Shown one piece after another: positions 1 through 64,000 of a stretch of DNA of 64,000 bases. The number at the start of each line of letters is the position of its first letter. Positions within the stretch are counted from its first letter, which is position 1. Both the position numbers and the translations under genes were made by a program. This DNA comes from a virus: positions 17,886 through 81,885 of IMG/VR virus record IMGVR_UViG_3300031551_000001; one strand, written 5' to 3'. The notes beneath the pieces were generated by a model, which was given only the letters and a program-made list of their open reading frames with translations, had not been told where the DNA came from and made no database searches.

Positions 1-134
1 TCAATATCTTTTACAAGATTTATTTTTGGTAATGATTCCCAGTCTACAGAAAAAACATTCATCCCATAAGAATCTGCCACATTCCCAATTGATCTATTTC
101 CAGCGAATAATTCAAGTATATTTTTTATTTCCAT
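1..134 (-). CDS. DNA cytosine methyltransferase-like protein, N-terminal part (runs off window)
   Basis: Not in ORF track. ATG at 134 reads MEIKNILELFAGNRSIGNVADSYGMNVFSVD; LELFAG is a C5-MTase-type motif I. Overlaps the stop of the upstream GT gene. Confidence 0.7.
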   Translation of the reverse strand, partial: MEIKNILELFAGNRSIGNVADSYGMNVFSVDWESLPKINLVKDI

Positions 135-3013
135 TGTTCTATATATTCTAATAATTGTTCTTTATTCATCTTAACAGACTTCTCGTATTCTTCTACATTT
201 TTTTGATAATGAGGATGAAATTTAGAGCTGTTAACACCCTGATAATGCCATAAATGGTATAGCTTACCAGGAATAGTATGTATGATGTATCCTAACTCTT
301 TGAAGCGGTGGTAAAGTTCTATGTCCTCAAGCCCCCACGACATGAAAAGTTCATTTTCCCCTCCGGCCTCTAAATACTTTAACCTGTTAAAGAGTATCAT
401 TCCTCCCAGGCTCTTAACTGACGACTGCCCAGATCTAAAACTAAAATCCTTCTTCATCATGGTAGAATCATTTTTATCCATCTTTACAAATTCATCGAAT
501 GGATATACTACGTCTGCTTTGTTTATAGATATGGTTTCTATGGCGTCTTCCAGTTGCTGTTCAGGAATTATAACGTCAGCGTCACATACTACTATTATGT
601 CGCTTCCAGAAGCTTTAGCCATTTCATTTAACATTTTAGTCCTGTGAAAATCAGGTATGTCAAACTCCATATAAGTACATTTGTCTTTTAGATATTCGAA
701 ATATCCTTTTCCCCTTTGTAACTGTTCTCCAATAATTATATCTGAGTATGCCGTAGACTCCAAATAGTTTATTACCGTGTCTAAATTCTTCTTTCGCATA
801 GCACCATCATAGAACAGTGGTATAAGGAATGTAACAGATACATCTGATAAGTCTTTGTATTCTGTGTTGCATGTTACATACTCCCTTATTTCTGCTGAAG
901 AGTATAGATTGTATTTTACTTTTAAGTTAGTCAGTATGCTTTGATCGTGCCTATGATCTATGAACCCTTTGTGGAATTCAGGATTTGGTTGGTCCATTAA
1001 TATCTCACCACCATTATATGCACACCATTCAAGCCATTCTGTCATTATCCACATTGTCCTTTCAGACTTCTTACACACAATTATACCAGCCTCCATCTGT
1101 GGTTGGTCAAAGTATTTCTTCTCCATGCAATCCATCTTCTCAAAACACAACTTCTTAGTGTATGTAATGTTTGGATGACATCCATCAGTCAGGAGTATAT
1201 CTAATCCCTGCATTTTTTGCAGTAAAAAGTCCCTGTAATCTCCGCTTATTATATCCCCACTATCCATGTAAAGTAATATGTCACCATCATCCATGGTGTT
1301 AAGTGTAGCTATGATGAAGTAAGGCTTCCACAGCCAGTATCCACCACCCCTTTTCTTATTCAATATTGAAGCATACTTCTTGTAAAACTCTGAGGCAGTG
1401 AGGTGTGATCTTGTAATTTGATATGTTTTATCAACCATGCCCGAAGTAGTTACCCTGTTTATGAGTTTATCTTGTTGTGGTTTATAATTATCGTCTGCAT
1501 AGCAAAGGAACACTACTTTACGCTTTTCAAACTTAACCCTGTCTTGCAGTTGTTTTTTACTTAGTGTTTTTATGTGTTTTAGTTCTTGCTTCCCCTGTTG
1601 GAAAAAAGGATTGAATATTGTGCTTATTGATGTGCAGTGGTGATTGAGATGATATAATCCTCCTTTTGTTCTTCCTACTTTATACCCTAATCTTCTAAAT
1701 CTATCATACCTTTCTGCATCTTCTGGAGCATACGCTATAAACATTTCGTTCTCTCCACCTGCAGATATAAATGATTTCTTGTTGTACCCAATGGCTCCAC
1801 CCACGCTTTTATCATCTTTACCAACAAAGTCTATCCCGGATAACACCCCCACATCCCCACACTTAACCATATCAATATATTTTCTATTCCTGGCATATAC
1901 TCCGTCTCCTACTCTTAAGAAGGCTCCATTGTAAGGATAAACAAAGTCATACCCATTTCTTAGCATTTTAACCATTTCGTACAGGTCAAAAGGAGATGTC
2001 AGAACATCAGCGTCCCAGTTAACAATGTATGGTGTGTTGGCTAAACTTGTCATTCTGTTTAACATCTTTGTCCTATGGAACTCCTTGTACGGAAATCTTA
2101 CGTACTTGTCTCCATAGTCTTTGAATTTACGGGTATGCTGTTCTCCTATGATTATGTTAGTGTCGAAGCATTTCCTTAAAAAGTTAATAGATATTTTAAG
2201 GTTCTCACGCCTGTCCATATGGTCGTATCGTACAGGAATAATGAATGTTGTATCTTTCAGATCTGTTTTATAATCATCATGGCATATCCATTCCGGTTCC
2301 CAGAAGTCTTTTTCGTTATGTGTTTTGGCTAGTGGACCTGAGAATATCTTTGGAGGTCTGATGCATTTCTTACTGTTAGCCAGGAAAGCACCCCACCAAG
2401 AGAAACTGCTATTAGCCAATATATGATTCTCACACCCAGCCATAATAGCTATATCTTGCATTGGCGTTCTTTCTTCTATTATGTATTGTTTCCCCTTAAA
2501 GTGAATCTTAGCATATTCTACATCGTCTGTGCAAATGTAAAACTTGTATTTGGGATCGTTAAAGTATTTTACTATGGCTGATAGGTAGTATTCTGGGGGG
2601 AGGTTTATGTAGTTTGGATTGTTTATGTAGTCTCCTCTCCTTATGTGAATAGCAACAGTGTTGTCTCCAAGATAATCTGCAGACTTGGGCTTAAACCATT
2701 TGCGTATATCTTCTTTAATATTTTCCCAATACTTATATGATTGAAAAGTTCCAGTTAAATTAACCACACCTACATTAATATTATCTAATAAGGCAGGGTC
2801 ATAATGAAAATATTTTTCTATTATTTCTACATCAGGAGTTACGTCTTTGTAAAATTCTTCTGGTAAATTTAATTGATATCTATATTTCCAATCTGTTATA
2901 ATGGCTGGTTTGGATTTATATTTATAAGCTTGGCCAATAACACATGCGGCCTCTAGCATATTGTTAGCCAATCGACCATATGTATTTAATTTTTTGAATG
3001 TGATATATTCCAT
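125..3013 (-). CDS. Four-domain glycosyltransferase fusion: GT11 alpha-1,2-fucosyltransferase + GT-A (GT2/GT7-like) + DXD-type transferase + second GT-A
   Basis: GT11 motifs GRLAN, HIRRGDY, NSSFSWW. Two paralogous domains share FHRTKMLN, DADV, GGENE.F and ED...LYHL.H. Middle domain has GYWLWKP, YMDSGD, HRHDQS. Confidence 0.88.
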   Translation of the reverse strand: MEYITFKKLNTYGRLANNMLEAACVIGQAYKYKSKPAIITDWKYRYQLNLPEEFYKDVTPDVEIIEKYFHYDPALLDNINVGVVNLTGTFQSYKYWENIKEDIRKWFKPKSADYLGDNTVAIHIRRGDYINNPNYINLPPEYYLSAIVKYFNDPKYKFYICTDDVEYAKIHFKGKQYIIEERTPMQDIAIMAGCENHILANSSFSWWGAFLANSKKCIRPPKIFSGPLAKTHNEKDFWEPEWICHDDYKTDLKDTTFIIPVRYDHMDRRENLKISINFLRKCFDTNIIIGEQHTRKFKDYGDKYVRFPYKEFHRTKMLNRMTSLANTPYIVNWDADVLTSPFDLYEMVKMLRNGYDFVYPYNGAFLRVGDGVYARNRKYIDMVKCGDVGVLSGIDFVGKDDKSVGGAIGYNKKSFISAGGENEMFIAYAPEDAERYDRFRRLGYKVGRTKGGLYHLNHHCTSISTIFNPFFQQGKQELKHIKTLSKKQLQDRVKFEKRKVVFLCYADDNYKPQQDKLINRVTTSGMVDKTYQITRSHLTASEFYKKYASILNKKRGGGYWLWKPYFIIATLNTMDDGDILLYMDSGDIISGDYRDFLLQKMQGLDILLTDGCHPNITYTKKLCFEKMDCMEKKYFDQPQMEAGIIVCKKSERTMWIMTEWLEWCAYNGGEILMDQPNPEFHKGFIDHRHDQSILTNLKVKYNLYSSAEIREYVTCNTEYKDLSDVSVTFLIPLFYDGAMRKKNLDTVINYLESTAYSDIIIGEQLQRGKGYFEYLKDKCTYMEFDIPDFHRTKMLNEMAKASGSDIIVVCDADVIIPEQQLEDAIETISINKADVVYPFDEFVKMDKNDSTMMKKDFSFRSGQSSVKSLGGMILFNRLKYLEAGGENELFMSWGLEDIELYHRFKELGYIIHTIPGKLYHLWHYQGVNSSKFHPHYQKNVEEYEKSVKMNKEQLLEYIEQWK

Positions 3014-3034
3014 AAAATGTATAGTAGAATTATC

Positions 3035-3682
3035 CTAATCCAGTTTATTCTTAAAATATTTATGAGCTAAATGATAGTCAACATCATTAAACGCCACATC
3101 GCTGTATCCTGCCATATGATCTACTGGCCAAGGAATAAGTGCTAAACAATTAAATACAGGATGTACCTTCAAAGCATAGAACTCGTCAATCCCATAAGTG
3201 TATGTTGCGTTTTCAATGATATAGTCATATAAATTATCGGCAATAATATAAGCATATGTGCCAGAAATTTGATTGGCTTTATAAACGTATGGATTGTCTG
3301 TGGGCGTTATGTCTTTGTCTGGAAATTCAAAATGTCCACCAAGATATAACATGTCAAAACCTCTGTCCACGGAATTCACTCTTTCTACGAAGTCCTCAGC
3401 TAACACTATATCATCCTCAAGAACAACAATATACTTGTATTGTTTTTCCTTAGCATGTTTGATGAGGCTTACATGAGACATTAAGCACCCTAATATTCCT
3501 TGTGCGTTACGTTCTCCATATTTCCTACTGTCTTCCGGTACTTCGAGGGTTCTACCATCTGTAGCTTCCCACCTGGTAAACGTTAGTCCAAGATTATCTA
3601 GTTTGGTTTTCATGTCGTTTAACCTATCTGTACGATGAGGAAGATTAACAACGAATATTGGTATGTCAGCTATTTTAATCAT
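3035..3682 (-). CDS. Glycosyltransferase family 25
   Basis: VVNLPHRTDR, GCLMSH, VLEDD and GTYAY motifs typical of GT25 (LgtB/Lex2B-like). Confidence 0.9.
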   Translation of the reverse strand: MIKIADIPIFVVNLPHRTDRLNDMKTKLDNLGLTFTRWEATDGRTLEVPEDSRKYGERNAQGILGCLMSHVSLIKHAKEKQYKYIVVLEDDIVLAEDFVERVNSVDRGFDMLYLGGHFEFPDKDITPTDNPYVYKANQISGTYAYIIADNLYDYIIENATYTYGIDEFYALKVHPVFNCLALIPWPVDHMAGYSDVAFNDVDYHLAHKYFKNKLD

Positions 3683-3803
3683 ATATGTGTGTTTTAAGGC
3701 TCATATGAGCGTTTGTGACAGCTTTAGATTCAAAGTTAAGGTTTTTGTTGTCTTTTATATTATATCGCCCTCAGCGTCCTCTGAGGAAGCCACAGGGTAT
3801 AAA

Positions 3804-4526
3804 TTATCTTTGTTTGTTTGTGTCATATAACCATACATAATTAATATTAGGATAAAAAAAGTTCTTGCGTTCATACATAGACCTAAATCTTGCGTTATCA
3901 GTGACTAAACAATCTACGTTAATGTGTTTGTTTCTTTTCAGGGCAGATGCTAATGAATGTCCACCAGAATTAAGACATATATACCTCTTGCATGAAGATA
4001 TGTAATTACATAACTCATATATATTGTTTACCGTGATAGTATCATTTACGTATATTCTGTCACTGCATATCTTTTCTCCTACTATCTGCACTAAACCTCC
4101 CCCCCCCTGCTTATCCAAGTATTCTTGTAAAACATTCTCATCATAGTCTCCTTCTCTTTTACTTGTTTTACATGACATGTCTACGAGTGTGATATCGGAT
4201 AGTTCTGGGCAAAGGACAGGTTGATAATATATTATCGGATAATCATTTGTATAAGGTAAAAAATTTGCAATCTCCCAATTGCCAATAAAGGATCCACATA
4301 CGTTCTTTGGTTCACGTCCTATTATTTCTCCACAGTTTCCGGGTTTATCCATCTTACCTTTAACAAATGGACTTAACCCCCACACCAACTCATATACTTC
4401 ATCACTGCATGGAGTCTCTGCACTTATGTACACATCGTATCCCTGTTGGTGGAATAATGATGGTAAAGTACTGTGCTGTAAGCTATCACCAAGTCCATCA
4501 TGCCACGATCTAATTATTTTGTCCAT
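3804..4526 (-). CDS. Putative GT-B (GT9-like) glycosyltransferase
   Basis: N-terminal GLGD.LQ.S.LP and C-terminal ICLNSGGHSLA resemble GT9 GD and DSG..H motifs; cluster context. Confidence 0.55.
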   Translation of the reverse strand: MDKIIRSWHDGLGDSLQHSTLPSLFHQQGYDVYISAETPCSDEVYELVWGLSPFVKGKMDKPGNCGEIIGREPKNVCGSFIGNWEIANFLPYTNDYPIIYYQPVLCPELSDITLVDMSCKTSKREGDYDENVLQEYLDKQGGGGLVQIVGEKICSDRIYVNDTITVNNIYELCNYISSCKRYICLNSGGHSLASALKRNKHINVDCLVTDNARFRSMYERKNFFYPNINYVWLYDTNKQR

Positions 4527-5086
4527 ATCCCGTAGCTACATTGATGAGTATGAAAGTCATGTATCCCTTGTCCTGCCTCATAATATTGAACACAATCTCC
4601 GAAATGTCCTATAAAGAAGCCCATAGTAAATTCATGGTGATGAGCTTTATCTTTTCCGGCTTCTATTGGTTCAAAGAAACGAATTATTTTAGAAGCTTTT
4701 TTTGCCTTGTCAATAATGATGTTAGGGTCTAACACGTGTTGAAGAACGTTCATTAACCACACCTCATCTACTTTAGGAAAGTCTATTTCTTCTGCTGGTT
4801 TTGTTAATAGAGTGAATCCGGCTTTATCACATGTGTTTCGTAGTAATGATGATGGCATGGGTTCTATTATGTAGCAGTTACCGTGGTTATGACAGTAATC
4901 TAAGGCAGAAAAATCTGCTGGTCCTATCTCTATTATGTCCTTCTCCTGCAGGTCTGGATTTATTTGTAGGTAGTGGAAGTAGTTTCTGTAAGAATTTTTG
5001 TAGTGTTTTCTTCCTTCTATCTCGTCAAAGATATGATGTCTACGTTCCTCTATTTGTCCTAATTCCCATTTACTTCTTTCTATCAT
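4514..5086 (-). CDS. Class I SAM-dependent methyltransferase
   Basis: IIEIGPA, IEP and NVLQHV.DP motifs. Start refined to ATG 5086 (ATGA overlap). Confidence 0.8.
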   Translation of the reverse strand: MIERSKWELGQIEERRHHIFDEIEGRKHYKNSYRNYFHYLQINPDLQEKDIIEIGPADFSALDYCHNHGNCYIIEPMPSSLLRNTCDKAGFTLLTKPAEEIDFPKVDEVWLMNVLQHVLDPNIIIDKAKKASKIIRFFEPIEAGKDKAHHHEFTMGFFIGHFGDCVQYYEAGQGIHDFHTHQCSYGIWTK

Positions 5087-5175
5087 TTTATTTCCCATTT
5101 ATGATAAGCGTGTTCTTTTATTTGCCCTTCCTCCCATTGGCTTATGGGGACATCCTTAAATTCATTTTGTTTCAT
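5083..5175 (-). pseudogene. 30-aa remnant resembling the N-terminus of the adjacent methyltransferase
   Basis: MKQNEFKDVPISQWEEGQIKEHAYH vs MIERSKWELGQIEERRHH in the next gene; coupled by ATGA overlaps on both sides. Confidence 0.5.
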
Positions 5176-5789
5176 TTCTTTCTTTTTCTTAGCCATTTTG
5201 CAAGTGGATATGCGGGGTTGCAATCTGCATGATTATAATTATCACTAAAATATTCAGCAAACTCAATCATGTCCTTTTTATTAAATTGAGGTTTATTCTC
5301 TTTTATATATTGTTCAGCTTTTTCTTTTGATGAGAATATTTTATAATTATTAGAATAACGTGGCAATCTTGAAAAAAATACACTTTGCATTATATCATTA
5401 TCAATATTATTTGTATCTAAACAATAGAAAACTTGTCCATCACAAAGTTCTTTACCATCTTCTGTCTTTAAAGTTGGTTGTTTTTCTATTAATCTCGGGC
5501 CATAATCATTACCGCCGACTAACATGAAATTAATCGATTTAGTAAAATCTTTCCATTCCTTTTCTTCTAATTCGAATTTATCCTCTTCTATCTTTTCAAA
5601 CCATGATGGATGTTGGTTTAATAATAATTTTATTTTGAATTTATCATCTTCCAATATACAATATCTTCTATATTTTTTATCTATAAATGGATTGTCAATT
5701 ACTATATCTAAATTATCTTTAAAGGTAATTATTGCAAATTCTTGTATACCATACCAATCAAGATTATCTGTGATTACTTTATATTTCAT
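5172..5789 (-). CDS. Hypothetical phage protein
   Basis: 205-aa ORF, very AT-rich, coupled to neighbours. Confidence 0.7.
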   Translation of the reverse strand: MKYKVITDNLDWYGIQEFAIITFKDNLDIVIDNPFIDKKYRRYCILEDDKFKIKLLLNQHPSWFEKIEEDKFELEEKEWKDFTKSINFMLVGGNDYGPRLIEKQPTLKTEDGKELCDGQVFYCLDTNNIDNDIMQSVFFSRLPRYSNNYKIFSSKEKAEQYIKENKPQFNKKDMIEFAEYFSDNYNHADCNPAYPLAKWLRKRKK

Positions 5790-6114
5790 TGTTTATTATT
5801 TTTAATAAAAAAGACAAATTATTTTTATAAAGATATTTAATTCGTTGTTCTCTTTTTTCTAATTCTTCTTCTGAAATTTGTTTTTCTCTTCCATCGAGAT
5901 AATCATATCCATTATAATAATTGTATAAACCATAATCATTACAAACACTACCATTCCTAATTTTAAAATGCCCAATAATTTGTCCTTCTTTATATTTTAG
6001 TGGATGTTCTAATTTGTAATTTAATTCTTTTAACTTTTCATTTTCATTTTCTAATTTTGCGTTTTTTTCATGAAGACGATCAATAAGCCTTGTTTCTTCT
6101 GTTGCTTTTTTCAT
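5779..6114 (-). CDS. Hypothetical phage protein (N-terminal coiled coil)
   Basis: 111-aa ORF in the operon. Confidence 0.65.
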   Translation of the reverse strand: MKKATEETRLIDRLHEKNAKLENENEKLKELNYKLEHPLKYKEGQIIGHFKIRNGSVCNDYGLYNYYNGYDYLDGREKQISEEELEKREQRIKYLYKNNLSFLLKIINNEI

Positions 6115-6814
6115 TATTTTTAAGATTTAATATTTCGTTTCCGTTTATAAAGTTGCAATGATGAAATCCAAAATGTTTATTCACGTCAAAATAGAAGGGT
6201 TCTCTGTAATCATCCCCAAATTCACTACATCTGTTTTCGTAAGAAAATCTGTATGCGAGGTCTAATGGTGGAAATTTTATTTGATATTCCATACATTTTT
6301 CATAATTTATTGCCGTCAGAAAGATGTCTTCCCCCAAATACCCACATGTAATGAATTGATTGGAATATTCAAGGAACTTTCTACTTCTCAGAGAAAACCC
6401 CCCGTTGCCTATTCTGTTTTTAGAAATTGCTTTTCGTATAATATCTCGTTTATCTGGTGACTGATCTTGTATCCACTCTTCATCATCCGGCCAAGGGGCT
6501 CCAATATAATCATACTTCAAAAACTCATCTGTCCACATATCTGGGTTCACAACATATCCATCTGACTGGATGACAAGCACATAATCATTATCTATATACT
6601 CTATTAAGTTAAGCATAAAATTGTTGTACATCAGGACAGAGGAGAGGTGCGGAATCGCTATCTTTTCCACCCCCTCATATACTCTGTCTGTGCTTGATAA
6701 AAGAACAATCCTCCCAAAATTTATATCTTTTGATGAATATCTGAGTGCTGCTACAGCATCATCTGGACAATCGCAATTTACAGCTACAAGGGCTATTTTA
6801 TCTTCCCTTTTCAT
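6080..6814 (-). CDS. DUF5672 family glycosyltransferase-like protein
   Basis: VIQSDG, YDYIGAPW, GNGGFSLRS, ED and FGFH motifs. Start refined to ATG 6814. Confidence 0.85.
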   Translation of the reverse strand: MKREDKIALVAVNCDCPDDAVAALRYSSKDINFGRIVLLSSTDRVYEGVEKIAIPHLSSVLMYNNFMLNLIEYIDNDYVLVIQSDGYVVNPDMWTDEFLKYDYIGAPWPDDEEWIQDQSPDKRDIIRKAISKNRIGNGGFSLRSRKFLEYSNQFITCGYLGEDIFLTAINYEKCMEYQIKFPPLDLAYRFSYENRCSEFGDDYREPFYFDVNKHFGFHHCNFINGNEILNLKNNEKSNRRNKAY

Positions 6815-7493
6815 CTGGGTACAAATTTTTAACCAAATCACTTTGCCAAAATTCTTTAGTATCTATATTTATTAAGGTTAATTTCCCTTCCCATCCAGCA
6901 CCTTGATCAATATTCCATAAATTACGAATATGTACAGGACTTAAATCACTTTTAGTTCTTGATGTTGTTGTGTGACCAATATAAATTTCATCATAATCTT
7001 TTACCTCAAAAATAGGAGAAAATAGATAAGACCAAAATAAATCTCTGTCCCATGTTAAATCATATATAGATTGCTTAGAAATATCCTTCACTAAAGAAAA
7101 ACCTCCATGAACAAACAATTTATTATCTTTTGTTATATAATAAGGTTTCGCATTCTCAAGAAATTTCTCATGTTTTTGTTCATAATTTGAATCTTGTACT
7201 CTATAATAAGCATTTAAAGTGGCTTCTCCTCCTTGGGACGTCCATATTCTTGGTTTATTATAAGTTTTGAAATAATCCAGCAACCACCGATCATGATTTC
7301 CTAAAATATAAATTAGATTTTTAAACTTCATAAGTTCTTCAAAACATTCAGGAACTTGGCTCCATCCATCAGCTACATCCCCCAAGCTTATTAATAAATC
7401 ATTATCGTAATCTATCCCTGATTTTTCAATAACCTGCATTAGCGCTTTATATGCACCATGAATATCTCCCAAACAAAATCTTTTTATTTCCAT
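6798..7493 (-). CDS. Calcineurin-like metallophosphoesterase (lambda NinI / PrpA-type Ser/Thr phosphatase)
   Basis: GDIHG, GDVADG, GNHD, HGG, WDR, GHT and IDQG motifs. Confidence 0.9.
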   Translation of the reverse strand: MEIKRFCLGDIHGAYKALMQVIEKSGIDYDNDLLISLGDVADGWSQVPECFEELMKFKNLIYILGNHDRWLLDYFKTYNKPRIWTSQGGEATLNAYYRVQDSNYEQKHEKFLENAKPYYITKDNKLFVHGGFSLVKDISKQSIYDLTWDRDLFWSYLFSPIFEVKDYDEIYIGHTTTSRTKSDLSPVHIRNLWNIDQGAGWEGKLTLINIDTKEFWQSDLVKNLYPDEKGR

Positions 7494-8470
7494 ATTGTAG
7501 GTAAATTTTTATATACCTCTATGTTCGTAAATTCTTTCGATTCTTCAATTTCCTGAGTATTTGCCCATTCAACCATTTTGTTAATTCCGTCCCATATCTG
7601 TGTTTTATTTATAGAAGGAAAATGCTTCTTGATCTTATCAATAGAACAATATGCATTATGCACTTCATTTCTTGCTTTAACATGCATTATTTGTTGATGA
7701 GACCCCATAGCACGCTTTACCATTTCTGCTATATCGTTTACAGAATATGTCTTTTCTGCTCCTATGTTAAAAGTTTTATTATACATTTCAGGTTTAAAAG
7801 CAGATTGAGCTATTTTAGGGGCTATGTCCCCTATAAATGAAAATGCTCTTGTCTGAGTGCCGTCTCCGAACACGGTCAATGGCTTATCAGAAAGAATTTG
7901 ATTAATAAAAATACCAAGAACATTTCTATATTTATCGTTGAGTCGTTGTCTTGGCCCGTAAATATTGTATGGGCGAAAGATAATGTAATCAAGACCAAAC
8001 ATTTTATTGGCTGCTATTATATCAAGTTCTGTGGCATATTTAGCTATACCGTATGGGTCTATGGGTTGTGGTTGTGTTTCTTCTGTAAACGGTGGTTCTG
8101 CATCTCCATAACAAGCTATTGAACTAAAAAAGATAAGTTTTGCTTCATGTTTTATGCATTCATTGATAATATTCATAGAACCTACTACATTGTTGGTATA
8201 ATTGAAATTGCGTATAAAATGAGAGAGCCCTTCGGCAGCATAAGCAGCCAAATGAAATACATATTCGAATTTATAGTCTACGAACATCCAGCTCATTTGC
8301 CTTTTGTCATTGACTGTCATCTGGTAAAAATGAGACTTCCTGTTTATATTGTTCGTGCTTCCCCCGCTTAAATTATCCACGACATAAACATCATGTTTGA
8401 GATTTATGAGTTCGTCAACTATATGAGAACCAATAAACCCTAAACCTCCGGTTACAAGTATATTACTCAT
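7484..8470 (-). CDS. NAD-dependent epimerase/dehydratase (UDP-sugar 4-epimerase-like extended SDR)
   Basis: TGGLGFIG, HLAA, SS, YGIAK (YxxxK), NIYGP and GDGTQTR motifs. Confidence 0.93.
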   Translation of the reverse strand: MSNILVTGGLGFIGSHIVDELINLKHDVYVVDNLSGGSTNNINRKSHFYQMTVNDKRQMSWMFVDYKFEYVFHLAAYAAEGLSHFIRNFNYTNNVVGSMNIINECIKHEAKLIFFSSIACYGDAEPPFTEETQPQPIDPYGIAKYATELDIIAANKMFGLDYIIFRPYNIYGPRQRLNDKYRNVLGIFINQILSDKPLTVFGDGTQTRAFSFIGDIAPKIAQSAFKPEMYNKTFNIGAEKTYSVNDIAEMVKRAMGSHQQIMHVKARNEVHNAYCSIDKIKKHFPSINKTQIWDGINKMVEWANTQEIEESKEFTNIEVYKNLPTIWK

Positions 8471-8613
8471 TTTCTAATTATTTTAGGTTTATAAACCAAG
8501 AATAATTTATCACAATAAACACACCTAGAATAAATACAACCACTCCACACATCCATTTCCCATGTAAGTTTTGGTTTGTGAAAACCAAATAAACATTTAA
8601 TCTTTCTAAACAT
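8467..8613 (-). CDS. Small Zn-ribbon phage protein (DUF1660-like), 48 aa
   Basis: MFRKIKCLFGFHK...CVYC; stop overlaps the epimerase ATG (ATGA). Below the ORF-track cutoff. Confidence 0.65.
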   Translation of the reverse strand: MFRKIKCLFGFHKPKLTWEMDVWSGCIYSRCVYCDKLFLVYKPKIIRK

Positions 8614-8640
8614 TTTGGTTTTAAATCATCAATACCACTA

Positions 8641-8823
8641 TCAATATTTTTTAATGTCTTCATGAATAGTTTCATCTATGCTCTCTAAATATTCATCATA
8701 TAAACCCTCACTTAAACCTTCGCTAAAAAGAGCAAAACCAACATCCAAAATATTCAATACCCGATCTTTATTGAGATGTTTTTCGGTGAACTGCTTCATT
8801 ATATAGTAGCTATTCCAATGCAT
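8641..8823 (-). pseudogene. Truncated methyltransferase N-terminus fused to an unrelated acidic tail
   Basis: MHWNSYYIMKQF...LNILDVG resembles SAM motif I; similarity stops immediately afterwards. Confidence 0.5.
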
Positions 8824-9223
8824 TTTTTCTTAATAATTCTAAATTTTCGTAAATATTTCCAATTATTTCAATATCTTTAATCGAATATAATTCTGTAAAA
8901 TTAAATTCATTTCCATATAACGTATCGTTAGGTTTTCCCCTAAATGCCCCATTTTTGAAAATAATACTCCATACAGAATTTACCATTTTAGAAGCGTCAT
9001 TCTGAACAATATCACCTTCATAAATCTCTTTGCCTTGACGATCATGTAATCCAGTAAATTGCATTAAAATTGCATGTTTATTAGTAGGATAATTTTTATT
9101 TGGAGTTTCTTTTATTGGCCATATTCTTAAAAAAGACTCATCTGGCATTTGCATAATAGTTTGTACAAATACCATTCTTTTTTCATTTATTAGCCATGCC
9201 CTGAATTTAATTTCTCTATTCAT
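8810..9223 (-). CDS. YopX family phage protein
   Basis: REIKFRAW, LMQFTGLHDRQGKEIYEGDI and IIGNIYEN motifs. Confidence 0.93.
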   Translation of the reverse strand: MNREIKFRAWLINEKRMVFVQTIMQMPDESFLRIWPIKETPNKNYPTNKHAILMQFTGLHDRQGKEIYEGDIVQNDASKMVNSVWSIIFKNGAFRGKPNDTLYGNEFNFTELYSIKDIEIIGNIYENLELLRKNALE

Positions 9224-10058
9224 ATCTTGATTTTTTTTTAAAGTTTTTCACAATCCATGTTTTTAAAGGATAATCAGGCTTGCCCCAATACAAACCTGTA
9301 TCGTTAAAATTCAACCATGTTTTCCCGGCTATAGCAACCTCTATATCCTTATAGGTGTCCTGTTTAAAACACGTGGTTCTGTTCTCATAAAAACCCTCGA
9401 ACCCAACTTTATAATCATTCTCCTCCACCAATGGTTTTCCTGAATACTCATCAGGATAAAGATTAAAATATAGTGTGGCAAGAGAATATGGCCGTGCCTG
9501 TTCCCAAAACTTATATTCATTGAACATTTGTTTCAATAAGTCTTTCTTATAAATTAAAGGGAGATGATGTTCAAAGCTGTATTTTGCTTTATGGAGAATA
9601 TATGCTTGGTTAGTGGTTTTCCCATTATGAGAAGACTGGTTTACTTTAAATAGTTTATTTGTATAGTGTAGCCAAGGTACGTTCTTTATCCCCGTTTTAT
9701 CTATTTGTTTAAGAAGAATAATATCATCATATATATAACAAAACTCTTTTGGGCATTGTTCTGAATTGACGTATGTATAAACCTTATTCAAAACATCAAA
9801 ATAATTTTCAAACGGCCTGTGTCCGTTGTTGATTTTTAATAACCTTTCAGGATAAAATCTTTCTATTTGTTCTGAATATCCTTTGTACCATTCAGGGGTA
9901 GTGGTTGAATAAAGAACTACATCAAATTCATCCATAAAATTAGCCTGTAAGGATCTGAGCATATATTTAAGCTCATTATTCCCCCACAGACTATTAATTC
10001 CTAATGGAACAAAAAATATCATATCAAATTGAATATAACTATTATAAGCATCCCACAA
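9216..10058 (-). CDS. Stealth-like sugar-phosphotransferase / GT-A protein
   Basis: NNELKYMLRSL resembles Stealth CR2 ELRYSLRS; F.YIYDD and H.P..Y.K motifs. Confidence 0.55.
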   Translation of the reverse strand: MWDAYNSYIQFDMIFFVPLGINSLWGNNELKYMLRSLQANFMDEFDVVLYSTTTPEWYKGYSEQIERFYPERLLKINNGHRPFENYFDVLNKVYTYVNSEQCPKEFCYIYDDIILLKQIDKTGIKNVPWLHYTNKLFKVNQSSHNGKTTNQAYILHKAKYSFEHHLPLIYKKDLLKQMFNEYKFWEQARPYSLATLYFNLYPDEYSGKPLVEENDYKVGFEGFYENRTTCFKQDTYKDIEVAIAGKTWLNFNDTGLYWGKPDYPLKTWIVKNFKKKSRYE

Positions 10059-10237
10059 AGTCCAACTCCAAAAACTAATATTGTTTCTATGATTACGATT
10101 ATTTTAAAAATATCGCATCCTTTTAAGTAATAAGATTTGTCATTAAAAATCTGATCAAATACGAACATTTTTAGAAATCCTGTGCCAATCAGAGATATAA
10201 GTGACACGATTAAAATAAGTTTGAATATTTCGAACAT
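10019..10237 (-). CDS. Small membrane protein
   Basis: Two hydrophobic stretches. Confidence 0.55.
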   Translation of the reverse strand: MFEIFKLILIVSLISLIGTGFLKMFVFDQIFNDKSYYLKGCDIFKIIVIIETILVFGVGLCGMLIIVIFNLI

Positions 10238-10269
10238 AGCTTTAAAATTTAAGGTTCCAAAGTTAATAA

Positions 10270-10443
10270 TTACTCCATCATTGCCTTTCCCAATGACAAG
10301 AGTGTAAACATAAAAGAATTGTACTCCAAACTACCAACAATTATCACACACGGTATATATAGCGGTAAATACAGAGTATACACTAAAAGTATAATGATAA
10401 AACCTATAAATCTAATAATTAAATTCATTATTATTAGTATCAT
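10270..10443 (-). CDS. Small hydrophobic protein, 57 aa
   Basis: MILIIMNLIIRFIGFIIILLVYTLYLP...; fills the gap in the operon. Confidence 0.4.
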   Translation of the reverse strand: MILIIMNLIIRFIGFIIILLVYTLYLPLYIPCVIIVGSLEYNSFMFTLLSLGKAMME

Positions 10444-10501
10444 TGTTGTCAGGTTTAACCTGACTTATTTACTATGATAAATAAATATATTTCTACACAA
10501 T

Positions 10502-11059
10502 CTAAATAGCGTTGGTAATTTGTTTTGTCGTTGGAGTCCACATGTCTTGTTTCCCACCTTTATGTTCATCTACCCATTTTTTCAGATAATTACAAACACC
10601 ATTAAACCAATCTACCTGAGATTTAGTAGTTACTTTCATTGAAGCATATTTACCTGCTCTAGCATCTTTCATGTATTCTTTAATTTCCCCGGTAAGTCTT
10701 ACTCTTGGAAGATATAACCAATAAGGCTCTAAACATATAGATAATTTATCTGCTGCACAAAGTTTAGAGGGATTAACATTGTCTTTTTTTGCATAAAATC
10801 TTGAGTGATATTTAGACAAATTAGCCCATCTTTCCCCAAATACAGACATAATTTTCGCACCAAATTCCACGTGAGATTCTCCTTCTTCTCCATCCATATT
10901 TGGCTTACCAACATAACCCAAATCATGCACAAAAAACAATAGCCATAATCTTGGATCAAAAGGAAATCCATAGAGTTTCCACCAAGCTATAAACACAAAC
11001 ACAGGATGAATAAAAAAACAATGAGCACCAAACAACACTGATTTAGTTCCTACTTTCAT
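10502..11059 (-). CDS. Phage protein with HD-like motif
   Basis: H...HDLG...H...HS...AD pattern. Confidence 0.65.
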   Translation of the reverse strand: MKVGTKSVLFGAHCFFIHPVFVFIAWWKLYGFPFDPRLWLLFFVHDLGYVGKPNMDGEEGESHVEFGAKIMSVFGERWANLSKYHSRFYAKKDNVNPSKLCAADKLSICLEPYWLYLPRVRLTGEIKEYMKDARAGKYASMKVTTKSQVDWFNGVCNYLKKWVDEHKGGKQDMWTPTTKQITNAI

Positions 11060-11152
11060 AATTAATATTGTTAGTGTTAGATTTTAATTTATTGTTATTA
11101 TCCCATGATAAATAAAGATGTTGAAGATATATTATGCGATTGATTGTTTCCA

Positions 11153-11419
11153 TTATATATAGTTTGTCAATAAATTAAGTATGTCGTGTATCATCTGTTC
11201 TTCCTCCCTGACCTCCGCTTTAATCATATAAAGATAAAATTTAACATAAGACACTTTAAGCCCTTTTGCTATAGACTCTACCATTTTAAGTGTTGGAATT
11301 CGGGTGTTCGTTTCAATTAAGCACAGATAAGATTTCCCAATACCAGCTCTTCTCGCCAGTGTTTTTTGGCTAATTTTTTGTGCTCTTCTGAGGTCTCTTA
11401 TAGCCGTTCCGATTTCCAT
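11153..11419 (-). CDS. XRE-family helix-turn-helix regulator
   Basis: IRDLRRAQKISQKTLARRAGIGKSYLCLIETN..PTL pattern. Confidence 0.9.
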   Translation of the reverse strand: MEIGTAIRDLRRAQKISQKTLARRAGIGKSYLCLIETNTRIPTLKMVESIAKGLKVSYVKFYLYMIKAEVREEEQMIHDILNLLTNYI

Positions 11420-11470
11420 TTCCGTTTCTTAAAAGAACAGTTAGCTTATCAAAAGATATGTTTGGGATGC

Positions 11471-11722
11471 CTATAATACTTTAGAAGCTTCCACCGTAAA
11501 GTTATGCAGGACAACAGACGGATCAATGTTCTGCCTGTTTAATTCCTGCAAATCATCCTCACTCCAACACCCAAGCTCAAATTTGGTGGCCGGAGGTCCG
11601 CCCTTAAAATATTCAGCGGGTAAAGGACGGCTTATTAAGTAAGCCTTTACTAAACAATCCCTTAATGTTCCTATGTCTATATGTTTCTTTTTTGCCTTCA
11701 TGGGCAAAAGTGTTAGTAACAA
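11471..11722 (-). CDS. Hypothetical protein
   Basis: ORF in the operon. Confidence 0.55.
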   Translation of the reverse strand: MLLTLLPMKAKKKHIDIGTLRDCLVKAYLISRPLPAEYFKGGPPATKFELGCWSEDDLQELNRQNIDPSVVLHNFTVEASKVL

Positions 11723-11729
11723 TGCAAAT

Positions 11730-12083
11730 TTAGTAATAATAATTTTGATTAAATGTTGTGTCTGGATAAAAAGAAATGGTATCTACCGCAATAATCTTCC
11801 ACACAGAATCTGGCATTACAAAAAGAGAATCATATAATTCATGAAAAGAAGTATCTACCTCAATACTATCAAGAATAACATTCTCTACATCATTTTCAAA
11901 TGATGCTCTTTCAATAAATGCCAAGGCATCATTTTTATTAGTAAATATTGCTTCGTGATTACATTCATTTATTGTATATGTATCATAATTCCATTTAATT
12001 ATTCTATCAAATTCATCGAGTTCACAAAACGGAATTCCTTGATGTGTTATAACTAAACACCACGTTACTATATATTTCCACAT
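11730..12083 (-). CDS. Hypothetical protein rich in D-[ST]-x sequons, possibly exported
   Basis: Start refined to MWKYIVTWCLVI; DSI, DSL, DSV, DTI, DTT in the C-terminal half. Confidence 0.6.
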   Translation of the reverse strand: MWKYIVTWCLVITHQGIPFCELDEFDRIIKWNYDTYTINECNHEAIFTNKNDALAFIERASFENDVENVILDSIEVDTSFHELYDSLFVMPDSVWKIIAVDTISFYPDTTFNQNYYY

Positions 12084-12084
12084 A

Positions 12085-12351
12085 TCAAACTCCTTTCTTC
12101 CCAAAATATGGTCTCCAAAAAGGCATGTCCCTGGGCGGTATCATTATGGTCTTTTTGTTTCTCATGTCGTGTGCCGGACGGGGGTTTCTGTGTTTTATAA
12201 TAAATCTTCCGAATCTGGAAATATGTACTTCAATTTTATTCTCAAGATTCTTTTTGATCTCACCAAAGGTAACATTGACAATAAGGTCTACCGTTTCTTT
12301 GTCAACTCCGGTTTGTTTTGCTACGTTTTTTACTAATTTTAATGTGTTCAT
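12085..12351 (-). CDS. HU/IHF family DNA-binding protein
   Basis: V.ISRFGRF...R.PR and IPPR..PFWRP pattern; 88 aa. Confidence 0.9.
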   Translation of the reverse strand: MNTLKLVKNVAKQTGVDKETVDLIVNVTFGEIKKNLENKIEVHISRFGRFIIKHRNPRPAHDMRNKKTIMIPPRDMPFWRPYFGKKGV

Positions 12352-12361
12352 ATCGTTAATT

Positions 12362-12781
12362 TCATCTGATTAATACTCTTCCTATGTCGCCCCAAGGCCT
12401 ATAATATTGATTGTTGAATATTCTACTTGTAAGTTCTCTTTTGAGGGATTGATTTCTTTTTTGAGATGGAAACTGAAAAAGAAAATCTTTTTCTATATTA
12501 CTCACTTTCCTGTTAAAATCTTTTTCTGTGTCTGATAAATTTTTATATGTTTTTAACCCGTTTATAATAGCTGCGTGATCTCTCTTATTAAAAATACGAG
12601 CTATATTGATTTTTGAGACATTAAGGTGATTAAATAAATTATGCCAAATAACAAATCTTCCAATAGGGATATTCCCTTCCCTTGATTTTGAAAACAACTC
12701 ATCCTTTGTTACATCAAAATCCTCGCACACACGATTAATTAACCACACCAGCCTTCTTTTATTTGCAAAAGATAAATTCAC
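12362..12781 (-). CDS. DnaA C-terminal-like HTH protein
   Basis: VCEDFDV...L.SKSR...R and IARIFNKRDHAAII match the DnaA domain IV RDHTTV motif. Confidence 0.8.
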   Translation of the reverse strand: MNLSFANKRRLVWLINRVCEDFDVTKDELFSKSREGNIPIGRFVIWHNLFNHLNVSKINIARIFNKRDHAAIINGLKTYKNLSDTEKDFNRKVSNIEKDFLFQFPSQKRNQSLKRELTSRIFNNQYYRPWGDIGRVLIR

Positions 12782-13314
12782 AATTTTATTATTTGTACCT
12801 GTCCTCTTACAGCTTGTTTAAATGCTTTACTTACGTTAATGGCTCTTATAAGGTCTGTTCCGTTAAGTGGTATTTTTCCAGACAAAAGGGAAGATGTCAT
12901 GAGACTCCCAATAGCCTCTGCGTGGCCTACTCCTATTGAAGCGTATGGAAGCTCACAAGACAAGACAGTAAAATTATTATCAATCTCAAAAATCTTTTTG
13001 CCTGTGTTTATTAATATATTCCACAATCCATCAAGCGTAGATACCACATCATTATCCCTTAAATGATCAATAAAATTAGTATACACAGAATCTTCATCAA
13101 TCAAATCTTTTGCGATAGGATTAAATGATGTTTCATTGATCATTTTTCTTAGTTCGTGGATTATTATTGTTTTACCGGCAACACCAATTAAGATGTCTTT
13201 GTGTTGGAATATCTTCTTGTAATTTGTTCTGTAAACATTATCGCCATCATAATAATATGAATCAGAAGCCATCCACGACCCCTTACTCGATATAATTGTT
13301 GCTACTGCGCTCAT
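12778..13314 (-). CDS. HslV/proteasome-beta-like Ntn hydrolase
   Basis: WMASDS, KKIF, IGVAG and YASIGVG..AIGSL motifs. Confidence 0.75.
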   Translation of the reverse strand: MSAVATIISSKGSWMASDSYYYDGDNVYRTNYKKIFQHKDILIGVAGKTIIIHELRKMINETSFNPIAKDLIDEDSVYTNFIDHLRDNDVVSTLDGLWNILINTGKKIFEIDNNFTVLSCELPYASIGVGHAEAIGSLMTSSLLSGKIPLNGTDLIRAINVSKAFKQAVRGQVQIIKL

Positions 13315-14209
13315 TTTTTATTATTTTATTAATATTTTCTGCACTTATTCTAAATCCAGCAGCCCCCTTATGACCACCACCCCCTAGGCTTTTAGCTATA
13401 ATAGAACAATCAGCTTTTCCATTATCATTATATAAACTAAAATTATATGTTCCATTTGCATAATGGAAACAAGCCGCCCCATCATATCCGTCTTTATGAT
13501 AATTTATGCCAAAATTTATGGGATTAAAACGTTCTTTATTTACACAAATAAATTTCCTAACAGTGGTAATATTATTTTCTATTAATTCTACAAATTCTAT
13601 AGGAAATCCATTTTTATATGATTGCTTCGCCTCTGTACATAAGTATTTATAAATTTCTTTTCCAGATGAAATCATTCTATCAGTTAAAAATGATTCTTTT
13701 ATACTTTTTTCAAGCCATTTATAACATTCGTCAACATTACTTATGTTAGCTCGGGCAGCATATTGAAATTCTAATACCTTTTGTTCTTCATTGGTTCCTT
13801 TGTGCCTAAAGCAATCATATCTACCGAGTAAACGAACAAATTCTGGCATTGGTTCTTTAGGGAAACAATAATCCCAAGTAAGTTCACATGCGGCAAATTT
13901 ATTGTCTAGATAATTAATACAAAAAGATTCTCCATCTCCAATAAATTTCTTATAATCATCAATAGCTGATTTATGGTGATCAATCCATATAAATTGCCAT
14001 CCAGATCCTTTTGCATATTTTTCCATTATCTCAATTGGAAATGAAACGTCAACCATAACAATTTTTTCGTTTTCAGGAATATTAGGAAATTCATCTCCAT
14101 AATTCCATCCAAACAATTTAAGATCAATTTCTTTTTCTTTACACCATTTTTTTACGATAGCAGCGCTACACCAACCATCTAAATCTATTGAATGATAAAT
14201 ACAATACAT
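13283..14209 (-). CDS. DHH/DHHA1 phosphoesterase
   Basis: H..DLDG, VD, WIDHH and GGGGHKGAAGF motifs. Confidence 0.92.
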   Translation of the reverse strand: MYCIYHSIDLDGWCSAAIVKKWCKEKEIDLKLFGWNYGDEFPNIPENEKIVMVDVSFPIEIMEKYAKGSGWQFIWIDHHKSAIDDYKKFIGDGESFCINYLDNKFAACELTWDYCFPKEPMPEFVRLLGRYDCFRHKGTNEEQKVLEFQYAARANISNVDECYKWLEKSIKESFLTDRMISSGKEIYKYLCTEAKQSYKNGFPIEFVELIENNITTVRKFICVNKERFNPINFGINYHKDGYDGAACFHYANGTYNFSLYNDNGKADCSIIAKSLGGGGHKGAAGFRISAENINKIIKNERSSNNYIE

Positions 14210-14221
14210 AATTTTAATGTT

Positions 14222-14566
14222 TTATGAGTGCTTAATTAAGAATGTTCCAATTTCAAGACATTGTTCTTTGGGAATTGTAATTTGAATAACAACATCTCCA
14301 TTATCATTTTCTATCCAACTGGCCTTGTCAAGAGTAAAAGTGTGTCCTTCTTTTGAAGTTCCTTTAAGAATATTCTTTTCAATTTCTCTTTCTGTTTCTT
14401 CTATTATATCCTCAGTAGATTGGCCGTCAGAAGGAATGTCACTGTATAGTGGTTCTTTGATATTCGATGTAAATGGCGGAGGGTTGACGCTTTCTTTTGT
14501 CGGCTCAACAGGCGATAATTTACCTGCCTTTTTAAGTTTACTTCCAATTTTTAATAAGTCTTTCAT
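14222..14566 (-). CDS. Hypothetical protein (first gene of the leftward operon)
   Basis: 114-aa ORF preceded by AACTAACGG. Confidence 0.65.
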   Translation of the reverse strand: MKDLLKIGSKLKKAGKLSPVEPTKESVNPPPFTSNIKEPLYSDIPSDGQSTEDIIEETEREIEKNILKGTSKEGHTFTLDKASWIENDNGDVVIQITIPKEQCLEIGTFLIKHS

Positions 14567-14696
14567 ATAAAGTTTCCGTTAGTTTCAAAAACAAAGTACT
14601 GAAATATATTTTTAATAAACAAATATTTTTGATGAAAAATTAATAAAATAGTTGTGCAAATATTTTTTCATGTGAATATTTTTTCATAATATTGTC

Positions 14697-14747
14697 AACG
14701 GACGAATATAAATTGTCGTTTTAATGTAATTTATACCTTGTTAGCTG
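14697..14747 (-). other. attC-like recombination site
   Basis: Minus strand reads CAGCTAAC-N4-TATAAATT...AATTTATA-N7-GTT, an imperfect hairpin with inverse-core and core ends. Confidence 0.6.
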
Positions 14748-14789
14748 ACTGGTGTGGATAATTTAGTACAAACTTTAATAAAAGAACGA

Positions 14790-15752
14790 ATGATAGTAAA
14801 AGAAAAAAAAGGAGGGTGTTTTTTTGACTTAATACAAGGAGATTGTTCTATTGAAAACGAATATATAAAAGATGGTAGTGTTGACCTTATTTTAACTGAT
14901 TTGCCTTATGGTACTGTAAAGGGTATGGGTGGAGATATGGCGAAATATAAACACCTAAGTAATGCAAGTTGGGACGTTGTTATACCTACCGAAAAGATAA
15001 TGCAGATTGCAAACAGAATACTTAGGAAAAACGGCAAAATGGTATTGACCGCAAACCAACCGTTTACAACTGAGCTAATAAGTAAGCAGATACCTAACTT
15101 GCCACATTGCTATAATATGTATTGGGATAAAATGCACTTTGCAAATTGTTTGGTTGCAAACAAAGCTCCAGTAAGCTACATGGAGGATATTTTGGTTTTT
15201 AGTAAAGATTATGACTTTGAAAACTTGCACCCACTTAGAGAATACTTTAGTAATGTACTTTCTTTTATTGGGCTTAAAAAGAAAACCATAATTGAAACAA
15301 TAGGGCAAAGGGCAGACCATGTATTTAGGGTGAAAAGTTCGCAATTTGAATTATGCAAAAAAGAAACATATTTGGCTTTGATTGCTGAATATAGGATTAA
15401 CAATATGGATGACTTTTTAAATTATACGGAACTTGAAAACATAAACGAAAAATACACAAGCACTTTTAATCTATGGGAAGGAAACAAACACAAAAGCAAT
15501 ATACTTAAATACAAAAAGGATTATGATGGGCTCCATCCAACACAAAAGCCTGTATTATTGCTTGAAGATTTGATTAAGACTTTTAGCAATAAAAACGACT
15601 TAGTTGTTGATTTGACAATGGGAAGCGGAAGTACTGGTGTAGCTTGTAAGAATACCAAACGTAACTTTATAGGAATTGAAAAAGACGAGAAGTATTTTGA
15701 TATAGCAGTAAACCGAATTAAAATTATTGAACCAAAACCCCAACAACTTTGA
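14790..15752 (+). CDS. N4-cytosine/N6-adenine DNA methyltransferase (beta class)
   Basis: TDLPYG (motif IV) precedes HPTQKP and DLTMGSGSTG (motif I). ATG at 14790; the ORF track uses an upstream GTG at 14754. Confidence 0.93.
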   Translation: MIVKEKKGGCFFDLIQGDCSIENEYIKDGSVDLILTDLPYGTVKGMGGDMAKYKHLSNASWDVVIPTEKIMQIANRILRKNGKMVLTANQPFTTELISKQIPNLPHCYNMYWDKMHFANCLVANKAPVSYMEDILVFSKDYDFENLHPLREYFSNVLSFIGLKKKTIIETIGQRADHVFRVKSSQFELCKKETYLALIAEYRINNMDDFLNYTELENINEKYTSTFNLWEGNKHKSNILKYKKDYDGLHPTQKPVLLLEDLIKTFSNKNDLVVDLTMGSGSTGVACKNTKRNFIGIEKDEKYFDIAVNRIKIIEPKPQQL

Positions 15753-15834
15753 AAAAGTTGAAGCGGGCTGGCTTTTTTCTTTTACGGATGAACCATATAA
15801 CCTTGATTAAGTGAACGAATGTAGTGCTTGCAGC

Positions 15835-15860
15835 TAACTACTTTATATAAACAATTCAAA
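15835..15860 (-). repeat. 26-bp attI-like site, copy 1
   Basis: Minus strand TTTGAATTGTTTATATAAAGTAGTTA; 25/26 identical to 60800-60825. Confidence 0.75.
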
Positions 15861-16156
15861 ATTTTAATCTTATAACTTTTACTGTCATTAGCGGTATGTA
15901 AAATTTTTTTACTAACTGAATTTTCTCATAATTTTTAGGCATAACTCCAATTTAAAAGAAAAGTTTGCCAACAAGAAAGAAGGATGTTTTGCATCCTTTT
16001 CGAATGTTGTGCCAAATTTATGTGCGAAGCTTATAAATTTAAGTTGTGGTATAAATAAAGAACTTTAAAAAGAAAGAAATTAAAAATAAAGAAAGAAAAA
16101 TTTTACCTGATCGAACAAATGTAAGTCTATGAACGTTTCAAACCCAAAAAGGGAAT

Positions 16157-16270
16157 CAATAAAAAACCGACTGAGTGCGCTGGTAGCTAAACACACAATC
16201 GGTTTATTGAAAAAAAATATCTTATTGCTACCAGCCCCGGTTAAATATTTAAAGAACTGGCACAAATATA
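16157..16270 (-). promoter_or_regulatory. TAnnTTTG promoter followed by a structured leader (interleaved inverted repeats, terminator-like)
   Basis: TATATTTG at 16263-16270; 9-bp IR 16227-16235/16179-16187; second IR 16199-16209/16157-16170 with a U-rich 3' arm. Confidence 0.55.
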
Positions 16271-16313
16271 CAAAATATTTTTAATTGCTTTTTTCGAATA
16301 AAATTTTTTTCAT

Positions 16314-17562
16314 AAATATTTCGGCAAAGAAGCCCATTGATGCCGAAGGCTCGATGGGAGGAATTGCCGCCCCGTAATTAAATTGTTTTCAAATATAAGA
16401 AAATATATTAAATAATTTGCTATCTTTGTGATATGAAATTGACATTGAAAATAAAACTTTTGCCCACTGACGAACAGACTAACTTGCTTCTCGAAACGAT
16501 GAAGGAAGCTAATGCTGTTTGTAATGCCATATCTGATGTTGCTTGGCAAGAAAGGATTTTCAATAATTTTAAACTCCATCACAAAGTTTACCATTCTTAC
16601 AAGGCTACGTTTAAACTTTCTTCTCAAATGCTTATCAGGCAAATAGCTAAAGTTGCTGATGCTTATAAGCTGGATAAGAAAACTAAACGTACTTTTAATC
16701 CACTTGGCGGTATCGCCTACGATAGTAGGATAATGACTTACAAGCCTGACAATGTGATTTCTTTGTGGTGTATTGGTGGCAGACAAAAGATTGATTTTGT
16801 TTGCCACAACCCTGCTTATATTCCTTACATCAAAGGGGAAGCTGATTTGGTTTACAAGAAAGGTAAGCTTTACTTGTTTCAAACTGTTGATGTACCCGAA
16901 GAAGATGTTGAGGACGTAGAAAGCTTCGTGGGTGTGGATTTTGGTTTGGTTTCGATTGCCACACTTAGTAATGGAAAAGAATTTAACTCTAAAATACTTC
17001 AAGAATATCGAGAAAAAAGACAAAAAGTAAGAAGCTCCGTTCAAAGCAAACGCACAAGAGGAAGTAAAAAACTCTTGAAAAGGCTTTCTGGCAGAGAACG
17101 TACACACGCTTCTATCACTAACCATACGATTGCGAAACAAATTGTTCAAATTGCAAAAGAAGAAAACAAAGGAATTGCTTTGGAAGATTTGAAAGGCATC
17201 AGATTTTCTTCTTTGAAAAAAGGCAAAAAGTTTAGAACAAAAGTTGGAAAGTGGTCTTTTAATCAGTTGCGTCAATACATTTCCTACAAAGCTATTCTTA
17301 ATGGTGTTCCTGTTGTTTTGGTTAATCCAAGATACACAAGCAAAACTTGTAATAACTGCCACCACATAGGAAATAGAAAAGGAAAAGTATTTGAATGCAA
17401 CAACTGCGGAAACAGTATGGATGCCGATGTTAACGCATCGCTCAATATTGCTACGCTGGGGGCAATCGTAAATTTGCCTGAAAAGTCGGATATGTATAGC
17501 TGCGCTTTGCATTATTCAGATTTAAAGCCCACCCCATCGCTTTGCGTGGGTGGGTAGTTTAC
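16314..17562 (+). mobile_element. IS200/IS605 family, tnpB-only (IS1341-like) element
   Basis: Left hairpin CCCATTGA...TCGATGGG with guide GAAG at +16..+19 after TCAT; right hairpin CCCACCC...GGGTGGG with guide AAAG, ending TTAC. Confidence 0.85.
16433..17557 (+). CDS. tnpB: RNA-guided endonuclease TnpB
   Basis: RuvC motifs GVDFG, ALEDL, DADVNA; CxxC...CxxC zinc finger; TATCTTTG promoter at 16421. Confidence 0.95.
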   Translation: MKLTLKIKLLPTDEQTNLLLETMKEANAVCNAISDVAWQERIFNNFKLHHKVYHSYKATFKLSSQMLIRQIAKVADAYKLDKKTKRTFNPLGGIAYDSRIMTYKPDNVISLWCIGGRQKIDFVCHNPAYIPYIKGEADLVYKKGKLYLFQTVDVPEEDVEDVESFVGVDFGLVSIATLSNGKEFNSKILQEYREKRQKVRSSVQSKRTRGSKKLLKRLSGRERTHASITNHTIAKQIVQIAKEENKGIALEDLKGIRFSSLKKGKKFRTKVGKWSFNQLRQYISYKAILNGVPVVLVNPRYTSKTCNNCHHIGNRKGKVFECNNCGNSMDADVNASLNIATLGAIVNLPEKSDMYSCALHYSDLKPTPSLCVGG

Positions 17563-18063
17563 CGGATAACTTTTCAACAACTCTTTCTTTTTATTGTAAA
17601 ATATACTAAAATCAGTATTTGGCCACTCTTTTTTATAATTTTCTCTTCCTTTTTCTGTTCCCTGGTCAATAAGAGTGTGTTCAATCGGGACCAATTGCAT
17701 TATATTATCCGGGTTATATCTGAATAAGGGATATTGTTTTTTGGGAAGAATATGTGCAAACATATTCAGAAATAAATTGTGATTTACTTTAGTTAAATCT
17801 CTTCCACTTATTTCAGATCTGTGAGGACGATTTTTCCATATCCACCTAAACATATTCAGCTCAGATTTGAATCCCCACTGAAACACATCAAAGTCATATT
17901 TATTTTTTGACAAGCATTTGTTTCTTTCTTTGATGGATTTCTTCTTTATTGTTCGTACAATATCACTTCTCAGGAATTGATGTATTTTACAATATCCTTT
18001 CCCTGTATTTTTATCTGTTCCGAAAACGTTGTAATTACAATTCTGGGCACTACAAATTCTCAT
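17512..18063 (-). CDS. HNH-like nuclease with N-terminal Cys/His motif; C-terminus replaced by IS sequence
   Basis: CSAQNC...CKIH and AHILPKKQYP..R...DNI..L...EH motifs. Start refined to 18063. Confidence 0.65.
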   Translation of the reverse strand: MRICSAQNCNYNVFGTDKNTGKGYCKIHQFLRSDIVRTIKKKSIKERNKCLSKNKYDFDVFQWGFKSELNMFRWIWKNRPHRSEISGRDLTKVNHNLFLNMFAHILPKKQYPLFRYNPDNIMQLVPIEHTLIDQGTEKGRENYKKEWPNTDFSIFYNKKKELLKSYPVNYPPTQSDGVGFKSE

Positions 18064-18340
18064 TTTCTTTTTTCTTCTGATGTCTAACCCTGTATTCTTT
18101 ACGCTTGTAGGCATCAGCACCACTAAGCAAATAGTTGTTAATATCGGAAATTGTATCCATAAATCTTTTCTTATGCCTGTTTTTTTTATATGAATTTGTT
18201 TTTTTTACCGAACACCTCTCCAAATGAGTTCCCTTGTCTATTCCTTGTAAATAGATTGTTTTGTAAATTTCCAACCTACTTTCTCTTGACAGGGGTTGAA
18301 GCAAAAATGATTTATCTATTTCTTCAAAATCTATAATCAT
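18050..18340 (-). CDS. Hypothetical protein
   Basis: 96-aa ORF next to the divergent promoter region. Confidence 0.55.
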   Translation of the reverse strand: MIIDFEEIDKSFLLQPLSRESRLEIYKTIYLQGIDKGTHLERCSVKKTNSYKKNRHKKRFMDTISDINNYLLSGADAYKRKEYRVRHQKKKENENL

Positions 18341-18396
18341 GGTATAAAGATAAAAAAAATAATTGAGAAAAAATTGTTTTTTATTAAAAATTTACA

Positions 18397-18404
18397 TAAG
18401 TTTG
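18397..18404 (+). promoter_or_regulatory. Bacteroidota -7 promoter element
   Basis: TAAGTTTG in the AT-rich divergent intergenic region. Confidence 0.55.
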
Positions 18405-18647
18405 TCAAGAAAATTTGTGGTGTTTAATATATAAATAATTAAAGTATTGGAAGCTAACGAATTAAAGGAAGAATCGCAGAAATTTATTATTTATCTGTAT
18501 AAGCACTTCATAAAAATACGAAATATTATTGAAAATATACGTAATCGTAAAGATATGATAGATGCGGATGACTGTGATGTGATTGAGCCATTACACGAAC
18601 ACTTCCTAGAAGAAAGGCGCATGGCTGATGACTAACGGAAGCTGAAA

Positions 18648-18672
18648 CTCCCCTTCGGGGGAGCTTCTTTTT
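18648..18672 (+). terminator. Rho-independent terminator
   Basis: CTCCCC-TTCG-GGGGAG followed by CTTCTTTTT. Confidence 0.7.
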
Positions 18673-18795
18673 AAAATTAAAGAGATGGAGAGAGAAAATA
18701 TTCTTAAAAGTGATGAATACTGGGATGAAAAGATTGAATTGGATTTTTATGGTTTTATGGGGAAAGAACTAAAAAAATAATTAAAATCTGATATA

Positions 18796-19185
18796 TTGAA
18801 AATGAAAAATGAACTCATTAAAATATTAGAAAAAAAAATGGAAGCACCAATGACTTATTTTATGAAAAAAGTTTTAGCTAACCCTATCGCAAAAAATATT
18901 TTTTTTAAAAAAATACAGAGTGATGAGAAAAATTTAACGATATCAAAGAATAATAATCAAATGAAGGTATTTGCTTTTTTATATAATGATTGTATTTACG
19001 AGAGCGCAGAAGCAACAGTCAGCTTGCATTTAACAAGAAAAGGGGCGCAGTCAGCACTTCGCAAACATAAAGCAAAAAAGAAAAAAGAATGGAAAGAAAT
19101 TTATTCAGGTGATTTTGAAGCAACATCACCATTCGGAACTCATGAATGGTGGGGTGTATGTGAAATGGAAATATTAAATCCTTAA
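18796..19185 (+). CDS. Hypothetical protein (apparent fusion of short modules)
   Basis: Contains a MEAP module paralogous to 59291-59419, then MKVFAFLYNDCIYES. Confidence 0.6.
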   Translation: MKMKNELIKILEKKMEAPMTYFMKKVLANPIAKNIFFKKIQSDEKNLTISKNNNQMKVFAFLYNDCIYESAEATVSLHLTRKGAQSALRKHKAKKKKEWKEIYSGDFEATSPFGTHEWWGVCEMEILNP

Positions 19186-19189
19186 AATT

Positions 19190-19402
19190 ATGGAAAGATT
19201 TATTGTTAAATATTGCAATGGAAAAATAAGACAACAAAAAGGAATTAATGCAACTTATCAATATCTTATTGGTATAGGCGTTATAGCCTATGTAATAGAT
19301 ACGAAAACAGGTGAGATTATGTATGGTGATAAAGACGAAGCCTTACATACTGAAAAAATTTCGATTTATGAAGATTCGGATATGATAGTACCTAAAATTT
19401 AA
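19190..19402 (+). CDS. Hypothetical protein
   Basis: ORF in the operon. Confidence 0.6.
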   Translation: MERFIVKYCNGKIRQQKGINATYQYLIGIGVIAYVIDTKTGEIMYGDKDEALHTEKISIYEDSDMIVPKI

Positions 19403-19406
19403 TGAC

Positions 19407-19808
19407 ATGAAAGAATATAAATATAATCCAACACGCTTTATTAGATTCATAAACAAATTCACAAAAGATTTCGTTGACATTCCTTTTGTCGGGGGGACTT
19501 TCACTACAGATAGAAGAAGGATGGCAAAATTAGCACATTATTATGCTGGGTGGAATATATTCAGTAATAAAAAAGAAAAACCTAAATTTCATTTTTATGT
19601 TTTATGGAATAAAGGAGATGAGGATGTTACCATTGGAGGAATATATTTTGGTAAACCATTAAGAGATGGATCAAATATATTGACTTATGGTGTGAATTTA
19701 GATACGAATGAAATTATAACAGACGATGTATTTAACAATGGATTAAAAAAAATAGGCATTATTTATGATGATTTTTTCAAATTACTTGAAATAAAAAATA
19801 TGGCATAA
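19407..19808 (+). CDS. Hypothetical protein
   Basis: ORF coupled to the exonuclease (TAATG). Confidence 0.65.
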   Translation: MKEYKYNPTRFIRFINKFTKDFVDIPFVGGTFTTDRRRMAKLAHYYAGWNIFSNKKEKPKFHFYVLWNKGDEDVTIGGIYFGKPLRDGSNILTYGVNLDTNEIITDDVFNNGLKKIGIIYDDFFKLLEIKNMA

Positions 19809-20518
19809 TGGACAGAGAACTTTTTATTGACATTGAAACCATCCCTGCCGGGGAATATCCGAAAATTGAACTACCCCCCAGACCCAAGTTATGGGACGTA
19901 AAGGTTGGCAACCGAAAAGCTGCACTTGCAGAACAATATAGGAAACAACAATATCCGGTTCTCATCCAAAAATGGAATGAACTCAAAGAACAAATTGCCA
20001 TAAAGGTTGACGAGGGATATAGAAAACAAGCCCTCGACTCTCATTTTAACAGGATAGTATGTATAGGATATGCATTTGATGATGATAAGCCGGATGCATT
20101 AACCGGAACGGAGGAAGAGATCATTAAATCTTTTCAGGAATTAATAGACAAGAAAGAAAGTAAAAAATATTCTGTTGATATTATTGGACACAACATTCAG
20201 GAATTTGATCTTCTAAACATCTACCACAAAGCGATAAAGTATAACCTTTCCTCCCTGACCAGATTTTTAAGGGGATTTACAGATTATCAGGGTAAAGAAC
20301 ACATAAAAGATGTAATGAAGATTTGGGGTTTTTTGAATTACAAGTATTATGTTGCACAGAACGTCATAGCAGAATATCTTGGGGTTCCTTACAGTAAGGA
20401 TATGGATGGATCAAGGGTTTTGGATGCATGGAATGACGGGAAGTATCAGGAAATTTATGATTATTGTAAAAAAGATATAGAAACTGTAAGAGGAAATTAT
20501 CGTAAAATTAATATTTAA
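19808..20518 (+). CDS. DnaQ/PolB-type 3'-5' exonuclease
   Basis: ExoI FIDIET, ExoII GHNIQEFD, ExoIII YCKKD. Confidence 0.88.
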   Translation: MDRELFIDIETIPAGEYPKIELPPRPKLWDVKVGNRKAALAEQYRKQQYPVLIQKWNELKEQIAIKVDEGYRKQALDSHFNRIVCIGYAFDDDKPDALTGTEEEIIKSFQELIDKKESKKYSVDIIGHNIQEFDLLNIYHKAIKYNLSSLTRFLRGFTDYQGKEHIKDVMKIWGFLNYKYYVAQNVIAEYLGVPYSKDMDGSRVLDAWNDGKYQEIYDYCKKDIETVRGNYRKINI

Positions 20519-20522
20519 AGAC

Positions 20523-20765
20523 ATGAATGGAATAAAATTTTTTTCTGATAAAATTGATGAATTAAGAAGAAGGGGTGATTATTGTAAATATCAATTTATA
20601 GAATTACCAAAAGATAAGTATAGAAAAATTGAGTTATTTGTAGAGTCTAATATGTTGAATCATGATTTAAAGGAGGGGTTAGAAACAAATTTATTATTAA
20701 AAGAGCTTGGTGTCATACTTAAGTGTAAATATAATGGGTTTATTTTCTTGATAAAATTAATTTAG
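20523..20765 (+). CDS. Hypothetical protein
   Basis: ORF in the operon. Confidence 0.55.
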   Translation: MNGIKFFSDKIDELRRRGDYCKYQFIELPKDKYRKIELFVESNMLNHDLKEGLETNLLLKELGVILKCKYNGFIFLIKLI

Positions 20766-21100
20766 TGAATTCACGTAACAAAGGACATACATACGAAAGA
20801 CAAATACGAAAAGAACTTCGTAAATATTATTATACAGATTGTGAAACATCAAGGTATTCATCAAGATATACTGATGATATCGAGCATCGCGATTTCACAA
20901 AAACAGGATTTCTTGGGATACAGGCGAAGGCTCTTGAGCGCACACCGCCATATCATGACATTCTATCTGAAATGCCAGATGATGATAAATACAATGTAAT
21001 TTTCCATAAAAGAAATTACAAAGGAGAAGTCGTGGTAATGAAAAAAGAAGATTTTTATGAGTTACTCGACATAATGTTAGCACATGGAGTAAAAATTTAA
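20765..21100 (+). CDS. Holliday junction resolvase-like PD-(D/E)xK nuclease
   Basis: NSRNKG..YER, D and IQAK motifs. Confidence 0.75.
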   Translation: MNSRNKGHTYERQIRKELRKYYYTDCETSRYSSRYTDDIEHRDFTKTGFLGIQAKALERTPPYHDILSEMPDDDKYNVIFHKRNYKGEVVVMKKEDFYELLDIMLAHGVKI

Positions 21101-21102
21101 TT

Positions 21103-21393
21103 ATGAGCGCAGATAATGGAATATATATTGCAAAGTTCCCGGATGGTTATAGGATAACCTGCGCACAGGCTATTGAAAATGTAGATTATTTTCCAGAAGG
21201 TTCAAAGAAAAGGAAAAAAGAACTTAAATCATATTTTGGCGAAAGTGAAATTTATAAAACAGAGCAAGACGCTTTTAATGCTGCTCTTGAATTGTCTGCA
21301 AAGATGGAGGAAGATGAAGAGGAAAATGGTATGGGATTTTTTGTATTAGAATATGGAATTTGTTATATTGGAGAATATGAGTTGTTTTTATAA
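21103..21393 (+). CDS. Hypothetical phage protein
   Basis: MSADNGIYI...EYGI. Confidence 0.7.
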   Translation: MSADNGIYIAKFPDGYRITCAQAIENVDYFPEGSKKRKKELKSYFGESEIYKTEQDAFNAALELSAKMEEDEEENGMGFFVLEYGICYIGEYELFL

Positions 21394-21395
21394 AT

Positions 21396-21893
21396 ATGGG
21401 TACATTTGTAGCGTATAAAGGAGAGCGAGAATCATATTTAGGATGTTGTGTATCTTATATGGATGATGGTCTTTCGCTTGAAATAGAAAACGTACCCATC
21501 ATTCGCATAAAAGATAAATTACTCATTGGCATTATAAATTCGCAACTATTCCACCAATATCTCCTTGTTGATGCCTTAAACTTTCCCCAATATACTTTCC
21601 AATCAATACTTGAATCCTTAAGGACAATACCGGAAGAAAAAGAATTTGAAAATATAGAACTTCTTATTGTAACAATAGACGGGAATTTTTTACATTGGAA
21701 AGGCGGGGTTCTTTACCATGTAAAAAACAACTGGATTGCAATAGGGGACGGAAAAGATTATATAATGGGCGCATTATTCGGGATGAAAAGCATGAGTATT
21801 CCAGACAAATCCAAGCTGGAAATAGCTTTAGACAGTGTAAGGGAGTACAGTAAATATACATCCAAAACAATAAAAATAGAGTCGATTGGATAA
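21396..21893 (+). CDS. Divergent HslV/proteasome-like Ntn-fold protein
   Basis: WIAIGDGKDYIMGAL resembles the AIGSG..YA.GAL motif; similar length to 12778-13314. Confidence 0.55.
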   Translation: MGTFVAYKGERESYLGCCVSYMDDGLSLEIENVPIIRIKDKLLIGIINSQLFHQYLLVDALNFPQYTFQSILESLRTIPEEKEFENIELLIVTIDGNFLHWKGGVLYHVKNNWIAIGDGKDYIMGALFGMKSMSIPDKSKLEIALDSVREYSKYTSKTIKIESIG

Positions 21894-22749
21894 AGACAGA
21901 ATAATACAAGCCAGAAATAGCGACATTACCTCTTATTTGGCAACCAAAGGGCTAAAACCAAAAAGTAAAGGATCGTATTGGATGTATATATCTCCACTAC
22001 CAAACAGACCATCAAGAGACACAACAGCTTCTCTTGCGGTAAGCAGAAAATTAAATAAATGGAAGGACTTCGGGAACGATGATAATAAATGGAGAGACGT
22101 TATAGATTTGGTAAGAGAGATTGAGGGTTGCGAATTTGGCAGGGCATTAGATATTCTTCTTGGAGAACAGAAAAGTAATGTTCGTATTTTTACGAAAGAC
22201 ACTGCTCCTGACAAGGAAAATATACTTATTGTAGAAAGAGGGGAAGTCAAGGATGATGATCTAATAAAATATATTGAAAAAAGATGTGTTGATGTGGAAA
22301 TTGCAAAGAAATATTGTAAGCAGATTCATGTACAATTTCCAAACTCTAAGAATGGTAAAACTTATAGATTGATCGGTTTCAAGAATAATCTTGGAGGATA
22401 TGAATTGAGAAATGGATTTTTTAAGATAAGCACACGCCCTAAGTGGTTCACGTTGATCGGAGATTATGGTGATAGGTATGTATTCGAGGGATTTTTTGAT
22501 TTTTTATCATATCTTACAATTAATAAGACGAACACTCCTTTTGGTGTTGCTATTATTCTAAACACCCTAACCATGTTTCCTAATGTTTATAAGTATCTGT
22601 CCACCGAAGGGAAAAATAATTTATATTTAGATAATGATGAAGCAGCGGACAGGGCAATAAAAAAGCTTGATGATGTAGGGATTAAGTATATAGATCACAG
22701 AAATAAATATGCTCAGCATAACGATATAAACGAATACTTGAAATCATGA
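21886..22749 (+). CDS. DNA primase (Toprim)
   Basis: SPL...TAS..V...WKDFG N-terminal domain; GYELRN, FEGFFDFLS, YLDNDEA and DINEYL motifs. Confidence 0.9.
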   Translation: MDKDRIIQARNSDITSYLATKGLKPKSKGSYWMYISPLPNRPSRDTTASLAVSRKLNKWKDFGNDDNKWRDVIDLVREIEGCEFGRALDILLGEQKSNVRIFTKDTAPDKENILIVERGEVKDDDLIKYIEKRCVDVEIAKKYCKQIHVQFPNSKNGKTYRLIGFKNNLGGYELRNGFFKISTRPKWFTLIGDYGDRYVFEGFFDFLSYLTINKTNTPFGVAIILNTLTMFPNVYKYLSTEGKNNLYLDNDEAADRAIKKLDDVGIKYIDHRNKYAQHNDINEYLKS

Positions 22750-23012
22750 GAAGAACGCTTGTTGTTGATATGAATTTTCCTGATATTATTTTTACATTAT
22801 TGGTTGGGGAAGATAACAGGGTGTTCCACGTGGAACCAAAATTTGATGAACTGCTTCATGCGGATATTTTTCATATTTATGACCAGCACAAAGACGAAGC
22901 CACATTCTCTGAGTCCATCATCTCATTTGATGAGAAAGAAGGTTTAAAGAAAATGACAGAGAAGAATGCTGAATTAAATAAACTTATTGATGAATTTGCT
23001 TTGGAATTATGA
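22746..23012 (+). CDS. Hypothetical protein
   Basis: Coupled ORF. Confidence 0.6.
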   Translation: MRRTLVVDMNFPDIIFTLLVGEDNRVFHVEPKFDELLHADIFHIYDQHKDEATFSESIISFDEKEGLKKMTEKNAELNKLIDEFALEL

Positions 23013-23770
23013 AAGGGTTTAGTAAGAAAGGAAAGAAAAATGAGTTTGAGTTGCTAACACCAATTCGAATAAATTTAGATAAATTTAAGATTGGTCCTAA
23101 AACTAATAAAGTTTTAATAGAGGTATTTCCTGAAGATGTAAGAAAAACTGTTGGGGGAATTATAACTTATGGATTAGAATCATATAACTGGGCTGGTTTT
23201 GCTACAAGGAGAGGGATTGTTATTCAGGCATGTTCTAATATAACCATAGCTGAAGACGATAGAAGCTCTCAAATTTGGGAGTGTGATGTAGAGGTTGGGG
23301 AGGGAGATACTGTATATGTAAATCATTTTGATGCATGGAACAGCTATATTTTTACAGATGATAATAAACGAATAATGAGACTTGTTCCTTACAATGCCAT
23401 ACAGTTGGCAATACGTGGTAACGAGGTAATTATGTGTAACGGCTACGTACTTTATGAGCAGATAGAAGAAAATGACACGTTTATTATTGCCGGGAAAGAA
23501 GTAAAGCGGGTTGGTAAAAAATATATAGAAAATGAAGGGGTGGTAAAGTATGCGGGAAGTTTAAATCGAAAATATCGAATACCTGGTGATAAAAAAGATT
23601 TAAAACGTACAGATTATGGTACGGAGGAATTAAAAACGGGAGACAGGTTTTTAATTGAAGATCCACGAAAAACATGGGATTTGGAATCTTATGCGTTTGC
23701 AATATTTGACAATAGAAAAATGTACAAAATCGTTCAGAGGTGGAACATATCGGCGATCTACCCAAGCTAG
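23009..23770 (+). CDS. GroES-like co-chaperonin, tandem domains
   Basis: P..NKVLIE...KTVGGII...GIV...V.EGD.V followed by a second VL.E...GVV...LKTGD.F unit; lies before the terminase as in crAss-like phages. Confidence 0.65.
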   Translation: MKGFSKKGKKNEFELLTPIRINLDKFKIGPKTNKVLIEVFPEDVRKTVGGIITYGLESYNWAGFATRRGIVIQACSNITIAEDDRSSQIWECDVEVGEGDTVYVNHFDAWNSYIFTDDNKRIMRLVPYNAIQLAIRGNEVIMCNGYVLYEQIEENDTFIIAGKEVKRVGKKYIENEGVVKYAGSLNRKYRIPGDKKDLKRTDYGTEELKTGDRFLIEDPRKTWDLESYAFAIFDNRKMYKIVQRWNISAIYPS

Positions 23771-23793
23771 TAGTTCTTTTAGTTTTCGTTTTG

Positions 23794-23820
23794 AGCAGAG
23801 GCATGTCCTCTGCTTTTTTT
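23794..23820 (+). terminator. Rho-independent terminator
   Basis: AGCAGAGG-CATGT-CCTCTGCT plus T tract. Confidence 0.8.
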
Positions 23821-23827
23821 ATCTTTG
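23820..23827 (+). promoter_or_regulatory. Bacteroidota -7 promoter element upstream of the terminase genes
   Basis: TATCTTTG, 16 nt before ATG 23844. Confidence 0.65.
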
Positions 23828-23843
23828 CGAAAACTAACGGATT

Positions 23844-24521
23844 ATGGAAGCAGCAAAATTTACCGCAGATGATTTTCGTGATCAGAGATTTAATGTTTTA
23901 GCCAATACAGGCAAATCGGTATTACAATCATTTCCTGAACTTAAAAAATATAAAGAATTTTCTATTAAGAGGTCAGATGTGGGCGTAGACCCGGATAAAT
24001 TAATGAAGTATGCTTTTCTTATGTATTCAGAGAACATACTTTTCAAAACCATCCCAGACTTGCTCAGGAGAAAAAAACAAGCAGCCCTTCTTGCAGGCTT
24101 CGAAATACTCGCCAAAGGAAAGAAATTCCCAAAAAATGTAGAAGAGATATTTTATTGCAGACCACAACCAACATCACTTCTTTTTGTCAGGGTAATTCTA
24201 CTTAACAGAAGCCCAATGTTTGAACAGTATTGTGTGTATGAACAGGCAAGAGCAATAGAAATGGAAAAACTTCTTCGTTCTGATGTTGGCGTGAAGGAGG
24301 TGGGAGAAATCAGAAAAAATATAGAGTCTTTTACAGACGACATGTCAAAACTTAGAGAAAGGTTGTTTTTAGGAGATGATAGCTCTTCTTTGTTAGATGG
24401 CTTATATTACGAACTTGATAATTTTCAATTAGGCATAAGGCCGGAGGAAATAGCTGAAGCTAAATTAAAAGGAACTTTAAAACAAACATTACCAGACCCA
24501 TACAACTTGAATAATGGATAA
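23844..24521 (+). CDS. Probable terminase small subunit
   Basis: Helical 225-aa protein overlapping the TerL start; positional inference only. Confidence 0.5.
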   Translation: MEAAKFTADDFRDQRFNVLANTGKSVLQSFPELKKYKEFSIKRSDVGVDPDKLMKYAFLMYSENILFKTIPDLLRRKKQAALLAGFEILAKGKKFPKNVEEIFYCRPQPTSLLFVRVILLNRSPMFEQYCVYEQARAIEMEKLLRSDVGVKEVGEIRKNIESFTDDMSKLRERLFLGDDSSSLLDGLYYELDNFQLGIRPEEIAEAKLKGTLKQTLPDPYNLNNG

Positions 24522-26808
24522 AGCGGAGGCAATAAGGCATAATAGGGGGAAGGTTGATAAGTGGATTCTTGATGGATATTCAAACGCGGATAAATTTATT
24601 TATTATAATGTTGATGATCCTGATTTACAAAAATTCAAGATAGCATTACCGGAACCGCCAGATTGGAAACTAATAGATAATTATGGTCTACCGGCAAAAG
24701 ACCAATATTTCCAATACGAGACATACCCTGAAAAGCTGAAGTATGCAGAACGTTCCGTTAGAGAAATGATGAAAAGAAACAGGAGGAAAAATGAATCCCC
24801 ATTTCTTTTTGAAAGGAAGATTTATGATGCTTTATGGAAAGAAATAGAAGATAAACCAGATGAGTATATTTCTGAAATTGATTGGATTAGAAGACAGTGG
24901 TATTTTAGGGAATTTGGAAAATGGGTGTTTATTCATGGCAGGCCAACATTTTTAGACGGGTGGCATTTTTTTTATTTGAATTATTGGCGTTTAGAACAGT
25001 TAAAAACAAACGAAGGGAAACCCACATATTGGGAAAGGGATAGGAAATGGTTTCATGCTGTTAGATATTGTTATACAACTACATTAAGCCCGGAGTATAA
25101 TTCAGACGGAAGTTTAATATTATATCCAGATGGCACACCTAAGATGAAGGATATGGGTGCAAGAACTGTTTATGGCCCAAATTTTTTAAAAGGCAGAAGG
25201 GTTGGAGATAGTAGCAAGGGAGAGGATGTAGACGCATGCGAAGTCACAAGTAATTTTGAATTTTATAATGGAATTCAGGGGAATAAAGAAAGTACAGCAA
25301 GTGGAATATATGAAGAAAAGTTTTTACTGGGATTTAAGAAAATGCCATTTTTCTTTAGGCCAATGATGGCCAGCTTTAATTTGGTTAGTGAGGCAAGGTT
25401 CACATCCCCTGATTTTATTGGCGGTTTAAATAGTAAAACAGATTATGCTACTACAGCAAAGAGACATTATTATGATTCAAAGAAAATTAATATATTAAAT
25501 GTTGATGAACTTGGGAAAACAGAAGGGGAGAGTGTAGACCAGAGACATGATGTACATAAGCGATGCGTTGCTCTCGGTGGAGAAATAGAGGGATTAATTC
25601 TGTGCAAGAGTACTGTGGATGAAATGGAACTGGTATCTGCGAAGGAATTTCAAAAACTTACACGAGCATCTCACTTCCAAGATAGAATGACTAATGGCCA
25701 GACAAGATCTGGTTTAATAAACTTTTATTTTCCTATCTGGGAATCTTATCAGGGTTTTATAGGTCCTTACGGTGAACCCATCATTGACAGCCCTAAAGAT
25801 TATCAAATTCCTTATATGTCCAGAATTATTAAAAATAAGGAAGAGAAGATAATGGGTTGTAGGGAATATCTTGAAAAAGAGGAGGCAGACATAAGGGCTA
25901 GTGGTGACTTGGTGAGACTTGCGGGCTGGAAGAGGATGACGCCTAAAAGTTTTAGGGATTGTTTTGCTAATACGGGAAGAAACCAGATTTTTAATTCTGA
26001 TCTTTTAAACGCAAGGCTTAATTATCTTGAATTTGAAGCTGATGATAAGATAAGACCAGGAGACATTGTTCCTGTTTCCGGTTTTGGTGGTCCTGTTAAA
26101 TTTGTAGATAATCCTAATGGAAGATTTAAAATAAGCTGGCTTCCTTCTGAAGAGCGACAAAGCTTGATTATAGAAGATCAGGGTATAAAAAGACCAGTTT
26201 ATAAAACTTCCTTCATAGCATCCGCAGATGCTTATAGGTTAGAAAAAACAGATGGATATAGGGTTTCTGATGGGGGCGGTGCGGTGTATTATAAACATGA
26301 TCCGAACAGAGACCCATCAACAAAACCAGTATCAGAATATGAAACAGCCCGTTTTGTTTGCACATACGTTTATAGACCCCCAACAAGAGATGAATATGCC
26401 AGAGACATGCTTAATATGTGCATTTTATATGGGTCCATGATGTACCCTGAAATGAATGTTTCAATTGTAGCAGATAAGTTTATCGAATGGGGCTTTTCCG
26501 GTTATCTTTTGTATGATGTTGATATAGCTACCGGGAAAATAAAGAACAATCCTGGGTGGACTACCGCAGGCCCAACCGTTAAGGCAAAAATTTTTAATAT
26601 TATGAGAGACTGGGTGAATCTTCATTCTACACGTTGCGAACATCCTGAAGTTATCAGAGAGCTTCTGGATATTGAAGGCCCGGATGATATGAAAAACAGG
26701 GATTTATTTGTTGCTATGGCTGGTTGTTTAATGGGGCAGGAAAGCATGTATGTTGATATTATGAGAACGTTTGAGGATGAAAAAATAGATGTGACAAAGT
26801 GGATATAA
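24514..26808 (+). CDS. terL: Terminase large subunit (crAss-like)
   Basis: G.HFFYLNY, KGRRVGDS (Walker A variant), NVDELGK (Walker B), nuclease region SADAY...YVYRP...EMN...D. Confidence 0.9.
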   Translation: MDKAEAIRHNRGKVDKWILDGYSNADKFIYYNVDDPDLQKFKIALPEPPDWKLIDNYGLPAKDQYFQYETYPEKLKYAERSVREMMKRNRRKNESPFLFERKIYDALWKEIEDKPDEYISEIDWIRRQWYFREFGKWVFIHGRPTFLDGWHFFYLNYWRLEQLKTNEGKPTYWERDRKWFHAVRYCYTTTLSPEYNSDGSLILYPDGTPKMKDMGARTVYGPNFLKGRRVGDSSKGEDVDACEVTSNFEFYNGIQGNKESTASGIYEEKFLLGFKKMPFFFRPMMASFNLVSEARFTSPDFIGGLNSKTDYATTAKRHYYDSKKINILNVDELGKTEGESVDQRHDVHKRCVALGGEIEGLILCKSTVDEMELVSAKEFQKLTRASHFQDRMTNGQTRSGLINFYFPIWESYQGFIGPYGEPIIDSPKDYQIPYMSRIIKNKEEKIMGCREYLEKEEADIRASGDLVRLAGWKRMTPKSFRDCFANTGRNQIFNSDLLNARLNYLEFEADDKIRPGDIVPVSGFGGPVKFVDNPNGRFKISWLPSEERQSLIIEDQGIKRPVYKTSFIASADAYRLEKTDGYRVSDGGGAVYYKHDPNRDPSTKPVSEYETARFVCTYVYRPPTRDEYARDMLNMCILYGSMMYPEMNVSIVADKFIEWGFSGYLLYDVDIATGKIKNNPGWTTAGPTVKAKIFNIMRDWVNLHSTRCEHPEVIRELLDIEGPDDMKNRDLFVAMAGCLMGQESMYVDIMRTFEDEKIDVTKWI

Positions 26809-26817
26809 AATTATCCG

Positions 26818-26825
26818 TAAATTTG
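26818..26825 (+). promoter_or_regulatory. Bacteroidota -7 promoter element
   Basis: TAAATTTG upstream of the portal gene. Confidence 0.55.
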
Positions 26826-26840
26826 TAAAAATTTTAAAAC

Positions 26841-29309
26841 ATGCCTTCAATAATTGCTAAGTTATACGAAGACGCGGGGACAAAAAAAGAATACAAAAAA
26901 ACAGGAAAGTATACCCTCCCTCTTTACGAAACAATAGACCCAAAGAAAAAAGACACAACAGAATATTGCCGGGACATTACTCGTGCAGCATTTTCTATGC
27001 TTATACAGGATAAAAATTTTCTTCCTGGTACAGCCTATAGTTATATGCAAACGTTGCGTGATTATGGTAATGGCAACCAAAATGAGTCAAAGTACATTAA
27101 TATGTTCCTTAATGGAGCACCCTCTACTTCATCAACCCCCACATCTTCTTCTTCTGATGTGGATGGTGTATGGACAAGCACCGCTAAAGCAAAGAGAAAA
27201 GCATTAGAAAATATTAATACTAAAATAGTAAGTGTTGCTACAAATTTAATGAACGCTATACAGGGGATATTTTCTGTATATGATGAGAATTGTTATGTGA
27301 ATTCCGTAGATAATTCTTCCATTGAAGAAGAAGAAAGGAAAATGTATGATATATTGTTTGATGTAAAAAATATTGATTTTTTAAAATCAATAAAAAATCA
27401 ATACGGCATGGATTTGAGTGGGGGCAGCCAAATGCCGTCTGATGTTACATTAGAGGAATTGGAGATTTATAAAGATATGGGGGGATTTCGTGGGGAGCAT
27501 GCTATCGCTGTGGAAGAGCTTATTAAATATACAGAGTTAATGAGCGATTGGGATTCTATGAAAAAAAGATATGTGAATGATATTGTTAAACTCAATATGA
27601 TTTCTGGTTTGAGCGAGTATGATTTGGAGACGTGTGAGGAAAGGTGGAAATATTGTGATCCGGGGAACGTTACTATGCAATATTCTATGGATGGTGGCTT
27701 TAAGGACGCAGAATATGGTGGTTATTTTGAACTTGTTAAAGTAAGCAAGTTGGTTCAAATGGGATTCCCTTCTAAGGAAATTATTAAATCAGCCAAAAAG
27801 TATGCAGGTATGTATAATAATATCGCATCTCTTGATTGGGGGAGGTATACTGGGCCATCATCTTATGACAATTCTCTTCTTGATATGCAAGTACCTGTTT
27901 ATCATCATTTTTGGAAGGATTGTAATATAGATAGAAAATTAAAGATAAAAGATGGGTATGGTCGGGAAATAAATCATCGAATAGATTTTGGAAAGGAAAT
28001 AAAACCCATTAGTGATTATAGAGCAAAAAAGGGAGTAGAACAATCTGAAATAAAGACCAGAAAAAGGATTGTTTATCAATGTTCTTGGGTAGTTGGCACT
28101 GATATGGTTTACAATTATGGACCACGACCCAATCAATCCAGAGAAAGCAAAAAAGAACCAATGTTGCCTATTTTTGTTAGGCGAGGGATAAATGATGATC
28201 CAACAATGATGTTTGGATCAATCATAGAAAGTATTATTCCCTATCTTGATAATTTACAAATGGCATGGTTAAAATATCAGGATGCGCTTATTAAATCACA
28301 TCCGGGTGGATGGGCACTAAACTTAAGGTTGCTTAGAAACTTAACTGTTGGCGGAGAGGAAATGTCCGAACTTGAAGCATTTAATATGTTTTATCATACC
28401 GGCAGACTTCCTTATCAGGACATACCCCTTGGAGAAAGGTATCGTGGAGGAGAAGTATTCCCTATTAAACAGATTGAAGGTAATTTAGGCGCATTGATGG
28501 CTGTAACAGCAGAAGAAATACACAGAAACCTGCAATTCATAGAAAAAGCTACCGGAATAAATCCGGCTCCTCTAGGACAAACACCGCAAGAAGATCAAAC
28601 AGCCACAGCCACAAGAATAGCAACAGCAGGAACAAATAATGTTTTAAGACCTTTATTCGATGATATTTTTTCTTTAAAAGAAAAGTTGGCAGATTGTTCT
28701 TCTAAAAGAATCCAACTTCTTATTCGTAATAATCCGGCCTCTAGAGACGCTTATGATAGGATTATAGGGGGGAGAAAAGTGGAGATGTTAAGGCAGATGG
28801 AAAGAAATGGAGCCGAATATGGGATGTATTTAGAAACCAGGGCTACCGATAAGGAAATACAATCGCTTATGTCGGCAGCAGAAGAAGCATTATCACCGGG
28901 AAGGGATGGAAAAATACAAATCAATCTTTCTCAATGGATGTATATATTTGAACAGATACGTTCTGGTGGTAATATTAAAAAGTTATCAAGAGATTTGAGT
29001 TTTATGATTCGCAGAAACGAAGAAATGCAAGCCCAGATAGCAGACAGAAACGTCCAGGCTCAAGCAGGGAGACAGGCAAAACAAGAAAATCTTAAAGCAC
29101 AGCAAGACCTTATTTTAAAACAAGCAGATGCTGTTAAGCAAAAAGATGTAGATAACAATAAAGCAAAAAATGAAGCTAAGTTAGAACAATTGAAATCTAA
29201 CTTGAAATATAAAGAGAATTTAATGAACACCAAAAAAGAGTTATTAAATGCCATTTCCAACAGACGATACGACAGACAGACTTCTGGAACAGGAGTTGCA
29301 GCAAGTTAA
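26841..29309 (+). CDS. Portal protein (crAss-like)
   Basis: 822 aa after TerL; RDYGNGNQ...Y, CDP.N and TGIN motifs; Q/A-rich C-terminal coiled coil. Confidence 0.85.
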   Translation: MPSIIAKLYEDAGTKKEYKKTGKYTLPLYETIDPKKKDTTEYCRDITRAAFSMLIQDKNFLPGTAYSYMQTLRDYGNGNQNESKYINMFLNGAPSTSSTPTSSSSDVDGVWTSTAKAKRKALENINTKIVSVATNLMNAIQGIFSVYDENCYVNSVDNSSIEEEERKMYDILFDVKNIDFLKSIKNQYGMDLSGGSQMPSDVTLEELEIYKDMGGFRGEHAIAVEELIKYTELMSDWDSMKKRYVNDIVKLNMISGLSEYDLETCEERWKYCDPGNVTMQYSMDGGFKDAEYGGYFELVKVSKLVQMGFPSKEIIKSAKKYAGMYNNIASLDWGRYTGPSSYDNSLLDMQVPVYHHFWKDCNIDRKLKIKDGYGREINHRIDFGKEIKPISDYRAKKGVEQSEIKTRKRIVYQCSWVVGTDMVYNYGPRPNQSRESKKEPMLPIFVRRGINDDPTMMFGSIIESIIPYLDNLQMAWLKYQDALIKSHPGGWALNLRLLRNLTVGGEEMSELEAFNMFYHTGRLPYQDIPLGERYRGGEVFPIKQIEGNLGALMAVTAEEIHRNLQFIEKATGINPAPLGQTPQEDQTATATRIATAGTNNVLRPLFDDIFSLKEKLADCSSKRIQLLIRNNPASRDAYDRIIGGRKVEMLRQMERNGAEYGMYLETRATDKEIQSLMSAAEEALSPGRDGKIQINLSQWMYIFEQIRSGGNIKKLSRDLSFMIRRNEEMQAQIADRNVQAQAGRQAKQENLKAQQDLILKQADAVKQKDVDNNKAKNEAKLEQLKSNLKYKENLMNTKKELLNAISNRRYDRQTSGTGVAAS

Positions 29310-30003
29310 TCAAGCTTTAATAGACGCTACAGACGCAGAAGCTATTATGGCTAAACAAGGCAAAACCCTTATGGATTTTGATTTGGCTACGGAGACAATT
29401 AATGTTGGTCGAACAAAAGCAGCGATGAGAGCAGCAGATAATAAGGTAATTTCTATGCAGAGAGCTTCTCGCATAAGTGGTCAGATACCTGTACGCGAAG
29501 GAGAATTTGAGGAAAGAACAGATGTTCCTAAAAATGAAGAACAGGATGAGTATAAGCTGGCCAGAGAGAGAGTTATGTCTGCACAGGACATTTTAACTCC
29601 TGCTTTGTTTAAAAAACACCCGGAATCAAAGGGTTTATATGAGTCAATTATAAATAGCGACATAATAGACAGGCAGAAATATTTTGAAGATTTGCCGGAT
29701 TATTATCTAACATCGGATGAAGCAGCAAAGGCTATGGGCGGAGGTAAAGAGGGGAAGGAAAAATATATGCAATACACTAAAGATATTGGGTTAACCAGCA
29801 CTTATTTGAACGAGCAATTTCCTACGTTATATGAGATAGGGGGAGAAAAGGAAACAGACGCGAATCAAATGCTAAAATACGGCTTAAGAAGTGCATCTCT
29901 CACAAGGTATAACACAGACCAGCCAAGAACACTTGAGAATATTCGTAAAGAACAGGAAAAGGTTAGAAACTATTTGACAACTAAAGGTTATAGGAAAAAG
30001 TAA
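29248..30003 (+). CDS. Hypothetical protein in the head module
   Basis: 251 aa, overlaps the portal 3' end. Confidence 0.7.
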   Translation: MPFPTDDTTDRLLEQELQQVNQALIDATDAEAIMAKQGKTLMDFDLATETINVGRTKAAMRAADNKVISMQRASRISGQIPVREGEFEERTDVPKNEEQDEYKLARERVMSAQDILTPALFKKHPESKGLYESIINSDIIDRQKYFEDLPDYYLTSDEAAKAMGGGKEGKEKYMQYTKDIGLTSTYLNEQFPTLYEIGGEKETDANQMLKYGLRSASLTRYNTDQPRTLENIRKEQEKVRNYLTTKGYRKK

Positions 30004-30090
30004 GTTGTTCAATTCCTTATTTATTTGTTTGTTATAAACGTAATTTTTATTGAATAAAGATTAGCGAAAGGGCATTTTTTTTCTTCTACT

Positions 30091-30098
30091 TATCTTTG
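30091..30098 (+). promoter_or_regulatory. Bacteroidota -7 promoter element
   Basis: TATCTTTG upstream of the scaffold/MCP genes. Confidence 0.6.
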
Positions 30099-30119
30099 TA
30101 CCAGAAAAAACTAACGATT

Positions 30120-31181
30120 ATGTCAGAAACGGAAAATACACAAGAAACTTCTGTGGAAAACACAGAACAAGAAACCGAAGAGACTCAGGAAACCCAATAT
30201 GATTTAGAAGGGTTTAACAAGCACTTCGGAAGTGATTTTAAAGATGAAGGTTCTTTGAGAGAATTTTTAAATAGTCCTTCGAAATACGAAGAACAACTCA
30301 GCCAAAAAGACACTGAGTTACAGTCTGCTTTAGAGAGAGCCCAAAAATATGACTACTTTATCGAACACGCAGACCCTAAGAAGCTATATGGTGATGAAGA
30401 TACAATGCGTTTCGTATCGTTGAAACAAAAATTTCCTGATAAGGATTTGTCTCTTATATCACAGGTAGTAAGTCCCAATTTCGAAAAGATGTCTAATGTA
30501 GACAAGTTGGTACTCGCAGATAAGTTTGAGGTCATTGATCCATCACTTTCTGATGAGGACAGAAGGAGGGGAATATTAAGGTCGCTGAGAATTGATGCCG
30601 ATGATATATCGGAACTTACAAAAGAAGATCAATATGTCATATCAAGAGAGGTTGCTAAACACAATGAACTCTTCAAGAGCATAAGAGATCACAAACCTGA
30701 AGAGGGAGCTTATAATCTTGCAGATGAAATTGAAAAAAACAAGCAGACAAAATCTCAACAATTGGAGGACAGAAAGAAAAAATGGGAACCGATAGCTAAA
30801 TCCTTGTTGAAGAATTTCGAATCTACCAAGGTTTACGATAAAGATGAAAAAGGAAATGATGTTGAAGTCTTTTCATATTCTGTGGATGATACTTTCAGGG
30901 AGAAGTTCGCTGAAAAGTTTCTGGAAGATTTGGTCAATTCAGGGCTTGAACCTACAAAGGAGAACGCCCAACAAGCAATGGCTTATATTGACCAGCAATT
31001 CAGAACCTCTTATTTTGATAAGATAGTTCGTGAAGCGCAGAAAGCAGCAAGAACGAAAGTAGAGGATGAAACTCACAAAGAGATTCATAACGACAGAGAG
31101 CAGAACACAACCCAGAGAGAGGCTGGTGGTGAAATTCCGAAGTCAATAAGGGAAAAATTCGGTGTCCAGAGAAATAAGTAA
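30120..31181 (+). CDS. Probable scaffolding protein
   Basis: Acidic E/T/Q-rich N-terminus, helical, immediately before MCP. Start refined to ATG 30120. Confidence 0.65.
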   Translation: MSETENTQETSVENTEQETEETQETQYDLEGFNKHFGSDFKDEGSLREFLNSPSKYEEQLSQKDTELQSALERAQKYDYFIEHADPKKLYGDEDTMRFVSLKQKFPDKDLSLISQVVSPNFEKMSNVDKLVLADKFEVIDPSLSDEDRRRGILRSLRIDADDISELTKEDQYVISREVAKHNELFKSIRDHKPEEGAYNLADEIEKNKQTKSQQLEDRKKKWEPIAKSLLKNFESTKVYDKDEKGNDVEVFSYSVDDTFREKFAEKFLEDLVNSGLEPTKENAQQAMAYIDQQFRTSYFDKIVREAQKAARTKVEDETHKEIHNDREQNTTQREAGGEIPKSIREKFGVQRNK

Positions 31182-31203
31182 TAACTAAAAAACATTTTAA
31201 ACA

Positions 31204-32613
31204 ATGGCAGCTCAAACATATCCAACATCCGCATCTAAAGTTGGACAATATAATTTCGGTGAGTGGGTTTCAATATTTGATACCCGCCTCGATGAAGGTT
31301 ATACGGAAGAAATTAATCGTTATGGTTTAGGAAGTCACTACATGGACTTTCTGGAACTTGCAGATTATAAAACCAATTTAACCACAAGAAGTCCCAAGGT
31401 CTTTGAAAGGCTTGAATGGGAAACTGCTGTAACGGTGGGAAGTGAAATCGCAGACGGGATTGCCGGGGCAGATATTAGCTTTACTGTTGCTGCTGCTGAT
31501 GTTGATGCATCAGGTAATTTACCGGTAATGGAAGGAGAGGGGTTGGTTGTTCCTGCTTCTAAACAAACTCCTGCTGAAGACAGAATTTATGTCATTTCAG
31601 ACATTACTGGTACTACCGTAACGGCATCACCGCTTTCAGCAGACGGGACTACTGTAACCGCCTCGCAGATAAGCGAAGCTATTCCTGTTGGTACAGTTTT
31701 GAAAGTGCATGGTATGTACAAAGGTCCAGGGACAGGACAACCTCCGGGACACAATACTTATCGTGCTACCCGCACATACTACACTTCAATTCCAAAGACT
31801 TCAATGAATTACGAAGGTGGAATTAATGCCATCAAATGGCGTGAAATTCCTACTGAAAGTGGGATTAATCAAGTATGGATAGAAGGACAGGAATTAGCAG
31901 AAAACTTCCACTCCAAGAGAATAGACGACATGATATTTCTTGGGGAATTAAACGACAACGCAGCTTTGACTGAAACTTCTCAATGGGGAGGTACAAATGC
32001 CCGCAGATCATCTCAGGGGTTATGGAACTGGGGTGGAGATGCAGGGCAAGATTTGACTTATGATGTGACATGGGAAACTTCTAATCTTTATGATTACAAG
32101 GATTTGATCATATCACAGAACGTAGTTTCGAGAGAAGTTGAATTTCTGTATGGAACAGATCTTGGAAGAATGATCGAAGAAGCCAATTTAGATTGGATTC
32201 GTGAATTTTCCGGTGGATCAGATTTATTCAGAACAGCCAATGAAATTGGAGTTGACATTAAGTTCTTCAAAGGAAATGGTTTCTTATTCAAATTCCAGGA
32301 AATTAAATCTTTTGCCAACCCACTTCGTTGGGGCAACAAAGAATATAATTTCACCAAGTACGGGATAATGCTCCCGAACCAAATGGAATCTGTGGAAATC
32401 GAAGGAAGGACAGAACGTCACGCCAATATTGCACTTGGTTATCTGAATAACAATGGTGAAGACAGAACCCGTATTGTACGTGTTCTTGATGGAATGAGTG
32501 GGAGAATGGGAATCGCTGTTGATCAGTATGATGGTTCAAACCTGTATATGCTGACTGAATTTGCACCGCTTATTTTCCGTCCTAATCAGATTGTTCGTGT
32601 ATTACCACAATAA
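31204..32613 (+). CDS. Major capsid protein (crAss-like)
   Basis: 469 aa; position after scaffold; MIFLGE...SQGL motif; strong terminator downstream. Confidence 0.85.
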   Translation: MAAQTYPTSASKVGQYNFGEWVSIFDTRLDEGYTEEINRYGLGSHYMDFLELADYKTNLTTRSPKVFERLEWETAVTVGSEIADGIAGADISFTVAAADVDASGNLPVMEGEGLVVPASKQTPAEDRIYVISDITGTTVTASPLSADGTTVTASQISEAIPVGTVLKVHGMYKGPGTGQPPGHNTYRATRTYYTSIPKTSMNYEGGINAIKWREIPTESGINQVWIEGQELAENFHSKRIDDMIFLGELNDNAALTETSQWGGTNARRSSQGLWNWGGDAGQDLTYDVTWETSNLYDYKDLIISQNVVSREVEFLYGTDLGRMIEEANLDWIREFSGGSDLFRTANEIGVDIKFFKGNGFLFKFQEIKSFANPLRWGNKEYNFTKYGIMLPNQMESVEIEGRTERHANIALGYLNNNGEDRTRIVRVLDGMSGRMGIAVDQYDGSNLYMLTEFAPLIFRPNQIVRVLPQ

Positions 32614-32619
32614 TAACAC

Positions 32620-32647
32620 AGGGAGGGTTAATTCCCTCCCTATTTTT
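32620..32647 (+). terminator. Rho-independent terminator after MCP
   Basis: AGGGAGGG-TTAATT-CCCTCCCT followed by ATTTTT. Confidence 0.85.
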
Positions 32648-32666
32648 AACTTAAAAACTAACGGAG

Positions 32667-33761
32667 ATGTTCATAGTAAACGGAGAAATCCTTTCAAAAA
32701 CAAAGACACCTGAATTATATAAATGGTATGATGAGAAAATAAGCACTATTAAGAGCTTAGAAAAAGATACATTTATATTTTCAGCGCACAAAAGGCCACA
32801 TTACGAAACAGATGATAGTGGTCGTAAGAGATTAATCAGACAATTCAAGGCATTGCCGTCCTCTTCCACTATTTGGAATGAAGAAATGAAGGAACATCAA
32901 ACATGGATATTTGCTCCAAGCGTAAATTCCATTACAAATTTAGATGGGATTTCTGTTGTAAAAAACAAACGTCCCATTGTAATAGGAGGAACAACGCTTT
33001 TCAGTAAGAAGCATGATATAGATATTATTTTCTTTTTACGATATATTTCAGAGGGTGTAAAGAATGGAAAAGCATTCGAAGTTGATATTGAAAATGACAA
33101 TATAGAAGAAGCCAAGAAAAACAAGATGGCTGCTAAAGCCCAGTATTTGCTTTATGATGACGATTCTCCGATTCATCCGAATAATTTCGGGTCAGAAAAA
33201 GCAATACGTGATTTGGGTATAGCTTGGGGTGTTGTGGATGCAATGAAAATACATGTTGATGAAGTAAGAAATAAACTTTGGGAAAAAATTCTTAAGGCTG
33301 AAAAAACAAGAGATTTTTCAAGGAGAGGATTTTCTGCTTTTATTGATAAGGTGAATGATACTAAAGAAGCCGCAAAGAGAGCTCTTATATTAAGGGCAAT
33401 AAATCTTGGTGTACTTACTTATGAAGACGGATCATGGTCATTACAGGCAGAAAATACAACCACAAATATATGCAGTGTATCACCGCAAATGGAAGGAGAA
33501 AAAGAGGAAGTTGTCATTGGATATATACTTGAAAATATTCATTATTTAAGCCTTGTTGAGAAGTCGGTGGAAACGGCATCAGAAAAACAGAAAGAAAAAC
33601 CAAAGCAGGCAAAAACCGACACAGTTTCTTTTGACAGGATTAAAGCTATAGACCAATGTATAGAGGAACTTGGTTGGAAGAAGGGGGATTTATGGAAGAA
33701 AAAGAATGAAGAAATAGAAAACATTCTTAAAAATCAGATAAAGCCTGCTGGCAGTGAATAA
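32667..33761 (+). CDS. Post-capsid hypothetical protein
   Basis: 364 aa; ILRAINLGVL motif like genes downstream of MCP in related phages (from recall). Confidence 0.65.
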   Translation: MFIVNGEILSKTKTPELYKWYDEKISTIKSLEKDTFIFSAHKRPHYETDDSGRKRLIRQFKALPSSSTIWNEEMKEHQTWIFAPSVNSITNLDGISVVKNKRPIVIGGTTLFSKKHDIDIIFFLRYISEGVKNGKAFEVDIENDNIEEAKKNKMAAKAQYLLYDDDSPIHPNNFGSEKAIRDLGIAWGVVDAMKIHVDEVRNKLWEKILKAEKTRDFSRRGFSAFIDKVNDTKEAAKRALILRAINLGVLTYEDGSWSLQAENTTTNICSVSPQMEGEKEEVVIGYILENIHYLSLVEKSVETASEKQKEKPKQAKTDTVSFDRIKAIDQCIEELGWKKGDLWKKKNEEIENILKNQIKPAGSE

Positions 33762-33793
33762 GAGTTTCCGTTTCCGTTAGTTCTCATAGTGCG

Positions 33794-33823
33794 CCCTTCA
33801 CAGTTTATTCTGTGAGGGGTTTT
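33794..33823 (+). terminator. Rho-independent terminator
   Basis: CCCTTCACAG-TTTATT-CTGTGAGGGG followed by TTTT. Confidence 0.8.
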
Positions 33824-33852
33824 GTGTGAAAGAGCAGATTTCAAAAGATTAG

Positions 33853-33860
33853 TAAATTTG
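33853..33860 (+). promoter_or_regulatory. Bacteroidota -7 promoter element
   Basis: TAAATTTG upstream of the fibre genes. Confidence 0.55.
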
Positions 33861-33875
33861 TAGAAATTTAAACAA

Positions 33876-34721
33876 ATGACACTTTACGAAGCCCTTGATA
33901 ATTTTGAAGATCAGTATTTGGAGGCGGTTGAAAGCGGAAGTCTTAGAGAAATAGCAGCACTTGAATCAGACTGGATAAAAATTGATAATGAATATACTCT
34001 TTATAGGCTTGCTTTAATAGGGGGAGATGGAACATCCGCACAGGAACATTTAGATGTAATAGAATCAATTCTTTCTTCAAATGATTTAACTGTTGACGAA
34101 GGCAGTTTAGCCCCCGTTTCTATTGGTCTTAATCTTACTCCAGACAACATCAGCATTCAATGCGACGCCTCCGGTGTACCAAAGGATGGAGCCTATGATT
34201 ATGCTATCGGAACTTGTTATGTATTTGTTGGAACAGCAGATGATACGGAAAATTGGACATTTACCATTAATTCAGTAACAAATTGTACAGCGGCAATTCA
34301 AAATGATGATGAAGTAAAAGTTAATAGTATAACTGATGAGTCTGGGAATGTTGTTGTGAAGGGAACAAGAACGGGATATAGTAATGTTTATCTTACACTT
34401 CGGGTATTTAAAATAAGAGATGGTCTTGCTAATTATAATCTGGATAAAGAAGCAGATAAAGACGCTGCTTTTACTAAAACATTTAGCGCAGGAGAAAAAC
34501 TGGAGGCTATAGATTTTGAATATGTTAGCGGGACTCCATACATTAAAGTTGGATTGACTTTAGGAGGTACACAGGTTAGTCTTGCTGAATTGGCAGTACC
34601 TACAGACGATTATTTATCTCTGACTGTTAACAAGATATTTTCTGCGGAAACTATTGTTTATGTAACTATAACCGGCGGGGTTGTAAATGTGAATTGGGAT
34701 TACAGAACTTTATATTTTTAG
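33876..34721 (+). CDS. Structural protein (fibre hub/adaptor-like, beta-rich), no signal peptide
   Basis: Acidic helical N-terminus followed by Ig-like beta segments. Confidence 0.6.
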   Translation: MTLYEALDNFEDQYLEAVESGSLREIAALESDWIKIDNEYTLYRLALIGGDGTSAQEHLDVIESILSSNDLTVDEGSLAPVSIGLNLTPDNISIQCDASGVPKDGAYDYAIGTCYVFVGTADDTENWTFTINSVTNCTAAIQNDDEVKVNSITDESGNVVVKGTRTGYSNVYLTLRVFKIRDGLANYNLDKEADKDAAFTKTFSAGEKLEAIDFEYVSGTPYIKVGLTLGGTQVSLAELAVPTDDYLSLTVNKIFSAETIVYVTITGGVVNVNWDYRTLYF

Positions 34722-34724
34722 ATC

Positions 34725-36170
34725 ATGAAACGAATTATTATATTTTTATCATTGTTTTTGTTGGTAATTTCTTGTAAGGCACAAAGCCCCGGCATATTCA
34801 CATTTGTTATTGTGAGGGATTCTGCTGAAATACCAACTGTAAGTATAGAAACCCTTCTTAGTATAACTGGTTGGACTAAAGTAACTGAAGATTTTGTACA
34901 AGATGGTGATACTTTGGAAAATCTTGTTGATAGTATTGATATTGTGACAATGATAGGAAATATTGGTGGGGATGTATTTTTTACCGATACAGTGTCAATT
35001 ATTGCCACAAAAGCGGACACCATTTCTAAGATAGCGACAAAATATGATATTGATTCATTATATTCTTCTCTTTTAATTTATGCTAGGGATAGTGATTGGG
35101 TCTCTACTACGCATGATACTATATTTTTTGATGATGATGGAGATTATTTTATTACTATGGGAGAGAGCGTAAATACACTTTATTTTTATTTTGATGGTGA
35201 AACGGTAACTATGTCTGATGCTTCTGGCGATTATAGTGGTACAATGATAGAATCTGATTATATATTGATAAATGATTCAATTTGTAATCGAACGGAAGGG
35301 CCTGAAGAAATGAATTGTGTTAGTATTGATGATCTTTATACTGTAGTTTCTTCTGGTGGTAGTGGCTCTGTTGATTTTTCAGGTATACCGGACGGAAGAG
35401 TTATTTTCGCAAAAGAAGATACGGCATCATATAGTTCAAATTTTAATTTTTATGATAGTACATTACATTTATCTGTTGATACTGAACAGGAAGATACTGC
35501 TTTATTTATAGAAAATAATGGTTCCGGGGGTATGGATGTTGGAATATCAATTCTCAACACCGGCTCAAAAGGGGTTTATATTAGTCAAACCGCAGGTGTT
35601 GGAGTTGGATTAGATATGGATATTGCTGATGGGACAAGTGCGATTGATATAGATTTAATGGGACAAAATGTTTATGGGGTAAGGGTTAATGCACAAAAAA
35701 CAGGAGAGGCATTTATAACGCAAGATGATGGAGATGATGTTTTTGTAATTGATTCTTCCGGTGGTGTTCACATGGAAGATTCGTTATGGTTAAATGTTTT
35801 AGAGGATGCACAACATGATGAACAATGGTTAGGATTAAGCCACACAAATGCAGTATTTGCTGATTCACTTACTGACGCTGGGTTTGGACTTGCAGATGAA
35901 TTGCTTCCAATTGATGAATATTTAAATAATTTTCAGTATAATGAAAAAACGGGGTTTAATGAGCTTTTATGGAAATACTGGAATGGTAAAGAATATATCT
36001 CTGAATATTCTATTAAAGGAAGGCCAAGTGTCACTATTCAAAAACTTCAATGGGGTATAGAACATTCGTTTCGATATATACAACAATTAGAAGATGAAAA
36101 TATGCGAATGAAAGCAAGAATATATGATATAGAAGAACGATTAAAAACATTAGAATTTAAATTAGAATGA
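34725..36170 (+). CDS. Tail fibre/spike-like protein with signal peptide and C-terminal chaperone-like coiled coil
   Basis: MKRIIIFLSLFLLVISCKA|Q; G-rich beta repeats; ends IEHSFRYIQQLEDEN..MKARI..IEERL, like the tail of S74-type chaperones. Confidence 0.7.
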   Translation: MKRIIIFLSLFLLVISCKAQSPGIFTFVIVRDSAEIPTVSIETLLSITGWTKVTEDFVQDGDTLENLVDSIDIVTMIGNIGGDVFFTDTVSIIATKADTISKIATKYDIDSLYSSLLIYARDSDWVSTTHDTIFFDDDGDYFITMGESVNTLYFYFDGETVTMSDASGDYSGTMIESDYILINDSICNRTEGPEEMNCVSIDDLYTVVSSGGSGSVDFSGIPDGRVIFAKEDTASYSSNFNFYDSTLHLSVDTEQEDTALFIENNGSGGMDVGISILNTGSKGVYISQTAGVGVGLDMDIADGTSAIDIDLMGQNVYGVRVNAQKTGEAFITQDDGDDVFVIDSSGGVHMEDSLWLNVLEDAQHDEQWLGLSHTNAVFADSLTDAGFGLADELLPIDEYLNNFQYNEKTGFNELLWKYWNGKEYISEYSIKGRPSVTIQKLQWGIEHSFRYIQQLEDENMRMKARIYDIEERLKTLEFKLE

Positions 36171-38452
36171 TAAAATATTATATTATATTGACATTTTTGG
36201 TCTTGACAAATTTTGTCAATGCACAATTAACGGCAGGTCTTACTGCTTATTGGGGGTTAGATGAAGAATCCGGGACTATTGTTGATTCTGTAGGTTCAAA
36301 TGATGGTACTGTTACGGGGGCTACCTATGAAGCAACAGGGAAACTAAATACATGCCTTTCTTTTGATGGTAATGGAGATTATATTACATTTCCTGATGTA
36401 GCAGATTTACAGGGTTATGGAGATGATTTCGGAATGGGTGCATGGATATATCCCACACAATACTCAGGGGATGATTACAGGTATATTTTTGGTGGAGAAG
36501 AATATGCTTTTGGTATGGCAATAAATGCTATTTCTGAGGCACTTGTAATGAGGGTTATAGGCGCGTATTCATCTCCGTCAAGTTCATTTACTATTCCTTT
36601 AAATCAATGGTCTTTTGTATATTGTCAGATTGATTATTCTGAAACAACGAATGATGTTAGTTTTTATTGTAATGGTACTATGAATACGGTTACATTTAAT
36701 CATGATGCAACTAGCGGTTCATCTACTAATTTAATAGGGTGTAGAGAAGTTGGTCATGATTATTTTATAGGTAGAATTGACGATTCTTTTATTACTAAAA
36801 CTTTAAAAACAGAAGCACAATTAGATTCTATTTATAATTTAGGTGCTGGTAAAATATATCCTTGGGATTTTAGTGAAGGAACGGGGTTGGAATCTGGTTT
36901 TATTAGAAGTGAAATAGCACAATCTATGTGGAGAATTGAAGTTCAGAAAATTGCATTTCGTATTCCTTATGAGTCAGAAGGCGAAGAAGAAGAAACAGAA
37001 ATATCAACTTATCACATGGACGGTACTTGTCCCGAAAGTACACATCGTTGGGATGATTATGATTGTGCAGAAAATGATTTTGATAATCTTTCGTCAAGTT
37101 TGGCAATATCAGACACGAACGATTTTGCAGAAGTAATTTATATTGATCCTGACGCTCCTCCTGAAGGAGATGGTACTTATGGGTCTCCTTATGATTCATG
37201 GGAAGATATAGGAACAGGAACAAATAATTATGCTTATGTACAAAAGCGAGGAACTACTTGTGAAATTACAAGCACATTCGCCCCTACCGCTAACGGATTT
37301 ATGATGGGGGCTTATGGAGAAGGAGAGCGACCAATTATTCATAAAACAAATGCAGGAGATATTATTGATATTGATTACAAAGTGTGTATTCGAGATCTCT
37401 CTATAAGAGGTTATGCTGCTGTTGCGGATGCGGGGGAATTAATATTTTTTCATGGTGCTGCTGACGAATCATTTGTATACAATTGTGAATTAAGTTATGC
37501 TTATATTGGTCTTTTTTTATGGGCAGATAAATGCAGATTGATTAATAATGAAATATCCTATATGTATTTGGATGGAATATGGACAGGAGAAGCTTCTTAT
37601 ATTGAAATATCTCATAATAATATACATCACATTAATAGAGCCTACGATACAAATCCTTCTGAAAGTGTTGCCGGAGGAGACGGAATTCAATTTGCTTATA
37701 ATTGGTCGCAAGGGTGGATACACGATAATATAATAGACAGGTCAACGGAAGGAAATAAATTTTGTCTAGCTATAATCCCTGATGTAACAAAACGACCTTA
37801 TAACCAAAAGTTTATTATTGAATTTAATTCATTCACGGGCCCTCCTTATGATGAAGGAGGAGGGGCCTCCGTTATGCTAGATAGTGCTAAAAATTCAATC
37901 ATCCAATATAATCATTTTAAAGGAGTAGAAGGTACAGGCTCTAATGGGCGTGGAATATGGCTTGAATATGCATATAATGATACTTTGATGGGAAATACTT
38001 TTGAAGGTTATTGGATAGGTATACAAGGTGCTACACCAAATATGAATATTATTTTAAACAACAATACATTTTATGATAATGATGGATATATTGCTGTTAA
38101 TATTGATGGAAAATTTTATAATAATATATTTTCTGTTCCTACCGGAGCAAGTTCTTTTTCAAACATTAATTTAGACGATGAAAGTAATAATCTTTTTACA
38201 ATAACTGTTCCTGTTGGATGGAGTGGGTCATTTCATGGGAATCCTCATTATGTAGATTCTTTAAACAGTGATTTCACATTGCAAAGTAATTCAGATGCTA
38301 TTGATGCGGGGATAGAGCTTGATTACTATAATTATGATATTACAAAAAAAGAAATAACCGGAGATACAGATTGCGGAGCTTATGAACATAATTTATGGTG
38401 GCTTATTATGCTTTTACCGTTCTTATTTTTCAATTATAAAAGAAAAAGATAA
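36167..38452 (+). CDS. LamG + right-handed beta-helix protein with signal peptide and C-terminal membrane anchor
   Basis: NFVNA|Q; LTAYWGLDE..G, FDG.GDYI and FIGRIDD (LamG); PbH repeats; DCGAYE followed by LWWLIMLLPFLFFNYKRKR. Confidence 0.8.
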   Translation: MIKYYIILTFLVLTNFVNAQLTAGLTAYWGLDEESGTIVDSVGSNDGTVTGATYEATGKLNTCLSFDGNGDYITFPDVADLQGYGDDFGMGAWIYPTQYSGDDYRYIFGGEEYAFGMAINAISEALVMRVIGAYSSPSSSFTIPLNQWSFVYCQIDYSETTNDVSFYCNGTMNTVTFNHDATSGSSTNLIGCREVGHDYFIGRIDDSFITKTLKTEAQLDSIYNLGAGKIYPWDFSEGTGLESGFIRSEIAQSMWRIEVQKIAFRIPYESEGEEEETEISTYHMDGTCPESTHRWDDYDCAENDFDNLSSSLAISDTNDFAEVIYIDPDAPPEGDGTYGSPYDSWEDIGTGTNNYAYVQKRGTTCEITSTFAPTANGFMMGAYGEGERPIIHKTNAGDIIDIDYKVCIRDLSIRGYAAVADAGELIFFHGAADESFVYNCELSYAYIGLFLWADKCRLINNEISYMYLDGIWTGEASYIEISHNNIHHINRAYDTNPSESVAGGDGIQFAYNWSQGWIHDNIIDRSTEGNKFCLAIIPDVTKRPYNQKFIIEFNSFTGPPYDEGGGASVMLDSAKNSIIQYNHFKGVEGTGSNGRGIWLEYAYNDTLMGNTFEGYWIGIQGATPNMNIILNNNTFYDNDGYIAVNIDGKFYNNIFSVPTGASSFSNINLDDESNNLFTITVPVGWSGSFHGNPHYVDSLNSDFTLQSNSDAIDAGIELDYYNYDITKKEITGDTDCGAYEHNLWWLIMLLPFLFFNYKRKR

Positions 38453-38457
38453 AAATT

Positions 38458-39213
38458 ATGAACAATGGTGATATATTTGGATTTGTAAACGCTGTTTTAA
38501 GAAAGGAAAAAGAGGGATCTGTTTTAACTCCTGCACAGTTTAATCTTTTTCTTAAAACTTCTATGTGGGAGAAAATCAATTCAAATTTTAAGAGATTTGA
38601 AGAATCTCAGATTATCACAGATTCGTTGGGTGAATTAAGGGTTGACGCAGAAACCCTTGCTATTGACGCGGACGGAGAGGGAGATTTGAGTGGGCTTAGT
38701 GAAACTTATTTGCATGTAATACCAAATCCAACTTATATATATTCCGGTTCTGTAAGGGAAATTGATATTGTAACAGCGGGGGAATATGCTCATTATTCTG
38801 CGAGTGCATCAATGGCTCCAGATGCAACATGGCCTATTGCTAAAATAGTAGGGGATACAATATATGTTAATCCGCTTGTAAGCGTTAATATATCTTTTTC
38901 TTATTTTAAGGAACCGGATGAATCTTATTATGATTATTACGTAGACGCAAATGATGAGCAGGTTTATCTGGAGGTGGGGGCATCACACACTCTTTTGGCC
39001 GGAGAGGAATATGTCGATAAGGATGATGGTACGGTAAGGGGCGAAGATTATGAAATTACGGCAGAAATAAATCATTCTGTAGAATTACCATTTCCAGACA
39101 ATGAAAGAATAGATGTAGCGTATAAGATTTTGCAAAAAATGGGTATTCCTGTTGACAAGATAGTTGCCACTGAATATGGTTCGTTCAGAGAACAAAAAGA
39201 AGAAATGTTATGA
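38458..39213 (+). CDS. Tail ring/adaptor protein
   Basis: KEKEG..LTPAQFN, Y.KEP and ELP motifs; typical size and position of crAss-like ring proteins. Confidence 0.65.
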   Translation: MNNGDIFGFVNAVLRKEKEGSVLTPAQFNLFLKTSMWEKINSNFKRFEESQIITDSLGELRVDAETLAIDADGEGDLSGLSETYLHVIPNPTYIYSGSVREIDIVTAGEYAHYSASASMAPDATWPIAKIVGDTIYVNPLVSVNISFSYFKEPDESYYDYYVDANDEQVYLEVGASHTLLAGEEYVDKDDGTVRGEDYEITAEINHSVELPFPDNERIDVAYKILQKMGIPVDKIVATEYGSFREQKEEML

Positions 39214-39815
39214 CAAGAGAAAGTTATATAGAAATGTTGAGAGATAGAATCAAAAGACTTGATTCTTCCGCTAGAGTTCGCCCACAATTGATAAATGCAG
39301 CTCTTGATGCCGTATGGCAGAATATGGCATTTGAAAACATGGGATCTCTTGGTTCGGATGTAAATTTTTGTACCAAGCTATACGAAGCTGTTGATGTTGA
39401 GGAAGGCGCGGATGGAACGTATTATTCAGAGTTACCAAATGCTATAATTAATTTACCAAGGGCAGCAAGCGGTGTTGGAAGAATTAATCAGGTTAATAGC
39501 AGGGATTATGATTTTTCTCCTGTTACGGAAAGAAATTTCAGGCTTCTTACTTCTCTTGATGTATATGATATAGGTAATAAAATTTATTATTATGTTACTA
39601 AGGATTATGTTTATTATGGTGAATCTATGACGGCAGCAATAGCGGGAGTGGGCGTGGACATGAGACTTGTAATACCATTTAAAGATTATGATTTGGATGA
39701 GAATATACCAATTCCTTCTGGACAGGCAGAGAGATTTCTTGGTGATGCGATGAATTTTTTAATGGGCACTACTCCTATTAATCAAAATAACACAAATAAA
39801 GAAACAGCACCATGA
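39210..39815 (+). CDS. Tail ring/adaptor protein
   Basis: YSELP..I..LP motif; coupled gene. Confidence 0.55.
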   Translation: MTRESYIEMLRDRIKRLDSSARVRPQLINAALDAVWQNMAFENMGSLGSDVNFCTKLYEAVDVEEGADGTYYSELPNAIINLPRAASGVGRINQVNSRDYDFSPVTERNFRLLTSLDVYDIGNKIYYYVTKDYVYYGESMTAAIAGVGVDMRLVIPFKDYDLDENIPIPSGQAERFLGDAMNFLMGTTPINQNNTNKETAP

Positions 39816-40528
39816 GTAAGACAAGTGCATTAATAACTATAAACGATATTACTGAAGGCATCATGGCGATGACGGACGTTCCTGAAGAATATGGGTTTCG
39901 TGTTGAGCAATTGGTAATTAATGCTGTTAAAGAGCTTAATTTACTTGTTCTTGATGAAGGAAGGGTAGTTGAAAAGAAAACAATGGACAGCAATTATCTT
40001 CTTGCTATGCCAAGTGATCTTGTACGCCTTAATGGAGCATGTATACCTGTTAATGGAGAATTATGGCCGCTTACCGTAGAGAGAAAGATAGTACCCACCA
40101 CCTCATTGACAGATGGGGCAGTGACGCTTGATAGCGATGACGGAGAAGGGGTAGATTTAGTAAAAGAAGGAACCGGGTTTGCATCGAGAGGTGGAGTTAA
40201 CTTACATGGATATGTATTCCCTGATTATGCAAAAAGAAGATTTGTATTTAGAAATGTGAATAGATCGGAAGTTCTTTTGGATTATAAAACGAGTGGAATT
40301 GAATTAACAGGAATCACATACATACCAACTCATGCAAAATCTGCCATTAATGCTTATGTTCGTCTTTATCTTGAAATGAATAAATTAAAACCAAATTTTG
40401 AAATTGTATATGGTTTCCGTGATGAATATGAAAGACAAAAAGATATTTGCAGGGGAGTAAAATTTAATATGTATGAATTTCTGGATGCTATGTATAGAAC
40501 AATGATACCAACTATCGGAAGATTATGA
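39812..40528 (+). CDS. Tail ring/adaptor protein
   Basis: MPSDLV, VLLDY..SG and IP..A..AI.AY motifs. Confidence 0.6.
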   Translation: MSKTSALITINDITEGIMAMTDVPEEYGFRVEQLVINAVKELNLLVLDEGRVVEKKTMDSNYLLAMPSDLVRLNGACIPVNGELWPLTVERKIVPTTSLTDGAVTLDSDDGEGVDLVKEGTGFASRGGVNLHGYVFPDYAKRRFVFRNVNRSEVLLDYKTSGIELTGITYIPTHAKSAINAYVRLYLEMNKLKPNFEIVYGFRDEYERQKDICRGVKFNMYEFLDAMYRTMIPTIGRL

Positions 40529-43500
40529 ATGATTTCAGGGATGTAATAAATTTTATTGAAGGTGGTCTTAATTATGATGACGACCTTATTGTTATACCTC
40601 CGGGACAAAGCAGAAACATGAGAAATATTGTTTCTACTGATGACTCTAATTTTAATGTAAAAACAAACCTTAAAGGAAACACATTAAGAAGCACTGCTGT
40701 TGGGGGTGGTGCATTTACTTATCCTGCCGGAGTGTTAAAGGTTATAGGATTTGTAGAAGATAAGGAAGATAAGGCGGGAATATTTTTTGTTTATTCAAGC
40801 ACAGGCAAACATAGTATTATCAAATATTATTCAGATGTTAACCAACTTGAGTATATTGTCAATGGCGCCACTTATGGTTCCTTATTGAATTTTGCTTCCG
40901 ATTCTTTTATAGATGCTGTAATAATAGGTAATGAAGATGATAAACAACTTGTTTGGGTTGATGGGAATAATAACGAACCAAGGTCTTGTCTTATTGATAG
41001 TGATATTTATGTTTCTTCAGATGTTTTAAGTTATTACAGAAAACCTCTTCTTTCAGAGGTAAACGTTATATATATTGATACAAATCTTAATAAGAACAAC
41101 CTTAAAGGAAAGCTTTTCCAATTTGCTATAAGAAAAAAATTTCTGATAGACAATTCATTTTCTGTATTAAGTCCTTATACTAAAATTCCTATTCCTCAGA
41201 ATGATGAGAATCCAAGCGGAAGATTTACTACAATAGCTAAAAATAATGTTATAGCCGTATCTTTCGTTGATCCGGGGGAGTTAAATGTAGAATATGAATT
41301 ATGTTACAGAATTATTGATATAGGTTTGGGGGCTCCGAGTGATTGGTATATTTCAGGTGTTAAAATGCAGCATAGTGGTATTAATGCTTATTTTAATTTT
41401 ACAAATGATGAGACAGGAGTTTTACTAGAAAGTACTGAGTCGGACAGGGTTTATGATTATGTGCCGGATTATGCAAATCATGTAGCAACCATAGATTCTA
41501 ATCAGGTTGTATTTGGGGGAGTTACTGAGGGATATGACAACATGGACCTAGATGATGTAGATGTTACTTTAACGGGTAGTGTGGTTACATTGACAACATC
41601 TATAGTCACAACCATAACAAAGAGCACTACAATAGCCCACAGTGCACCCCGTGAAAGATTTTATGTAACCAAAGATACAGATGATGATTATTATTATTTG
41701 GTTGTTGTAAGTGGCGGGGCACAGGGTGTTTTCAGTTATGCAAACACCGAAGGGGTAACGGATGATGATGTGAGATATTATCTCATTGCTCAAATAGGTA
41801 ATCTAGCAAATGTAAGCACCATGGGTTCTGCTGATGATTATATAGACGTGACAAATACAACGGGTTCTGATTTATTGGTTAGTTTATTTGTAATTAAGGC
41901 AGGAGTAAAACAGCCATCCTTTAAATTAGGCTCTAAACAATTTTTCGGAATCCAATATTTAAGAAATGGGAAACCATTTTATGTAACGGGGAACACAGAT
42001 TATGACTCAACAAACAATCCATTCGTATTTGACGTTCCAGAGGGAACAGGTGTTGGTTATTCCAATAGATTCAACAATTTTTACTATAGAATTAAATGGG
42101 AAATTAATCATAGTCCACCTGAATTAGCTACTCATTGGCAATGGGTATATCTTGGAAATAATATTGATTATCATGAAGTTTATCTGGTAAGTAAGGAAGA
42201 TGATGTAACTCATGAGGGAGATTTCACTCTTTTATCTAAAAGCATGATTTCTAATTTTAAATTAGCTTATGGAGATGATATAAATTATGGATTTGATATA
42301 CAAAAGGGAGATAGAATAAGATTTTCTGGTTTTTTTGCTAATGGTGATTATGTACATATCCCGCAAGTAGAAATGTTTCAGGACAGCGTATTTGATTACG
42401 AGGTATTGGCCGTTGATGACGATTATATCAAAATTCAGAATATAGAAAGAGAATCATTTTTTGATTCAAATGATTTCTTTTATGTACAGGCTTACAGATT
42501 TAAGGGAATAAGCGAAACAGCAGGAATTTATCAGGCAATTTCACCGGTATATGAAATTTATACTTCTGGGGTAAACCGGTATCACAGAGGAGATGATAAT
42601 GATCAAACAGCGATTCATGCGGCGGATGGATATTTTAATTCTTATTTTGGAAATTGTTTTAAACAATATACGGTATTTGTAAATGAAAGTAATGCTGATG
42701 AATATACCTCGCTTAAATCAGCGTTTGGGTGGATGGAAAATCACAATGCATCTCTTTTATATGACTCCAATATTCAGTCTTTCGGGAAGACCAATATATT
42801 GAATGAATTTGCGGAAAGAAGAACGTGGAATAAAATAAGGTGGGGAGGCATGTATCTTGATGAATCTGGCATAAATTATATGAGAAGTTTTGGTTATATA
42901 GACGAAAAACCTCTAGATGATCGAAACGGTCAGATTACAAAACTTGAACAACTGGGAGATACATTGAAAGCATATCAGGAAAGAAAAACAACATCTTTTT
43001 ATCTGAAAGCAAAATCATCTGTTAATCCTGATGGTTCATTAACTTATGTATTTAGTAACGATGTAATGTCTGACGGAAGACAAAGCATAACTGATTATGG
43101 CTGTACTCATTTTTCCAGCTATGTAAAGAATGTGAGAGGAGCATATTTTTTTGATATTATTAATGCAGTAGTAATAAAAGACACTCAGGGTGGGTTAGTC
43201 CCAATATCAGATATAAAAATGCATACTTATTTCAAGGATAAGGCAAGGGCAATTTTAGAATATGGTATATCTGATGTAGATATACTTGGCGGATGGGATG
43301 AAGATTTGGATATATATTTTATTACTTTCAGGGTTCCGGGGGACTCTCAGAGTTCCATTAATGAAACAATAGGATTTTTTGAGAGTAAAGACAGGTGGGA
43401 ATGTTTTTGTGATTTTATACCCGAATATTATGGAAAGATTTCAGGTTTTACGGCACTTGCTTTTCATGAGGGCACATTATATACCCAGAACACAAATTCC

Positions 43501-43890
43501 ACAAGAAATAATTTCTTCGGAGTACAATATGGTTCTATAATTGATGTAATAGCAAAAGGAAATCCGTCTGTGGTGAAAACATGGGAATCTATATCCATTA
43601 TTTCAAGTGGGCAGTGGTCACCGTCTACTAATGGAGATATAGAAATCACAATTCCGTCTCTTATGCAATCAAGGTTGGTTGCTGGCAAGTTCAAGCAGCA
43701 GGAAGGAATATACAAATCGGAGTTCCTGAGAAACGCTTTAGATGGAAATAGTAACTTTGTAAGAAATAGACTTCAGACGGGTCATGTTTTGAGGGGGAAT
43801 GTAGTAAGGATTAGATTACGCAATTCGGACACTTCTGAAGCTAATATAAGAATGGTAATAATTAACAGTAAAGTAAGCGATAATGGCTAA
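40525..43890 (+). CDS. Tail nozzle/muzzle (stabilisation protein, P22 gp10-like beta-propeller)
   Basis: 1121 aa; GGLNYD.D...P....R..RN start; L.WVD...EPR, NNFFGVQY and LRG C-terminal motifs. Confidence 0.8.
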   Translation: MNDFRDVINFIEGGLNYDDDLIVIPPGQSRNMRNIVSTDDSNFNVKTNLKGNTLRSTAVGGGAFTYPAGVLKVIGFVEDKEDKAGIFFVYSSTGKHSIIKYYSDVNQLEYIVNGATYGSLLNFASDSFIDAVIIGNEDDKQLVWVDGNNNEPRSCLIDSDIYVSSDVLSYYRKPLLSEVNVIYIDTNLNKNNLKGKLFQFAIRKKFLIDNSFSVLSPYTKIPIPQNDENPSGRFTTIAKNNVIAVSFVDPGELNVEYELCYRIIDIGLGAPSDWYISGVKMQHSGINAYFNFTNDETGVLLESTESDRVYDYVPDYANHVATIDSNQVVFGGVTEGYDNMDLDDVDVTLTGSVVTLTTSIVTTITKSTTIAHSAPRERFYVTKDTDDDYYYLVVVSGGAQGVFSYANTEGVTDDDVRYYLIAQIGNLANVSTMGSADDYIDVTNTTGSDLLVSLFVIKAGVKQPSFKLGSKQFFGIQYLRNGKPFYVTGNTDYDSTNNPFVFDVPEGTGVGYSNRFNNFYYRIKWEINHSPPELATHWQWVYLGNNIDYHEVYLVSKEDDVTHEGDFTLLSKSMISNFKLAYGDDINYGFDIQKGDRIRFSGFFANGDYVHIPQVEMFQDSVFDYEVLAVDDDYIKIQNIERESFFDSNDFFYVQAYRFKGISETAGIYQAISPVYEIYTSGVNRYHRGDDNDQTAIHAADGYFNSYFGNCFKQYTVFVNESNADEYTSLKSAFGWMENHNASLLYDSNIQSFGKTNILNEFAERRTWNKIRWGGMYLDESGINYMRSFGYIDEKPLDDRNGQITKLEQLGDTLKAYQERKTTSFYLKAKSSVNPDGSLTYVFSNDVMSDGRQSITDYGCTHFSSYVKNVRGAYFFDIINAVVIKDTQGGLVPISDIKMHTYFKDKARAILEYGISDVDILGGWDEDLDIYFITFRVPGDSQSSINETIGFFESKDRWECFCDFIPEYYGKISGFTALAFHEGTLYTQNTNSTRNNFFGVQYGSIIDVIAKGNPSVVKTWESISIISSGQWSPSTNGDIEITIPSLMQSRLVAGKFKQQEGIYKSEFLRNALDGNSNFVRNRLQTGHVLRGNVVRIRLRNSDTSEANIRMVIINSKVSDNG

Positions 43891-44782
43891 AGAAAGAAGT
43901 GATACTGGCAGCATAGGAGGAGGTTTCAGGTCATTTCTGGGATCAATGCCGTGGTCGGCAATTATCCAGATGATTAATCAGGAGGGGGAAGCATCCAGGG
44001 GAAGAAGAGAAGCTTATGATCCCTCTACAGGACAATTTTATGATAGTAATCGCGTAGAAACAGGGTATGGGCTTGGTGCTACATTCGCACCACATAAGGC
44101 TTTATCAGACCCAGATGTAGCACCTATAGATAAATGGATGACAGGAATATTGGGATTAGGGGCACTTTCTTATTTTACCGGCGGAGGGAAAAGGTATCGT
44201 GAAAGAAAAGAGGCAAGACTGAAAGAACAGACAGAAAAAGCACATGAAATATTCAGAAACGCTCCTAAGTATGAAATACCGCAGGAAGCTCTGGATATTT
44301 TAGAAATGTCACAAGAAGGAGCACAAAAAGCTCGCGGATATACTGAGAAGGCTCTTGGTCTTGCAAGGGAAGCAACAGAAAGCGAAATGCCGGGCATGGG
44401 TATAATAAAAGAAGACATTCTTTCCTCAGGAGCAAATGTGGCCAGTAATATTTCTAGGAGTGGAAATATTAATGATTTAACTGAAGTACACAGAGCAACT
44501 ACAAGTTCTCTTCAGAAATTACACTCACAGAATGTAGCTTATAAAGACAGAGCGAGTAAAGATTTACAGAGCACAATGATGGGGGCAGCACAGAATGAGG
44601 TAGCTGCCGCGAATCTACAGATAAAGGGGTTGAGTAGCATGGTTGATCAAAAAGAGCAAGCTTTTCAAATCAATTACTTAGACCCCAGATATAACGAGTT
44701 GCAATATGATTTGATACAACTTGGTAATCAGATGGCGTTGTCCAATTCAAGTGGTGGTTTTTTAAGTGGAATGTTTAATTAA
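43883..44782 (+). CDS. Internal virion/ejection protein
   Basis: G/A/Q/M-rich with a hydrophobic patch; paralogous to the next gene. Confidence 0.6.
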   Translation: MAKERSDTGSIGGGFRSFLGSMPWSAIIQMINQEGEASRGRREAYDPSTGQFYDSNRVETGYGLGATFAPHKALSDPDVAPIDKWMTGILGLGALSYFTGGGKRYRERKEARLKEQTEKAHEIFRNAPKYEIPQEALDILEMSQEGAQKARGYTEKALGLAREATESEMPGMGIIKEDILSSGANVASNISRSGNINDLTEVHRATTSSLQKLHSQNVAYKDRASKDLQSTMMGAAQNEVAAANLQIKGLSSMVDQKEQAFQINYLDPRYNELQYDLIQLGNQMALSNSSGGFLSGMFN

Positions 44783-44792
44783 ATAAAATGTT

Positions 44793-45461
44793 ATGAGAGC
44801 AAGTGCACCCGAAGGATATGAGAGGAATCCTCTTTCTTATATGGTTCCTATTGAAAAGGAAAAAGAATCTAATAGAATGTTTGAATCAGGAGAAGGATTC
44901 CACTTTAAACTTTCTGATACGATTAATCCTTATAAGTACAGAATTCCACAGGAGGCTTTAGATATAATGAGTACTTATGAAGAATCAGCAGATTATCTCA
45001 GGGATACTTCTCAGGAAATGACTGATATAGCTAATTATAATAGAAATTTAGCAGAAGTTCGGGGAATGGGTGGATTGGGTGCGGATATATCTCAGGCAGA
45101 ATCAAATGTGATGGGGAGGGCTGTTTCTGTTGGCGGTGCATCCACATCTTCTATGGGAATAGCAAGTGAGTTGAGAAGTCAAAGTATAAGTTCTATGAGA
45201 GATGCAGCCATACAAGCACAAGCATCAAGACAACAAAAAGAAGAAGAATATAAAAACACTGTATTAAGTCAAGGGGGGGCAGAAATAGCTGCTTCTGAAA
45301 TGGAAATTAAAGGAAAACAAGAAATGTTAAGGCAGAGAGAACAGGAATTTCAGATTAATGTTCTTGATCCTTATTATTTTAAACAACAAAAGGAATTAAT
45401 TGAATTAAGTAAACAACCGGAAAGCGGGGGTCTTAGTTTTTTAAATCCTAAAAACTGGTAA
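44793..45461 (+). CDS. Internal virion/ejection protein (paralog of the previous gene)
   Basis: Shares KY.IPQEALDI and EQ.FQIN.LDP.Y. Confidence 0.6.
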   Translation: MRASAPEGYERNPLSYMVPIEKEKESNRMFESGEGFHFKLSDTINPYKYRIPQEALDIMSTYEESADYLRDTSQEMTDIANYNRNLAEVRGMGGLGADISQAESNVMGRAVSVGGASTSSMGIASELRSQSISSMRDAAIQAQASRQQKEEEYKNTVLSQGGAEIAASEMEIKGKQEMLRQREQEFQINVLDPYYFKQQKELIELSKQPESGGLSFLNPKNW

Positions 45462-45465
45462 TAAT

Positions 45466-46866
45466 ATGCCCGTACGAACACCAAAATTGGATTTTTCTTT
45501 TTTAGATCAACGAAGTTTGATCTATCAGGATCGCATTAACAGGAGTCGTCTGTTGGGTGATATAGCGCAGGGTGTTATAGGCGCTGTTCAGGAAGGAGCT
45601 AGGTATAAAAGAGCACAAGAAATAAAAAGTCAAGCTGAGTTAGCAGAAGCAATGGCCTTTGATACTAATATTACCGGAGATCATATTATTGACACAAAAC
45701 TCACTCAATGGTATAACGATTATTTAAAAGAACCAGGAACAGCTCTCTTGTATGATAAAAAGGGGAAAATAACTGGTGTAGATAAAATTGCTTTAAAAAC
45801 AAAACAAAAAGAGTTTATGCGAATAGCTAATTTCTGGAAGAATGAATTTTTAGCTGATGTAAATAATGCAAAAAAAACCTCTTTTTCTTCACAGAATCAG
45901 GGTTTATATGATTATGATGGAGATGAAATACAAAGAGTTTATGATGATTTAATGAATGATAGATTGAATTTGGCTGATGGCCCGGCTTATTATAATAAAA
46001 TTTATGCAGATAAATATGATACAGGACAGTATTTTGTCAGCATGAGGCCAATTGACCCTTCTGTGACAGTAGAAAAAATATTAGCTGAATTTCAGAAAGC
46101 AACAAAAAGACCTATTGGGAAAAGAACTGTTGTTGTTGAGAAAGACGGTAAAAAATATACGACATCTGTTGATGATTATGAATATGGAACGGCAGATGAA
46201 TTTATAGAATTTGCTAAGTCAAGTATCGCATCAGATAGAGATCGTGGCGCATGGATGGTCAAAGGCATAGGACTTGCACTTTCTCCTGATGAGCAAATGA
46301 AGGCTATGGAATTGTATCCAGAAAAGGAAATAACTGAAGTTTTTAATGATTACTTTTGGGATCAGAAAGTAAGACCTAAAGCAGAGAAGATACTTAATCC
46401 AAAACCGATTGTAGATACTAGGGTAGAACCGGTTTCAAGTACAGGGAAATCTAAGACAATACCTATGGTTGATGGTTCTTGGGATATTAGAGGGAATCCA
46501 CAAAAATTTACGGGATCAGAAAAAGAAGTTTATGATAGTAAAGGAAACAGGGTGAATTTAACTGAAAAAACAGCTTATATAACAGAATTAAAATATGGTA
46601 AAATTCCGGGAAGTAAAAATACTGGATTATATGTGGCTATGATTATATCTAAAAAAGGAGGGGCTTATGACGATTTGATCAAAAGAAAACAAAGTGGAGA
46701 AATTGTTGGTCGAGATGAATGGATGGCTGCATATTTGAATCAATCAGAAAAATCACAAGAAGTTTATATTCCTTATAATAAAGTTAAAAATGTACTTAAA
46801 GATTATACTTTCGAGGGTATAGATGAATTTACATTAGAAAAAGGAGATCCATTAGGAATATTATAA
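45466..46866 (+). CDS. Internal virion/ejection protein
   Basis: 466 aa, ends DPLGIL; position before the largest gene. Confidence 0.55.
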   Translation: MPVRTPKLDFSFLDQRSLIYQDRINRSRLLGDIAQGVIGAVQEGARYKRAQEIKSQAELAEAMAFDTNITGDHIIDTKLTQWYNDYLKEPGTALLYDKKGKITGVDKIALKTKQKEFMRIANFWKNEFLADVNNAKKTSFSSQNQGLYDYDGDEIQRVYDDLMNDRLNLADGPAYYNKIYADKYDTGQYFVSMRPIDPSVTVEKILAEFQKATKRPIGKRTVVVEKDGKKYTTSVDDYEYGTADEFIEFAKSSIASDRDRGAWMVKGIGLALSPDEQMKAMELYPEKEITEVFNDYFWDQKVRPKAEKILNPKPIVDTRVEPVSSTGKSKTIPMVDGSWDIRGNPQKFTGSEKEVYDSKGNRVNLTEKTAYITELKYGKIPGSKNTGLYVAMIISKKGGAYDDLIKRKQSGEIVGRDEWMAAYLNQSEKSQEVYIPYNKVKNVLKDYTFEGIDEFTLEKGDPLGIL

Positions 46867-46867
46867 T

Positions 46868-55808: not shown

Positions 55809-57002
55809 GTGAAAACAATACATCGCACATATCGCTTTGCAATAATACCAAATCAGGAGCAACAAATCCTGTTGAGTAAACATTTTGGTTGTGTTAGATG
55901 GGCTTACAATCATTTTCTCAACGAGAGGAAAGAGCAGTATGAGTTGAGTAAAAAATCAGACAATTACTATGAACAAGCTGCAACACTAACGGAATTAAAG
56001 AAGAAAGAAGAAACTATCTGGCTGAAAGAAGTGAATAGTCAAACTCTACAATTTGCTTTAAGGAGTTTAGATACTGCTTATGTAAATTTCTTTCGTGGTA
56101 ATGCTAAGTTTCCGCGATTTAAAAGCAGGAGAGATAAAAACACATTTACCGTTCCTCAATTTGTAACAGTTGAAAAAGATATATTGTATATCCCAAAATT
56201 CAAAGACGGAATTAAAATTAATCTTCACAGGGAAATAAAAGGCGAAGTAAAGCATTGCACTATAAGTAAATCACCAACAGACAAATATTTTGTTTCAATA
56301 CTTTGTGAAACTCAATATGAACCGAAACAGAAAACAGGAAAAGAAATTGGAATAGATTTGGGATTAAAAGATTTTGTAATTACTTCGGATGGAATTAAAT
56401 TTAAAAATAATCGTTACACAAAACACCATGAACGTGCTTTAGCAAAAGCACAAAAACACCTTTCTCGTAAAACTAAAGGCAGTAATCGGTATGAAAACCA
56501 AAGACTGAAAGTTGCCTTGTTGCATGAGAAAACAGCCAATTCAAGATTAGACAATTTACACAAAGTAAGTTCTCAAATCATTTTTGATAATGATGTAATT
56601 TGTTTAGAAGATTTACACATTAAAGGAATGATTAAAAACCATAAACTTGCCAAACACATATCGGATGCAAGTTGGGGAACATTTGTGAGATTGTTGGAAT
56701 ACAAAGCTGACTGGAATGATAAGCGAGTGGTAAAAATAAATCGCTTCTTTCCATCTTCTAAAACCTGTGGTTCTTGTGGTTGGATAAATCAAAATTTGAA
56801 CCTTTCTGATAGAGAATGGATTTGCAAGTGTGGAATAACCCACGACAGGGATTTAAACGCTGCAAGAAACATCTTAAAGGAAGGACAAAAAATAATCGGG
56901 ACGGAACTTTCCGATTACACGCTTCGAGGCAAAAATCAGACTTCTGCAAAGAAGCACAAGCCAATGAAAAGCGAAGCCCATTTGTCTTTAGCAAATGGGT
57001 AG
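55809..57002 (+). CDS. tnpB: RNA-guided endonuclease TnpB
   Basis: N-terminal HTH (FGCVRWAYN); RuvC GIDLG, CLEDL, DRDLNAA; zinc finger; GTG start after TATCTTTG (55796). Confidence 0.95.
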   Translation: MKTIHRTYRFAIIPNQEQQILLSKHFGCVRWAYNHFLNERKEQYELSKKSDNYYEQAATLTELKKKEETIWLKEVNSQTLQFALRSLDTAYVNFFRGNAKFPRFKSRRDKNTFTVPQFVTVEKDILYIPKFKDGIKINLHREIKGEVKHCTISKSPTDKYFVSILCETQYEPKQKTGKEIGIDLGLKDFVITSDGIKFKNNRYTKHHERALAKAQKHLSRKTKGSNRYENQRLKVALLHEKTANSRLDNLHKVSSQIIFDNDVICLEDLHIKGMIKNHKLAKHISDASWGTFVRLLEYKADWNDKRVVKINRFFPSSKTCGSCGWINQNLNLSDREWICKCGITHDRDLNAARNILKEGQKIIGTELSDYTLRGKNQTSAKKHKPMKSEAHLSLANG

Positions 57003-57084
57003 TTCACAATATTCATCATACTTCATAATTCCTATTTTAAGTTAATATAGTATATCCTATAAATAATAAAATAAAATACTTGTA

Positions 57085-57378
57085 TCAAAATATAATTTTA
57101 AGTTCAGTTAATCTAATTGCCATTTGATATTCTGGTACTTTAAATCTTTTAGCAAGTAATTTTATCAGATTTTCAGTAGTTAGTATTTTTTGAGTCTTTA
57201 ATTTTTCAATTTCAGGTATTAAAAACTTTTCTGGTATCAATAAGCATCTAACAAAATAATTAGCTTCTTTGTCTTGTCTTATGTTTTTTTGTGTTGGATA
57301 TCCCATTTTTAAAAACTTTAAACAATAGCGCAATTTACCTTGGATCGTATTGATACCCCTGCGCACTAATCCATTCAT
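57085..57378 (-). CDS. ImmA/IrrE (M78)-like C-terminal fragment
   Basis: EANYF...LLIP...LAKRFKV.....RL; no HExxH. Confidence 0.6.
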   Translation of the reverse strand: MNGLVRRGINTIQGKLRYCLKFLKMGYPTQKNIRQDKEANYFVRCLLIPEKFLIPEIEKLKTQKILTTENLIKLLAKRFKVPEYQMAIRLTELKIIF

Positions 57379-57541
57379 TCATCTCTTTTTCTGTATCAAA
57401 TATTTTAACCAAACTTTTAAACTCAGCAGTTATACTTCTGCTTTTTATGTATTTTATAACAAAATATTTTTCACCTTCATCTATTATAATACCTTGTGAA
57501 TCTTTATATCCAATTCCAAATGCAACAAATTTTCCTATCAT
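57335..57541 (-). CDS. Hypothetical protein
   Basis: 68-aa ORF. Confidence 0.55.
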   Translation of the reverse strand: MIGKFVAFGIGYKDSQGIIIDEGEKYFVIKYIKSRSITAEFKSLVKIFDTEKEMNEWISAQGYQYDPR

Positions 57542-57607
57542 ATTTAATTATTTATTTAAAGTAGATAGCACCAATACCGCATCTAGCGGTCAGGTGCGAC
57601 TAGTTTG

Positions 57608-57862
57608 CTAATATCTTTTTTTAAAATCTTCTGCTTTTTTAAGTTCACTACCATTAAGCAAATATGGATTTATTTCGTCACCGCAAACTTCCTTCATAAC
57701 TTTGTTGGTGCTATCAGTTTTTGGTTGATCCGGTTCATTCGGATAAACTGATTTAATAGCTGCATTCCAACCAATACTAAATGCTTGAATGTCTGCACTT
57801 GTTATATTTGGATATTGATTTTTAAAATCAATTAATCCTTTTTCAAGTGTTTTTATTTTCAT
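57608..57862 (-). CDS. Hypothetical protein
   Basis: 84-aa ORF. Confidence 0.6.
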   Translation of the reverse strand: MKIKTLEKGLIDFKNQYPNITSADIQAFSIGWNAAIKSVYPNEPDQPKTDSTNKVMKEVCGDEINPYLLNGSELKKAEDFKKRY

Positions 57863-57965
57863 GCTGAATAATATTATTTATTGTTTACAAAGACAAATAT
57901 AAACATATTATCCAACAATACAAAAAAAATGAGATTAATTTTCAGATTTTATCAATAATTATGTA

Positions 57966-57973
57966 TATCTTTG
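57966..57973 (+). promoter_or_regulatory. Bacteroidota -7 promoter element
   Basis: TATCTTTG upstream of 58001. Confidence 0.6.
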
Positions 57974-58000
57974 AGTCCATATTCATCAAAATAAGAAAAT

Positions 58001-58978
58001 ATGGCAATTTTAGGAGATATTGTTAAGAATTATCTCAGGAAATACCCCAATACATATTCAAGGAGCATAGCAATAAAACTCTACAAAGAAAATCCTGATG
58101 TATTTAAATCAATAGAACATGCAAGAGAAATTGTGAGATATTACAGGCACTCACATGGTAAGCACGATAGAAAAAAAATAGCAACAGATGAATTTGCAAA
58201 TCAGAACCCATATAATTTACCATACAGCGATGAAACTGATTACATACCTTATGTTTTGCCTAAATCCCAAGATAAAATACTTTTAATTTCGGATATGCAC
58301 GTACCATATCATTCTATAAGTGCGTTAACAGCTTGTTTCGATTGGGCGAAAAAAAGAGAGATAAATACAATTTTTATAAACGGGGATCTTATAGATTGTC
58401 ATGAGCTATCTTTTTTTATAAAAGACCCAAGAAAAAGAGATTTTATTGAAGAGCTTGATATTGCTAAAGCTTTTTTAGATGCTTTAAGGGAAGCGTTTCC
58501 ATCATGCCGTATATATTATAAGGAAGGGAATCATGAATACAGATTACAGAGATATTTCAGGGTACATGCTCCGGCTTTATTTGATACAGGAGAATATCAC
58601 TTGCCAAACTTGCTACATCTTGGTGCAAGAAAGATAGAATGGATACAGGACAAGAGAGTTATAAAGGCAGGACATTTAAGTATTCTGCACGGGCATGAAT
58701 TTGGTAAAATGTTCGGAACAGTCAATCCAGCTCGTTCTGTATTTCTAAAAGCGAAAGAGTCTACTATAATAGGAGACAGACACCAGACAAGCGAACATTC
58801 AGAACCAACTTTAAGTGGAGAACTTGTTACTTGTTGGAGTACTGGGTGTTTAAGTGAACTTCATCCTGAATATATGCCGATAAACAAATGGAATCATGGA
58901 TTCGCCAGAATTATAGTAAACAAAGACAAATCATTCAGATTAACAAATATACGAATAGACAACGGTAAAGTATATTAA
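58001..58978 (+). CDS. Calcineurin-like metallophosphoesterase with N-terminal HTH-like region
   Basis: SDMHVP, NGDLID, GNHE, HGHE and GD.H motifs. Confidence 0.9.
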   Translation: MAILGDIVKNYLRKYPNTYSRSIAIKLYKENPDVFKSIEHAREIVRYYRHSHGKHDRKKIATDEFANQNPYNLPYSDETDYIPYVLPKSQDKILLISDMHVPYHSISALTACFDWAKKREINTIFINGDLIDCHELSFFIKDPRKRDFIEELDIAKAFLDALREAFPSCRIYYKEGNHEYRLQRYFRVHAPALFDTGEYHLPNLLHLGARKIEWIQDKRVIKAGHLSILHGHEFGKMFGTVNPARSVFLKAKESTIIGDRHQTSEHSEPTLSGELVTCWSTGCLSELHPEYMPINKWNHGFARIIVNKDKSFRLTNIRIDNGKVY

Positions 58979-59275
58979 ATGATTTTTTGTATTTTTGTAA
59001 AAAATAGGGTTATGACGGTATTACAAAAATCAAAGTCAATAGCCAAGTGGATAGGGAATGAGGCAATTGATAGGGTTGATCCTAGAACCACTGGGTCCAA
59101 ATGGAAGAAAGTACGTAATTGGGTTGGCATAGGCTCATCTGTTCTCCTTTTATTGGTATCTCCTATATGCCCATTTGCTCTTCCTGCCGGAATAGCATCA
59201 TGGATAACATTTGTAGGTTCAGCGGGAGTTATAGTAGCCGGAGGTGCTCATTTAGATAAATCTGGTAAGAAATAA
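58979..59275 (+). CDS. Holin-like two-TM protein
   Basis: KWKKVRN followed by two hydrophobic helices. Confidence 0.55.
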   Translation: MIFCIFVKNRVMTVLQKSKSIAKWIGNEAIDRVDPRTTGSKWKKVRNWVGIGSSVLLLLVSPICPFALPAGIASWITFVGSAGVIVAGGAHLDKSGKK

Positions 59276-59290
59276 CGTATCGCTTAAACT

Positions 59291-59419
59291 ATGGAAGCAC
59301 CAGTTAGTTATTTAATGCGGAAAATACTATCCGATAAAAATACATCAGACAAATTGTTTGAAAAAATATTAAACAAACCAGAGGAAGTAGAATCATTAGA
59401 GGAGAAAGAAAGCATTTGA
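59291..59419 (+). CDS. Small protein (MEAP module), 42 aa
   Basis: MEAPVSYLMRKILSDKNTSDKLFEKIL; paralog inside 18796-19185. Confidence 0.55.
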   Translation: MEAPVSYLMRKILSDKNTSDKLFEKILNKPEEVESLEEKESI

Positions 59420-59432
59420 ACAAATGGACATT

Positions 59433-59469
59433 AAAAAACCCCACCTCATTAAATTGAGTGTGGGGTTTT
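59433..59469. terminator. Bidirectional terminator
   Basis: AAAAAACCCCAC-CTCA...TGAG-TGTGGGGTTTT between convergent genes. Confidence 0.8.
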
Positions 59470-59496
59470 CTATTTATGGGCTTCCCACCATACGTA

Positions 59497-59892
59497 TCAT
59501 TCTCTATTCAGGAGTGCATTAAGACCAGCCTCAATTAAAGCTATAACCGCAGAAAGAGTGCTTAACACCCACTCAGGGGCATTAATTTTATCTTTTAGCT
59601 GCTCCAATACGTCAAACGCATTAGATATAGCAACGGTGTAGTCGTGGTCTCCATCAAATACATCGTCAAGTGCTGCATGTACTTCATCCTTGTACTCATC
59701 GGGCACGTAAGGAGAAACAGCTCTATTCAGTGTGTTTAAAGAAATCTTCCAGGTAAATCCGTCTACTCCTTCCACGAGTGCACCAATAAGTTTATTTTTA
59801 ATGATTTCTTTAAAATCAAAAGCGTCATCAAGGGCTTGAGCTCCTTTCTTGACATGCTCATCGGTAAATAAAAGAATTGTGTTTTCTGCCAT
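59497..59892 (-). CDS. Hypothetical protein
   Basis: 131-aa ORF. Confidence 0.7.
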   Translation of the reverse strand: MAENTILLFTDEHVKKGAQALDDAFDFKEIIKNKLIGALVEGVDGFTWKISLNTLNRAVSPYVPDEYKDEVHAALDDVFDGDHDYTVAISNAFDVLEQLKDKINAPEWVLSTLSAVIALIEAGLNALLNRE

Positions 59893-59912
59893 GACATTTT
59901 GTTTTAATTTGT

Positions 59913-60248
59913 TTATCTTCTTGTTTTTATTCCACCTCTTTCAATCCATCCTTTAGGGCCTGAATTATGTTCTGGTTCTTTGTGGGTTTTTGGTCCAACT
60001 AATTGTTCTCCATCTGGAAGTTTTGATTTGACAGATTTTTGCCATTCTTCCATTTTAACAGCCTGATCTAGAGCTTGTGCAACCAAAACGGAGTCTCCAC
60101 CAGCTGCTTGTAATTTTCTTGCCCAAAATCTTATTGTTTCTGGGGCTAGAACATCCTGACCTCTTAAAAAGAATACAGGTTCATTTTCTGGGATCAAATT
60201 GGCATTGTCCTGAATTCTTTTTTGATAGTCTTTTCTTGCATGTTTCAT
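59913..60248 (-). CDS. Hypothetical phage protein
   Basis: MKHARKDY..IQD...IP..EPVF.LRGQD.LA motif. Confidence 0.75.
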   Translation of the reverse strand: MKHARKDYQKRIQDNANLIPENEPVFFLRGQDVLAPETIRFWARKLQAAGGDSVLVAQALDQAVKMEEWQKSVKSKLPDGEQLVGPKTHKEPEHNSGPKGWIERGGIKTRR

Positions 60249-60487
60249 TGTTTGTATTTTAATTTTAAAAGTTTTCCAAACTTACAAAAAGTATTTTAAT
60301 TCTACAAATTCATTTAAAATGTTCCATTAAGTTCCAAAATAGAGCCGTAGAGACACGATAATATAAAAGTGGTACTTGTATACCACTCAAGGAGAGATCG
60401 TGGACGAGAACCCCCTCATCCGTCCCTCAACGTGTTATTTTGAGAAACCCTCAACATGTATTTTACCAAATCCATATAATTTTTCTA

Positions 60488-60766
60488 TTAAAAGTTGATT
60501 TTGTCATTAATTTTACCTGCAATTTCCTTAATTTCACTTAAAGCTTTGTTTATAGCCTCGAAATCCCCCCAATTTTCTAATAGTTCTTTCCAAGCCAGCT
60601 CATTGAATAAAGATTTGAAGTTTGAATGAAAGCTCACTTCGTTCCAGAGAGTTTTCCCGTAATTTTTTGAGCCCTTTTTATTGATTATTCTTGACTGTTG
60701 AAGAGTGAGCTGTATACCGTCAGAAGATATGCGGTATTTTTTGTTGAGTTGGATTATTTGTTCCAT
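60488..60766 (-). CDS. Hypothetical phage protein
   Basis: YRISSD..Q..L...W...FH motif. Confidence 0.65.
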   Translation of the reverse strand: MEQIIQLNKKYRISSDGIQLTLQQSRIINKKGSKNYGKTLWNEVSFHSNFKSLFNELAWKELLENWGDFEAINKALSEIKEIAGKINDKINF

Positions 60767-60799
60767 GTTTTGTGGTTTAATCTTTTTTAACTCCTTTTA

Positions 60800-60825
60800 T
60801 TTGAATTGTTTATATAAAATAGTTA
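60800..60825 (+). repeat. 26-bp attI-like site, copy 2
   Basis: TTTGAATTGTTTATATAAAATAGTTA; 25/26 identical to the reverse complement of 15835-15860. Confidence 0.75.
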
Positions 60826-60843
60826 ACAAACGTTTGCCAACGT

Positions 60844-61200
60844 TCATTCAGGTACAATTTTCCATTCTTTTTCAGCATAAAAATCAGTATTAAAATAATA
60901 ATGGCCTCCCCTTGCTGTTATTTCATGATATTTAAACCACCATACAGTTTGTTCAAATTCATATATTAATGCTTCATTTTCAGACCATCCTCCAGTATGT
61001 ATTGATATTAAATTTTCATTTTCATCTATTGAGCCATAATGTGTATCATACATACTTTTAAATAGTAAATATGCTTCATTTGCAAATTCAAAAGCTTTGG
61101 GATTTACATTAACTATTTTCCCGTTTTCTTTTTCATACATTAAATATTTTTCAAATCTATTTTCCATTGTTTTATATTTTAAATTAATATTATTATCCAC
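60844..61200 (-). CDS. Hypothetical phage protein
   Basis: HTGGWSENE...WW...RGGHYYF motif. Confidence 0.75.
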   Translation of the reverse strand: MDNNINLKYKTMENRFEKYLMYEKENGKIVNVNPKAFEFANEAYLLFKSMYDTHYGSIDENENLISIHTGGWSENEALIYEFEQTVWWFKYHEITARGGHYYFNTDFYAEKEWKIVPE

Positions 61201-61558
61201 TTACCCATTTTTCCAAATCCATCCATTCATTATCTAGAGTTAATTCTTTTAAATCACTTTGTCTTACAATTGTGATTATTCCATCATTTAAAGCTTTAAT
61301 ATCATTTTGATTATATGAACTAGAAATATAATGTGTGCCATCTTCAAAAGTTATGATGTATTTTGTCTCATTCAGTTTATTAGAATTAATTATTGGCTCT
61401 AATTCTTTATAACAGTTAGGGGCAATATCTAATTCTATAAAAGGAGCATAAAAATCTGAATTATCTCCATCAAAAGGTGATTGCTTCAATCCCATTTTAA
61501 ATACTTTATGTAAGTATTTCACAATTATTTTAATCAATTCTTCTCTAAGTGTTTTCAT
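61193..61558 (-). CDS. Hypothetical protein
   Basis: 121-aa ORF. Confidence 0.6.
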   Translation of the reverse strand: MKTLREELIKIIVKYLHKVFKMGLKQSPFDGDNSDFYAPFIELDIAPNCYKELEPIINSNKLNETKYIITFEDGTHYISSSYNQNDIKALNDGIITIVRQSDLKELTLDNEWMDLEKWVSG

Positions 61559-61578
61559 TTTCTTTGAATTTTTTGTAT

Positions 61579-61884
61579 TTATTTAATAATTTGATTTTCT
61601 TTTAGAATTTTAATCATTCCATTGATTGAATCAAGCCATTCTGAGGGAAAATGCACTTTTGAATCGCCAGATACATTCAGTATATGAATCATACTATCTT
61701 GAATCACATAATAATCTTCATGTATTAATTTAGTATCATAATTTTGGCCCAAATTTCTATATTTAATCATTTCCTCTCCAATTTCAAGAATAGCCAATGT
61801 TCTCTCTTTTGATATTGGTATGAAATTTATTTTTTCCATTTTTAATTGTATAATTTTAAAATGGTAAATCTGAAACATTATCAT
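61579..61884 (-). CDS. Hypothetical protein
   Basis: ORF; likely starts at MEKINF. Confidence 0.55.
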   Translation of the reverse strand: MIMFQIYHFKIIQLKMEKINFIPISKERTLAILEIGEEMIKYRNLGQNYDTKLIHEDYYVIQDSMIHILNVSGDSKVHFPSEWLDSINGMIKILKENQIIK

Positions 61885-62317
61885 CTGGTCCCAGACTATC
61901 TAAAAAAGCATGATCTGTATCTTTAATATCACTATAAGGTTCACCAACACTTTTAATATGATTAATCCTGAATTTATGATCAATGATTGTCATTTGATAA
62001 CCACTTGCAGTAGTTATCTCTCTCTTTTCTGACTCTATCCAGAACTCGACCTCCGCAAATACATTGTCATGTGAATTTTCAGCCCTGAACATGTAGAGTT
62101 CTTCATACAAAGCATCTTTATCTTTATAAAATCTGGTTAATAAATGTTCAAACATTATAACTTTTGGGAAAATAAACCACTTTTGTTGTTTCCATGAGAA
62201 TATATCTGCTTCATATTGGAGCGTAAGAATTACCTTTATATAAGGTATGTTCTTTGATGATACAAATTCCTCTTCAGTAAGTGATAGTACTTTCCCTGTT
62301 ATTTTAAAGTTGCTCAT
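61856..62317 (-). CDS. SSB-like OB-fold protein (DUF3127-like)
   Basis: FKITGKV start; acidic C-terminal DDNVSDLPF tip. Confidence 0.65.
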   Translation of the reverse strand: MSNFKITGKVLSLTEEEFVSSKNIPYIKVILTLQYEADIFSWKQQKWFIFPKVIMFEHLLTRFYKDKDALYEELYMFRAENSHDNVFAEVEFWIESEKREITTASGYQMTIIDHKFRINHIKSVGEPYSDIKDTDHAFLDSLGPDDNVSDLPF

Positions 62318-62516
62318 TAGGAAAAAAATCTTCTATTTCTTCTATTAAATTACTTAACTCTTCATCTGTTAGTGATTTGAGAGTTAATATATCCTTTGAC
62401 TTTTTGATTTTGGAGTGGAGGGACTTCTTTTCCCTCCATCTCTTTTCTGTTATTCCATGCAGGTCAAGGATATGGTCAAGGGTGAGGCCGTATTGTTTAT
62501 ACAATTCCAGCCTCAT
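62304..62516 (-). CDS. Hypothetical protein
   Basis: Coupled ORF. Confidence 0.55.
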   Translation of the reverse strand: MRLELYKQYGLTLDHILDLHGITEKRWREKKSLHSKIKKSKDILTLKSLTDEELSNLIEEIEDFFPNEQL

Positions 62517-63073
62517 TAAAAAGGGCGCTCAAGTTCGTTAGCAAGTGCCCGTATCCCCTCTCCGAAAGCATTAGCCAACTTACTTATTACATCCACCTTT
62601 TTTAATACCAAATCAGTCTCTTTAGAAGCTGTTTCAAGCTTAAGCCTTTCTTCTATGCCAATACTATCATAAAAGGTTAACGCCACATTATATGCTTGCT
62701 GTGCTTCAATAGAACCCTGCTTAAATCTTTCCCTGTCATCCACATTTGGTGTCTTGGATGTAGTTGGTTGTTGTGGGTTTGCCGGAGAAGTTTGCTGTGG
62801 AGCTGGTTGTGCCTGTTCTCTTATTTTGCTGACCTTGAACTTCCAGCCACCATCAGCCCTGTCGTCAGGTGTGCACTGGAATTCATATATACCACCTATT
62901 TCAAACCAGGCAGGAAGAGCCGTAACATTTACTTCACCGGTAGTTTCTCCCTTCATCCCTTCAATATCAGCAGTCATTACATGTGGGTATAGGATTTTGT
63001 TAAAAGCCACAAAAGATTGTTGGACACCATCCTCATTTATTTTTTGCTTAAAAGATTTTACTGTTCCTTTCAT
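62516..63073 (-). CDS. Putative ssDNA-binding/recombination protein
   Basis: Beta-rich N-terminal domain, Q/P linker, helical C-terminal domain ending PF. Confidence 0.45.
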   Translation of the reverse strand: MKGTVKSFKQKINEDGVQQSFVAFNKILYPHVMTADIEGMKGETTGEVNVTALPAWFEIGGIYEFQCTPDDRADGGWKFKVSKIREQAQPAPQQTSPANPQQPTTSKTPNVDDRERFKQGSIEAQQAYNVALTFYDSIGIEERLKLETASKETDLVLKKVDVISKLANAFGEGIRALANELERPF

Positions 63074-63089
63074 TGTTTTTATGTTTAAA

Positions 63090-63683
63090 TTAATATATTG
63101 ATTTTCGTTTAGCTTCTTTAATTCCGTTTTCGCATATTTTGTATGCCTTTAAGAGTAATGGTTCTAGCATGTTCTTAATCTTACATTCCTTTATTTTCAT
63201 TCCCATTTCCTTTGCGAGCCATATATTGGCTTTTGTACGATTGCTGACACCCTTATATTCTCCATCAGATACCCTAACTATTTCTCCGGTGTCTACAACA
63301 TATACCTCTTTATCTTCACTTCCTCCGTTTACCTGATAGGCGTACTTGACATCCTCTCCGTTTCTTATTGCCAGACAGTAGTTAGCAAAAACAGCATTAA
63401 TCAAGGCAGTTTCCATAGCACCTTTTTTCGTCTGTACATTCACTCTTTGTTTGTAGAGCTTAGACAATACTCCCCGTACAGAGTTGCGCAGTTTATTGAC
63501 CTTCAGGGTCGCTAAAGATCCTTTAGGCTCAAATTCAAGGTTAAAATTTGTTGCTTCTTTGTATGCATAACAAAACCTTCCACATTCGTTACAGATATAC
63601 ATTAAACCTTCCTCTAAGAATTGTATTTCTCCCCCACACTCAGTACACCCGTTTGGGAAGTATGTTTTTACTGGATTTTTCAT
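63090..63683 (-). CDS. Zinc-finger protein (DUF3268-like)
   Basis: CTECG...CNECG, P.GSLA...LR and WLAKEMG....C.I motifs. Confidence 0.65.
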   Translation of the reverse strand: MKNPVKTYFPNGCTECGGEIQFLEEGLMYICNECGRFCYAYKEATNFNLEFEPKGSLATLKVNKLRNSVRGVLSKLYKQRVNVQTKKGAMETALINAVFANYCLAIRNGEDVKYAYQVNGGSEDKEVYVVDTGEIVRVSDGEYKGVSNRTKANIWLAKEMGMKIKECKIKNMLEPLLLKAYKICENGIKEAKRKSIY

Positions 63684-64000
63684 AATACGAAATTAATTTA
63701 ATTATTTATACAAAACAAATTATCCTTTCAATTTTTCATCTAAATATTGAAGTATTCCGGCCAGTTGATATTTTGTATATACATTCCCATCAAATATTAC
63801 TTCATCGAATATGCTACGCCATTTAATCTTTGACATTTTCTTTTTTAGGCGATTATAATCCTTTTCAGTTATTGTTATCATTATTTAAAAATTCATACAG
63901 TTTATTGATTTCTGTTTTAGTTATGGTTTCTCCGCTGACAACCATTTGGGTTATTTCAAAATCTTTTAAATCTTTGATGAGTTTTAAAAGCCTTTTTAAG

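Follow-up and report, generated by a model that had tools for sequence, protein, structure and literature searches.

A DNA methylase gene and an attC-like hairpin site form a probable single-gene mobile cassette in a phage genome

How might a phage that encodes no integrase come to carry a gene packaged like an integron cassette? The question is raised by a locus in a viral genome (IMG/VR record IMGVR_UViG_3300031551_000001, 81,885 bp, 90% complete), of which we analysed positions 17,886 to 81,885, a stretch of 64,000 nt referred to here as the window; the phage is lytic, with marine Flavobacteria as its probable host. The original prediction described an integron-type cassette holding a DNA methylase gene, with no integrase in the window, and proposed that the phage acquires anti-restriction genes through a tyrosine-recombinase cassette system of the host or of a phage. 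Here we find that the methylase and a hairpin site of about 55 nt probably constitute a single-gene mobile cassette, a member of an attC-like family circulating among phages.

Anatomy of the cassette

Read along the plus strand, the locus opens with a resident left flank (14659..14698) that contains a putative −7 box of Bacteroidota type, TAATATTG (14687–14694), facing the cassette gene. The box is assigned by the consensus TAnnTTTG, and from its letters the flank may act as a promoter; a sigma-70 scan gave no match there. GTCAAC (14694–14699) and GGACGAA (14700–14706) lead into a stem arm, TATAAATT (14707–14714), followed by a 13-nt loop (14715–14727), the second arm, AATTTATA (14728–14735), a CCTT spacer (14736–14739) and the 8-mer GTTAGCTG (14740–14747). 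Beyond the methylase gene (14790..15752 from its ATG; the longest open reading frame (ORF) starts at GTG 14754) lies the far-end R box, CAGCTAAC (15831–15838), the exact reverse complement of GTTAGCTG, and then TACTTTATATAAACAATTCAAA (from 15839), the start of a right-hand motif copy. Two AA|C points (G|TT on the other strand) bound a cassette of 1,139 bp (14699..15837).

On the minus strand, the attC-like hairpin site (14692..14747), assigned by a family profile and by stems that covary in the family, reads CAGCTAAC (R″), AAGG, TATAAATT, the 13-nt loop holding CATTAAAACG, AATTTATA, TTCGTCC and G|TTGAC (R′). The core consensus of attC is RYYYAAC for R″ and GTTRRRY for R′; by eye, AGCTAAC and GTTAGCT (circle form) are each one base off, and R′ in situ is GTTGACA. 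Every sequence element named in the original prediction was found where it had been placed, including the complementarity of the first eight nucleotides of the cassette to its inverse core (8/8), and the methylase with its upstream hairpin does form a discrete cassette of attC-like anatomy.

The cargo is an ordinary phage orphan N6/N4 DNA methyltransferase (PF01555, N6_N4_Mtase; E = 3.3e-31, 109.4 bits against a curated cut-off of 26.7, profile positions 1–220 of 221), one of hundreds in phages. Relatives were confirmed in 110 of 117 candidate stretches in viral contigs (best, 80% at the amino-acid level), the nearest named phages being Polaribacter phage Danklef (61%) and Cellulophaga phage phi10:1 (58%). 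What differs from other phage orphan methyltransferases is the vehicle, not the enzyme. Most homologues lie outside cassettes, 70 of 79 loci being without a site, and two loci (L004 and L008) are tight operons. A terminator that had been read by eye downstream of the methylase was not called by scan. As for the surroundings, megablast of 13000–18000 against named phages returned no match, and the neighbouring DHH gene has only three relatives (48–50% amino-acid identity), without synteny.

A different gene in the same slot of a relative

A close relative, G001, with a backbone 91–99% identical to that of the window phage, holds another gene at this position: 424 bp with a 108-aa ORF replace 14704–15832, between common flanks that end in TAATATTGTYAACGGAC on the left and begin with AACTACTTTATATAA on the right. 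Near-identity of the left flank ends at 14703, overshooting the predicted left cut by 5 nt (CGGAC), and homology restarts at 15833. In this methylase-less relative, both breakpoints lie at most about 5 bp from the predicted G|TT cuts and not elsewhere, and the cassette ends, to that precision, where it had been said to end. An empty allele, which had also been sought, was not found, exact-letter searches for slot alleles returning only the contig of G001, which shows replacement. A profile search found no family site with the G001 gene, its hypothetical circle junction does not fold (z = +0.5), and the left flank is not repeated elsewhere in the window phage or in G001.

The right-hand flank had been taken for an attI-like site. 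It is one of eight copies (15839..15863, plus strand) of a 30-nt motif repeated in the phage (nhmmer); seven of the eight run in the sense direction on the minus strand between minus-strand genes, the cassette-side copy lies on the plus strand, and that copy is kept in G001 beside its different gene. The pattern TTATA-N7-GTTRRC occurs four times in the genome, against 0.27 expected. With eight copies, and no detectable cassette at the seven others, the attI-like role is not borne out: six of the seven have no exact partner for the 8-mer, and at the seventh (57574) the 8-mer finds an exact match after 152 nt, but the interval contains no gene and nothing folds like a site. The exact motif pattern gave no matches in searches, and a degenerate one found G001 and a single unrelated contig (L140); the motif profile, at E up to 1, likewise found only the window phage (G000), G001 and L140, that is, once outside the lineage. 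DNA past the last cassette in five contigs (L169, L189, L257, L188 and L250) resembles the motif by eye, a likeness that the profile did not confirm. That the left site is itself a weak copy of the eight-copy motif is ruled out, the motif profile having no match there even at E = 100.

A family of hairpin sites in phages

The pattern TAACA-N10-14-CATTAAAACG-N14-20-GTTG recovered at least 119 stretches in viral contigs (IMG/VR), with 111 unique sites among the matches listed. A profile built from these 111 sites finds the window copy (14696–14746, minus strand, E = 3.5e-07) as its sole match in 81.9 kb; over 263 stored sequences it gives 159 matches in 123, and 30 of the 123 carry two to four co-oriented sites. 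A model of the site thus does find cassette arrays in other phages, as the original prediction required; the window genome has a single site and no array. Rfam holds no match for the hairpin. The loop is invariant across the family. AAC and GTT are too, but the search pattern itself fixed those two cores.

The stems covary. Across the 111 unique sites among the matches listed, which have 82 distinct left arms, a mean of 7.07 of 9 stem pairs are Watson–Crick, against 4.13 when right arms are reassigned among sites. The covariation score is 0.506, compared with 0.190 in shuffles (0 of 500 reach 0.506) and 0.10–0.21 when the arms are slid, for a structure set by hand; RNAalifold on a MAFFT alignment gave no pairs, the stems being out of register. 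Used as a query, the window copy's own stem letters have one match in viral contigs, the real site of contig L141, and two in the genomes of 185,579 species, one in a methanogen and one on a Firmicutes scaffold, both of which have the look of chance matches in AT-rich DNA.

Family sites also occur in two cultured phages, Polaribacter phage P12002L and Cellulophaga phage phi10:1, which fits the link to Flavobacteria drawn in the original prediction; named members of this hairpin-cassette phage group infect marine Flavobacteriia. In P12002L, the methylases gp35 and gp36 are each preceded by a family site, and the gp35 cassette has the ends GTTAGGCAC and GTGCCTAAC. Our search of the literature on this site family found one relevant report, which in 2023 described a two-methylase CALIN in P12002L and the recombination of one of its sites, P12002L_attC2, with attI1 under IntI1 (PMC9892861). 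The family sites that we detect in P12002L (30006–30055 and 30907–30957 of NC_028924) would be the attC1 and attC2 of that report.

A methylase homologue stands directly behind a site in five other contigs (L211, L016, L023, L065 and L080), and homologous methylase cassettes thereby recur in unrelated contexts. In 42 of 44 delimited cassettes (231–2322 bp), the longest ORF points away from the site, the sense ORF being no shorter than the antisense one. Ten carry DNA methylases and one a Tad6 anti-Thoeris gene; the cargo of the remaining 33, three of which match a Pfam family, is mostly small and without a Pfam match. The expectation of anti-restriction cargo is to this extent upheld: the cassettes are enriched in DNA methylases and include one anti-defence gene.

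Pairing of the cassette ends

The complementarity of cassette ends extends across the family. At 41 of 97 sites the 8-mer of the site recurs, exactly reverse-complemented, 120–3500 nt off on the gene side, against 5.6 when the 8-mers of other sites are used and 10 on the wrong side; exact pairing is limited to 42% of sites. In the window genome (GC 33%), GTTAGCTG occurs three times where 0.97 would be expected, and the case from this genome alone is weak. It becomes more than chance because homologous, covarying sites exist in other phages, because end pairing is family-wide and because of a paired change in L141. The homologous site of that contig matches the window copy at 11 of 13 loop positions and has a stem lengthened through paired changes; its ends, GTTAGATG and CATCTAAC, flank an unrelated 167-aa gene; both have changed, and they still pair 8/8. 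In L211, a homologous cassette of 1,145 bp differs in its R-box and stem letters. Compensatory end pairs are found in L141, in L211 and at gp35 of P12002L.

As it lies in the genome, the site folds no better than shuffles (DNA fold, −3.6 kcal/mol, z = −0.5). For the junction of a hypothetical circle the energy is −8.2 kcal/mol (z = −2.6), a value that 4 of 300 shuffles attain, in a fold of two stems with a 4/7-nt spacer and, in the window copy, no bulged base. We propose that the cassette moves in and out as a circle, the joining of its ends completing an 8-bp R stem beneath the 8–10-bp L stem, and that a structure-reading site-specific recombinase, not encoded by the phage, would act on the folded single strand and exchange strands at G|TT (AA|C on the gene strand). 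Once in place, the cassette would have the promoter-like flank of the resident DNA on one side and a copy of the repeated 30-nt motif on the other; the methylase may then be transcribed from that flank through a hairpin leader, and the enzyme would be predicted to methylate phage DNA and blunt host restriction.

Comparison with known systems and alternative explanations

The locus resembles integrons and CALINs in these respects: a single ORF with one imperfect-palindrome site, AAC…GTT cores, two stems split by unequal spacers (4 and 7 nt), ends that pair in the circle, co-oriented site arrays in some genomes, methylase cargo and phage carriers without an integrase. It also differs from them. 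In integrons, attC follows a promoterless ORF at its 3′ end; here the site lies at the gene's 5′ end, so the gene is inverted with respect to the classical integron layout; the loop, variable in attC, is fixed at 10–11 nt, and the site is short (47–55 nt), without bulged bases in the window copy. In place of attI beside intI, there is a single site, set in one copy of a dispersed 30-nt motif. Strict membership among integrons fails on the missing IntI, the 5′ site, the conserved loop and the single site. A CALIN needs at least two attC-type sites and the window genome has one, with no integrase, so that only by accepting the site as an attC can the locus be placed in the class of a single attC without integrase.

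A second comparison is with the PeSL cassettes of the T4-type phages RB49 and phi1, in which, as described in PMC2839356, accessory genes of a plastic early region are delimited by short repeats of non-coding DNA, gene swaps at these repeats distinguish close relatives, and mini-circles are proposed as vectors. PeSLs are repeated promoter–terminator units that recombine by homology (PMC2839356) and stand on both sides of a gene; here only the right-hand motif is repeated (eight copies), whereas the hairpin is single-copy, the letters of its stem covary from phage to phage and the two ends of the cassette are complementary. The last three features point to site-specific recombination of folded DNA.

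Our first reading of the locus was of this homology-driven kind, with a promoter-type motif on the right and ordinary mosaicism throughout: a hypervariable accessory slot, PeSL-like, exchanged by homologous recombination in conserved flanks, the hairpin being a mere leader element. We now consider it unlikely and keep it only as a rival, because the G001 slot swap falls near G|TT, the site family is large and end pairing recurs. In its favour, about 15 gene-sized insertions, deletions or replacements separate G001 from the window phage over their common 32 kb (window 1706–34130), most of them at gene boundaries with no hairpin site of this kind; the eight-copy repeat in the right flank and a G001 allele without a family hairpin are in keeping with it, as are the shuffling and mini-circles documented for PeSLs in T4-type phages (PMC2839356). 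It leaves unexplained the family-wide end pairing (41 of 97 sites against 5.6–10), the compensatory changes in L141 and L211, and the presence of one site type in unrelated flanks. Only one pair among 93 sites has a common flank, so that a second comparison within one slot is lacking. Both hairpin and left flank are, moreover, single-copy, whereas PeSLs flank genes on both sides.

It is also quite improbable that the hairpin is an expression signal travelling with genes, be it a promoter for a phage RNA polymerase, a regulator site in the 5′ untranslated region or a terminator, with end pairing as a by-product. The site does directly precede an ORF that reads in the sense direction (42 of 44 cassettes), the loop is invariant as in a protein-binding site, and the two stem-extending positions of the window copy are G·T on the mRNA-sense strand and A·C on the other. 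Over the family, however, wobbles show no strand bias (57 G·T versus 55 A·C) and indicate no folding strand, and the hairpin matches no Rfam family. Nothing about an expression signal would call for pairing with the opposite end of the gene, 0.2–2.3 kb away, or for marking breakpoints between relatives, and the early transcripts of the crAss-like phage phi14:2 are described as having no common upstream motif (bioRxiv 10.1101/2020.03.07.982082).

Which enzyme, then, might serve the preferred reading, a mobile cassette? The absence of an integrase from the window was correctly predicted and extends to the whole 81,885-bp record, in which neither tyrosine (PF00589) nor serine (PF00239) recombinases were detected; the PF00589 search was positive in 14 of 14 control genomes. 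The proposed tyrosine-recombinase route fared less well, PF00589 being absent from this record and encoded by no more than 5 of 37 records with a site, where it lies 2–19 kb from the sites and is never adjacent.

The record does encode a Y1 transposase (window 54915–55451, minus strand, E = 8.5e-36) adjoining a TnpB gene, and a TnpB-only insertion sequence lies 450 bp from the cassette. This phage lineage contains active IS200/IS605 elements (Y1 TnpA, TnpB), which share hairpin-dependent recognition with the cassette; such an element carries a hairpin at each end and brings its own transposase, where the cassette has one hairpin. That the methylase is a passenger of the neighbouring TnpB element is ruled out by the ends of that element (16300/16306 and 17562, in 36 loci) and by the lack of linkage elsewhere (TnpB at 0 of 79 methylase loci). 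Movement of the cassette as single-stranded DNA by the phage's own IS200/IS605-type Y1 (HUH) enzyme, a class that reads DNA hairpins, is very improbable given that PF01797 occurs in 0 of 37 other site-bearing records, that the cassette lacks a hairpin at each end, that the hairpins at the insertion-sequence ends here are rich in G+C and do not resemble the site, and that methylase and TnpB are unlinked.

Implications for gene exchange among lytic phages

The mobile-cassette reading defines the unit, its ends and its docking hairpin to the base, and two cultured phage–host pairs carry the same sites. It extends the published attC clusters in virulent phages to a large, structurally distinct site family, so that the question now is which enzyme serves these sites, and it makes the cassette cargo a catalogue of candidate counter-defence genes. 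A wider picture is possible, which we offer tentatively: lytic phages of marine Flavobacteriia may have a gene-exchange network in which hairpins with a fixed 10-nt loop, probably served by a host-borne recombinase, let one-gene counter-defence circles pass from phage to unrelated phage and insert at G|TT points, for example that of the 30-nt motif. The cargo in such a network would comprise DNA methylases of four classes and Tad6. If true, this would be an integron turned inside out, its carrier having no integrase, and would give strictly lytic phages a concrete, testable route by which to gather and trade anti-defence genes.

A hairpin-bounded methylase gene

The IMG/VR virus record that contains the window as its bases 17886–81885 (81,885 bp, completeness 90%, G+C 33%) carries every sequence element listed in the original prediction, which had proposed an integron-type gene cassette at this locus. 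From left to right these are a putative −7 box (TAATATTG, 14687–14694), GTCAAC (14694–14699), an 8-bp A/T hairpin with arms TATAAATT (14707–14714) and AATTTATA (14728–14735) around a 13-nt loop, a near-end 8-mer (GTTAGCTG, 14740–14747), a plus-strand N6/N4 DNA methyltransferase ORF (14754/14790–15752; PF01555, E 3.3e-31) and a far-end 8-mer (CAGCTAAC, 15831–15838) followed by TACTTTATATAAACAATTCAAA. The genes left of the locus are minus-strand genes. A tandem direct repeat of AATATTTTTTCAT (14661–14686; two copies, 3 nt apart), kept in the close relative G001, immediately precedes the putative −7 box.

Within this genome alone, the evidence for a cassette is thin. The locus 8-mer occurs three times against 0.97 expected, the hairpin site folds in situ no better than shuffled sequences (z −0.5), and the hypothetical circle junction folds at −8.2 kcal/mol (z −2.6), a value reached by 4 of 300 shuffles. 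DNA similarity to the methylase region among 79 viral loci is confined to 14824–15759, and the closest methylase homologues (L004 and L008) sit in tight operons without such sites. Given this thin signal, the operon-type homologues without sites, a right-hand motif present in eight copies and an adjoining TnpB insertion sequence, our first reading of the locus was ordinary mosaicism, which we then judged quite probable; we left it once the relative and the site family described below had been weighed.

The adjoining element is a TnpB-only IS200/IS605-type sequence (16300/16306–17562, with ends set by homology in 36 viral loci) encoding a plus-strand TnpB (16433–17557; PF07282, E 6e-24; phrog_506, E 1e-43). 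An uninterrupted ORF of 400 aa (16310–17512), long for a genome of 33% G+C, runs on the minus strand here as the antisense shadow of TnpB. None of the 79 methylase loci is linked to a TnpB gene. The phage, which is lytic, also has a complete IS605-like pair (54915–57002), consisting of a minus-strand Y1 transposase (178-aa ORF; PF01797, E 8.5e-36) and a divergent plus-strand second TnpB of 422 aa.

Gene replacement in a close relative

G001 was located through a neighbouring 114-aa protein that has only three homologues among 5.8 billion proteins, one of them on this 35,863-bp contig. It matches the window in blocks at 91–99% identity; homology ends at 14703 and restarts at 15833, and both breakpoints lie no more than about 5 bp from the predicted G|TT points. 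The 1,129-bp methylase segment is replaced in G001 by a 424-bp stretch with another plus-strand ORF, of 108 aa; the empty allele, a proposed check of the prediction, was thus not found there, the slot being filled. Its slot segment lacks the family hairpin, as judged by a profile of 111 sites, and its hypothetical junction gives no fold. Over the 32 kb common to both phages (window 1706–34130), about 15 gene-sized differences separate them, most at plain gene boundaries. Taken by itself, this comparison of two sequences would fit either mosaicism or a cassette.

Other features of the alignment are recorded here. The start of the G001 slot gene has a spacer and half-stem similar to longer-loop sites of Polaribacter phage P12002L. 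Compared with G001, a minus-strand DHH-family phosphoesterase gene (13283–14209) makes up a clean insertion of 909 bp (window 13315–14223), placed precisely between the 114-aa gene's stop and the start of a 178-aa gene. A 98-bp non-coding block (15931–16028) between two variable segments is 97% identical, and the one terminator-like hairpin called for the region lies within it (minus strand, 15998–15980). The TnpB element is missing at the same place in G001, which has three TnpB genes elsewhere; opposite window 16029–17563, a 1.77-kb stretch of G001 contains two ORFs, one of 141 aa on the minus strand and one of 247 aa on the plus strand, the latter with a start that resembles, by eye, a GIY-YIG homing endonuclease. 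Judging from the two sequences, this intergenic spot appears to accumulate selfish elements, the GIY-YIG gene being a candidate only.

A family of covarying sites with paired ends

A search for the site architecture with the window copy's own stem letters returned two chance-like matches in the genomes of 185,579 species and one match in viral contigs, L141. The L141 site is clearly homologous: its loop is identical at 11 of 13 positions, two changes lengthen its stem to 10 bp, and its ends (GTTAGATG and CATCTAAC) flank an unrelated 167-aa gene; both ends have changed, and the 8/8 end pairing is preserved. In Cellulophaga phage phi10:1, structural scanning of the stored loci turned up a third site, whose loop is the same and whose stem is different.

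With stems left out, the family pattern TAACA-N10–14-CATTAAAACG-N14–20-GTTG matched at least 119 stretches of viral contigs, yielding at least 125 sites, at least 111 of them unique. Among the matches listed, there are 82 distinct left arms, and the stems average 7.07 of 9 Watson–Crick pairs, compared with 4.13 when left arms are matched with right arms from other sites. In a MAFFT alignment, 70.0% of cells are paired against 49.8% in shuffles (reached by 0 of 500), cells with both sides changed number 268 against 105.6, and the covariation score is 0.506 against 0.190 shuffled and 0.10–0.21 slid. The stems, which are absent from the search pattern, covary. Rfam has no match to the site.

The profile built from the 111 sites finds 159 matches in 123 of 263 stored sequences, with exactly one in the window genome (14696–14746, minus strand) and none in G001. 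Arrays, which such a site model had been expected to reveal, are present: 30 of the 123 site-bearing sequences hold 2–4 co-oriented sites, 150–3200 nt apart, and the following site starts immediately after ...TAA|C.

Complementary cassette ends recur across the family. For sites with 600 nt or more of sequence on the gene side, we sought the exact reverse complement of the 8-mer (nnnnTAAC) 120–3500 nt away and, among the matches listed, found it for 41 of 97, compared with 5.6 using other sites' 8-mers and 10 on the wrong side; distances are mostly 190–1270 nt. The 44 delimited units span 231–2322 bp, and in 42 of them no antisense ORF is longer than the longest ORF pointing away from the hairpin.

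By Pfam, the 44 cassettes carry six N6_N4, two C5, one MT-A70 and one D12-class methylase, a Tad6-type Thoeris inhibitor (PF25188, E 8.7e-42), an AraC-type HTH protein, a DUF6717 protein and a weak match to a spore-surface protein (PF12655); 30 cassette ORFs match no Pfam family. Nine of the 79 methylase loci hold a site, including four (L016, L023, L065 and L080) with the site 44–46 nt upstream of the methylase alignment. In L211, a 1,145-bp cassette with a homologous methylase and leader (1,139 bp in the window) has different stem letters and end 8-mers (GTTATGCC / GGCATAAC), and its flanks are unrelated to those of the window.

Recombinase and right-hand site

The lack of an integrase in the window, noted in the original prediction, extends to the full record, which contains neither PF00589 (tyrosine) nor PF00239 (serine recombinase). 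Among 37 other records with family sites, five contain PF00589 (three of the 13 that are at least 90% complete), at 2–19 kb from the sites, and none contains the Y1 transposase type of the window phage; carriers of the site therefore do not usually encode the putative cassette recombinase.

The proposed attI-like site on the right is one of eight copies of a 30-nt motif (consensus GCTAACTACTTTAyATAAACAATTCAAA), found at window 15827–15863, 57537–57574 and 60798–60832, and before the window start at window coordinates −3250, −4762, −5077, −6088 and −14824. Each copy lies just past a gene stop with its sense along the local genes: seven lie between minus-strand genes, sense on the minus strand, and the copy beside the methylase reads, like that gene, on the plus strand. 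In two, the TAA of CTAAC doubles as the stop codon. The predicted empty site, TTGTYAAC|TACTTTATATAAAC, resembles the copy at 60798–60832 (TTGTTAAC|TATTTTATATAAAC). No cassette was detected at the other seven copies, and outside this phage lineage the motif profile matched only L140. Candidate roles are gene punctuation, a promoter-associated box and a recombination pad; rather than a docking site, the copy at the methylase may be punctuation that merely supplies a G|TT.

Several lines of evidence thus support the cassette reading: the breakpoints in G001, the homologous sites, the covarying stems and the end pairing. The anatomy of the cassette is attC-like; strict integron membership, a particular enzyme and the attI-like role are not supported by these results.

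Named phages and published cassettes

Two named phages bear family sites, phi10:1 (53,664 bp) and P12002L (NC_028924; 48,689 bp). In P12002L the sites lie at 30006–30055 and 30907–30957, upstream of the methylase genes gp35 and gp36, and the gp35 cassette has the two ends GTTAGGCAC / GTGCCTAAC. Apart from one study (PMC9892861), our literature search found no description of the family. A screen of 10,705 phage genomes in that study yielded 17 CALINs; the one in P12002L encodes two putative methylases, and in E. coli IntI1 recombined its attC2 with attI1. We infer that its sites are the family sites at gp35 and gp36. By eye, P12002L also has an AAC...GTT frame with stems and other, longer loops at about 38025–38110 and 38870–38945, ahead of gp53, a Mom-like gene, and of the methylase gene gp54. 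The fixed-loop family thus probably represents a single branch within a larger set of sites.
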